64,000 nt of DNA from Schizochytrium sp. TIO01 (GCA_004764695.1 SMSO01000025.1:4380862-4444861), one strand, 5' to 3'. Shown: positions 1 to 64,000, numbered from the stretch's first letter. Made by a program: numbers and translations. The notes: generated by a model from the letters alone, not told the origin.

Positions 1-920
1 ATTTTGGCAGATGCTTTGATCTGTACAATGTCTCCATTGGCAAAATTAACGAATAGGAGACCAACCCGAGGATCAAGAGCGATATTACCAAGCGTGTTGA
101 AAAAGAAATTTCCGACATATTCGGGATAAACCAATGTTCTGGGCCCAACCGGTTTGACGAAGCCAGGTGGCCCACCTCTGTGCGAGGCGTCTAAACCATT
201 GTCTTCTCCTCCAGATACTATGAAAAATGTGTCTGCATGGCGGATCATGTCATGCAGGGCGACAAGTTCCTCGTCGTATTGCAGAAGCTGCACCTTGGGG
301 CCTCTGTTGCCGTGTCGCACAGGGTTAGGCTTCCAAGTCCTGGCCTGAATGTATTTAGGGCAGTTTCCGTACGACTGTCGAACGCGAGCTTTGATTTTGG
401 CATCACTGGTATTGTTTTGGTCTACAACAACGCCATTGAGGCGCGCTCGCTGTCTTCTATCAAGCTCGATCCGTAGCATACCAACTTGAGCGTTAGGTCG
501 TTGTAAATTCTTCTCTAAAGGATCACCTCGGATGATGCCATTTGCATTGAGTTCGAATGTTTGCCCATCTTGCGGAATGCTTACAAGGCCTTTATCGGCT
601 GGCAGCGGGTCTAGCGACGCACCAGCACCTTGGGGCAATGAAGATATCGGGGCTTGCATAATGGACGCTCGCGGATGCCCGTCAGCATCTTGGCTTGCTA
701 CGACAAGCCAGGATGCATCTTCAAAAAAGTCCTTGTAGTTGTCACGGATAGTGTCTGAGATAAAGTCATTGTACTGCGCTCGCACCTGAGCAGCGTCCAC
801 AGGGCCCATAACCTGCTCCTGCACCTTGATTTCACCCACGTGCCACGGCCCGATGCCTCCATTGTCTTGGTACTCTGACATAGCTACTAATGAAAGCCAC
901 GCCGCCGCTCCAATCCTCAT
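1..920 (-). CDS. Pyridoxamine 5'-phosphate oxidase-related FMN-binding split-barrel protein, partial (runs off the window start)
   Basis: Manual translation gives an open minus-strand frame from ATG 920 (or in-frame ATG 881) to base 1. Family motifs: PWHVGEIKVQ, RQRARLNG, VRQSYGNCPKYIQAR, ADTFFIVS, DASHRGGPPGFV, YVGNFFFNTLGNIALDPRVGLLFVNF. Missing from the ORF track because it has no stop inside the window. Confidence 0.85.
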   Translation of the reverse strand, partial: MRIGAAAWLSLVAMSEYQDNGGIGPWHVGEIKVQEQVMGPVDAAQVRAQYNDFISDTIRDNYKDFFEDASWLVVASQDADGHPRASIMQAPISSLPQGAGASLDPLPADKGLVSIPQDGQTFELNANGIIRGDPLEKNLQRPNAQVGMLRIELDRRQRARLNGVVVDQNNTSDAKIKARVRQSYGNCPKYIQARTWKPNPVRHGNRGPKVQLLQYDEELVALHDMIRHADTFFIVSGGEDNGLDASHRGGPPGFVKPVGPRTLVYPEYVGNFFFNTLGNIALDPRVGLLFVNFANGDIVQIKASAK

Positions 921-3157
921 ACAAAAATCGCGTGCGACCGTCCGTGCGAAGTTTTCTTCCTTCAAGAGCCTGAGTTCACAGAGTTCTGGGTCTGCTGGAG
1001 CCTTTCTGCTTCGAAGTTTATTTCAATTGCTGCTTCTCTAATGCACGGGGAAGGCAATCTCAAGCGCCGCAAAAGTCGCATTCCGGCAAGCAAGACGCAC
1101 CACAGATTTCGCCGTCGGGCAAGCGGGTGCTGGCGAAAATACCCAACCTGTTGCAGAAACGGGTGAAGATCTTGGGCGTTCACAGACGGGTATGATACAG
1201 TAGACGTGCTTAGGCTTCGCTCTTGCAGGCCACGCGGCACTTTTCCTCCAAGTCCCGAAAGCGGTCCAGTGCAACGCCGGCGAGTTCTAGTTCTAGCTCC
1301 TGGTCTTCGCGAGTTCGCTCCAAGGTCCCGAGCAAACCCCTTTATCACGCAAGAGGGCAAGCGAACACGCACGCAAGCACGCAATCACCTCCAAGCTGAA
1401 TCCATCGATTTGATCCAAAGTGCTCCTGATTCCTCGCTCCAATTGTGGAGATTTTGGTCTCAATTTTTGGTGCAGTACTATGTACCTACACTGATGTACT
1501 TAGTACTTACTTACTTATACTTACTTAATTACTTACTGAGTCTACTGAGTCTATTTAGACCACTTAGTCTACTTAGGCCACTTAGTCCACTTATAGTTAA
1601 TCATATCAGCCCTCTAGCAGCAGACTAGATCGCCACCTCTTCGCGCCACTTAGCCTTATCTCTAGGACCTCCACTTCTGGCGAAACCAGTGCGAGGTGGT
1701 TACACAGTCCTGGCGCATCTTTCACGCGCAAAAATCTATCGTGGCTAGTGCAAATGTGGCAAGGCAGCGAGTTATATTCGCAGGTATGCTATTCGCCGAC
1801 ATGGCCTTCGTGTTATTTCTTGACGGCTGTGCTGGGATGACCATTCTCTAGCCTCGCTCGCTCACTCACTTGCTCAGGCGGTCTTCACTTGGGTCCAAAC
1901 CAGGCTTCCAAGGCGAACCCGCCTTCCTCACGAAAATGGGTTCCGCAGAAACACATAGAAACGCATACCGCTTGGTAGTAGTCATAATAGTGCTCGCTAG
2001 CAGGCAGCTTGTACTCTTCCTTGCCAATCCTTTTCATTCAAGTCCAAGTCAAAGCATGTTGCGGATTGATTGGAGCGGTTTCCGAGTAATGAGAGTATAT
2101 ACTTAGACAAAACTCAAGCCAAGCATATCACTCCTGCTGAAATGTTGGTTGAAAAAGTCATATCACTCATGCGTACCTATGTCATACCATACTAAGAAAT
2201 GCTCTGACTTGAGTTTGTACCCAAGTAAAAGAGGGTGATAGAAGTACTATGGCCGACAAGTAAGTTAGTACAAGGCGCACGATCATCGTGATGATCAAAA
2301 CATCGTTCCTCGTTTTTGTTTTCGCTACTAGGCTCCGCTGATTTACATCTAGGTACTGCCGAGATTACGGATGATAAACCTTCAGAACCACCTATCAGGA
2401 AAGCAGAATTGCTATGATGTCTAGGGCTCTGTACCACGAGGTAGGGCTTCCTCTCCATTGGTTTCAGACATTTCGCGGGCTGCTTCTACTAGTAAAGCCA
2501 TGCTTGAAATCGACTGATCACATTGTTTCTATGACAGGAATTGTGACAGCTGTTTTGTAATTTCTATGGCTGTGATTGTCTAATTTATAATTCTCGGAAC
2601 TCATTGCATCAAGCAGAAGTGTAAGCATGCAGAGATGAGTTGAACACACGAGCCACAAACTTGCATGAGACTGCTAGTTGGCGCGCTTCGTGTAATTTTC
2701 GGTGATCGAGCGATTTCGAGTTGTCCTTTTGGCAATTTGGTTGCAATTAGGCGAGCAAGCGTTGCGCAAATTGGATGTTCAAATCGATCTTGTACTAGCT
2801 ATCCCTTTGTAGTACCGTCAAGTGCTCATTACATGGGTGATCACAAATTACGTCCTTTGCCATACGTGCCAGGAGAGCTAGCGGCCGAGAGAAGACAAAG
2901 AGATGTCAAGATGTAGCGGTTCCTGGTATTCGGTTATCACGAGGCCTGCAATTGCGCTAGTAAGTAGTCGTTCATGCCTCCGGGAATCAATAGGCTGCAC
3001 ACTGCACGCACTCCCGATACTCAGAAGCCATCACGAGAAATTCTTTGTCCTCGGAAAGGATTCTGAGTTAGAGCAGGGCTTTTAAATTGTTGACAATCTT
3101 GACTGGTCTTGAGTATTGCTCGATCCTTCCTTCTTGTGATCTACCATTTTGTACTGG

Positions 3158-3188
3158 ACCATCACAGGTGAGTCGTACCTGTGATGGT
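3158..3188. repeat. Perfect 12-bp inverted repeat (hairpin)
   Basis: ACCATCACAGGT-gagtcgt-ACCTGTGATGGT. Confidence 0.85.
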
Positions 3189-4323
3189 ATTTTAAAATTT
3201 AAAGCAATTGATTATTGTGAGTAAGCAATGTACTATGTTCTCTATGTTATTGCCTAGAAATAACTGCAAGCCCAAGCCCTACCTGTGAGCTGAAGAAACC
3301 ATTCGCAGGTACGCAACAGAGGTATCATAATACTTTTTTCAGTTCCCATAATTAAAAATTGATCAATTCCGTCGCGTCCCAAGCACAGTTTCTGAGGTAC
3401 TCACTTCACGAATTCGCATTATTCATTGCATTTTGGTTGCATTGGCGAAAGCAGAACACCGCTCAATTGAGCAACCCTTTCGCACCTAATGCATGGCTGC
3501 CACGGTCCTGCTGAGGTCCTCCTTCCCCTTCCTCTAGAGGCGCCTACTTATGATCATCAACGACTCAGCATGAACACCTTTCCAGCCGCTGGCTAGCCTG
3601 CCCTTAGGAGCACCTACGCACTTCGCCTAAGTGTGTGCGTTGATGATACTAACTAACCGACCCTTTGCTACAGTTAGTTATGATCGTCGCGGCGCCGAGC
3701 TCTCAAAGTTGGAACGTGCGCCAGCGATCGTGACCGCGCGTACTCCCAGTCAACTTGTCGCCGACGAGCTTCAGCTTGAAGTTGTTTTGCTTCCCCGCCA
3801 CCGCCCGCCCGTCACGCCCGCCGCCCGATCTCCGTGCTGTCTCGCACGAGAGTTCCAGCTCGCGAGTTTCGAGTTCTTGTCAACGCCCCTGAGGCTCGCT
3901 CGCCATAAATAATACCTTACTTACTTCGGGCACTCATCGCGCTTTTCTGCGACAACGACAAAAAATCTCACGTGCCGCGCCGCACATACCACGTCCAGGG
4001 CCGGCGGCGGGCGCACTCCTACCGTAGGGGTTAGCGGTCGCCTAGCGGCCGCTCGCTCGTCTCGTTGTTGGCGCTTGACGGAGAGCACCGCGTTGGCGAC
4101 CCTCAGGAAGCGCCACGCGCTGGGCGCCAGTCAAACGCAGTCTGCTGTACCGGGAAGAGTCCACTCCAAGTTGACCGGGATCTTGAGTGTGCCTTTGGTT
4201 GTCAATGGGTTGTCAAGTTTCAACAACCCGGCGACCTTCAGGTAGATTGCTGCAAAGGGCGTCAAGTCCACGCGAACCCGAACGTTGTTCAACCCGCTTT
4301 CCACCTTCAGAGGTATCGACATT

Positions 4324-4374
4324 CTTTTCTTTTCTTTTCTTTTCTTTTCTTTTCTTTTCTTTTCTTTTCTTTTC
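4324..4374. repeat. (TTTTC)n microsatellite, about 10 units
   Basis: Directly visible. Confidence 0.95.
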
Positions 4375-5902
4375 TCTTTCTCTGCTTCTCTTTCTTTTCT
4401 TAGTTAGAATAAAATCGAATGGGTTGCTCCTTTTCCTTTCTCGTTCTCTTCTTCAATGTTTGTGATGATAATAGTAATACTATTATGATGAGTGGGCTTC
4501 CTTCCTTTCTATACATACATTTTCTTAAATTAAAAACTTAGATTAAAATAAAGTAAAATGAACAACTTTGGAAATAACTATCAGAGCATCTTGTGTTATG
4601 TGTTATGTTATAACTTTCACTTGAAAGAGTAGAGAGAAGAAAAACAAACATAGGAATTCTTTTCACTGTGAAAGAAAGAAAAAATGGAAACTTATTACAA
4701 TTAGAGAGATTCTCGGCACTGGTCTCTCGCGACACCTCATGGAGGTTGCGAGCGACCTTTAGCCTTTCCGAGGGATTTGTTCCGTTCTCAGGCGTCTTCT
4801 TCTGCCACTTCTTCTCCTTCTTCTCCTCGATAGACGGCAAGATTAAATCTTCAACTCGAGTGCTGGCGTGCTACATAGACGCACGCTATGTCTATCTCGA
4901 GTATCGCTTGCCATTCGTTCAAGATCTGCCCCCCGGGTTCTCTCTATCTTGACTCTTCGGAATCTTCAGCGAGGAACTATGGGTCCTATCAATAAGACTA
5001 AGTAGTGCTACGGTCAAACTTCACAGCAGCTAATTCTTGGCGTGCTCGACAGCGAGTGAAGCACAGTCCGGGTTTCCAGTTTCTACCCTCGCAGGCTCCT
5101 GTAAGAGTAGCGGGTACCCCCCAAAATGACTTGTTAGTCCTGGCCAAGTAAACATCATATCAATCTGGCAGCCAGCCAAATAAACACTTAAACAAAAGAC
5201 TCCAATGACGCCTCAATATCATAGCACTTCAACGTGGCTGTTTGCAGTTGTCCTTTTATACCTCATGGTAAGGCGTAACCAGCTCATGGTGTCCTCTTAG
5301 TCAGGCCTACGGATTTGGCTAAATAAAACCAACAAAGGCAGACAGTCTCGGGAAAGAAAGTGCTCAACTCGTAGCCAGCGCTTGGCAGCCCTGGATTGCT
5401 TGCCGGGAAACGTGTGTTAGTGCCTGGTTGCCGACAATGTTGGCCACATCCCTATTCCTGGAGCCCCTGTCCGCCTTGGCCTGGCCTCGGCTGGCCATAA
5501 AGCTCTTCTCTACATTTGCCAGAGTAGCTTTGCAGCAAAGAAGAAGGGGTTGTCCTCAACAACAACTATCATTTTTATTTATCATTTTTTAAAAACTTTT
5601 TTTAAAGTTTAATTTTAAACTTTAAAAAAAATCAACTATTTTTTTTTTCAGGGTGCTTACGAACGACTAATGGTGGGCATAAGTGTACAGCGTTGATCAC
5701 TTTCGATGACACCATAGTTCCTGATATGCACCCAGCCAATATTTTGCCGGCGCTGTTCCATGCCTTATTTCCTCACATCGGCACTTTATGGTAGTGTAGC
5801 GTGCAAGTTTAAGAATCACCGGGAGCGTTTATCATTGGTATCACTTTGCATTGTCGTCGGAGTTCTCCTCTCTCATGTACATACATTGCTATGATTACTA
5901 GG

Positions 5903-5928
5903 TAGCTAGCTAGCTAGCTAGCTAGCTA
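5903..5928. repeat. (TAGC)n microsatellite
   Basis: Directly visible. Confidence 0.9.
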
Positions 5929-6493
5929 ACTATCTAACACACTCTTTCACTACTTTTACTTCTGTCTCACTTTTGTTCACACTGCTTCACTCACTTTATC
6001 TCGAAATCGTGGCCAAGCATCAAGAAAATGGAGGTGCTCTTGGAGTACTGCGTGAAGAATCTTGCTCAACACTGCCTGGCTCGCTCACGGCTTGGAGGTG
6101 CTGGCGAGGCTTGGTGATGAGAACTCCTTAGGATACCAATCTTGCAGCCTTTGGTGCAATCTACGGCGGGTAGCCAGCCTAGTTCACAACTTGATTTGCT
6201 GTTCACGACGCCTGCCTTAGCGGTAGCCCTCAAGTAGCCCAAACCATAGCAGTTGGCGTACACGAGAAATGGAAATCGTTGGCGTCGCTTTCTTTCTTTT
6301 TCTTCTCTTCTCACTAAATACTGAATAGCATAAAGGCTCAGGCATTATATTTATTTTAAAAACTCATTCAATTTATAAAAACATACTTTTGTAAAATGAA
6401 AAAAGCAGATACCTTAGTGGTTAGTGCTACTGGAAGTACCTACATTGAGTTGATCAGACACTGTTTCACTAATTAACAGTAAGTCAAGTATAA

Positions 6494-6558
6494 AGAGAGA
6501 GAGAGAGAGAAAGAGAAAGAGAAAGAGAAAGAGAAAGAGAAAGAGAAAGAGAAAGAAA
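6494..6558. repeat. (GA)n/(GAGAAA)n microsatellite
   Basis: Directly visible. Confidence 0.95.
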
Positions 6559-9500
6559 GAAGAGTGCTCTTCCTGCGACCTGTACACTCAGCTCCACAGA
6601 AGAGCACCACTCTGACTGGTAGCACACTGTGCAAAAGAGGTCAAGTTCGCCTCTGGCTCTCGCGCGTTGTCCTATTGAAGGCGATTCCTCCGCGCCAATC
6701 GAGATCCACGCTCGAAAGCGGCGCGCTCTTGGCCAATCGTGCGCGAAGAAGACAAGATGGCGGTTCTTTTTTAGATTTTGTTTTTTATTCCTCTCTTTCA
6801 TTCTTTCATTCATTCATTCTTTCTTTCTTTCTTTTTTCTTTCATTTTTTCTTTTTTCGCTCTGAAGGATGTGTACTATTATATGACAGACAGAGAAATAA
6901 TCGTTCCCCGTCGAAATGATTCAGGGAGGGAATTCCAAGATCAAGAGCACTCAGAAGAAAACTGCATTTGAAGACGCTCAGTCGTTCTGGCGAAAACCTC
7001 CAGCGAATATCACCGAATCAAGCTTCGAGTGAACTGGGTTTCTCCCGCTCGATATCAATCTCCCGCGTTCTGCTCGAACCGTTGCGCTTCCTCATCGAAA
7101 GGAAACAACAAATGAAGAATATGACATACATGGATGACGGTAAAAAGAAGACGAAAATAAAACACTTTTGGTCTATACGCCACTACGACTATAGTTTTTA
7201 CTATTATCTTAAATTAAAAACAATCAAATGATGATAATAATCATCTCAAGTTATTTTCGACAAAGACGTGCACATCCGTGAAAATTACCATCAACGCCAT
7301 GAAAAGGAGCACTCGTACGGGGATGAGATGTTGTCATCAGCGCAGGAGGGGCCACAAATTCCAGGAAGGACTCGGGCTGCTTCATTTTGAGATACCAGAT
7401 GACCTAGGCATCATGAATCACGAGGGCGGGGGGCCTTCTTTGAAGCAGAGTAACCAACTACCCGATCTTCGGACTTAGGCAGCATTTTATGTGCAAATAT
7501 ATATTTATTTTTATAGGACTGTTTTAGTTTTAGTTTTAGTTTTTTAAACTAACTATTTCAGAATCCCTCCATCAAGAATTTGAATAGTACCAACTAATGA
7601 TACAACTATATAAGGCTCGTTAGGACCATCCATGGCGCACTGTGGGGAAAGGGGAAGAAGAAAGGCGGCGGAAAAACCAAACTACATCTCAGTTCCTACT
7701 AAATGGTATACGACTACTAGTCGTTCCTCCGCCTTTTCGGAAGCAGGTTCGTAGTACGGACGATCAAAACAAGACCAAGGGTCGTTTCTAGGTCTATGAT
7801 AGTTGAGGATACACAGGTCTGGTTTGGGTTGCACTAGGAGTTCCTACAAGGGGAATATGTTTTTTTCTCTCTTTTGTAAGACAGTGGAAATTGAATGAGT
7901 TCTGAATTTGAAAAAGTGTTTTTGAATTGACTGTAAAGAAAAAAGTTTCTTGATCGAAAAAACTTGGTGATCTTCTTCACCAAATTCGCAACTCAAGTCG
8001 TGCCGCGGGAGAAAGACTGTGCAACAGAAGCGCCTGACAAAAGACAACAAGGCAATCTGGATGCAACATTCTTCAATGGCAAGCTAGATTCGCTTGATTA
8101 ACCTCACAAGTCGCTTCGAAATACCTGCTCGTGGGCCTCGCTCGCAGCAAACCAGGAACCGAGACGTCAAGTCTCGCTCCCACATCCAGCGATCGACCCA
8201 AGACCAAACCTGTAGCCTTGCTCCTGGACAAAGCTTGGTCAACCAAAAGTCACTCAGATCGATCCTTCTCAATCTTCGCGCGCTCGTTTCCGCACCGCCC
8301 TGCACAGCGCTGGACTCCAGGGCCTCCAAACCTCATTGCAAGGTCAATACTCTGTCTGCACAAGAAAGAGAAACCCTCTCTGCCTCCGTTGTGGCATCCT
8401 TGCCTTCGCCATCGCCCTTCGAGGACGTTCCGAGCGCACAACGCTAGCGCCTAGGCCCCCAAACGAGCCAAGCAGTGCGCCCGCCCAGCAACGGTGGCCT
8501 GGGTTGTCAACTTTCCGCTTGTGTCTGCGTCTCAGCCTGCGCGCTGCTCCCTTTCTCTTGGTTCATCGTTCGCAAATTAGCCAAGTCCTCAGACAGCGTG
8601 GTGTTCTTCTGCCAGCATCTGCTCCTCGTTGGCTATTAGAAGGTGGAGTGCAGCTCAGGCGCCTTCGTCTTCTTCTGGTGCTCGTTGCTGGCTGCTGCTG
8701 CTGCTGCTGCTCCCGCCACCGCGACCTCCACCGCGACCTCCACCGCCACCGCCGCCAACCTCTCCGTTGGCGCCGAAGCCGAGGTGGTCCAAGGTCAAGT
8801 CAGTCAATAAGTCAATAAGTCAGACGGTCAGTCAGTCAGTCATCTCACGACGCGTGCCTTCCTCGGTGGTGATCCTCCTCCTATCGGTGCCTGCCTCAAA
8901 GCGTAGAACAGCGTCTTGGCCGTGTCGCTTGTCGCTCTTCCAAAGGGCTCAGAGCTCCTTCTTCCAGAGCATAGCTTTTGGCAGTGTATTTAGCGCGCAG
9001 TCCTCTGCTCTCAAGGTTTCCTTTCGCTCCTCTGTTCATTCATACATACATTCGTCCATCCCATTCATCGTTGCCAACCTTCGTTGCCGACTGCCTGCCT
9101 GAGCTCGCTCTCGGTCTCGCTCTCTCGTGTGACTCTGGCGCGAGTTGCCATTTCCTCGATCGCCGCCATCGGTCTCTCCCTCGCAGGCAGGGTATTCCCA
9201 TTGTCCGCAGACCCGCGCCTCCGGTCGGCAGGAAACAAATACCTTCAAGGCTCGCATTGCAGGAGTCAAATCGCGCGTGAACCCGGGTGCCATTTCTTTC
9301 TGCGCACGAGGTGCAGGCACCAACGCGAACCAACCCGGAGGCCTTCGTGCAGGGCTGGGCCTTTGTTTGTTTGATTGATTGATTGTTTGATTGTTGTTTG
9401 TTGTTTGTTGTTTGTTGTGCGTGCGTGGAGCTGCTCCAGGTCTTTCTCTGCCTGGCTGAAGCGCGCTGGCTGGTCTTACTCATTCGTTGCCCCGGTCGTC

Positions 9501-9700
9501 GCGCTCAAGTTGAGACAAACAATCCAACCCGGTGGAAAGGAAACACCACACGCCATAAGGTCAGCAGCCACCCCAACCGTCTCCGGAAAGAAAACCAACC
9601 GGGCTTGGCAACCAACTGCATTCGCGAGAGGCGGCCATTGATTGCTCCATCTGCAGGCTTGGCCAGCAGCAGTGGAGGTCGCGGCGTCGTCGTGTGCGAG

Positions 9701-9852
9701 CTCACGAGATTACGAGCTCTCGAGATTACGAGCTCTCGAGATTACGAGCTCTCGAGATTGCGGGCTCTCGAGATTGCGGGCTCTCGAGATTGCGGGCTCT
9801 CGAGATTGCGGGCTCTCGAGATTGCGGGCTCTCGAGATTGCGGGCTCTCGAG
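9701..9852. repeat. 16-bp minisatellite, 9.5 copies
   Basis: CTC(T/A)CGAGATTACGAG x3, then CTCTCGAGATTGCGGG x6, then a half unit. All units but the first contain the palindrome TCTCGAGA. Confidence 0.95.
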
Positions 9853-10096
9853 TGGGTTTCTGCGGCAGAAGAGATCGATCGTTTCGTTTGACCGGGCGTA
9901 CAGAAGGTACCAGGCAGCCTTGGACTGCTGGTTCTCGAGAGCAGGCCTGCAAAAGCTCGTCGTCGCGACCGACTGGTCAGAAGAAGACCTCCTGAACCAA
10001 CCGCCACCGCCACTTCAGTTGGGCATCGCGGGTCGAGACCAAAGCTCTGCTTCGGCGAGAGGGCTCCGTGCGACGCCCTCGACGCGGCATCAGACC

Positions 10097-10163
10097 TGAC
10101 TGACTGACTGACTGGCTGTTTGGTTGGTTGGCTGGCAGGCAGGCAGGCAGGCAGGCAGGCAGG
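10097..10163. repeat. Compound (TGAC)n/(TTGG)n/(GGCA)n microsatellite
   Basis: Directly visible. Confidence 0.85.
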
Positions 10164-10396
10164 CCTGTGACACCCGAACGGGAAGAGACCTTGGTCAGCA
10201 GAGAGAAGGACTGTGACTACTCACGAGATTGCTCTGCTTTGGTTCGAGACCACGAGAGGAGAACCTCCCTCCTCGTTTTCTTTCTTTTTTTCTTTTCGGC
10301 TCCGTTCTCTCTCTCTCTCTCTCTCTGTCTTTCACGTTCTCTTTCTCTCTTTCTCTTTCTCTTTCTTTTCTTTTCTCTTCCTTCCCACTTTCAGAT

Positions 10397-10427
<31 letters not shown>

Positions 10428-10486
10428 ATAGATGGCTAAAAGTTTGGTGGTCAATAAAACAAATTGAAAAAGAAAACGAAAACGAG

Positions 10487-10521
<35 letters not shown>
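10487..10521 (+). repeat. A35 poly(A) tract preceded by AATAAA at 10453-10458
   Basis: Directly visible. Confidence 0.9.
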
Positions 10522-10523
<2 letters not shown>

Positions 10524-10966
10524 AAGAGAAGAAGAGAGGCCTTATTGGTACATGACTAGATAGTACTGTAGTGGGCCGTTCATACTATCCAAGAGCGCGT
10601 TTTCGGGCAGGACGATCGTGGTGCTTGCCGAGTACTTAGGTTCCTACGGACCTGCGGCAAAAGTGGTTGTGCCGGTAAGCACTATCTGTAGGACCGTTTC
10701 TCTCTACGCGTTGGCCGACTGGAGGAAAGACCAAGGCCCGGCGAGTAATCGATCAGTACCAAAACACCTTCTCGTCGCGTGTTGGCAAGAAAGCGGAAGG
10801 AAAAGCAAACCTGAATACTAATCACCACAGTTTATTCTTTAGGTCTGTGGCACACCTGTAACCCAACACAGACCTAAACACAGACCCACTGCTCTGTGTG
10901 TAAAACCCATTACAGCTCTTTTCTTCGGTGACTGCGGATCGACCTTGCATCAAATAAAAACACATC

Positions 10967-11230
10967 ATGGCAAACGAGGACGACGATATCGACGCCTCGC
11001 TTAGCAGTGCCCCTGACGTTGAGGAACATGGGAACCACGCAGGCTCAAATTCAAATCAACAGACCAATGGCAATGGTTCGGGCGCTTCTGGGAGCCAACG
11101 GCAGACAAATACACCAAACTTACCAGGACGCATTGTCCAACTGTTGACAAGACCTATCACACCGCGTGTCCCTTTATTTACATGGAAGTCATCTAATCTC
11201 AGCCGGGAAAGCAACGATAATAATGATTGA
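10967..11230 (+). CDS. Small low-complexity hypothetical protein (87 aa)
   Basis: ATG in an A-rich initiation context (aaaacacatcATGG); protein-like acidic/Asn/Gly composition; no recognisable domain. Confidence 0.4.
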   Translation: MANEDDDIDASLSSAPDVEEHGNHAGSNSNQQTNGNGSGASGSQRQTNTPNLPGRIVQLLTRPITPRVPLFTWKSSNLSRESNDNND

Positions 11231-12837
11231 TCGAGAGTGTTTACTTCTCTCTTTTAATTTTCTGAGAAATTGGTGCGTAACGAGTAAGCGTCAGAGCTCA
11301 CATGTGCGCCGCTGTGCGCTGATGATTATGATTCTTTTTTAATTTTTCCCAGTCTCTGTGACTGTTTACGTGATTGGCGTTCGTTTCTGATGGTCTCATC
11401 AGTGCAGCTCATAATCTTTAGGTTGCTGATTGATGCTGCATGGGTGTGGTATCTCTCCTAAAGACAAGAACTCCTATTCAAGCAAAAGTGCTGCACGTTT
11501 CCTCTATTGTGGGTGTTGGGGATGCCGCACTCTCTATTCTTCTTTGATCATCTGTAGCACAGTTCATACACTCTTGTTTCCATTGGAATTCCTAAGGAAA
11601 TCAATTGGTTACATTCTCTTCGTCTTTTAATTGCATGCCTCTTACACTCTTTCTTGCGTTGGGGACAAACGGGATTTTCACATCTTTGCTGTCCACAAGT
11701 TATACAGTCACTAGACCAAATGCTAACATTAATATTCTTTTGAACCTTATCGTTTTCCCACAAACCTACTTTGTTACGTCGATTTGGGCTTCCACTCGAG
11801 ATTTCAAATTGAGCCCTCTGCATCGTTAGAAAGAAACAAAAAACATGTGTATGTCCCTGGGATCAACGAAAAATAATAGCAGTATAGCTTTTTGCTACAG
11901 CATTGAGACTTTCACGTCAAGTTTTCAAGAACACAAATGATACTAGAGATTGCAAAGCAAGATACAAAGTGGCATGCGAACCATTTACTTTAGTATTGTT
12001 CTTCTACAGCAGACTCGACTGCAATTATTAGGTTTGAAGGAGCTCCTGCAAATACAAGAACGGTGTGGGCATTTTCTCGTTGAGGAACCATTGAATTTCC
12101 ATTTTTACGAAGAAAATGGCAACAGAGTGAATATGAGACTTGTCAGCATACTGCTAAAATCAAACGAGTTTCTGGAACAGAACGGGAAAGAATGCCTTCT
12201 TTTAATTTGGAAAAAACAAAAAAACGTAAAAAACAAAACCTTGGCTCTTAATCTGCATATCATCTTCTCGATCAAGAGAAACGATAACTGAGCTGCTGCT
12301 TTCTTTTAAAGTTACTTAATATTAGCTCATATTCCAGGATTCATCTATGATATTAAAAGAAATGAAATATCAGTAGCACTGGGCAACACTATTCCAATTT
12401 TATCTATAAAAGTTCATTTTGTATCCATAAGGCTTCTTTTGTTGAAATTTGCAAGGCTTTTTTACTTTGATAGCAGCTACGCTTTTCACGCTGAAACATA
12501 GTTTACATGGCCAGATAAATAGAGATATTAAGGGTGCAAGCCCACAAAATACTCAATGGCCATGTTGTGTCGCAGTTAAGAATATTACATCAAGTTTATG
12601 CTGCTTTTATTTCTCATGAATAGTTTCATGCATAGAACAATGTTTCAAACATCTTGGTGACCCAAGGCATTCCATGCTAATTTAATTCCTAAGATGTGTC
12701 TTGCGTGACCCCCTGCGCCTATCATTTGTCTAAACCTCGACAGCCCAATTCATTGACTATTCCTTACGTGCAGAGTGTTTTGCTAAAACGAAACAGATCC
12801 ATGATCCATGACGGAATAATGTGTATACATTGTCTTC

Positions 12838-14865
12838 TCAAGTTGCCGCAGCAAGTTGAGTACTAGAGGCTGTTAGTTGCTCCTCGTTAAGGCCCACCTT
12901 TTTACGGAGGGCCTGATAATGACGTGCAGATATTGTTGTCGAGTCAAGATAGAAGAAAAACTTTTCAATTGAAAATACACGAGGAGCCCGCCTCAATACA
13001 CCCAAAGCTGCGTCAAAGTCTAACAAGCGGAGCTGTACATCTAGAGTTTTCAGCAATGCCAAACAAGCTCTCCAAAGAAAACGTTCCTTTCGCTCACGGG
13101 TATCATAGAATAGGTAACAGTCCCATATGCGCGCGGCAGCATCAAGATCGATAGTTTTTGTGAATAACGTCAGGAGCCAATTTACAATGTACATGTCTGG
13201 GCGCAAATCCAGACGATTAAAATGCTCGTGCAAATGAGGAATATGTTCTAGCAGCAGGTCATCAAAGAACCGAATGTACCTGGGCAGTAGATCTAAGTCT
13301 TTGCTTCGTAAAACCTGGTAGAATTGATGGTCTTGCAATAAATTACAAAAACACACAAAGGCAGCATCGCGGTCCATGTAAAGGAGAAACATAGCTGCCA
13401 CATGGCTCATGCCTTGGACATACCCCAACCCTGGACGGAACTGAGAAAACGCTTCTAAAATATCCTGTAAAGCTTGACGGAATGGTCCACCACCCTCATC
13501 AAAAAATGCTAATGTAGGGAATGTACGACTCAAGTCCAGCTCAATCTGCGTGGTTAGACTAGATTTGCGTGTCACCATTCTTGACGAGTTAGGAGGGGTT
13601 GATGTCAAAGTCTTTGAATCATTAGAATTGCTCTTCGTCACGCCGCTATGACTACCCTTCTCGGTGTCAACATCATTCTTATATACAGATGTACTGACTT
13701 GAGATGAAGAGGGGAGTGTGGAAGACGCTGACAAGCTTGTATCTGTTTCGTTGTTTGCGATAGTTGCCTCTGAGCGCTCCAGAAAACCCTGCCCGTTGTC
13801 ACTCAGAGACAATGATGCCAATGAGGGCGGAGTCATTGTTTCTCCACTGCGAGTGTTTGAGGAGGTCACTACAGCATACGGTTCTGAGTCTAAGGAAACA
13901 TCATCCAGTGACGACGACACTACTTTCGTAGCTGAATTATCATAGGCCCAGTGTTTCTCACCAAGCTTAATTACTGCACCAGCAGTTACCATGGAGGAAG
14001 GCTCTTCGCCATCTTTGTCCTCAACCTCCTCGTGAGTCAAATCGTCAAGCTCATCCTCAGTTCCATAGTAATCACAAGTTGGCGGGCTAGCAAGAGTCGC
14101 AGCCTCATCTTCCACATCTTCATACTCTGTGACTGAGGATCCAAAGCTCATCGTGGTAGGCGATTTGTCCTTGTGGTCTCGTTGTAAGGCTGCCTCCGCC
14201 CTTAACTTCTCTCGAAGATCACCAATGCTGCTGGGCCTAAACCTACCATCGATATCACTGCTACCATCCTCGTCATCCTCATGTTGCGTACGCACCTCCT
14301 CCAAATGAAGTTCGCTTGGTCTATTGTTTGGCTCTATATTCGTTCTTCCGCCCGATGCTCCATACATTTTTCGGAAACTTTGATTGTTTTTACCTCCATC
14401 AGAATTTCCAACGCTTGCATTCTCACGAAGATCATGAGTACCACTGTCAACAAAAGAAGACGCTTCTTGAGCATAGTCTTCGCTACCTTCAGCGTGGTCT
14501 TTGACATGGTTTCCGTCGTTCTTGTCCTTGTCATTATCACTTTCATAAATATCGTCGTTGTCTTCGTCGGAGCCGTCTGTGAGCGTATCATAGCCTCCGT
14601 CTTCACGTTCTGTGACAAAGCGGATTTCGTCTGCGCGCGACCTGAGCACCTCGAAGAGTTCTGTGTTAATTCGCAGGTCGTTACCAACCAGCGTCTGCCA
14701 CGCCTCGCTCCGCACCGCTGGTGGGATCCCCCGTCGGCACGCGTCAAGCAACTTGTGCTTGAAGGTCGCCGATTGCTTCGCCGGAGGCTTCCACTTCGCG
14801 AGCAGCTCCTTCCGCCATTTCTGTGCTGCGGCAGCCAGGTCGTCCTCCATCCCACCTTTCGCCAT
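12838..14865 (-). CDS. Rab-GAP TBC domain protein, TBC1D12/TBC1D14-like, with a long low-complexity insertion
   Basis: GIPPAVRSEAWQTLVGNDLRI, IELDLSRTFP (Arg finger), GYVQGMS (Gln finger), YIVNWLLTLF, RIWDCY. Probable ATG at 14865 (MAKGG); the ORF is open to 14976. Confidence 0.9.
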   Translation of the reverse strand: MAKGGMEDDLAAAAQKWRKELLAKWKPPAKQSATFKHKLLDACRRGIPPAVRSEAWQTLVGNDLRINTELFEVLRSRADEIRFVTEREDGGYDTLTDGSDEDNDDIYESDNDKDKNDGNHVKDHAEGSEDYAQEASSFVDSGTHDLRENASVGNSDGGKNNQSFRKMYGASGGRTNIEPNNRPSELHLEEVRTQHEDDEDGSSDIDGRFRPSSIGDLREKLRAEAALQRDHKDKSPTTMSFGSSVTEYEDVEDEAATLASPPTCDYYGTEDELDDLTHEEVEDKDGEEPSSMVTAGAVIKLGEKHWAYDNSATKVVSSSLDDVSLDSEPYAVVTSSNTRSGETMTPPSLASLSLSDNGQGFLERSEATIANNETDTSLSASSTLPSSSQVSTSVYKNDVDTEKGSHSGVTKSNSNDSKTLTSTPPNSSRMVTRKSSLTTQIELDLSRTFPTLAFFDEGGGPFRQALQDILEAFSQFRPGLGYVQGMSHVAAMFLLYMDRDAAFVCFCNLLQDHQFYQVLRSKDLDLLPRYIRFFDDLLLEHIPHLHEHFNRLDLRPDMYIVNWLLTLFTKTIDLDAAARIWDCYLFYDTRERKERFLWRACLALLKTLDVQLRLLDFDAALGVLRRAPRVFSIEKFFFYLDSTTISARHYQALRKKVGLNEEQLTASSTQLAAAT

Positions 14866-17800
14866 CGCTAAGCGAAACTGCTTTCGCTCCCAGCGAGCAG
14901 GTTTGAGATACTTTGGGGCTCTATGGAATGACGATGGATCTGTGAAATGCACTTCTACTAACATACTAACATTCACTACTTTTCGTTAAAAAGTAACAAC
15001 AATAATGACAATCTTGTTTAATTTTTTTATATTTATTTCCAAGGGGTCGCCTAGCTACTAAGATTTTCTTGCTGTGATGCTTGAAACGAAGGAATGATGA
15101 CTGTCACGAGAAGAGAATTTAGCCATCTTTCGTGTGTAGATCAATAGTAGCCTTGCTATCACTATGATCCTTGAAGTAGAAGCGCTTCGTCAAAGGAAGT
15201 AATAGCTGGGCCAAAGAACTTCAGCAACCAAAGTATATACATATAGCACGCCAGCATCAATACATGGGTGAGTCAACGTGGTGCAGGAATTCTGTGGTTA
15301 TTACTTTAACAAATGAATTATTGCCTGTTGCAGAGATACTGGTTGTGATTACGCTGATTATTTACACATACTAATATGTAGTATCAGTCACAGGAACTTT
15401 CCTGACTCGAGTTTGAAGGCTTATTCCCATAATCCGGGATATCATTCAGCTGTTAGAAAGACTCAAGCACAAATGACAAGGCATCTCACTCTACATCCAT
15501 ATACAATAATCCTTTGTTGTATCACTCATCAAGCCACGACAAACAAAAGGACTATCTAAACAAATATTTTCACATAACTCAAAAGAACTGAACCAATAGC
15601 CCTCATCAACATCCCCTGTGCAATGGCGCAAAAGATTAGTTGTCTCAATACCATAAGAACAGAGTGAGGTAGGTTTGTAAGCACTAGCAATCTTTGCACC
15701 CACCTGGAAAATCTTAGTATAATCATAATGACCAGAAGAAACAACCGTTCCCCGTAAGAAAACATGATACTAAGTGTCTTTCTTAGACTCTGCGATTTCC
15801 TGATACAGCTGCACAATACTATAGATCAAATCAGCTACAGAAGGCACAAAACTACCATGCAAAGGATCCTGCTTCTTGAAGTTAGTCTAGAGCTGACTAA
15901 ACGAGCTCACATCGAGACTTTTAAAAATTGACAGAAAAATATACACTTAGCACAACATTCTTGCGATCGCAAAACGTGGTCATGAACCCCTTGCATATGA
16001 TCCTGAAACCCTTGCATATGATCCTGTGATACTTCAAAATGCAATGCTTTCTTTGCCTGTTTGGGAAATATTCTACATGGCTTTAGATGACACGCGCTGC
16101 TCGGTAAATCCATCAGTCATATGATTTTGAAAAGAAGAACCGGGCAAACTTGGTGACTACAAATAATTATTTGCCCTCCGTAGGACTAAAAATAAAAGCG
16201 CTCGTATGCTCGTAGCACAAAGTGCATCGCTATCAGCGAAGGTGGCTCGCTGATTTCTTCGGCATCAATGGCAGATATTTTAATCATGAATCTTTCTTGT
16301 TCAACAACAACGTTAGCGTTTTAAGATGTAGGACACGATAAACAGTTTAGTCCTACAACTGCTGCTGCTCATGATGATGATGATGACATAATTAACGAAG
16401 CAAGATTGTCAGCAAATATTTCAAACCAGCAAGCAAATTTTTAGTTACAGCATTACGAGCTCTCGCTATTGGATTTCGCAATACCTGGCGGTGTTTGATA
16501 GAGTTTTGAAATGTTGATCTTTCCTTCGTCTACCTTCTTATGAAATATGGTAATTAGTAGTGATCCGATTTAGTCATAAAACGTTTGTCCAATGAGAAGG
16601 GAAAAGAAATATGTCTTGGATATTGTTCCGACTATAGTGCACCTGGGCATGCAGGGTAAATGAAACTTGTCGACACGATAGTAGAGACCTTCATGGAAAC
16701 GCTCGAGCGGTATGCTCTCTCTATATATTTACGTAATATACAGATAAGTGTCTTCACTTCGCTTCACTTCACATAACGTAACCTAGCCTAGCTTAGCGTA
16801 ACCTAACCCTTCTAACCCTTCTGTCTGGCACTCTCCATAACATGATACATACATCTGCATGTATCAAGAACCTGAATAATCTAATAGCATCATTTTATAT
16901 TTTATCTGAGTTCACCATCCTTGTCAGACTACCCCATCACGCTCCACTACACAAGCTAATCTGCAATAATACTCTTTGCATTTAAAAAAAAAAAAATGAT
17001 AGTTTGATAAATATTACTGGTAACGGCAGATGTCTAATGCATTTTGGCCTGACTATCTAAATATGCAAATCATAAATAAAAGAAGTGTGCTTCATCGGTT
17101 CAGCCCTATTCTTTTTAACACTTCTATGCAACAGGGACGTTCTCCAACCTTTTCGTTTACGTCGGATACCTTTCAAAATGAGCAATTGAATGAGGAATAA
17201 CCTGGTGCTATTAAGGTTCAACTTGTACAAGATAGTAAACGCAATGAAGTATAGAAATTTGAAAAGATGGTGTTTGTTTTCGTAGTTCTAGTCCATAAGA
17301 CATTCTAACTCTGTTCAAAATTTTGAATAATGTTGTTCCCAAAAGAAAGTCATACGGTATCTTAAGTAATCAAAATGAATTAATTTTTATTTGCTTTAGT
17401 CACAGAGGGTATGCAAAGTGCATAAGGTCTATACATTTCTTGTCTCTCTCCTTTTGTCAAATAAAGCTGGTGGCAGTTACATCTCAGATACAAATGAACT
17501 TGAGTAATATGTTTAATGTGGTTTGCCTCAACGTTTTTGAACTCTTTTTCTTTTTCCAGGTTTTTCCCTGTTATGTTTTTTCCAAGGCCTTTTTACTTTT
17601 GAACTTTACAAACAGAATAATGTGGATGGGAAAGAGAGAAGCGTGGCTGAAGAGTTGAACTCTCGTTTTAAATTTGGCATTCCTCAGTTTTGATTGCTTC
17701 TAGTTTCTGGCGACTTGGTGTAGACCCTCATGCAGATGTTTAAAGTAAAGTTTCGCTAAAAATTTCTTACACAAAATTGATTCTGAATTTGGTTTCATCT

Positions 17801-18822
17801 GGATTATCGTTAGAACAAGGGCATTATTAGTACTAGTTGGAATATCTCAGAGTTGTTATTGCTATTTATTTTGAAATCTTGAAATTTGTTTCAATTCAAG
17901 AAACTTAGATAGTATAGATATATATCTTTTACAAATACTAGTTTAATTTAAAATTCTATTACACAAAAAGGAGTTACCTAAAACGGCAAGAGGCCAATAA
18001 ACGCCTCGTCAAGAGCTCATGTGTTTATACGATGTCCCGTACAGTGCAACGGTGTCAGAGTGTCTCTCAAGAGGGCACATCCCTCCGCGCCGGATGACCA
18101 GAGGTAGTCGAATGATCGTAGGTCATGCCAACCATTTTGGACTTACCCCACACTCCTACTACTTGTGTTAGTTTGGAAACTAGGTCTTAGGCTGATTCGT
18201 AGTGAATATGATAGGAAGGAATGAAGCCATCTGATTGGCCTGATCACATCTGTGGCAAAGGACAGCTGAAAATTGTCTGTTATGGGATGTTTTCTGTTGG
18301 TTTTGAGCTTTTGTTGTTTCTTGCTTAGTACCTTCTGTCAAAATATGTCTCGTAGAACAACACGTCATTCGGCGCGGATTTGGATCCAATAGCTAGGACG
18401 GAGACGAATTTGGACGATAGGAAGAGCAACGTTAACTCAGACAAATATAGTCCAGTCTCAGCATACTATACATCAATTTTTGCATGCCTTATGGTTCTTT
18501 GGGGAAAAAATAATTTATTTAATTTTAAAGTTACAGATTATTTCAAAAGTTCAATGTACTTCAAAAGTAAAATTCTCCCCTGGAATTTTTTTGCGCGTAA
18601 ACTTGCATTATTTCGTTGACAATCTTGACAACACGTAAGTATGAATTGCTGATGCAGCTTCTTACCGTAAACCTAAGCTTCATATATTTGATTGAAATTC
18701 TATTAAAGTATCATTTCATGAACATCTCACCTTCAGACACAAGCAAAACTAAAATAGTGTTGTAGCCTACTTAGTTCCAGCAGAACTAATACTGTGCTGT
18801 GCCTTGTATTTTACGAAAGAAA

Positions 18823-19827
18823 ATGACGCTTCCCATTGCTCCTGCAGAGATTTCCGGTGCAAGGCGACGAACAGCTGCCGCAAGGAAAGCAGAAGCTGGA
18901 GCAGAAACTCAAGACCCGTATGCGAGTGGCGGTACTTTAGGGTACACCAGCGGTGATTGGTTATTGCAGCAGGTGATTGGACTAGAAGATTCCGCTTTAG
19001 AAGAAGCTTCTTCCCGACTAGAAGGAATTTTGAGGTCGCCCAAACAATGTTTACAAAATTTCTCCAAGCAGAATTTAACCTCAGTGGCTCGACGAAAACG
19101 CGTTGCATCGGTAGGTTCGGCAAGCTTAGAGGTTGAGTTACCTCGATCTTACGCACGCTCCGCAACAGGGCGTTTCATCAGCAAATCAGACTCGCCTTTA
19201 CACAAACCGTCGCACGGAAATGTTCGCGAGAGTACAGGAGAGCATAAATATGGTGTCGAGACGCAGACACATATAGAGCTAAGTAGCTCAGGTGACGACG
19301 ATGATCTAGCTGCTTGCTCTACCAACTCGGCGTATAGTAACTCTGACAGAGTCCAAAATACACAAGAAGGAGACCCCAGCGATTCGTATCATCTTGCCAA
19401 GAATGCGTTACAGCAGAGTTCCTTTTTACGCACAGTGAAAGGCGACCACATGCTTGACAGTGCTTCAATGGGTTCAGACTCTAACAAAGATGGGGCCGGG
19501 GGTCTTGGCAAAGACGACGAAAAGCAAATCGAAAACACTGAAATCTTGAAGACTTGGTTCTTTGAGCATGTGGAGAACCCTTACCCAAGCCCTGAGCAAA
19601 AGAAGATGCTCCGAGGGTTGACCGGCCTCACAAGTACTCAAATTCGCAACTGGTTCACGAATTTTCGCAAGCGCCACTGGAATCCAATCCGGGCGGGAAG
19701 GGAGCCAAAGTCTTACGTAGACTTTATATTATATAAACGACTTCAGGAGTTGGGAGTTCCTGGTTTGCACGGAGGGCTCAAGTCATTTAAACAACTTTCA
19801 ACACAACTCTCTTTTCGGGACAGTTAG
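18823..19827 (+). CDS. TALE-class homeodomain transcription factor
   Basis: C-terminal ILKTWFFEHVENPYPSPEQKKMLRGLTGLTSTQIRNWFTNFRKRHW contains the TALE loop, PYP and WFxN. First ATG is at 18823. Confidence 0.9.
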   Translation: MTLPIAPAEISGARRRTAAARKAEAGAETQDPYASGGTLGYTSGDWLLQQVIGLEDSALEEASSRLEGILRSPKQCLQNFSKQNLTSVARRKRVASVGSASLEVELPRSYARSATGRFISKSDSPLHKPSHGNVRESTGEHKYGVETQTHIELSSSGDDDDLAACSTNSAYSNSDRVQNTQEGDPSDSYHLAKNALQQSSFLRTVKGDHMLDSASMGSDSNKDGAGGLGKDDEKQIENTEILKTWFFEHVENPYPSPEQKKMLRGLTGLTSTQIRNWFTNFRKRHWNPIRAGREPKSYVDFILYKRLQELGVPGLHGGLKSFKQLSTQLSFRDS

Positions 19828-20762
19828 CTGGTAGTAAGATAAGACAAGTGCCGCGTTGCTAATAGTTGAGCGGTTCGACACCGCTTCACCACAAACCATG
19901 TCTCGGCAATCCAGGATTTTCTGTGAATAATTTTGTACTTCTTATCTCCATATTACAGTTTTCATGGCAAAGATTCGCGCAGAATACTTGCACGAATTTA
20001 GACATCGAAACATAAGTCTGACAATTTGATACACAATTAGGCTCATGTTTGGAGTCTAATAACTTATCAATCATTTATCTATGGGCTCTGAAAAATCTGT
20101 ACCAGAAAGTCCTTTTCCGTAAAGAAATTCTCTTCGAGCAATTCTTCACGTGAAGACCGCTCACTAGAGCAGAACATGACTTAAAGCAATTACATCAAAA
20201 TTCGGTCGCTGTTATAATATAAACTTGAACTTTCGTTCTTTGTTTTTCTTTGTTGGTTAAAAAGCACAGCACACTTCGTTTCGAACCAATATATCGGGTG
20301 GATTGAGGTTGAGAACATAAATGTCAATATAAATATGGCAGGTACTTGGCCAGTCAAGGACTTTGCTAACCTAAGGACATAACACATTCGCCCGGCTCAG
20401 TCTAATCAGTCAAACCCTCAAAAAACGCATCTTGCAAGCATTGCGGGAAGCCAAGAGTAGGAAAGAATCTGGATGCCACCAAAAGCTGCCACAATTCGAT
20501 CCATCTTTTTCTTGAAAAGATTCATGAGAGATGAAATTACTGTAGTTCGGAAATTCCCTGCCGTGAAGTATGCTTGTGATAGTCATGCAGTATTATTGAG
20601 GCCGTTTTGAGATATATATATATCTAGTGTAGATGAGCCATAACCTCAAGTACGTGAAGGTTTGAAGATCGAATTTCTCATTCTCTACAGCATCATTGAT
20701 CTACTTTTCACTAGCGTTTAGATCGACATTTACTGAATGCGGGGAACCAGTGGCAGAGATCC

Positions 20763-22307
20763 CTATTCGTCTGCACTATTGAGGTTCTTGCTAAAGCTAA
20801 CAAGACCAATCTTCCGTCGCCGTGCATCCCAAACAGAAACATCCTCGCAGGTAGGTAGACCAGCTGCCTTGTCATAGTCAGACGAAACCTCGCCTTCCAC
20901 AAAAGTCAGAAATTCCTGCACAAGACGAATATCCTTAAACATAGTCGCCATCCGAGCAGCCCTCTCTGCCATGGTCATTTCAACAAACCTATCCCCAATC
21001 TCTACTCCACTAACTGGCGATTCTTCAAGTTCTCCTTGAGGGAAGTCTTCAAGACGCAGGTGCCGAAGGCCAAAGACGATATCGAGTGCTGTCCTAAGGG
21101 CTGCAATCTCACTACGTGGTGTTTTCCGACGGCGCAATCCAACGAGGTTGAGTCCTCTAAGCTTAGCACGGTTGCCTACAGCAAGTGCAAATGGCGGCAC
21201 ATGACGATCAACAGCGCTCGCACCGCCAATCATGGCAAGCCTACCGATGTTCACGTGCTGGCGGATAGTTGCCGCACCTCCAATGGTTGCAAACGCCCCA
21301 ACATGGACGTGTCCAGCAAGCTGTACCAAATTTGACAACACCACTCCAGATGCAAGCACGCAGTCATGGCCTACGTGGCATCCAGTTAGTAGAAGGCAAC
21401 CATCGCCAATAGCAGTAAGGCCTCCTCCGCCCGAAGAACCACCATTGACGGTGGCAAACTCACGCACGATCACTCCTGCACCAAGCTCGAGCCTTGAGTC
21501 CGAGTCAAACACGTCTTCCACAGATGTGCTCTCTAAATCACCAGCGTTGTTTTTTATTTTAGCAGTGTCAGTCAGCTCTTTTTGCGGTTCGCTTTGTTGC
21601 TTGCAGGAGTTTTCGTTTTGGAAATCTTCATAGTCTTTGTTATGAGCTTTGCGAATCTTACAAAATTGAGAATCATCGTGATCATCGACATTGCTGGGAC
21701 CTCCCGTGCATTGATCGTGAGAAAATTTCACATCAAAAGCGTTGGCCTCAAATAACGTTGAATGGATAGCTGTTTTGGAATGGAGAATCTCAGAGTCGAA
21801 GAGACCTTGATGAATTTTGGGTGCTTCAACCAGGTTAGCGGCAAGGTCTTCAGCGATATCAGCCTCAGAGGAAGGCCTAGACTTGGACGTTCGATTGTTT
21901 CTAATATGCTTCCTGTCTTGAGGAGGCCCGCCGACGACGGCAAAAGGATGAATCTCGCTGCCAGCACCTATGGATGTACATCCTGCGATGACAGCGTGAG
22001 GCCCTATTGAGACGCCAGCACCAAGTGAGACATGGGAACCAACAACTGCAAAGGCACCAACAGAGCTCCCAGGTCCGATTCGAGCGCCTGGTGAGACAAC
22101 TGCCGTTGGGTGCACGTAGTAGTTGCGAGCACTGGAGCTGAGGTGCCGCCCTGACGCATGCTGACAAATGCCGGTCCTGACGTTCATACCCAACAACTTA
22201 ACATTTGTCAACGGGAAAGGCGACCTGAGAAGTATCTCAGAGCAAGAGCATCCAGACTGATCTCTGAAGGCAAGCAAGCATCGCTTGGGCGCAATCATGG
22301 CGCGCAT
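20763..22307 (-). CDS. lpxA: Acyl-ACP--UDP-N-acetylglucosamine O-acyltransferase (LpxA-like), probable organellar presequence
   Basis: Hexapeptide left-handed beta-helix starting VHPTAVV; GGPPQD; REFATVNGG; HVGHDC (catalytic His region); LAGHV; VPPF; GLNLVGLRRR. The Arg/Ser-rich N-terminal extension ends RHLSS. Confidence 0.88.
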   Translation of the reverse strand: MRAMIAPKRCLLAFRDQSGCSCSEILLRSPFPLTNVKLLGMNVRTGICQHASGRHLSSSARNYYVHPTAVVSPGARIGPGSSVGAFAVVGSHVSLGAGVSIGPHAVIAGCTSIGAGSEIHPFAVVGGPPQDRKHIRNNRTSKSRPSSEADIAEDLAANLVEAPKIHQGLFDSEILHSKTAIHSTLFEANAFDVKFSHDQCTGGPSNVDDHDDSQFCKIRKAHNKDYEDFQNENSCKQQSEPQKELTDTAKIKNNAGDLESTSVEDVFDSDSRLELGAGVIVREFATVNGGSSGGGGLTAIGDGCLLLTGCHVGHDCVLASGVVLSNLVQLAGHVHVGAFATIGGAATIRQHVNIGRLAMIGGASAVDRHVPPFALAVGNRAKLRGLNLVGLRRRKTPRSEIAALRTALDIVFGLRHLRLEDFPQGELEESPVSGVEIGDRFVEMTMAERAARMATMFKDIRLVQEFLTFVEGEVSSDYDKAAGLPTCEDVSVWDARRRKIGLVSFSKNLNSADE

Positions 22308-22470
22308 GGGCAACTCGACTTGGGTCTACGCAGCTCTTTCTGACAATATTGGAGCATGAAAATAAATTCATGTGATAATTTCAGTTGAAATATTCGTCTG
22401 ATATTTTCAAATGAAAAAGATAATTTGGGTAGTACCCCAAGAAGAATTTCAAAGCAGCATCTTCTTGACG

Positions 22471-23676
22471 ATGGTTCTCGTCTTCCTCAGTGGATTCGAT
22501 GCGAGACTTTCGGATAAACGTGTGAGTTCGGTCCTGTCATCTTGCGTTCCTGGTCTCTCATGGCATCGGATTGCATCTGCAAGCCTCTCAATCCCTTTTC
22601 ATGACGCCCTTCCCAGTGAAGATGACACCGCGACTCGCTCAACAACAACACCGATCCCGCTCTCAGCCGACGGTGAGCTGTCCGGTGCTGGATTTGCAGA
22701 TGTGCCTTCTTCACCTCTTGCATCGTTCCTCGTCTCCGCTGCGTCTCAAGCAGGTCTTCGAGCCGTTCCGGAGGCTCTTAGCGATGATCCAATTCCTTCA
22801 AATTCGCCTCCTAGCCAATCTCATGACGATGACTCAAGTCCCAAAGACTGCAAGAACGGCTCTGAGGCGTCACCAATGTCTAACGCATGCCCTATGAATG
22901 TTTCAGAGGCCGTGGAGCTACTAAGGAAGGAGTTTGCGGCGAGTAATGGAGCCCTGGATGCCCAAGATGCTCGCAGAGCTCGCGAAGCTCTTGGTTTTGC
23001 AGGGCCGAGCTCAGCGGCAGTCTCTGCTGCTCTGCGGTTAGACCCCAAGCCCGATAGTATGGATGATGTTGTATATGAGGATGTGCGCAATTTCCGCCTT
23101 GCTCAGGCACGCCACGAGGTCTCCGAGGATGAAAAGCGGCGCCGCGAAATCCGTAAAGCTGCGGATGCGTTTCGGAGAGAACGAGATGCACAGAAAACGG
23201 AGAGAGACGCAAAGCGCAGCAAGGCGCGGGCTCAGCAAGGCGCCACGGGAGAAGACGCAGCAGAAGACATTCTTGGTGTTGAAAAGACTAACTCTCAAGA
23301 CCGTTCTCAAGGCAACAAAGCTGAGGCCCAAAACGACATTGAAAAGGACTTTCCAAAAGAAGACAAAAAGGAGGTTAAAAGTGAAGAAGTAGAAGGAGTC
23401 GAGAAGGGGAAAATGGACGATAGCAAGGATGAGAGTGCGAACGAGGCTAAAGACAATAAAGAAAATGAGGAAGAAATGGAGGAGGAGAGGAGGAAGGTTG
23501 TGTGTGGGCAGATGGAGAAGTATCTAGGGGAGCCCGAACCAAAGCTAGTGCAGCACTTGCTGGATTTGTTAAGAAAAGGAGTCGAGAGGGAAGATCTTGT
23601 GAAGGAAGTGAGATCAATCTTGGAAGAGGATGCAGAAGATTGCATCGATGAGCTTTTGCAGATGTTGCAATCTTGA
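22471..23676 (+). CDS. RBM25/Snu71-like splicing factor (degenerate RRM, charged region, C-terminal PWI domain)
   Basis: N-terminal VFLSGF...LSSC...SWHR...GFA resembles the RBM25 RRM; C-terminal MEKYLGEPEPKLVQHLLDLL...LEEDAEDCIDELLQML is PWI-like. Divergent from lpxA across about 160 bp. Upstream ATG at 22411 is also possible. Confidence 0.7.
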   Translation: MVLVFLSGFDARLSDKRVSSVLSSCVPGLSWHRIASASLSIPFHDALPSEDDTATRSTTTPIPLSADGELSGAGFADVPSSPLASFLVSAASQAGLRAVPEALSDDPIPSNSPPSQSHDDDSSPKDCKNGSEASPMSNACPMNVSEAVELLRKEFAASNGALDAQDARRAREALGFAGPSSAAVSAALRLDPKPDSMDDVVYEDVRNFRLAQARHEVSEDEKRRREIRKAADAFRRERDAQKTERDAKRSKARAQQGATGEDAAEDILGVEKTNSQDRSQGNKAEAQNDIEKDFPKEDKKEVKSEEVEGVEKGKMDDSKDESANEAKDNKENEEEMEEERRKVVCGQMEKYLGEPEPKLVQHLLDLLRKGVEREDLVKEVRSILEEDAEDCIDELLQMLQS

Positions 23677-24108
23677 AGGATGCATCTATCGTCCCTCTCT
23701 GAATAAAGTTCTGTCAACGAAAACACAATCAGATGATTAACAAAACTCGCGTCAAGCAGGAACCTAGAAAACTCGGTTAATTTGGTGTGAAGAGCAATGG
23801 AGAACCTCTCATCATGATTGCGATCGATAGGGATCATCCACTCCATTAAACCAGTTTTTGGTGGATCAAGTAAATTGCGACAAACAAACCATGAAAACTA
23901 CTCCACTGCGGTCGAAGGACAAAAAGAAAGACTTGGTGTGCCCATGCGATAGCAAGCGCATTGCCAATTTGACAAAGTCAACAGCCTTGCCATCTCAGAC
24001 TCTTTTTTGCTGCGTCTAACAGCAGATGGTCATATAGCACTTTTAAAAAATTGTCTATCTAACTTAAACTAAAACACATGCCATTTATTCCAATGTATAC
24101 TTCTGGTA

Positions 24109-25152
24109 TTAGGAAGATGTCTTAGCTGTGACATCTTCAATAACAATGGGATCAGTGACCTTTTGGACGGTCTCAACATCAGTACTAGCAACAGCGGTTT
24201 CAACAGCAGGGGGGGTGTTCTCTGCGATAGCAGCAGCAGCGGGAATGACAGCAACGTTCAAATTTTTTTCGTCCACGGCAGGCTTGACGGCTGTAGCTGC
24301 CGATATATCTTGCAACTCGTAATCTTCCACCTGCACGAACGACACAGCCTGGCCATCAAAGATAGCCACTCGTAACTTGGTGCCCTCAGCGTCACAGGCT
24401 CGAGAAAGCGCTCGCATCGCCATTACTGATGGCATGCGGTCAGCAGGCCTCGAAGTTGCCACCCTGAAGTTTGGTACTCCTCGCGCAGATACGCTAAAAT
24501 TTGTTGTTTGGGGTGAGTACACATCATACCTGAGCTCCACACCGCCAGCAAAATCCTCCAAAGCCATCATCGCCTCAACCTCAGCCCCATCTGCAACCTC
24601 AGTTCGTTCGAACCACAGCTCTGCAGGTGGAGATGCCCACGTATCTCTACCCACGCGAAAAACGTTGAATCTGAGTTTCTTGAGTGCTACAAATGCATAA
24701 TAGTCGACCAGGGCTACGTTGTGTGTATCCAGAGCTCCGTAAGCAACTCCATACGCCTCCTCGAGGTCCATAATTTTGCACACATCAGTATTTGCGGGGG
24801 TACCTTCGGAAGATGTTCCTGAGGAGTCTGTGGCAGAATTTGTGGGCTCTTCAGGGCCCTTTTTAAGGTCCACTAGCATCGCAAGGTCGGCTTCGCCTTC
24901 GCTCACGAGGAAAGCGGTTTCTTCAGGCCACAGCCACTTGACACCTTTCCTGGAGAATCCCATACGGTTCACATGCTTCCCGCGCTCCTCACAGACTCTT
25001 GCAAGTCCTCTCGAACCGTGCCACAGTAGAAGAGGCACCTTCTCGCGTCGCAGATCTTCGTTCACGATGCCCACACCACCCGTGCGCCTACGCTTGATTC
25101 CATGATTGCCATCTTCGCACTCTGCAGCTCGCTTGCTTGTGGCCTCGCTCAT
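24109..25152 (-). CDS. TSEN54: tRNA-splicing endonuclease subunit Sen54-like
   Basis: RGKHVNRMGFS..WLWPEETAFLVSEG, LEEAY, YYAFVALKKLRFNVFR, YDVYSP...PNFRV and AIFDGQAVSF match the Sen54 N- and C-terminal blocks. Confidence 0.8.
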   Translation of the reverse strand: MSEATSKRAAECEDGNHGIKRRRTGGVGIVNEDLRREKVPLLLWHGSRGLARVCEERGKHVNRMGFSRKGVKWLWPEETAFLVSEGEADLAMLVDLKKGPEEPTNSATDSSGTSSEGTPANTDVCKIMDLEEAYGVAYGALDTHNVALVDYYAFVALKKLRFNVFRVGRDTWASPPAELWFERTEVADGAEVEAMMALEDFAGGVELRYDVYSPQTTNFSVSARGVPNFRVATSRPADRMPSVMAMRALSRACDAEGTKLRVAIFDGQAVSFVQVEDYELQDISAATAVKPAVDEKNLNVAVIPAAAAIAENTPPAVETAVASTDVETVQKVTDPIVIEDVTAKTSS

Positions 25153-25785
25153 GGTGCCGCAAGGAGACGGAAACCCGGTCTTAAGGAGCCTTTCTTGTTA
25201 TGTTTCAGTGTGGTACTTCGATGATGATTGATCGCCACATGCAGATTGTTGATTGTTAATGGTGGGGCAAAAATGAAGAGCTTTATTTAGTTAGTACCCT
25301 GGGTACCCATTTATTTTGTAGGTAGTAGGGTGCCTACTACCGTGGTAAGTAAATACAAATGTCATCCCTAATACAGCACAAATGACGATGCCATCAAGTT
25401 ATCCTTTTCATCTAACACTGGGGGACGATGATATAATCTAACTTCTAAAAAATCGGTTCGTCCGACAAAGAATGCATGAAAGCAAGTCTTGAAAAGTGCG
25501 TTAAGGGGCGTCTGCAAATTAGTATGCGCCTATCCTGGTCATTAGTGTCAGGTCGAAGAAGACAATATGATTATCTGGAAATAGAGAAAGGACAAAGGGA
25601 ATCAAAAAGAGGATAAATGAAAACGTAGCATATGGCCTCACGGACGACTGAATGCATGCAAAGGTTGTCACATATGAGATTTGGTTTCGAGTAAGGAAGA
25701 CAAAATATACATTGGAGAAAGAAAAGATGGATAAATTGACAGGGAAAGAAAAAAAAAGCTATGCAGACTACACCAACCTATACAA

Positions 25786-28700
25786 TTAAAAGGTAATGCC
25801 AGCATCATCCTCATCGTCATTGGCAACTAAATCGAGATAGTCCAGAGCGCTGGTGGAGGTTGGCTGAGACACATCAAGAGAAAAGTATTCCGAAAGAGCA
25901 GGCATGGACGCACTTGCCATACCACGCTTAGGCGGAAGGCTCGCCTGCGGTGGCATGGCAGTCATTTCTGGTCTACGAAGGTCCAAGTAAGACTGATGAT
26001 GCTTGGCAGCTGAAGCAGCAATCGCAGCAGCATGGCCCATATGACTATCAGCCTCATCTTCCGAGGTTGCACCATCAAAAGACTCACCTCGCTCCTCATG
26101 GGGCTCAATGTCGTCCATATCCTCAACTTTGTCCTCACGGATTGTAGTCACAGGTCCATGAGACTGAAAAGAATGCGAAGGCAGAGCTGTGTAAGACTCA
26201 TAGGTTCGGCGACTGCGGTCTTGCAAGTGAGGAGAGCTTGGACCCAACATGTCACCCATAGAACGAGAACCACGACTCTTGCTTGAGACTCTGGCCAAAA
26301 ACTCCAGTACACTCTGAACCTCCTCTACATCATTGACGAAGTACTGCGCCACAGATGGCTTCTCACCCACAACACAGGTAAACAAATCACCCTTCCATGG
26401 CTCGATTGGAGTTCTTGAGTGGTGACGCAAAAGAGGGTGCGGAGGCGGAGGCGAGTCCGTACCAATACTCGAGGTTGCGGCATCCTCTCCACCTTGTTTC
26501 TTATCAGAATCTTGTTGAGCATCATCCTGGTTGAAGCTAGAGCCACGCTCACGACCCAAGATGCTGTGCGCAAGCATTTGAATTGAAGAACCAAATACAG
26601 AGTCATTGCGAGTAAATTTACCAAGCAGATCCTCACGACCGTTCGCATGCAACTCGTGGAAAAACTCAAACATTGCCTCGTCAGCAATATCATCACCAAT
26701 ACACAAAACGAAGTCGGGCAAGTCGTCCGTAGCTCCATAGACCATGTCCAGAATGTGGGCTACTGCATTTCCCTTGTCGATACCTTGAGGGCACACTTCC
26801 ACATACCCCTTACCTGAGACGACCTCAATAGGAAAGGCCTTCAAAACACCATGCAAATGGTCCTGCAGCTCTGAAGCTTGCAATGCAGCAAACTCAGGTT
26901 CGGCGTCTCGAAACTGCCACACGATCGAAGAACCCTTGCGTTCAATGTATGTACCATCAGTACGCTGTGTGTACACATCCATGATCTGTTCACTGAGATC
27001 CATCCAGCTTGAATCAAAGACATCGGACAAAGTGATCCATTCCCGCATCAACGTATCCTGCACTCGGCGGAAATCAGCCCCGGTGCGACTCCGATGTGAG
27101 GGGCGCGTCTCTTGACTGTCTGAGCTCGAGCTACGCGCACGACGCCGACCCATCTGATGGCGAGGAGGCGCATGGAGCAAGTCACTTCCGGAAGTGCCTG
27201 AAACCAAGGGAGGTGTGACGGTGCTGCGCTGCTTTGGGTATATCTCCCCGGAGTCTTCTGACGCTGGAACAGATGCAGATGAGCGCATGCGATCCGGAAG
27301 GCTGTAGAAGCAGCCATGTTCTGCAGTTAAACCAATGTTCGGAATATCTGCAAAAGCAGCTTCTACCTCCTGACGCTCCCGACCTGACACAATAAACACA
27401 TTGTTACGTGGATCTTCCAGCAACATTTTCAGTGATCGAATCATGCCCGAGGCAGGCACAATGGCCTCGCCCTTGGGGCGGTAGCGGAACTCAAACTTGT
27501 GACGAAGGGTACTCTCGTCCACACCTTCCTGCGGAATTGCATCATCAGATACAGTCGTACCACCATAGTCTAGCACAATGAGTCGAGACTCTGCGGCACG
27601 GTAAGCATCCATCATTATGTCATCAGTGAGATGTTGGAAGTTCGGGCGGAATTCTACAGCACGGAATTGTAACCCAAGACCAAGGCCATCAGGAGTAAGG
27701 CCTTCATGCTTGCCCTCTGAAGACATTGGGCGGGCTGTCTTGATATCCGTTAGTACGCGCAAAGCCCACCCGGTCTCATCATGGTTTATAACATATCGAA
27801 GTGCCGCTGCATGCCGAGCTTGACGTTCCTCAGGATCCATGCTGAGAGCTGACTGTATAGATTCCACAACTTCGTTATCACGCCAAGGATTGCAGCGCAA
27901 GCTACCAGGAAGTACGCGAAAGGCAGCTGTGAATTCAGAGAGGACCAACGATGAGTGTGTGCGGATCTGACGAACCTCCTCACTGACCTCAGGGCTGTTT
28001 GCCAAGGCAGTCCAAGGCCCGCTCTTAAGGGTAGCACGCTCATCAGTAACTACGGTGTACTCAAAGGCACTCAAACCCAAACCAGAACGCAGAGGTGTAA
28101 TCATAAGGATATCAGCAATGGAAAATAAAGCCAGACGGTCTTCGAAACTAGACGAAGACCACTCCACTAGAACGACAGCCGGTCGCTTGCCAGGCGGGCG
28201 CGGAAAACTACGATTGATACGACGAGCAAGCTCACGGACAATATGCAATACCTCTCGAGATTCTTCTGACTCTTGCCGGGTGTGAACTAGCACTTGCAAA
28301 AGGCATAAACGATCTAGCCAAGGTGACTTTTTGCTCCGCTCCAGCTCAAGTAGCTTCTCATAAGACACCAGCTTGAAGTGAATGCCCCGTAAGAATTCAA
28401 TATCATCTAGACCCGCAATGATCACTTGATCGGCGTTGAGCCAATCTGTGTGACTACCGTGATTGGTTGTGGAAGAAGCTCCAGAGAAAGCTGCAGAGCC
28501 TTGCGCCGAGAGTTGCTGCCGCTGTGGATCTTGTGCAGACGAAGGAGGGAGCAAAGGAGGCTTGCCGTCTACAGGAACCTTTTCCTCGACGAACATAGTT
28601 TGCGAACCGCTTGGGGCGGGGTAAGGTACTATACAAGCTCGCAACATTGCGTATGCCTTGGCCGATACTGCGTCAGAACGAAGTTTGTTACGCACCATCG

Positions 28701-30174
28701 CAGCTTCAATGCCTCCATGACAAACCGTAATAAGCACACGGCGGCCTTGGTAGTCAACAGTGAGTACACCATGGCGGTCGTTTTCATTACCATCATGAGG
28801 AATTCCCAGAATCCGATGACAGCATGAAAGAAAGGGTCTTGCATACTCGTACAAGTGAAAACCGATCTGGTCAGCATTGAGCATCCCAATAAGGAGCTCA
28901 TCACGGACAGATAATGTACGAAAAATCTCTGACGAAGGAAATGGTGAGTGGATAAACAGTCCAATTGGCGGTTTGCGGCGCTTCAGGCGCCGGGCCAGCA
29001 TTGAAGGAAGTAAAAGCAGCTCATAACCGTGTACCCAAATAAGATCTGTGTCTTGATACTCTTCCACACAAATACCTAAAAAGGCCTGATTCACCTCTCG
29101 ATACGCTTGCCAGGAAGCCTCGTGCAGCTTAGCATTCCACCACCGAGTAGGAAGAGGACCATACACGTCAACCTGATGGTGAAAGAGTTTGCGGAGAGTA
29201 TCATAACAGAACAAATAATGAAGTCTAGCAATCTCTTCGTCAAGAAAAACAGGAACACAACGAAACCTTGAAAGAGCAGCACGAAGACCCGAACGTTCAT
29301 GGGGCTGAACAGGTGGCTCAATATTAGGGACACCAATGTACACAACGCGCATGTAATCTGCGGCTGACTTCTTCTTGCGCGAGAGCAGGGTTGACTCATT
29401 CCATTCAATGATCCAATCTTGTGCGCCAGATTCTGAATCTGAGCGCTCACGCGTATACTTGGTGTCAAGGTTAGAGTCTGAGGATCGAGAAGAACTCATA
29501 GAAGAAACTGACGTGGATAAGTTGGGCGATGGGGAAGGTCTGGAGAAGCTGCCGATGAATTCACTACGGGATGAATCACCTCTGCTTGTGCTAGGTGTGT
29601 CACCTTCGGGAGAAGATGGAGGTCTAATGTTACTGCGCTGAATTTTTACAGGCAGAAAATGGCTTACAACCATGACACCGTCTGTGGACTCCAAGTCCAG
29701 ACCTTTGCGTCGCTTCTCTCGGTGTGACATTCGCTCCTGGTTATCACTTGATTGTTGACGCGTAGGGAGCTTGTGCTGGGTGGATCGAAATCTTGAGGCA
29801 CTACTTTGGTCATCGTCTTCGTCACCGCCGTCGGTGCGATTATCCGTTCCCGGAATTTGCAAAATATCATTGATTGTGGTTGGGCTCTCTACAAAGAGTT
29901 TGCGCGACTCCCCGTCAGGAAGCTCCTCCCAGCGGGATAACTCGCCACCACTTAGAATGCAGTAGCGATATGAAATGGTCTGATCGGGTGGGAGTGGAAT
30001 GGGCTGCGCCGTATACCATTCGGGGAAAACGTCCGGATCTGTCACGAGCTGGACACCGTATCTATGGTCTCCAGATCCTAGTGCTGCAACATCACCCACT
30101 AAGCATATGGTCTCGCCACGTTCTAGTGGTGCAACCACATTGAAGCTTACACCGACAACGTCTCCACGACCCAT
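25786..30174 (-). CDS. CBM20 - trehalose-6-phosphate synthase (GT20) - trehalose phosphatase (HAD) fusion
   Basis: N-terminal CBM20 (LVGDVAALG, WY, YRY, WE); GT20 motifs VSHFLPV, IWVHGYELLLLP, FIHSPFPSSEIFR, LNADQIGFH, LSEF, NPW; HAD motifs LDYGGT, VSGR, AEHG, DKG, CIGDDIADE, VGEKPSVAQYF. Confidence 0.93.
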   Translation of the reverse strand: MGRGDVVGVSFNVVAPLERGETICLVGDVAALGSGDHRYGVQLVTDPDVFPEWYTAQPIPLPPDQTISYRYCILSGGELSRWEELPDGESRKLFVESPTTINDILQIPGTDNRTDGGDEDDDQSSASRFRSTQHKLPTRQQSSDNQERMSHREKRRKGLDLESTDGVMVVSHFLPVKIQRSNIRPPSSPEGDTPSTSRGDSSRSEFIGSFSRPSPSPNLSTSVSSMSSSRSSDSNLDTKYTRERSDSESGAQDWIIEWNESTLLSRKKKSAADYMRVVYIGVPNIEPPVQPHERSGLRAALSRFRCVPVFLDEEIARLHYLFCYDTLRKLFHHQVDVYGPLPTRWWNAKLHEASWQAYREVNQAFLGICVEEYQDTDLIWVHGYELLLLPSMLARRLKRRKPPIGLFIHSPFPSSEIFRTLSVRDELLIGMLNADQIGFHLYEYARPFLSCCHRILGIPHDGNENDRHGVLTVDYQGRRVLITVCHGGIEAAMVRNKLRSDAVSAKAYAMLRACIVPYPAPSGSQTMFVEEKVPVDGKPPLLPPSSAQDPQRQQLSAQGSAAFSGASSTTNHGSHTDWLNADQVIIAGLDDIEFLRGIHFKLVSYEKLLELERSKKSPWLDRLCLLQVLVHTRQESEESREVLHIVRELARRINRSFPRPPGKRPAVVLVEWSSSSFEDRLALFSIADILMITPLRSGLGLSAFEYTVVTDERATLKSGPWTALANSPEVSEEVRQIRTHSSLVLSEFTAAFRVLPGSLRCNPWRDNEVVESIQSALSMDPEERQARHAAALRYVINHDETGWALRVLTDIKTARPMSSEGKHEGLTPDGLGLGLQFRAVEFRPNFQHLTDDIMMDAYRAAESRLIVLDYGGTTVSDDAIPQEGVDESTLRHKFEFRYRPKGEAIVPASGMIRSLKMLLEDPRNNVFIVSGRERQEVEAAFADIPNIGLTAEHGCFYSLPDRMRSSASVPASEDSGEIYPKQRSTVTPPLVSGTSGSDLLHAPPRHQMGRRRARSSSSDSQETRPSHRSRTGADFRRVQDTLMREWITLSDVFDSSWMDLSEQIMDVYTQRTDGTYIERKGSSIVWQFRDAEPEFAALQASELQDHLHGVLKAFPIEVVSGKGYVEVCPQGIDKGNAVAHILDMVYGATDDLPDFVLCIGDDIADEAMFEFFHELHANGREDLLGKFTRNDSVFGSSIQMLAHSILGRERGSSFNQDDAQQDSDKKQGGEDAATSSIGTDSPPPPHPLLRHHSRTPIEPWKGDLFTCVVGEKPSVAQYFVNDVEEVQSVLEFLARVSSKSRGSRSMGDMLGPSSPHLQDRSRRTYESYTALPSHSFQSHGPVTTIREDKVEDMDDIEPHEERGESFDGATSEDEADSHMGHAAAIAASAAKHHQSYLDLRRPEMTAMPPQASLPPKRGMASASMPALSEYFSLDVSQPTSTSALDYLDLVANDDEDDAGITF

Positions 30175-31569
30175 TTTGTATTTGCCTTGTCAACTGCTTA
30201 TGAACCCAACGATTATATTATATGTATGTATAAAAAGAAAAGAGGCCAAAGAAGCCTGTGTGAACCGACGCTGACGTAAGAATGTAATAAATTAATATTT
30301 TCAAACTCTGCTCCCAAGCCCTCGCAACAGATGTGCCAGGATTTAAATAAGGGAACGAAGAATCAGCTCCAGATGTCAGCCTACTCCCTTCGCAACCTGA
30401 GAGCTTCTCGCAGTTGCAGGTGGTAGGTAAGGTAAAGTGCGAACGGATTAAAATAAAGAAATCTTGCGACCTCTAAATTGCAGTTCTCCACCAAAAAAAA
30501 AAGCCAGAAAGAATCTTATTCTCAGAGGCTTTCTAATCAGTTCGCCAAGTGTCTTAGCAAGTCACCAAATTCGTTGTTTCTGAGCCGCTTCAATCTACAT
30601 GCACATCCCGCACAGGTCGGTCCTGCAACTGCAACTTTCGTATCTAAAGAATTCCTGTTACAGCTTCAAACTTCAGCAGGACCAGGCCAGCCTTGGAGGT
30701 CCAGACCTCTCACGAGAGTTTCCAGCTCGCGACCCCCTCGCCTTCAACGTGTCCTCGCGAGCGCCAAAATACGTATTTGATCAGGCTCTGACCTCTGTTC
30801 TGTATGGCTATAAACGAGCAGTGCCCCTCTATATTATTATCAGTGAATTACGCGCTCTGCGGAAACTCGAGTCGGCGAGTCCAGCCGGATGCGCTCTCCG
30901 GCGTCTCTGAGGCGGGAGCACGGCTTGCGGGTGGTTCCCTACGGCAGGCGGCGGCTCCGGTCTTCTCCCCGCTGCCTCGCAGCTCCTGGCGGGCGAGAGC
31001 GAGGGCCTGCGGCGCGCGCTTCGACGGATCGATCGACGATATCGCTTTGTTTCTCTTCTCCTCTTTCTCTCTCTTCAGTTCAAATGATCCTAACTTCAAA
31101 TCAATATCAACAAACAAACATTCAAAAACCCAAAGAATTCTTACCCTCTACCACTCACCTACGCACCGCTAAGCCGCCGAAATCATCCAGAGCCTTTTTC
31201 TCCTCCAAAGCAAAGTCAGAAATCGACTTTCGCCAATGACTTATCCGACGTATACTCCACTTTCGGTCTCTATTCTCTACTGTACCAAACCCCAATTGTC
31301 TATTCACCTCAACTTCAGACCTCCACTGACGCATTCCATCCTATCTACTACATACATATATATATACTCTCCTCCTATATATATGTATATATATATCGCT
31401 TATGATCCTCGCTCTCAGAGGCGCCCCCCTATAACCCACTTGCGCGCCCATTCTTCACTTGCAGGGCGCCTATAACTCACTTCGCGGCCGCTATACTTCA
31501 CTTTGCGCGGAGTGTTCCACTGTGCGCCCTTGCCGCAAAAAGCCGAGGAGCATTTTCCTTCTTCGCCGG

Positions 31570-31574
<5 letters not shown>

Positions 31575-31614
<40 letters not shown>
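31575..31614. repeat. (CT)n microsatellite
   Basis: Directly visible. Confidence 0.95.
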
Positions 31615-31618
<4 letters not shown>

Positions 31619-32856
31619 GGTTCTCTGCGGCCTGCTCCAAGCCCGGGTCCAGCGCTTCGCAGGGCCCTCCTGCCCGGGACCCCGCGTCCCTCCGCGGCTT
31701 TTGCCCTGTATTCGGCCTCCATCTCCGCTCCTTCGCGTCAATTTCCAATGCTTTTCATTGGTTCATCGTTTCTAAGAAAGATACACACATACAAACTCCA
31801 ACTTTAATTAATTACTTAATTAATTAATTTAATTAATTGATTAATTTATTTATTACTTAACTAATTAAGCAATTACTTAATTGCCTACGATTGCTTTTCC
31901 TTTTTCGCTCCTTTGTAGGACTATTAACAGCACCCGTAGGACAGTCCTATAGTTAACGGTAGTCGCCTCGCCCGGAGAGGCTCCGGCAACGACCAAAAAG
32001 AACGCCGCGTCACAGCCCGCGGTACCGTTCTGTTGGAGGAACGGCAGAATGGAACGCACGCCGCGGCGAAGGAGCAGTGAGAGATCCTAGGGAGGACTCT
32101 TAGGAGAAGGTTGTGCATAGTATTGGTATTGGTATTGTTGAGGGTCGTGGCCTGGGCTCTTTGGGTTCAGGATGGAGATCTTGAAGATGGCGAGAGACAT
32201 GGAGGGTAGAAAGTCGGGGTTACGAGAGGGTGTGTGGAATTGGCTTATGGGATAGATTAATAATTTTGGAGGCTCTCTTTTTTTTTTTTTGGGGGGGGGG
32301 GAAGTGGAGTGATGGTAAAGTTCTGAGATTCTGTGGATGAATTTCTTGTATCAGATCTCGGAGGCGCTGATTTGATGAGCCTGTAGCGATCTCACACCAC
32401 TCCACTGCAATGGTTCTGGTTGAAGGGTGGACATGTGGGGTCTGGACGAAGGAAAACGATTTAAAACTCAGCTTAAAGGCGTGGTGGACAAGAATGTAAA
32501 CAAGATCCTCCTGATTTTAAGGTCTTACAAGAGTCTTTGCAGCAAGAGAGCGAGCAGCTTTGCAGTCAGGTGCTAGAGGACAGAACAGCGTGGCAGCACC
32601 TCTGATAAACCTGGCTAGAGAAAAAGCTGAAAGAAGTATACACAAACCATAGGCTTAAGGCTTCACACCCAAAGTGGGGACATAAAGCGCCACGCAAAGA
32701 CAAACACGGCATGCATTAATGAGTATAATAATTCATAAATCACTGTGTTAAGGAGTCAACTTTGTGAGTGCATAAAGAGAAGGATCACAGTGCATTTGAA
32801 TTCGATCGATTGAGCGAGACAAGAGAGAAAAAGGTTGCAGGTTAAGTAAGCTAAAT

Positions 32857-33084
32857 TTACTCTTCGGAGAGCGTGGGCTTAGCACCAAGCTCCTCCTTCT
32901 CCCACTTGAGGGAGGCAGGGTCGATGCGGAGGCCGGGGGCAGTGGCCTTCTTGTACACGAAGTCGCAGACGCAGTACACGCCGAAGATAACGACAGCGTT
33001 GCGGAGACCCGGGAAGATATCGCGGTTCTGCACGGTGAGGATGGGGTGTTTCCGCCACTTGTCGAGGTTGCCGCCGAGAACCAT
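32857..33084 (-). CDS. NDUFB3: NADH:ubiquinone oxidoreductase subunit B12 (NDUFB3-like), 75 aa; possible upstream exon at 33634-33677
   Basis: DKWRKHPILT..RDIFPGL followed by one TM helix matches the plant-type B12 signature WRKHP...PG. Strong GC3 bias suggests high expression. Confidence 0.8.
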   Translation of the reverse strand: MVLGGNLDKWRKHPILTVQNRDIFPGLRNAVVIFGVYCVCDFVYKKATAPGLRIDPASLKWEKEELGAKPTLSEE

Positions 33085-33088
33085 TTTG

Positions 33089-33633
33089 CTGTTGCGTGTA
33101 GAAAACCTTGAAAGAAAGAGCCTTCCCAGGTGCCTGTGAACCCGAACCCAATCATTCCGCAAGCCAATACCGAAACCAAGCATTAGCATTTCATAGAATC
33201 GTTTTTGTCCACATTTCATTCAACAAAAGGTATCATGAGCGAAAGCAGTGTCAGAGTATTAGCGAAAGCAGTAGCGAAGTGTTAGTCATCAGCACTATAT
33301 AGGCACAACAAAGAAAATGAAGTCGAATCCCTCGCGTTCACGCCCTCCGCGCCCTAAGCAACGCCCAAACCGCTGCAAAGACGACTAAATACGGGCTTAT
33401 AGATCCACCCTTGCGGCTTTTACCCCGCCCTTCCGCGCTATGAGCCGAGAGCGGCACAGAATGGCGGCTGCTTCAGTGCTGCCTTTTGAAGATCAAGGCC
33501 GCATGGCCCCATCTCTGTTCCACAGGGTCCGCCTGAGAATAAGATCACCTCCGGCCCGAATTAAGGGCAGAAACAAGCACCCGCGCGCCCTCGGCGTCCT
33601 GCGCGGTGCCCCACGGCGCATCGTCGCACGTAC
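33089..33633 (-). other. Predicted GT-AG intron (545 nt) of the NDUFB3-like gene
   Basis: Donor AG|GTACGT and acceptor ttttctacacgcaacag|. Splicing joins MAAVRAKTTRWTPI-S-K in frame to MVLGG. Confidence 0.6.
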
Positions 33634-34172
33634 CTAATCGGAGTCCACCGCGTGGTCTTCGCCCGCACAGCAGCCATGGCAGCGAGTCGAAAAAGGGTTG
33701 CGCACAAATAAAAAGAGTTGTTCAAGCCGCGGCGAGGATTCACTTTGTTAGGCAGTACTGGTACTGTCTATAAGTGGTTAGTACCGACTTTAGAAGGAAA
33801 TCAGTCTGTGTATTAGTATTCATTGTTACTCTCTAGAGTGAAAATCTAGTGAAAATCAGAGGTCAGGTCTTACATAGGAGCATTCTATGGACGCAAGCGC
33901 GTAACAAACGTTGGACTCACTGAAGAATAACAATGAGCTAGGAGAGAGAGTGTAGGTTGGAGAGGAAACAAATAAAGGTGGTTCCTACTGAGAGATGGTG
34001 CAATAAAAATCTATTCCTCAGCAAAAATGGATGCATTGCAGGTGCGTAAAGCTGATGGACGCATGACAACGAAACTCGCATTACCAAAGTGAATGGAAAG
34101 GGCAGTGGGGCCTGCGCGATTGATATAGCTATGAGGATAGATGAGCACAATGGAGATGAGTGGCTTATATAA

Positions 34173-36995
34173 ATGAAACGAGCGAGGTTGGCTTGCGTAG
34201 GCACAAAGCAAACCCGATTATCACAGAGGAAAGCCATGATATACAATTGCCCTAAACCACCAACTACTCGAAGTAAGAGCGATCCCAATAACTCCTCACC
34301 TTTAGCAAATGACAAGGAAAAACGGATCTCCCAAATCCAACCAGAAGAGATTACTATCGAGGTACATCTGAATGCAGATCAAGGCTTTGCAAAAGAAAGC
34401 AGCAGGGGCTTTGCAAAAAAAAGCAACAACAAGAATAGATGGTGGTGGCCGACGCTGCAAGCACGCATATCCATCACAGCTATTGCAATTGCTTTACTCT
34501 GGCTATCGAGTCTTGCTGTAGCACAATATTTCACAGGTGTTCTGATACCAGCTTTAAATCGCGAAATGGTGATTGAACAGATGTCGCTTGCGTATGAGTA
34601 TATCCAGTCTGAGTCCGATACTTATTCTCTTTGCATGTCAACACGCGAGTCGCGATGTCTCACAGCATATGATCGAGCAAGCGATACTGAAGATAGTCGT
34701 GTTCAGTCTATCCAGCTAAGTAATGCGGCACTTCTACGCAAATACACGCTATACGAAAGCAAGTGCCAAAGCACTCTCGACGAGGTTTTGGACTATCTTA
34801 CTAGTATTCAAAATACTGCATCCCTTGATGAGATTCGAAGCTCATCTTCGGATTCACGGTGTTCAAGCCTTGATGCGCTCATTCTACAAGAGGAAGCAGC
34901 GAGCAATGTTCTACAAGTCTCTGCTTCTTTTCAAGCAGATACAGCCGATATCGTATCTGAAATGAAAGCCACCATGGTCACAAGGGTGAGCTACGACACT
35001 ACCTATTTAGCAGAGAAGCAAACAGATGCAAGTCAACAGGCCACAGATCTTCAGACACGAACAACGAATGAAATAAAATCTCGCCTCTTGGCTCTTGAGG
35101 AGCTCCGAAATCAAAGTCTCGCTTTATATTACTGTTTAGAGCGAGACTCGGCACAGGGAAGCTGTGAATCACTCTGGAGCAAATTTGATAACATCACCAA
35201 TATCGCAGCATCGAATTACAAGCAGGCACTTACCGCGTACGAGAACCTAGAAGATAAAATAGAGAGCATCCAAACACAACTAGAAACGTTTCAATCTGCG
35301 TATGACTCGTTTGTATCTAGTTTAGGTGTTCGCATCATCGAGTGGGTGGTGAATCCACCAGACCTCAACGTAGATGAGCTGATTTATAATGCTCTCGTAG
35401 ACAGAATCTACCCTACCACTACTTTAGCCGAGTTCAATAGTAAACTGTCCGAAGCTGAAGACAAAGTGCGGTCATCACTGAGCTCTCTTGCATCGCAAGC
35501 AAACTCTTCGGAATCCTCTATTGTGACCGCTCAGAAGGCCGAGGCTCTCATCCAGCAAAATGCAACTGGACAACAAGTGGCCAGTCTTCTAGAATTACTT
35601 ACTGACTATTCTCCACCCACTTCTGCTGATATTTCTCGCCTCAATGCAGCTGTTGAAAAGTACGAGTCCTTGAGCTCGGACTTTAACTCTCAGTTGGAGT
35701 ATGCCGTGGATGGCCTAGGCGACTTTTCCTCCAGCTCATTTAATGCTAGTACGTCAGTTGAGTCAATTGTATCGAGTGAAGCCACCCTATCCGCGTTACT
35801 TGGTACAGTGACTTCCAATGATGCAATTAGTTCTTATGATACGGGCGATTGGGACATTTTTCTGTATTCCAATATGACACTTGACACATTTCTGGATAGC
35901 TGGGACTCTATATCAGAACTTGCGTTGGCCTTTGACATCGTCTACCGTTGCTTCAGCACACTTCAAGTCGTACACCGATACATGCGTATCTCACGTGTGG
36001 TAACACCCCCGGTTGATTTACGTGAACACAACCATGGAAAACCATTAGGCACAGGACCTTCGCAAACACCTGTACAAAAAGCAGCGAGCATAGCGCTGCA
36101 TCCACTGACAGGGATTTTAATTGTTGCTTCGTTCGCCTGGGTGATCGGCTCGGCCATAGCTACTTTATACATTCCTTTCTTTCAGCGTTACAACGAGGGA
36201 TGCGTTTCATCTGATTCCGCGGATCCGGGCACATTCATTACTGTCAACGCTGCAACGCTTGCAGAACAGTATGCCATAAGAGACGGAGCCACAGTTGCAG
36301 CTGCAGCAATCGATAATCTCAACATATACTCCTCTGAGCTCTGTAGTGAGCATCTTGTTGCATCACAAAGTGTGCTGGTGAATCAATCAGAAGCTCAGGT
36401 AGACTTACAGACGCAAGCAGCAACGGTTGCAGAATATTTGGACATCTTTGCCGAATGCCTCGACGTTGACTCTGAGCTTGTTCCTGAGCAGCTACGTTCT
36501 CTACTTGAAGACACAACATGTCAGCTTGAAACAGGAATGATGATATCATCTTGGGCAATCCGTGTGGATGGCATTTACAACTGCTCTGTTCTGGAGCCTT
36601 GTGATTTTGATTGCACGAAACCCAACGACGAACTTCTTGCATACTGGACTTGGCAAGGTGGATGCGCTGGCGAAGGTACCGTGCACCATGCTATTGTGGT
36701 ATTTTTTGTTGCAGGAGTACTTTACACATTTTTTAATGTAGCTCGCCTATTGGCAATCCGAGGAATTTGTATGATCTACTGGAGATCTTTGACAGCCAAA
36801 GAGCACGTTGCTTATATTGCAGATGTTTCAGCCAGTGCTATTGATCCACGTATGGTTCAATCAACTTTACAGAAAAGCTTACGCAGGTATCCTTTAAAAG
36901 GCCTTTTGCGTATCCTGCTTGCTATCATGATTGTAGGCGCTTGCTTTGGACTGGCGATATACTTGTCTAATTTACTTACAAAAAGCTCATCGTGA
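34173..36995 (+). CDS. Uncharacterised multi-pass membrane protein (about 5 TM, two large Cys-containing loops, coiled coil)
   Basis: 940-aa ORF with hydrophobic segments near residues 100-125, 585-600, 645-670, 840-865 and 915-935 and several NxS/T sequons. Alternative ATG at 34236. Confidence 0.8.
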   Translation: MKRARLACVGTKQTRLSQRKAMIYNCPKPPTTRSKSDPNNSSPLANDKEKRISQIQPEEITIEVHLNADQGFAKESSRGFAKKSNNKNRWWWPTLQARISITAIAIALLWLSSLAVAQYFTGVLIPALNREMVIEQMSLAYEYIQSESDTYSLCMSTRESRCLTAYDRASDTEDSRVQSIQLSNAALLRKYTLYESKCQSTLDEVLDYLTSIQNTASLDEIRSSSSDSRCSSLDALILQEEAASNVLQVSASFQADTADIVSEMKATMVTRVSYDTTYLAEKQTDASQQATDLQTRTTNEIKSRLLALEELRNQSLALYYCLERDSAQGSCESLWSKFDNITNIAASNYKQALTAYENLEDKIESIQTQLETFQSAYDSFVSSLGVRIIEWVVNPPDLNVDELIYNALVDRIYPTTTLAEFNSKLSEAEDKVRSSLSSLASQANSSESSIVTAQKAEALIQQNATGQQVASLLELLTDYSPPTSADISRLNAAVEKYESLSSDFNSQLEYAVDGLGDFSSSSFNASTSVESIVSSEATLSALLGTVTSNDAISSYDTGDWDIFLYSNMTLDTFLDSWDSISELALAFDIVYRCFSTLQVVHRYMRISRVVTPPVDLREHNHGKPLGTGPSQTPVQKAASIALHPLTGILIVASFAWVIGSAIATLYIPFFQRYNEGCVSSDSADPGTFITVNAATLAEQYAIRDGATVAAAAIDNLNIYSSELCSEHLVASQSVLVNQSEAQVDLQTQAATVAEYLDIFAECLDVDSELVPEQLRSLLEDTTCQLETGMMISSWAIRVDGIYNCSVLEPCDFDCTKPNDELLAYWTWQGGCAGEGTVHHAIVVFFVAGVLYTFFNVARLLAIRGICMIYWRSLTAKEHVAYIADVSASAIDPRMVQSTLQKSLRRYPLKGLLRILLAIMIVGACFGLAIYLSNLLTKSSS

Positions 36996-39900
36996 GCAGG
37001 TATGTAAGAGCTTTGTCATTAGTAAACAAGAATATCGAGCCTTTATCTCTTTGATCATCAATCTTTAGTGGACTGGGCAGGCTATTCTCGGAGCATACCA
37101 GCGTATCTTTTAGAATTTCCTTCACAAATTGCTTCAATTTGATCTCAGTGTACAAAAACGCTGAAATTCACGCATGTCTACATTCTGGTTCCTGCACCAA
37201 GATCCTTCAACACTTTAGGGAGCTTACGGTCCCTTAAGACGGAAGACTACAATCCGAAACGTCTAGCGACTTGCTATCTTATGAAGAGAGAGAGAAAGTA
37301 TAACAAAAGTTAGCCTCGGCAAACTAAGCTTAAATGATGTAGCTTTAAAGTTTTGAGGAAGACGCCCGTTTTGAAGATAGCGAAAGAAATGAATAAGCCT
37401 ATGCAAATCCAAGTTGATGATCGTTTCGGATTAGTACGACCCAGTCTTTTGAAAGCCAATTACAGCATTTGTGTCGTGTCTTGTCTAAACACACGTTTTA
37501 GTTCACATAGGTAGAAAACGTGTGTGAGACCTAATCAATAGGCCTCTTCCATGCTAAGGGCAGTCCGGAGGCATTAGAATATTCATCGTTCTTAATTTTA
37601 TCGAACAATCGTGTATTTCGCAACAATTCCAGCGCATTCGAAGGAGAGTGCATATTGTTTGAAATCGTGTGTAGTACGGGGATCTCTAAAGCTGAAAACG
37701 CTGCAAAAATAGAAAAACAAAAATAGAAAGTTTTACGATTTAGCTGTAAGGCATAGGCGTATTGATATGTGGGGCAAAGAGTAAACCTCTCTGAGTTATA
37801 TTAACATGCTCCTCAGGGTATTCAGGACACCCTTGCCTGCACAATTGTTAGTTTGACAGGGATCACAAACGATACCGTCGCTGCCATTGCCGTGCGTCTG
37901 CCATCTCTGGGGGTTCTTGTCTGCGGTCAAACAAACAACGATTGTCTCAATAGCTTCTTTTGTTCCAGTTATATTTGGCAATCACCCACCAAATTTGTAT
38001 TGTCATCCAGCACATATGTGGTTCTGCGGACGCGACGCAGTTATCGCGAGGATCGGTGGCCTTCTCTCAACATGGATAATCCTAAGAGCAAGAATGCATT
38101 ACACGCGCAGCGAGAATTTCATTCGCCTAGTGGCACTCTCGGGTTATTTATTTATCGCCAGTCAGTCGTTAAGTCCAAATTTGCACAGTTCTTCCCCAGC
38201 TTCAACTTTATCCACTTACGTTTAGGAACTCTTCGCACGCGCGCTGATCTTACCCTTCAATCAGCCGGCGCGACACACCAGCTTCAAGGCCACATTACAA
38301 TTAAAGTTCTGAACTAGCCAATATGATGTTCACCCTAATCAACGTCACCAAATTCTACACTTTATGACTGCAAGCATTAGACAGATCGACAAGTCACTTT
38401 TTTGTTTACAATTAGCCTTTTTAACATTATTCTATCTTAAACACCTTGCGCAGAGTGTCGAAGAAGACTTGGTGGAGGACCGCTCCGCTCTGAGGTGCTG
38501 AGCAAGCCGAAAAAACGACTTACCGTGACACCTCTTGCTTCACAATGCAGCTTGCTCGGCCTAAAGCTCGCAAGCCCCGAGATCGCATGCAATTATCCTA
38601 CATGTTCGCTTTGATACTGAATCGAATGCAACTCGCTTGGACAACTGCTTTCTCACGAAACCTTGGCCTTCCGGCCACGATCGTTCTCAAACGAAATCGG
38701 CCAAATGATATCGGTGGGCTATATCATATATGCTCATTTTCAACATCAATTCATGCAAGAGAGATCTCCGCGATTATTCCTAGAGATTTTCAAGCTGAAG
38801 TTAGCCATCCTTCCTTGGGCCACCGTGATCACTAAATTGGACTTACCACGGTATCATAAAGTGGTATTTGCGTCCAAATACTGAACGAGGGCAGTTTTTT
38901 AACATCTCCTTCGACTTCCTCTTCGACTTCTTCTTTGACGATGGTGCAATCAATCACTTGCTCCAGGGCCACCCATCAACCCTCGATCCACCATGAGGGT
39001 CTTCGCCCCCACTTGCTGGACCACACTCACGATGTTATCCCTCGTTGGTCAGCAGCCTTCCCCCGTCCGCTGTGAGACCTAGACAATCCAGCTCGAGCTC
39101 TTCATCCCCCTTTTGCTGCTAATTTCAATTTACTGCGACCTCAAGTTCTCTCAGTTATTTCTCTAATACGCAACCACTGTTGTGGTCTGTGTCTCTTGGT
39201 TGCTGTGCATTAAAACATCGGCACGTTTTTCCAATCTTCTGCTGCGAATTTTGGTGCACGTAATCCTACAGAAACCGCTCGCTCGCTCACTCGCTCGGGG
39301 AAGGGATGGCGAAGCGACTCAGAATGCGTTTCACAGCAGCCGAGACTCTCCACTACACAGACTAGCTAGCTGCGCGAGCGGAAATTTGATCGATGCTGTT
39401 AAGAAGCGCCCCACGAGCGGTTCAGAACCACGATTTGCACGCGCTGATGACTTTTTTATTAATTCAAAAAAAGAAGAGGGACGAGAGTTAGGCAGTGCAG
39501 ACTTTTTGTTACCTTTCCATAGTGGAGTTGCTGGTTACCAATGGATCGTTCGCCAGTTTGTTCGTGTGTCTGAAAGTCGTCTTCTCTGGAGGCTTTGCGA
39601 ACTGTATTTCGACAGGTTCTCTGATCAGGGAGCTATCTATCTATCTCTAGAGAGCTATCCAGAGCTATCAATTTAGGATTTCGGCATCATGTACCTTAGG
39701 TACCTTGGTATTATTATATAGAGGCTGCCAAACTGACCATACGAGTGGCCAGTTGTATATCTTCGATGCCTATGGGTAAAGTGGAACGCGGAAACAGAAG
39801 TCGATACGGTGGTATGATTTTGTACGGAAGTAATGACTTGGAAATGCGAAACAATTGAAATTTCGACAAATTGGCAATTGTGAAGCTTAATTTTATCATA

Positions 39901-42900
39901 CAAATTCTTTTCAAACGAAGTTAAGATAAAAGTGTATCGGGTAGGACCCTACTATCTAAAAAGGTAGGAATCATTCTAACAAACACATCTGTAGGGTGCA
40001 CTGGACCTTGAAGAAAGCTTCACTCTAAATCCGGGTCCACTCGAGTCGGCTGCCCAAAGGAGTTCCGCGGGCCGTAGTGCAACCGATAGTGATGCAACAC
40101 GAAGCCCAAGACCGGAGAGGTTTCGTGAAGTCATGGAAAGCAACACAGGAAGCACGTTATCCACCCTGGTTCCAAAGCGTGAAGAGTTCTTTCTATTTTA
40201 ATTTTTAGATTTAAAATAGTAATTGAAAAGTAAAAAGTAAGTAAAAAGTAAAAAATTGGAAAGTAAAAATCAACTTTCGTGAAAAGTATTCTCATTTTCC
40301 GAGTCCGGTATTCGCAGTTGCCCCCCAAGGCGAGCAAGTTTAGATGGGGGGCTGATGCTGTAGTTCGTCGCCAATGAATGTACATAAGTTCGCTCTGATT
40401 CCAGGTGTGTGTATCTTGAGTGGCCACATGATCTCGTTTGGACCTTGCAGGACAAAGCTAATGAACGCTACTGAAGATGCTACTAAGCGAGGCAGCCCTT
40501 CGATTGTGAAACGAGGGTAGGTATACATACATATATACATACATACATCATCGCGGAATGGCTGCTATTCGCAGGAACTCATGAGGTGATTTGCGTATTT
40601 CAACAGTACCCGCAGTAGAACTGGAAAGTTCTGCAATGATCCTGTGAAACGGGAAGGTTCTAAGCGTTGAAGCCTGGCTCTGAAACGGCAGATTGGAGCC
40701 ACATGAATGCTGGCAATGCGCTATATAACATAACATGTACTAGATCCATCACACGGCCGACCTTGAATTTCATAGAACGATTTCGACGTCGGCCTAAGCG
40801 TAGCCAGCTTACCTGACTAAATGGCGGGTATGTAGTTCAAATTGCAATGGCAGAGTTCGCGGATGTCTACCCAGCACAACTATTTTAAGGTCAACATGAG
40901 AAAGAGATCCTCGCTAAAATATTGCAGATTTAGAGCTATGACAAATGCTCAAAAGATGGTTCGGAATTCCATCGTGAATATTTTAATCCTGGCACATCTC
41001 GAATCCAGGGCCTTGAAAGAATGCCATTTAGCTAATCTAAGGTATCCGAATATAATTATTGAAGACGCGCGTACCCGAATTTTACACGGGGAAGATTCTC
41101 TGTTGTATTGGAAGGGTGGTTGATCCAGGCGTTAGCACCCCACTGCGCCATGTAACGTACCGCGTATTTGTAAAATGTATTGAGATTCCTCAGTATATTC
41201 GTTCGCATGGTTCGAATTTGATTCTGGCAAAGTCCTAGAGTACCTAGGCAATAGGCTCCGCTGCGTTGTTCCTTGATCGCTTGCAACCAAAGTTCTACCT
41301 TAGCAAGTGGGCCGTTTCTTTCGTACAGCTCTAAACCCTTTTCTCGTGGGACTGTCCGAGCGACCATGAAAAGCGATTGTATACCACCAAACAAAGCTTT
41401 AGCAGACTCGACCGTTTCAAAGTAGTAGAGGCACTATCTTAAAGCAACTCCGGCCACCAAAATATGGTATCTCCTCTAAGAAACTGGAATGAACAATGAA
41501 CATCATAATTGCCAACCAAGTATTGCAGATCGGCGTATATTACTTCAATACCAAGCAGAACCAATTATATCACTTGAAGCCTTTAGGTACAAGAACGAGA
41601 GAGCGAAAATATTCACACTTACAGGGGTGCCAATGGCAGGTGTAAAACCCAATTTGAACAAATGAACCTTCTTCCGCGATGGAATAGGTGTGTAGCCAAC
41701 TTGCCATTCCTAGAAAGGTATTACAGACAACCACCGGAGTAGGTTTTGGCACTTTATGCCGGGATTGAATCCATCTTGACGCTAGCTAGCTGCGCCTCAG
41801 AAGCTAGCAGTACTACACTGGCAGCACTTGGTTGAACGAGCAATCCATAAAGCTTGCATTATCCTTTTAGAGACAAAACCTATCAATCTCCGAGGTATTC
41901 TGCAGGGTTTTCCAGCCTTCAACAGCACATTTACAGCGCGTTCGCCTTGAACCACAAGCCTTGGCTCGAAAGCAAAAGGAGCTTGCCGCAGTTCCTAGCA
42001 ACTCGAAGAGCGCCCAACTTTTTTTCTTTCCTTTTGTTTAATACACGAAGAGAACTTGAGGTCAAAAGTGACCTTTAGTCGTGCGCTCCAACCAATCGCC
42101 GATCAACGAAGCTTCCCTCGTCGGACAGAGGAGGTCGTGCTCTACCTAGAGATCTCAGTATTTAGACACTAGTCCTGAATTTGTTTCGAGGTTAGAATTC
42201 GTAGGAGATTAAGTTTTGTTTTCTCATGCGGGAACGGGTGCACGTGCCGAAACAGGATAGAAAGCAATTTTTCTAAACGAAACTGTATTTTGCCTTGAGA
42301 GGATCATGGTGTTTGGGGAACAGCTGACGAGCACGAAGTGTACTTTATTCTTTGCACTAGGCCCCTGCGCTAAAGCAGCGACGCAAAGACCTCCCTGCGA
42401 GGGAGTGAGCGATCTGACGTGCCAAACCTGGACTGTCCAGAGAAGTCAAATCTATTGTTTTATTATTATAGTAACATGTTATTGGTGTAGCAATCTATAT
42501 ATGTGTAATCAAAAAAATAGAATTAAAAATCAATGATATTAAATATTAAAAATAGAGTTAAGTTGCTAAAATTTTCTCCATTTTATTTATTTTTTTTAAA
42601 TTAAAAGAGCAATAACTATAAAAATATAAAATGCTATACTTCTATTCCCCAGTTTAATTCCATCGGCAGCGCCTTTTTATTTTTCTTAATTCGTACCTAC
42701 CTAACATGGCCAGTTGGGCTATACACCAATTCGTTGCAGGGTGGTAGCTAGGCTTTGCAAAGGAGCTTTCCCAGAGCTTTACAGGCAGTTCTTCTTGCTA
42801 GAGCAGGTTTTCAGAGAGTAAACAAGCCTTCTGTAATCCAAAACCCTCTCGACGATATGTTGGCTTGGTCTGGTATTAGAAGCACTTTGTCGGGAGGTAC

Positions 42901-43381
42901 TAACTCGTGCACAGAGGAGAAATATGGGCAATGGGTGTGGGTACCGATTACTAGGACCGTCGGGAGCACGACGCCGATGTTGCCCTGGAGCTCGAGCAAA
43001 CCCAAATCTGCCTGCACAAGCTTTGACGAGATTGCAGCAGGAGCCATCTGCTGCGAAAACAGAGAGACTAGGCTCTTGTCACAAAGTATTGCTGGGGTCT
43101 TGCGAGTGATCTTGCGAAGCAAGTTGCTCTTCACTAGCGCAAGGTGACTGCCACGAGCTTGAAAGCGAAGGGTCAAGTGGTTCCCACCCGTATAACTTGG
43201 AGCTGAGATTGTAATTTGATTGACACCTGGGCGATTTGTAGTTAGTGTTGCGACTACCGTAGTGCGGAAGGCCACTTTGTGTGACGTTGCGAGATCAATC
43301 CTACAAAGACTGTTCACTTTCTTTTAGAGTAGGTGATTTCTTAGCAAGACGAAGAACAACAATAGCTCAGACAACGACGGA

Positions 43382-45322
43382 ATGCCGTCCTCCTCGGTGC
43401 AGGATGAGGCCCGCCACTCCAAGGGCAGTGGATCTGTCGTTGTCAAAGTAGACCGAGTGACTTCGGACCTTGGCCCTGAGAATCTCCGTAGTTGGATCCG
43501 CTGTGAAGACGTGAACTACACTATTCAGAACAAGAAGAAATCGTTTCACATCCTTAAAGATGTCAGCTGCGTGTTCCCACCTGGACGTCTCGTTGCACTC
43601 ATGGGTCCAAGTGGTGCAGGCAAGACTACCTTTGGCAGCAGTGTTCTGCGCCTCTCGGGAGTTGGTAAGACGACAGGTAGCTTGCTCTTGAACAATAAGC
43701 CTTCAACCAAAAATCTGATGAAACGTTATTCGAAACTAGTACCTCAGGAGGACATCTTAGAGCCCGTACTTACACCCCGCGAGACGCTGCGCTACGCTGC
43801 TGAGCTTGCATTAGACGCTACCAAGGAGGAGCGGTACCAGCGTGCCGAGGAGCTTATTGAAATGCTTTCTCTTCAAGATTGTGCTGATGTCGTAGTTGGA
43901 GGCACCAACCTCAAGGGCCTCAGTGGGGGCCAACGAAAACGTGTTTCGATTGCCCTAGAGATGATTCAAGACCCATCCATCTTGATCTTGGATGAGCCCA
44001 CCTCTGGTCTCGATTCCAAGGTCGCTGAGGACGTGGTGGACATCATCAAAGTGCTTGCCCGTGGAGGTCGTACAGTGATTTGTACAATTCACCAACCCTC
44101 ATTCCAGGTATTTTCAAAGTTTGACTGGCTCGTCATGCTTAGCAAGGGTGAGGTTGCCTATAATGGTCGCGTAGATACTGTTACTGACTTTTTAGCAGAG
44201 ATTGGTACCCCTGTACCAGAATATGTAAACCCAGCTGATCATTTTATGTTTGTTCTAAGCGAACATGTGCCCATGGCTGGTTGCGATACTTTTGGCGAAG
44301 CTTTCAAGGCTTCTTCTTTCTACAATATTGCTGTTGAAGATGCCAAGCAGGTGGAGGCTGAGGAGAAAGCGTACTTATCTTCCAACGATATTCAATCAAA
44401 TATCAAAGTCCGCAAATCAGGTTTTCAAACCAGCGCAATTTGGCAATTTCATGTTTTGCTTCGCCGCATTGCAGCTGTGACTCTCAAAGACAAGGCACAG
44501 TTCCGAGTCCGTGTAGCGCAACTTACTTTTGTTGGTCTAATCATTGGGACTATCTTCCTCCGTTTGCCGAACACGCAAGGTCGGGTTCAGGACCGTGTCA
44601 GTGTCCTCTTCCTTCTAATGCTCTTTCTCGGCATGTCTAGTATCATGTCTACCGCTATGGTTGTCACTGGAGAACGCGCACTGGTAAAACGGGAAGTCAA
44701 CAACAACTTCTATCATAATTTATCATACTACGTCGCGCGCGTCATTGTCCTTGTCAGTCTACAAACTGCCTATGCTATGGGATTCTGCGCTGTAACCTAC
44801 TTTATGATTGGTTTCAATCCCGCAGCAGCTCGTTTCTTCAAATTCCTCTTTATTTTCGTCCTCATTTCTCTTTTCGCAGGTTCTGCTGGCTACGCAGCAG
44901 GTCTCTCCTTCCCAAACATGCAAGCTCTTTCCGCTGTTTTGCCGATGGTTATCATGCCTCTTACCCTCTTTGCAGGTCTCTTTATCCCTCTTGCCAACAT
45001 CCCGAATTATTGGATTTGGCTTGCATACCTTAGTCCGTTTCAATATGCCTTGGAAGCGCTCGTTCTGAATGAGTTTGGCGGCGCTACAATTGAAGCGTGT
45101 TCGCAGGCTGATTTGGCTTCATCTGGTTCATGCCCCTACGGAGCGTGTAATTCTGCCAATTCAAGTGATCCCCTTCCGTGTTCGGGCCTGGTGGTGATTG
45201 AAAACTTTGGGTACGCAGAAAACCACTTTTGGCGGGACATTGGTATTATTATTGCTATCATTGTAGTGATCTTGGCATTCGGAATGATTCAACTCAAGAG
45301 GCTCGTGTCTCAAAAGACCTAA
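43382..45322 (+). CDS. ABCG (White-family) half transporter, NBD-TMD order
   Basis: Walker A GPSGAGKT, signature LSGGQRKRV, Walker B LILDEPTSGLD, CTIHQP, NPADH, six-TM ABC2 membrane domain. Confidence 0.96.
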   Translation: MPSSSVQDEARHSKGSGSVVVKVDRVTSDLGPENLRSWIRCEDVNYTIQNKKKSFHILKDVSCVFPPGRLVALMGPSGAGKTTFGSSVLRLSGVGKTTGSLLLNNKPSTKNLMKRYSKLVPQEDILEPVLTPRETLRYAAELALDATKEERYQRAEELIEMLSLQDCADVVVGGTNLKGLSGGQRKRVSIALEMIQDPSILILDEPTSGLDSKVAEDVVDIIKVLARGGRTVICTIHQPSFQVFSKFDWLVMLSKGEVAYNGRVDTVTDFLAEIGTPVPEYVNPADHFMFVLSEHVPMAGCDTFGEAFKASSFYNIAVEDAKQVEAEEKAYLSSNDIQSNIKVRKSGFQTSAIWQFHVLLRRIAAVTLKDKAQFRVRVAQLTFVGLIIGTIFLRLPNTQGRVQDRVSVLFLLMLFLGMSSIMSTAMVVTGERALVKREVNNNFYHNLSYYVARVIVLVSLQTAYAMGFCAVTYFMIGFNPAAARFFKFLFIFVLISLFAGSAGYAAGLSFPNMQALSAVLPMVIMPLTLFAGLFIPLANIPNYWIWLAYLSPFQYALEALVLNEFGGATIEACSQADLASSGSCPYGACNSANSSDPLPCSGLVVIENFGYAENHFWRDIGIIIAIIVVILAFGMIQLKRLVSQKT

Positions 45323-46040
45323 GCGAATAGTCTCTTTCTCATTATTGCGTACCTTACTATGTGTCTCCAAGATTAGCAACTATTACGAAACCTAACCTCT
45401 TCAATTTTTAAAAGACATGCATGCTAGTTTTTATAGCCTTCTAAACCTTTATGTTCGTTGTCTGAGTTGCTGTTCTCTTGAATTCAATTCCTGATAAGTA
45501 TTGATGAATAGTTGTTTCCCGCATTCTTGCAAATGTATGACCTCCATTCCGTCAAAAAAGCAGCTCAATGATTTGGACTCGCATCACTTAAACTATATAC
45601 GCTGGGGAGCCTAGTGTAGAATAGAGAAAGGAGCTGTCCCACTCTTGGTTAATCTCCAACTCAAGGGCCAACAAGATAAGCTAGCTATTAACCTCCATGG
45701 TACTTGCTATCAAAACTACGAAGCATTGACTTCGAAGTTCCGTCGAAAAGCGTAGTAGAACATCGAACCACTTCTCATCCATCCTTTAGGGACTGAATCT
45801 AGAGACTTGATGAGTCTACTCCCTATATCTTCGTGATTTGTCATAGCCAGCTGTTTGTGGGCTTTTCCTATCGCTCGATCCGTTGTTACACGATGCGAAT
45901 CTCTTTTGCTCTTATCGCAAGGTGACTCTGGCAGAAAACACTTCAATAACCATCATAAAAAATAAAAATAATAAATAATAAATAAATATCCGAAGAATTG
46001 TATAGCTCTGGAACTCAAGACAATTTGCTTCGTTCCTAGG

Positions 46041-48630
46041 ATGAGCCACTCTGCTTTCGAGGCGCGTCTGGTGCGTCTGCTGGAGCCTGGATATGATCAT
46101 CTCATAGCTGGTAACCTGGTCGCTTGTGGGGCGACTTCAGGCGAGGTGGTGGAGATAGACCTAGAAAACGGTGCTGCGACGCAGCTAATTGATGGCGTAG
46201 GTCAAGTCTTGTTTCTAGCAAGCTTGAACAAATGCGGTGACACGATACTTGTTGCTACAGAGGATGGCCGTCTCATGATTTTTCGCTCGACTCTGCAAAA
46301 GACCCCATGGATAGAGTCTAAACTTGGCTGCGAGCCAGATGCTTCAGAGACATGGAAACCCAAATTCGCTCTTGCAAATGATGATATCGGATTGAATTCC
46401 CCCGTCTCAAGTCAAACAAGGTTTGCACAAGTTGCTTCACATGGATTTGTCAATACTTCTAGCCTCGCAGTGACAGATATTGATCTTAGACAACAGGGCA
46501 TGCAAACCTCAATTTGGGCGGAAGTACAAGGCCCGATTGTTGATATTATTCTAGTCCTACGGCTTGGAGAAAGCGTTGCAATTGTTGCGAAAGACTCGAA
46601 CATAATGGTTTTCACGAGTAAAGGTCCTCAATGCCAAGTTGCTTGCGTAGGAGTTGGGGCTGTTGTCTGGTTTCAATCTAAAATCTACACCTTATCAAGC
46701 CATCATGGTCAATTATCGTTGTGGTCATTGCGATCGTCCGGTAAACGTCAAGCGTTAACACAAGAACGTTCAGCACAAAGCAGCAGATCATTGTCCCAAG
46801 ACAATCCATGCACCGATGTTGCGCTATATGCCTCACAAAATGAATGTGTTGCAATATGTATCTTTGGGGGGCATGCAGCCCTACAGTTGATCGGATGGAA
46901 CAACACTCTTACGCTTCATCTCAGTGAAATACCAATTACATGTAGATTAACGCAAGAACTCGCAAATCCGGATAGATATGTATTACTAGTTAACAATACG
47001 TGCTTATATATCCTAAGTCCAAAGCTCGATTTAGTAGACTTAGCTTGTCTTCGCCTTCCCGATACATCGAACTTTGGTGATATCCGTCTGCCAGAAAAGC
47101 TTAAAATGACTCTTTTAGCAAATCCAAAGCTCTCCTTTCGCCTAAAAGTTGATCCGCTGGGCATTGTTTGTGAACGTTCCGGCGAAAAACTATGTCGAAT
47201 TGCGCCATGGGATGACACTGGTGAGATATTACAGGCTTGGGATTGGATCCCTAGCGATGCCCAAGACGCAGCTTTACTAGGAAATGGCACAAGTCTTGCC
47301 ATTCTTTGCGGTACATGTCCCCAATCCATCAAAATATTTACCGTTCCATCGGGTAAGCAAGCAAAATGTATCCATCTACAAAATTCCTTGCAAAAACATA
47401 TTTCGCTCTCTCTCTGGACAGTTGGGCATTTTTGATGAACCAAATACTCACTTCTTTGTTTCCGAGGCTGAAGATGAACTTGCATACTTTGAGTTACGTC
47501 GCAATCATATATATAGAGTAAGTAAGCAACAAAACCAAGTGATGGCCTCAGCTGTTCTCATTGCAACTCTACCCAATACGGGGGGGCACTATTCACTTGT
47601 AGGAGTATTCAGTGATTACTTTATTTATGCCGAGTTTTGCCCGATACATGGAATTCAAATACATTTCCGTAGCATTCCACAAATCCCAGATGCGGTAACT
47701 TCCGGGCAGCATTTCTCTGAAGAAGCGACAAAGCTTTTCGGCCCTAGAGGGGTTACACTTGCGCCTAACCAAGAACGTTTATTCTCAGTACCCATTTCTG
47801 GCGATTTTCTTCCTGAACACTTTTTTGAGTTTAACAAAGCACGACAACCCAGAACGAGATTTGATTATAATCAGGATGACAAACTTACAATGCGAAACTT
47901 TGCAGAACGTCTTGGTCTTTCAAGCACCTGTAACAATGATGGCACTGATTTGCCACCAGAGCAAGAGTGTTTTCGGGATCACAAGTCGTTACAATCCGAG
48001 GATGACAAACTAGTGGGCTATTGGCGGTTCTGCAATGCTGAGACATTTGACCTTACGGGCAAATCAACTATCATTCAGCCTCTACTCAAAACCATCAAAC
48101 TCATTGACAATGTTGTAAACACCTGCACTGACCTTGATGCGGGAGATGGAGAGGTTGTACCCTATGCTCAATCGGCAGTCTGCCCGCTCATTCTTTCCAT
48201 GCCTGGCCTTTCTGAGCGTCAATGGACCCTTGAGTTCTGGTTCAAAGTTGAAGGGCCGGCACATGCTATCATCAAAGGTCTCGTCTCTTTTTCTCCTCAA
48301 GGGGTCACAGCTCTTGATAATTCGTGGCATCACATCGCCTGCAGCGTGCAAATCCGAAATCCAAGACGCATTGATGTCATTATGTGCTTGCTAGATGGCC
48401 ATCCATCTGGTGAAGAGTTAATTATTGAATCTGACTTAGGCACTCACATAACCAAAACCATTGAGTTGTTTCCGCGAGAAGGTAATGTTGCTGCGTATCA
48501 TGAAGCTATAGTAACTGAAGTTCGGGTATGGAATTGTCTGCGCTCTAGATTCGAAACAAATTTGTCTCGCTGTGCAGCTCTTGAATTAGCAGAAACCCCA
48601 AAGCATAAGATGAAGGTACGCATCAACTGA
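46041..48630 (+). CDS. Beta-propeller-like plus C-terminal LamG/ConA-like protein, split by one frameshift near 47380
   Basis: Two overlapping ORFs (46041-47435 and 47284-48630) join if one A is removed from AAAA at 47380-47383. C-terminal LVGYWRF, WTLEFWFK, DNSWHHIAC and EVRVWN are LamG-like. Confidence 0.6.
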
Positions 48631-49454
48631 TAGGAAACTGGTTTTGATTTAACCTAGCATTCTAATTCCGATTCCGCTGTTTTGAATATAATATTTTACC
48701 GAAACGGTAATATTTACTCTGCTGACAGATTCTGACAGCAGAGTAATTGTGAGCTACTTTCTTACTTATCCAATAATAACACTGATTCGTCAATTCCAAG
48801 GCGCACCTCGGACTAGTGCACGACCATATCAGTTGATAACCTTTTTCTTCTCGTTTATAATACTTCATAATATTCAATCAAGACCACTAGTAACTTACGA
48901 CAGGGTGCAGTCCTCTACTGGCACTCATGAGTTGATGAACCAAAAGCTCATTACGCACCAAAAGACGCACAGAGCTATGCATAGCACTTGTGGTAACAAA
49001 GAAACTAAACATTATATCATACTTTTGATGGAATCTAGAAACTGTCTCATGATACCCTCTCCCATGACAATGATGAATGATATGTACTAGACAACTCCGC
49101 TTAAGCTAAAGTCACCAACCTCGGCGATCTGAGATTTTTATCCATGTAAAGGTCAAATATATCCCATATCGTAGTTGTTTGCACCTTTACTCATTTACCA
49201 GCTATATTAGATAGTACGCTTCAGATAATAGAGAATGTTTTGAAGACAAGAATGCAAAACCTCAACAACCTTTTCTGTTTAAATAATTGTCTTCATCTAA
49301 TTTGTATAACTAGGCGTGTCATTAGAATCAGGTACTCTGGAACAAACAATCGTAGTTGCTTTAAATTTGATTTTATATGCTGTATACGATAGCAACGCAC
49401 CCATTCCATTACCTTAGTATGAGTACATAACCTGAAGCACTTTTTTAAATTGGC

Positions 49455-52400
49455 CTAGTTGTTGTCACACAAAGTGATACTCGCAATGGCCTCACTACCA
49501 TGATACTGCAGTGATGCGTTCCTAGAATGGTATCGCAAGCCGATGATAATAATTTCTTCAACTAAAAGCTCATCACTCAAAATTGCGCGGTTCTGATAAT
49601 TGTTTAGTGCAAGATTTGTAATAACCTTGTATGCCAAAATCTGTACTTTCTCACTTGCAAGATGATTTTTCATAGCGGCAACAATGTCTTTGCCAACACC
49701 AAGCTCTTGACACAGAATCACACGGTTGCGTTCGCCTGATGCAAGATTCCGAATGGCACCGCAGGCAGAATCTTGCACTTCTTCGTTTGCAGGATGAGCA
49801 CGCATAGCTGCAACGATGTCTTTGCCAACACCAAGCTCTTGACACAGAATCACACGGTTGCGTTCGTCTGATGCAAGATTCCGAATGGCACCGCAGGCAG
49901 AATCTTGCACTTTTTCGTTTCTAGGATGAGCACGCATAGCTGCAACAATTTCTTTGCCAACACCAAGCTCTTGACACAGAATCACACGGTTGCGTTCGCC
50001 TGATGCAAGATTCCGAATGGCACCGCAGGCAGAATCTTGCACTTCTTCGTTTGCAGGATGAGCACGCATAGCTGCAACGATGTCTTTGCCAACACCAAGC
50101 TCTTGACACAGAATCACACGGTTGCGAGCATTCCCTGATGCAAGATTCCGAATGGCACCGCATGCAGAATCTTGCACTTTTTCGTTTCTAGGATGAGCAC
50201 GCATAGCTGCAACAATTTCTTTGCCAACACCAAGCTCTTGACACAGAATCACACCGTTGCGATTATCTTCGAATGCAAGATTTCGAATGGCACCGCAGGC
50301 AGAATATTGCACTTCTTCGTTTGCAGGATGAGCACGCATAGCTGCAACGATGTCTTTGCCAACACCAAGCTCTTGACACAGAATCACACGGTTGCGATTG
50401 TCTGATGCAAGGTTCCAAATGGCATCGCAAGCATAACTTTGCACGTTTTCGTTTGCAGGATGAGCACGCATAGCTGCAACGATGTCTTTGCCAACACCAA
50501 GCTCTTGACACAGAATCACACGGTTGCGTTCGCCTGATGCAAGATTCCGAATGGCACCGCAGGCAGAATATTGCACTTTTTCGTTTGCAGGATGAGCACG
50601 CATAGCTGCAACAATTTCTTTGCCAACACCAAGCTCTTGACACAGAATCACACGGTTGCGATTATTTTCGAATGCAAGATTCCGAATGGCACCGCAGGCA
50701 GAATCTTGCACTTTTTCGTTTGCAGGATGAGCACGCATAGCTGCAACGATGTCTTTGCCGACACCAAGCTCTTGACACAGAATCACACGGTTGCGATTAT
50801 TATCGAATGCAAGATTCCGAATGGCACTGCAGGCAGAATCTTGCACTTTTTCGTTTGCAGGATGAGCACGCATAGCTGCAACGATGTCTTTGCCAACACC
50901 AAGCTCTTGACACAGAATCACACGGTTGCGATCGTCTAATGCAAAATTCGAAATGGCACCGCAGGCAGAATATTGCACTTTTTCGTTTGTAGGGTGAGCA
51001 CGCATAGCTGCAACGATGTCTTTGCCAACACCAAGCTCTTGACACAGAATCACACGGTTGCGATCGTCGAATGCAAGATTCCCAATGGCACTGCAGGCAG
51101 AATATTGCACTTCTTCGTTTGCAGGATGAGCACGCATAGCTGCAACGATGTCTTTGCCAACACCAAGCTCTTGACACAGAATCACACGGTAGCGATCCTC
51201 TGATGCAAGATTCCGAATGGCACCGCAGGCAGAATCTTGCACTTCTTCGTTTGCACGATGAGCACGTATAGCTGCAACGATGTCTTTGCCAACACCAATC
51301 TCTTGACACAGAATCACACGGTTGCGATCTTCGAATGCAAGATTCCCAATGGCACTGCAGGCAGAATCTTGCACTTTTTCGTTTGCAGGATGAGCACGCA
51401 TAGCTGCAACGATGTCTTTGCCAACACCAAGCTCTTGACACAGAATCACACGGTTGCGATCGTCTAATGCAAGATTCCAAATGGCACCGCAGGCAGAATC
51501 TTGCACATTTTCGTTTGCAGAATGAGCACGCATAGCTGCAACGATGTCTTTGCCAACACCAAGCTCTTGACACAGAATCACACGGTTGCGATCGTCTAAT
51601 GCAAGATTCCGAATGGCACCGCAGGCAGAACCTTGCACTTCTTCGTTTGCAGGATGAGCACGCATAGCTGCAACGATGTCTTTGCCAACACCAAGCTCTT
51701 GACACAGAATCACACGGTTGCGATCGTCTAATGCAAGATTCCCAATGGCACTGCAGGCAGAATCTTGCACATTTTCGTTTGCAGGATGAGCACGCATAGC
51801 TGCAACGATGTCTTTGCCAACACCAAGCTCTTGACACAGAATCACACGGTTGCGATCGTCTAATGCAAGATGCTGAATGGCACCGCAGGCAGAATATTGC
51901 ACTTTTTCGTTTGCAGGATGAGCACGCATAGCTGCAACGATGTCTTTGCCAACACCAAGCTCTTGACACAGAATCACACGGTTGCGATTATCTTCGAATG
52001 CAAGAATCCGAATGGCATCGCAGGCAGAATCTTGCACTTTTTCGTTTGCAGGATGAGCACGCATAGCTGCAACGATGTCTTTGCCAACACCAAGCTCTTG
52101 ACACAGAATCACACGGTTGCGATTATCTTCGAATGCAAGATGCTGAATGGCATCGCAGGCAGAATATTGCACTTTTTCGTTTGCAGGATGAGCACGCATA
52201 GCTGCAACGATGTCTTTGCCAACACCAAGCTCTTGACACAGAATCACACGGTTGCGATTATCTTCGAATGCAAGATTCGAAATGGCACCGCAGGCAGAAT
52301 ATTGCACTTTTTCGTTTGCAGGATGAGCACGCATAGCTGCAACGATGTCTTTGCCAGCACCAAGCTCTTGACACAGAATCACACGGTTGCGTTCGTCTGA

Positions 52401-55400
52401 TGCAAGATTCCGAATGGCACCGCAGGCAGAATCTTGCACTTCTTCGTTTGCAGGATGAGCACGCATAGCTGCAACGATGTCTTTGCCAACACCAAGCTCT
52501 TGACACAGAATCACACGGTTGCGTTCGTCTGATGCAAGAATCCGAATGGCATCGCAGGCAGAATCTTGCACTTTTTCGTTTGCAGGATGAGCACGCATAG
52601 CTGCAACGATGTCTTTGCCAACACCAAGCTCTTGACACAGAATCACACGGTTGCGATTATCTTCGAATGCAAGATGCTGAATGGCATCGCAGGCAGAATA
52701 TTGCGCTTTTTCGTTTGCAGGATGAGCACGCATAGCTGCAACGATGTCTTTGCCAACACCAAGCTCTTGACACAGAATCACACGGTTGCGATTATCTTCG
52801 AATGCAAGATTCGAAATGGCACCGCAGGCAGAATATTGCACTTTTTCGTTTGCAGGATGAGCACGCATAGCTGCAACGATGTCTTTGCCAGCACCAAGCT
52901 CTTGACACAGAATCACACGGTTGCGTTCGTCTGATGCAAGATTCAGAATGGCACCGCAGGCAGAATCTTGCACTTCTTCGTTTGCAGGATGAGCACGCAT
53001 AGCTGCAACGATGTCTTTGCCAACACCAAGCTCTTGACACAGAATCACACGGTTGCGTTCGTCTGATGCAAGATTCCGAATGGCACCGCAGGCAGAATCT
53101 TGCACTTCTTCGTTTGTAGGATGAGCACGCATAGCTGCAACGATGTCTTTGCCAACGCCAAGCTCTTGACACAGAAACACACAGTTGCGATCGTCGAATG
53201 CAAGATTCCCAATGGCACCGCAGGCAGAATCTTGCACTTTTTCGTTTGCAGGATGAGCACGCATAGCTGCAACGATGTCTTTGCCAACACCAAGCTCTTG
53301 ACACAGAATCACACGGTTGCGTTCGTCTGATGCAAGATTCGAAATGGCACCGCAGGCAGAATATTGCACTTCTTCGTTTGCAGGATGAGCACGCATAGCT
53401 GCAACGATGTCTTTGCCAACACCAAGCTCTTTACACAGAATCACATCGTTGCGATTATCTCCGAATGCAAGATTCCGAATGGCACTGCAGGCAGCATATT
53501 GCACTTCTTCGTTTGCAGGATGAGCACGCATAGCTGCAACGATGTCTTTGCCAACACTAAGCTCTTGACACAGAATCACACAGTTGCGATCGTCTTGTGC
53601 AAGATTCCCAATGGCACCGCAGGCAGAATTTTGCACTTTTTCGTTTGCAGGATGAGCACGCATAGCTGCAACGATGTCTTTGCCAACACCAAGCTCTTGA
53701 CACAGAATCACACGGTTGCGATCGTCTGATGCAAGATTCCAAATGGCACCACAGGCAGAATATTGCACTTTTTCGTTTGCAGGATGAGCACGCATAGCTG
53801 CAACGATGTCTTTGCCAACACCAAGCTCTTGACACAGAATCACACGGTTGCGAGCATTGCCTAATACAAGGTTCCGAATGGCATCGCAGGCAGAATTTTG
53901 CACTTTTTCGTTTGCAGGATGAGCACGCATAGCTGCAACGATGTCTTTGCCAACGCCAAGCTCTTGACACAGAATCGCACGGTTGCGATTATTTTTGAAT
54001 GCAAGATTCCGAATGGCACCGCAGGCAGAATATTGCACTTTTTCGTTTGCAGGATGAGCACGCATAGCTGCAACGATGTCTTTGCCAACGCCAAGCTCTT
54101 GACACAGAATCGCACGGTTGCGATTATTTTTGAATGCAAGATTCCGAATGGCACCGCAGGCAGAATCTTGCACTTCTTCGTTTGCAGGATGAGCACGCAT
54201 AGCTGCAACGATGTCTTTGCCAACACCAAGCTCTTGACACAGAATCACACGGTTGCGATTGTCTGATGCAAGCCTCGCAATGGCACCGCAGGCAGAATCT
54301 TGTACCTTTTCGTTTGCAGGATGAGCACGCATAGCTGCAACGATTGCTTTTCCTGTAAGGAAATCTAGTTGATCTATATTGGAGATAGAAATGGCATTCT
54401 GAGTCTTACGTTGTGTATCGACAGACGATAATTGAATCAATGGGTTGACGGAATGTGTATGCATGGTCGTTTTTGTTTCTTGACAGATATCAGGATCTTG
54501 GATGAAGGCTCTGCCGCAGCTCGCAGTATCACTGGCGAGACTTGCTAAAGTAAGACAGGATTGGATCTGAACATCTGCGTTCAATTCGTGAGCTTGCATG
54601 GTGGCACATATCTCGAAATGAATATCACGTTTGCTTTCAAAAATCTGGCGCTTCTGTTCCATAAGTATTGGTATTCTTAGGGTCTTGCATGCTGCAATTT
54701 GAACTTCGGCATTAGATCGATGAGAACGCATTGTTTTAGTGATGTGCGTCCCTAAATTTAAGGGTTCCCATATATTCTGTTCAATATTATCATTAAGAGC
54801 CAAGGCATGCAGTGTCTCTAATGCTACATGCTGTATAAATGCATCAGTATCGTTAGATTGCATAAATGAAACAATCTCTTCACCAATATTTGAATCCTGC
54901 CTGAAAAGGGCACATGCTTCGTTATCTCTTTCAGTAATGATGGACAAAGTTTTACAAACCTCCTTGAACACCATCTTATTTGCTCTGTTTGTGCGCAAAA
55001 TTGGAATGATTTCATTAGCAAAGCCAGCTGTACGGCAAACGTCGGCATTCTCAATGAGACTTTGTAAGGCCCGGCATGCCCATTTCAGGACTCTAACGTG
55101 GCGTCGATGCAAATGTATTACCTTGACAATCTCATTAGAAAGTTCTTTTCTTACGTTTGCAACAGGCAAATGCACCTCATTGGAGAAAATCTTACACAGA
55201 CATTTGCATGCATGTCTTTGTAAGTTATCATTGGCTGAGTGTCTCCGCATAGCTTCTAGTAGAACCCGACCACTAGTTGGATTCTGCATCATTTCTGCGC
55301 ACTTATCAGCATCCTTCGAAAGTCTGCAAAGTAACTGGCACGCCTGCTCCTGAATCTTCTCATTCGACGAGTTTGTCAGCATACTAGAGTATATGGCGTC

Positions 55401-58400
55401 AAGAACATCTCTGTCGAAACTACCAAATGCAAGGCTTCCCAGCGCAAAAAGAGCTGATTCTTGTACATGTTGATTATTGCAATGCACCTTTATGGTAGAT
55501 GCAATTTCTTTATAGACATTGTACTTCTGAACTAGAGGTGCCTGAAATTTATTATCGAGGGCGAGTGACCCTACTAATCCGAGAATAAGAGATTGTACCA
55601 CGGGGTGGCCTGGGTGAGCTAACATTGCAGCTATCAAAGCATTGACTAAATTAAGCTCAGAGATGATGAGACTTTCCTTAATCTTGTCTATATCAATGAT
55701 TTTCTGGAGCGCACCACAAGCATGTTCCAGTACAGTAGTATTGTCGAGATGCAAAGACATGATCTTCGTAATTTCATCAACTATATTCCACTCGAGGTGG
55801 GTGATATTGTCGACGCAGTCTTCTCCAATAAGATTTCTGAGCAAACCGCACGCTTGTTCTTGTAGATTTGCGTCAGTTGGATGCGAACTTACAGCGAATA
55901 GAATTCGGGTAAAGGTGGTTTTCTCGTTCCCAATAGTTTCCTTATTCGAGGTATGACCTGCGCTTAAATTCCACAAAGCTTTGCATGCCAATTCTTGCAC
56001 TCTAACATCAAGCGGATGAGCACTCATCGAACTGATTACCTCCTTATGAACCTGGTGTTCATGGACAAGAGTAGATTGTGTTTGCTTGTCTAGTGCAAGA
56101 CTAGCTAAAGCTCCACATGCCTGTTCCTGCAATCTTGCATTGAGGCGGTGTTTACACATAGCTGAGGTAATGACAACTAAATCTAATTCTTGCCCAACAA
56201 TCCGTTTGTTACGAAGATTGTTGCATACAAGGTTCCATATAGCTCTGCAACCCCATTCTTGTACCTTCACACTATAATTGTGTCTTTGCATAGCTTGAAG
56301 AATCAAGCTGCCAGCATTGAGTCCTTGGCCAAGCCTCCGTTTGGTACTATCAATGACAGCAAGGCTCATTAAAGCCGCACATGCCCATTTTTGTACTCCC
56401 TCTTCGGCTGGATGCATGGACATGGCGACTAGTATTTTATCACTGATATCCAGGACCTCGCCTAGGAACTCGCAATTCGTCTTGGAAGACTTTGCAAACG
56501 AAACTATAGTAGCACACGCAGCCTCTTGAAGCCTTGCGTCTTCAGGAAACTCATTCATAAGACTCGCAACTGACCTTCCTAGTCCATAGCATTGTACTGC
56601 CTCCTGCGCATAGCGGAATTCGATCTTACCTGTGAAAGAATACCGGATCGCCCACAAAGTCTCTGTAAAGACTGCCACATCAACATTCTCAGCATCTAGG
56701 AGTTGCTTGACTACAGGATATATTGCGCATGAACACATTTGTTTTGTCATAAGGACAGCAGCTTCAACGCCTTGGCCACCAAGAAACCCCTCTTGCAATG
56801 TCGCAAGACTTTGAAGAAGTGCATTCTTAGTTTCGCTCTCACTAGCATCAATATTCTGAATGACATTGGGGCTGAATTTAGGCTTTGTATTTTCAGAAGG
56901 CAGGTCATACCATTCTTCATGAAAGAGTTTAGATATCTGTGCAACTGGTCCAATTGCGTGCGCGCAACACTCTAGGCCCTGCACGATACTTTCCACCGTA
57001 GGACGCTTCTTAGCGCAAGGTAGCCAACACCGTTCTATTAAGCGCCGAATACAAGCCTTGGGGCTCAGGCTCGCAGAGAATATGAGTGGACGCTCTCCAT
57101 TTAAAATTTTCCTCGTGAGAGCTTTAGGAGAGTGGAAGGACTCCTCAAACGGGGGTTTCTCATGAAAAATCTCCCAAAGAACCACTCCAAAGGAGTACAC
57201 ATCAGCTTTAGTAGTCCATATAGCTGCTACTTCCAGAGTCTCGGGTGCTCTGTAATAGAGTGCACTGAGTTCGGAAGTCTCCAAATTTACTGCTGATAAG
57301 TCTTGAAGCCCAAAGTTTGAAAGTTTAACGGATTTAAGATCCTTCGTGATCAAAACATTCCTAGGGCTTAGGTCACTATGGATAATACCTTGAGAGTGTA
57401 AATATGCAAGCCCACTCGCAATTCCACGAGTCAGTGCTTGTTTAGACTCCAAGTCCAACCGCGGTGTACCGTGAGAGTATGATCTAGGATATAAAAAATC
57501 ATTGAGGTTTGAATCCCAGTGTTCCATGACGAGATAAAAGCTGCCTTCAAGAGTGGCTGAGCCAAGGATAGACAAAACATTTTTATGGTGTAGTTTCTGC
57601 CAATGCTTTGCTTCTGCAATCAATGCTTTTCTTGCCTCAAGCGGGCAACACCCTTGGTTAAAGCAGGTTCTTTTCATGGCAACACTGGAGGTCAAACTTT
57701 CCTCCTTCGTTAAGGCACCCGAAAGAATTTGTCCAAACTTGCCTTCCCATAGAATACGCTCAGGTTTCTGAAGATGTAATTCACTTGAGCTCAGCGTTCC
57801 CAATTCCAATTCTTGCGTACTGTAGATTTGTGCCATAAAAGTGAGCATGGCTTGGTGAGGCTGTTTCTCGTCAAAGCAGCTTTCCAAAATATCAACTAGG
57901 TCACCTTCTATAGGTTGCTTTTCCAGAAAACGCGAGAGGATATCAATCTCCTTTTCGCTGACATTTATTACTTGATGTTGAGCCTTTTTGAAAACTTCTT
58001 GAAGCTGTAGTCGGTCTTGCTTCATATCAAGGATACCTTGTTCTTCAAGCGTACCCAGGAGGTTATCCATCTCAAGTGATTCAAGACGGCATTTATTAAG
58101 TGCCATTTCTAACTGCGTCAATGCTGTGCAAATCGCTTCTCTAGCGCGGTGACTCTCCACCAACTTTAAAATAACCAAAGCAGTTTCACTTGTTTCATCT
58201 CCAAAGAACGGCTGCAAGATCGTAATCGTCTTCCTCAGTGCTGATTCCAAGGCAAGAAGATCAACGTCCTCGATATCCGTACCATCCTCAAAGAGCTTCA
58301 CAATCTCACCAAGAACCTCGCGCATATACTTTACACTGAGGCGGCATACCTGAGGCTCCTTGAGCAGGTTAGCAGCGACATGTGCAAGTTGCAGCACATG

Positions 58401-64000: not shown

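Follow-up and report, generated by a model that had tools for sequence, protein, structure and literature searches.

A hypervariable array of near-identical, predicted armadillo repeats in a kinase-like protein of the thraustochytrid Schizochytrium sp. TIO01

Here we describe a gene of Schizochytrium sp. TIO01, a marine thraustochytrid protist, which ends in 34 near-identical armadillo (ARM) repeats that differ almost only at positions corresponding to the groove face on which such repeats bind peptides. This looks like a fast-diversifying recognition module on a protein with a kinase-like domain and, potentially, an MLKL-like N-terminus rather than like a TALE-type code. The gene lies on the minus strand of a 64,000-nucleotide stretch of the genome (GCA_004764695.1, SMSO01000025.1:4380862-4444861; referred to as the window, to which all positions refer) and consists of one intron-free open reading frame (ORF) of 3024 amino acids (49455-58529). 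A first-pass annotation made from the sequence alone had described 35 units, almost identical in DNA including silent sites, with amino-acid changes recurring at a few codons. We could confirm this observation, whereas its interpretation as a natural programmable binder is only partly supported by our analyses. A literature search revealed no publication on this gene family.

First, we determined the architecture of the predicted protein. The N-terminal domain (aa 1-255, 57765-58529) is all-helical in an AF2 model (pLDDT 73.5, pTM 0.71). It is followed by a kinase-like domain (aa 258-518, 56976-57758; Pfam PK_Tyr_Ser-Thr, E 4e-41), whose best match in the PDB is RIPK1 (E 1.4e-29), followed by FGFR3 (E 8e-23), and whose catalytic motifs are degenerate, i.e. 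HSDLSPRN instead of HRDLKxxN and NFG instead of DFG. An alignment with the paralogues showed that their motifs range from intact HRD/DFG to fully degenerate. Next come about nine divergent, LRRK2-type ARM repeats that are not homogenised (aa 600-1382, 54384-56732; Pfam ARM_LRRK2, E 2.5e-24), and then the near-identical array; a profile HMM built from the units finds 45 ARM hits in the ORF, 36 of which are located in the array. The protein ends in a 45-aa tail, a further degenerate ARM-like cap, and the stop codon (49455-49592). Within residues 1-1392 Pfam finds only the kinase and ARM domains, and a central NACHT or NB-ARC domain as in NLR/STAND receptors was not detected; an nSTAND3 score in the C-terminal part, which is below threshold per stretch, is one of many spurious hits inflated by the repeats.

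A tandem repeat search (TRF) identified a single array at 49671-54344 with a period of 132 bp, 35.1 copies and 92% matches. Cutting by unit resulted in 34 full near-identical units of 44 or 45 aa (132/135 bp; units 2-35, 49725-54251), preceded by a hybrid first unit with a divergent helix 1 followed by array-like sequence (54252-54383) and followed by a degenerate last unit, unit 36, of which the first 16 codons are array-like and the rest is diverged (49593-49724). The 34 units show a mean DNA identity of 93.5% (range 86-100%), a mean pairwise amino-acid identity of 0.86 over 1509 aa and a silent-site diversity (piS) of 0.037. All residue alternatives listed in the first-pass annotation are present, namely K19/E12/N3 at column 26, D17/Y13/N2/G1/S1 at column 29, G23/D6/S5 at column 33, R18/G5/S4/W3/Q3/L1 at column 36 (A occurs only in unit 1), N29/H3/I2 at column 37 (R occurs only in unit 1), F14/S13/L6/Q1 at column 40 and D17/E9/G6/K2 at column 41, as well as the one-codon indel at column 43, with the extra codon present in 13 of 34 units. 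In addition, column 42 (D/E/N), which had not been listed, is equally variable. Together, these eight codons hold 71% of the pairwise nucleotide differences, although they represent only 18% of the codons.

The ARM identity of the repeats is supported by sequence and by structure prediction. The array matches the Pfam profiles Arm (E 8.8e-36) and ARM_LRRK2 (E 1.1e-50), and PDB sequence hits include LRRK2 (E 1.5e-17), Vac8, catenins and APC. An AF2 model of seven units has a pLDDT of 96.8 with three helices in every unit, and its best Foldseek hits are complexes of designed armadillo repeat proteins (dArmRP) with peptides (5mfe, 5aei and 5mfc; TM 0.74-0.86) and APC-ARM. Next, we examined the register of the variable columns. 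The ARM consensus used in the first-pass annotation aligns best, without gaps, at unit column 24 (BLOSUM62 score 28, next best 14), and Pfam Arm positions 25-41 map to columns 24-40. In the model, helix 3 spans columns 25-39, and columns 26, 29, 33, 36 and 37 cluster on one helical face with a resultant length of 0.80, which is matched by only 0.8% of all 5-subsets of the helix. Columns 40-43, in contrast, are located in the loop after helix 3, not on the helix face to which columns 40 and 41 had been assigned. The variable codons are in register with dArmRP pocket positions 29, 30 and 33 (PMC11228518, PMC4756613), of which positions 30 and 33 are exposed peptide-site residues, while 27, 32, 34 and 38 are buried (PMC4756613); here, columns 27, 32, 34 and 38 are essentially invariant, with at most one variant unit each. 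Asn37, which forms a ladder in peptide-binding ARM grooves, is present in 29 of 34 units, but Trp33 is replaced by G/D/S. The assignment to the groove is inferred from register and helical periodicity, not from side chains placed on three-dimensional coordinates.

Concerted evolution is visible in the array. DNA identity of the framework is 95% within the array but only 64-68% to other arrays, and the array contains a higher-order duplication (51998-53051), in which units 15-18 (51998-52517) and units 11-14 (52532-53051) form a 520-bp direct repeat, the last unit being chimeric at its loop. A DNA search of the own genome reported 100% identity over 520 bp, whereas the codon table shows two differences, which are located at column 36 of units 11/15 and column 27 of units 13/17. 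It is conceivable that length or order of the array result from misassembly of a shorter repeat, since copy number and order rest on the assembly alone, and short-read contigs of four runs stop at about 49713 and 54316. However, we consider this very unlikely: the genome is assembled into 37 contigs for 64 Mb, from which we infer a long-read assembly; 32 of the 34 units are distinct in DNA, so that long reads can order them; unit-specific short contigs match exactly in runs of four different studies, with word depths mostly above that of the upstream flank, as expected for multi-copy sequence; the reading frame is intact through all units; and sister arrays of 4 to 31 units exist in the family loci that we retrieved.

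Next, we asked whether the variable codons are under diversifying selection, as the first-pass annotation had proposed. Non-silent diversity (piN) at the eight codons is 0.28, compared to 0.022 elsewhere. The codon site model M2a was preferred over M1a (2dlnL 69.4) with an omega of about 10 for 25% of the sites, and columns 1, 23, 26, 29, 33, 36, 40, 41, 42 and 43 had a probability above 0.95; however, this test assumes a single tree and is inflated by recombination. We also used minimum-state counts, which gave 30 non-silent and 3 silent changes at nine groove codons. A neutral hot-spot simulation with free recombination expects 8-10 silent changes at the diversity-matched theta of 1.5-2 per codon, and the probability of observing three or fewer is 0.004-0.04 over all settings where it could be estimated (0.004-0.02 at the matched ones). 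Support for an omega above 1 is moderate under the most conservative tests, with a binomial P of 0.02 for this array and a pooled minimum-state omega of 1.27 (P = 0.027) over ten arrays, which are not independent.

Alternatively, the array might be a neutral, recently amplified coding minisatellite, in which the variable codons are simply the least constrained or most mutable ones and which has no recognition role. In line with this, the piN(top 8)/piS ratio of about 8 is reached in 18-20% of neutral simulations once the post-hoc choice of codons is allowed for, framework omega within the array is about 0.8-0.9, so recent changes are barely filtered, and several family members are broken. Nevertheless, we consider this explanation unlikely. 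Apart from the deficit of silent changes and the M2a result, a 15-fold mutational hot spot would have to follow alpha-helical periodicity, and a frame of 9 kb is intact. Furthermore, the exposed helix-2 columns 12, 16, 20 and 23, which are among the most variable in old diverged arrays of the family, are nearly invariant in this young array. Finally, the same columns vary in separately homogenised arrays and in another genus: other high-identity arrays have columns 29, 30, 33, 36, 37, 40 and 42 as their most variable ones (rho 0.41-0.61), with a piN(groove)/piS of 1.4-2.7 and the framework at 0.28-0.50, and the Hondaea proteins P0070 and P0073 show the same pattern.

We then tested whether the variable residues could represent a modular code, as the first-pass annotation had suggested by analogy to TALE/PPR codes. 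In such a code, each unit would read one or two monomers of a linear peptide or nucleic acid through a small set of specificity residues, so that the unit order would spell a target sequence. The regular solenoid closest to designed modular peptide binders, the mostly retained Asn37 ladder and the location of the variable residues at positions randomised in designed pockets would be compatible with such a reading. However, we found 30 different combinations of variable residues in 34 units, the commonest of which occurs twice, i.e. there is no recurrent small alphabet, and the array would specify about 68 ligand residues without any candidate target being known. A TALE/PPR-like code is therefore not supported, and we regard this possibility as remote. 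A nucleic-acid ligand is likewise unlikely, because the variable residues are net acidic (88 D/E against 39 K/R) and the pI of the array is 6.2. In contrast, the comparison to HET-E WD40 repeats, which the first-pass annotation had also drawn, is apt with regard to concerted evolution plus diversifying selection (PMC4986451).

The gene belongs to a family of about 19 paralogues in this genome, which are arranged in tandem clusters and some of which are broken; a transposase-like ORF is located next to the gene. The family appears to be restricted to thraustochytrids, since a search with the N-terminal domain returned 12 hits among 1.84 billion representative sequences. Residues 40-186 of this domain (57972-58412) superpose on the four-helix bundle plus brace of MLKL, and the top two hits of a VIA-align comparison with 48,161 chains are MLKL structures (4btf_A, Z 12.4; 6ux8_A, Z 11.8), although Z values below 13 lie in a range that helical bundles can reach by chance, Foldseek was not significant (E of about 1), and Pfam MLKL_N, albeit the commonest weak hit among the paralogues (3 of 12, best E 0.011), remains below threshold.

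From our sequence analyses we conclude that the array is the C-terminal part of a large protein of a thraustochytrid-restricted family with a helical N-terminal domain, a kinase or pseudokinase and ARM repeats, that its units are kept almost identical by recent unequal crossing-over or gene conversion within the array, that amino-acid differences accumulate on the exposed face of helix 3 and the subsequent loop, i.e. the surface that armadillo proteins use to bind extended peptides, with more non-silent relative to silent changes than neutral evolution allows, and that the same columns vary in other arrays of the family. What we infer beyond this, including any ligand binding and expression of the protein, is that the array represents a diversifying recognition surface, a germline library of peptide-binding pockets that can be reshuffled by repeat exchange, in which Asn37 would hold a ligand backbone and columns 26, 29, 33, 36 and 40-42 would read side chains. 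We consider this the most likely explanation, with moderate confidence, although 34 units are far more than any known single peptide ligand needs. More speculatively, ligand binding would be passed through the RIPK-like pseudokinase to the MLKL-like N-terminal bundle, which would make the protein a one-chain, NLR-free sensor and executioner for non-self recognition or regulated cell death; this role rests on analogy only. The array could instead belong to a housekeeping scaffold or regulatory protein that binds endogenous partners, for example substrates or regulators of the family's kinases or cytoskeletal or membrane proteins, with the variable positions tuning paralogue-specific partner choice and without a role in non-self recognition or cell death. 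The closest sequence relatives of the repeats, the ARM domains of LRRK2, Vac8, catenins and APC, all bind cellular partners, some paralogues keep intact kinase motifs, and the MLKL-like reading of the N-terminus is below formal thresholds. However, hypervariability within an array with an omega above 1 is not expected for a fixed cellular partner, the family is lineage-restricted, and it is tandemly clustered with pseudogenes, which is the pattern of birth-and-death receptor families, so that we regard this alternative as rather unlikely.

Among known systems, the highly conserved WD40, ANK and TPR/HEAT repeats of fungal NLRs (HET-E, HET-D, HET-R, NWD family; Paoletti 2007, Dyrka 2014, PMC4986451) share repeats of at least 85% identity within one gene (over at least 100 aa), concerted evolution by repeat shuffling, positive selection at a few positions per repeat that map to the concave binding surface (here inferred), clustering and repeat exchange among family members, and the attachment to a cell-death or signalling N-terminal domain, which is putative here. 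However, the repeats are of the armadillo type, which that survey did not report, a RIPK-like (pseudo)kinase takes the place of the NOD domain, and the organism is a stramenopile protist and not a fungus. The dArmRPs (YIIIMnAII) have the same predicted fold, a run of near-identical internal modules and the Asn37 ladder, which is mostly retained here, and natural variation falls at the helix-3 positions that engineers randomise to create side-chain pockets (29, 30, 33 and neighbours), but the units described here are natural, comprise 44/45 instead of 42 aa, carry G/D/S instead of Trp at position 33 and number 34 rather than 4-7. The zinc-finger minisatellite array of PRDM9 also consists of tandem coding units nearly identical in DNA, silent sites included, with variation confined to ligand-contact residues (here inferred) and concerted evolution combined with positive selection; its C2H2 fingers, however, read DNA by a known code, whereas the fold here is ARM, the ligand is probably a peptide and no code is evident. 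TALE, PPR and PUF repeats likewise form solenoids of tandem helical repeats with a few specificity positions per repeat (here putative), but use a small alphabet of residue pairs with a proven 1:1 map to nucleotides. With the MLKL/RIPK necroptosis module, including plant MLKLs, the protein shares the order of helical bundle and brace, both putative here, and kinase-like domain as well as degenerate catalytic motifs as in pseudokinases, but sequence similarity of the N-terminus is below threshold, an ARM region of roughly 2400 aa follows the kinase, and no RHIM or known upstream activator was found. Finally, the ARM domains of LRRK2, Vac8, beta-catenin, APC and importin-alpha share the three-helix unit and the groove formed by helix 3, which are predicted here, but their repeats, of which there are at most about 10-14, are divergent from one another and do not form hypervariable arrays.

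Tandem Repeats Finder reported a single array at window position 49671-54344, with a period of 132 bp, 35.1 copies and 92% matches, which lies inside one open reading frame of 3024 codons on the minus strand (49455-58529) without any stop or frameshift. Pfam identified a protein kinase domain at residues 258-518, followed by LRRK2-type ARM repeats and strong Arm/ARM_LRRK2 matches in the repeated part. Many other Pfam hits in the repeated part had no significant single stretch and represent score inflation by repetition. Cutting the protein at the conserved IVAAMR anchor yielded a hybrid first unit, 34 near-identical units of 44 or 45 residues (units 2-35, window 49725-54251), a degenerate unit 36 and a 45-residue tail. 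The 34 units are on average 93.5% identical in DNA (86-100%), and 32 of them are distinct. Nei-Gojobori diversity is 0.037 at silent sites, whereas at non-silent sites it is 0.28 in eight codons (26, 29, 33, 36, 37, 40, 41 and 42) and 0.022 in the other 36 codons; these eight codons hold 71% of all pairwise nucleotide differences.

The first-pass annotation had described near-identical armadillo units whose amino-acid changes recur at a few codons on one face of helix 3, and this observation is confirmed. Every residue alternative that it listed is present, and the one-codon indel (column 43) occurs in 13 units, while column 42, which it did not list, is also hypervariable. Its register is right as well, since its armadillo consensus string aligns best, without gaps, at column 24 (score 28 against 14 for the next offset), and Pfam Arm positions 25-41 map to columns 24-40. 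An AlphaFold2 model of units 2-8 (mean pLDDT 96.8, pTM 0.93) predicts three helices per unit, with H1 at columns 43-7, H2 at columns 10-20 and H3 at columns 25-39. Columns 26, 29, 33, 36 and 37 therefore lie on predicted helix 3, where they cluster on one face (mean resultant 0.80), and only 0.8% of all five-position subsets of the helix are as clustered. One correction is needed, however, since three of the variable columns and the indel (columns 40-43) are located in the loop that follows helix 3 and not on the helix.

The best structural matches of this model in the PDB are designed armadillo repeat proteins (dArmRP) with bound (KR)n/(RR)n peptides (5mfe, 5aei, 5mfc; TM 0.74-0.86, rmsd about 3 Å over about 300 columns) and APC-ARM. 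In the published designs, positions 30 and 33 are exposed peptide-site residues, positions 27, 32, 34 and 38 are buried, and pockets are built from residues 29, 30 and 33 of adjacent repeats (PMC4756613, PMC11228518). In the array investigated here, columns 27, 32, 34 and 38 are essentially invariant, with at most one variant unit each. The assignment of the variable sites to the groove is based on secondary structure, register and these published dArmRP positions rather than on three-dimensional coordinates of the model.

Next, we investigated whether this pattern reflects selection. A codon site model that we implemented, using a FastTree topology, F3x4 frequencies and scaled branch lengths, gave lnL values of -783.6 for M1a and -748.9 for M2a (2dlnL = 69.4, P about 1e-15), with omega2 of about 10 for 25% of sites. 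Sites with a posterior above 0.95 are 1, 23, 26, 29, 33, 36, 40, 41, 42 and 43, and thus do not include column 37. Since this test assumes one tree and is inflated by recombination, we performed controls that do not need a tree. The ratio of piN in the top eight codons to piS is about 8, but neutral simulations in which every codon has its own coalescent tree and the eight most variable codons are picked afterwards reach this value in 18-20% of runs. We therefore rejected this ratio as sufficient proof of selection and used a calibrated count of silent changes instead. Counting the minimum number of changes per column, which is valid under any genealogy, gave 30 non-silent and 3 silent changes at nine groove codons, whereas neutral evolution at these codons, with mutation rates raised to match their diversity (theta 1.5-2 per codon, about 15-fold background), gives 8-10 silent changes. 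P(S <= 3) is 0.004-0.02 at those rates and 0.004-0.04 over all settings where it could be estimated, and a simple binomial test gives P = 0.02.

As a control for tolerance, we considered the exposed helix-2 columns 12, 16, 20 and 23, which are among the most variable in old, diverged arrays of the same family and hence tolerate change, but which are almost invariant in this young array. We also considered mutational targeting, either DGR-like or by a hot spot, and rejected it, since the substitutions are not base-specific, a hot spot would have to follow helix periodicity, and this explanation also fails the silent-change test. Taken together with the helical periodicity, these results make a neutral or hot-spot explanation unlikely, although it is not excluded beyond about the 1% level on this array alone.

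To place the gene in the context of its family, we searched for relatives. A protein search with the 3024-aa protein returned only kinase-domain relatives, owing to the length window of the search, whereas a 1304-aa paralogue used as query retrieved the family, including proteins of the thraustochytrid Hondaea fermentalgiana (41-54% identity), which are the named relatives and whose arrays show the same pattern. One Hondaea database protein annotated as a mitochondrial dicarboxylate/tricarboxylate carrier carries the N-terminal domain and kinase of this family (46% identity over 53% of the query) and is probably a fused gene model. The N-terminal domain has only 12 matches among 1.84 billion representative proteins. 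The genome of origin (64 Mb, 37 contigs) holds about 19 loci with the same N-terminal domain plus kinase at 29-40% identity, which sit in tandem clusters on the contigs designated here C30, C33 and C34. Some members are broken by stops or frameshifts, as in birth-and-death families, and some paralogues (loci L034, L035 and L037) start just before the kinase domain and lack the N-terminal helical domain in the open frame, which indicates that domain loss or shuffling occurs within the family.

At least ten of these loci carry their own 132-bp arrays of 4 to 31 units. In those arrays the most variable columns are again 29, 30, 33, 36, 37, 40 and 42 (Spearman 0.41-0.61 with the window array), piN at the groove set is 1.4-2.7 times piS, and framework piN/piS is 0.28-0.50. 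Pooled minimum-state counts gave omega 1.27 at groove codons (P = 0.027) and 0.59 in the framework (P = 2e-9). However, the ten paralogue arrays cannot be treated as independent replicates, since those on C30 and C31 share 82-94% framework DNA identity with each other, almost as much as within arrays, which suggests exchange or recent common origin. The window array (0.95 within, 0.64-0.68 to all others) and the C34 array are separate lineages, so that there are about three independent lineages, plus Hondaea. Two family members 5.3 kb apart on C30 (loci L023 and L031; 181583-183329 and 186881-188627) carry 14-unit arrays with identical statistics and identical unit sequences, which represents a very recent tandem duplication of the whole gene. 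In contrast, the 31-unit array of locus L025 (C34, 4354929-4359020) is split into two ORFs, and the array of locus L021 (C30, 7260668-7262397) is scattered over several reading frames; both are probable pseudogenes or contain assembly indels.

Public sequencing reads were used to examine whether the array itself could be an assembly product. Twenty public runs from eight studies hold most of the sequence words of the gene, and contigs of four runs from four studies were aligned to 49300-55200 (5901 nucleotides). Both flanks are covered at 99% or better, but the long contigs end at about 49713 and 54316 and none spans the array. Many contigs of 60-120 bp match individual unit variants exactly, and their word depths are mostly above that of the upstream (right-hand) flank. 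This supports a real multi-copy array, but neither a particular number or order of units nor transcription. One contig of run X1, one of the runs examined, joins 54316 to 52819, skipping 1496 bases with 32 other letters between, which could be a graph artefact in a repeat or a shorter array variant in that sample. All four runs differ from the assembly in the same way at 49404-49531, with T>G at 49531, which by codon arithmetic changes Tyr3000 to Ser in the C-terminal tail, and small indels at 49404-49427, just downstream of the stop; either this is a strain difference or the assembly has small errors here.

The gene sits next to mobile-element remains (59715-61871 and 62371-63387, both on the minus strand), including a 718-aa ORF with a weak Plavaka-transposase match (E 3.3e-6) that lies 1.2 kb upstream of the gene. 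Elsewhere in the window, a 1462-aa ORF (25786-30174, minus strand) fuses a CBM20 starch-binding domain to trehalose-6-phosphate synthase and trehalose phosphatase domains, and another ORF (20763-22313, minus strand) has hexapeptide-repeat and LpxA-type (UDP-GlcNAc O-acyltransferase domain 2) matches in a eukaryotic genome.

The kinase domain is closest to RIPK1 among solved structures (E 1.4e-29; the next is FGFR3 at 8e-23). In this protein the motifs read HSDLSPRN and NFG, with the VAIK lysine kept, while paralogues range from intact HRD/DFG to fully degenerate. The N-terminal 255 residues are predicted to fold into a helical bundle (pLDDT 73.5, pTM 0.71). Foldseek found nothing significant for this model, although MLKL executioner domains are three of its top five rows. 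Only an exhaustive VIA-align search ranked MLKL first and second of 48,161 chains, with 4btf_A (Z 12.4, 123 residues, model 40-186 on MLKL 2-161) and 6ux8_A (Z 11.8), whereas AtMLKL3, Rx-CC, NRG1 CC-R and HET-S N-terminal domains rank lower. Pfam MLKL_N is the commonest weak hit among paralogues (3 of 12, best E 0.011). Since such Z values can arise by chance for helical bundles, the similarity to MLKL is suggestive and not shown.

From these results we conclude that repeated unequal crossing-over or gene conversion keeps the units alike, as is also apparent from a 520-bp four-unit block that is duplicated with two differences and a chimeric last unit, and that non-silent variants persist on the groove face. 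These points rest directly on the analysis, whereas the function of the array, including any ligand binding, is inferred. In this view the array is a library of peptide-binding pockets, in which Asn37, kept in 29 of 34 units, fits backbone binding as in importin-alpha and dArmRP. The variable residues are net acidic (88 D/E against 39 K/R) and the array has a pI of 6.2, which argues against nucleic acid and for basic or mixed peptide ligands. The interpretation given in the first-pass annotation is thus only partly supported: its analogy to HET-E repeats, with concerted evolution plus diversifying selection, is in line with our results, but a nucleic-acid ligand, which it had left open beside an extended peptide, is judged unlikely from charge, and a TALE/PPR-type code is rejected, since with 30 different residue combinations in 34 units there is no small alphabet. 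Neighbouring variable columns are linked (36-37, 40-43), as expected if units are exchanged as blocks, and the array behaves like a hypervariable paratope.

More speculatively, ligand binding would act through the pseudokinase on the MLKL-like bundle. Taken furthest, thraustochytrids would carry a previously undescribed class of innate recognition receptor, in which a reshufflable armadillo-repeat library replaces the LRR, WD40 or TPR sensor, and an MLKL-like bundle plus RIPK-like pseudokinase replaces the NOD and effector of NLRs, resulting in a one-chain, NLR-free sensor and executioner for viruses or non-self. The evidence does not exclude this reading, but we consider it doubtful at present. 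If the interpretation holds, it would widen the known design space of innate immune or cell-death receptors beyond NLRs, push MLKL/RIPK-like modules into a deep eukaryotic lineage, and provide dozens of naturally selected armadillo pockets as starting points for binder design. Fragments of 6-8 units should fold well (pLDDT 97). Full-text literature searches found no report of hypervariable armadillo arrays or of thraustochytrid MLKL-like proteins.

Near-identical repeats with diversifying selection on the binding surface are the signature of rapidly adapting recognition receptors, and the evolutionary regime of the array matches that of the highly conserved WD40, ANK and TPR/HEAT repeats of fungal NLRs, in which selected positions also map to the concave binding face (PMC4986451), as well as that of the PRDM9 zinc-finger array. 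The protein is not an NLR, because Pfam finds no NOD domain. The regime is already known from other repeat types, whereas its occurrence on armadillo repeats is unusual, here in a stramenopile protist and attached to a putatively necroptosis-type helical bundle and a RIPK-like pseudokinase. Armadillo is the scaffold that protein engineers chose for programmable peptide binders, and the array is of interest both for evolutionary immunology and as a natural counterpart of these engineered modular binders.
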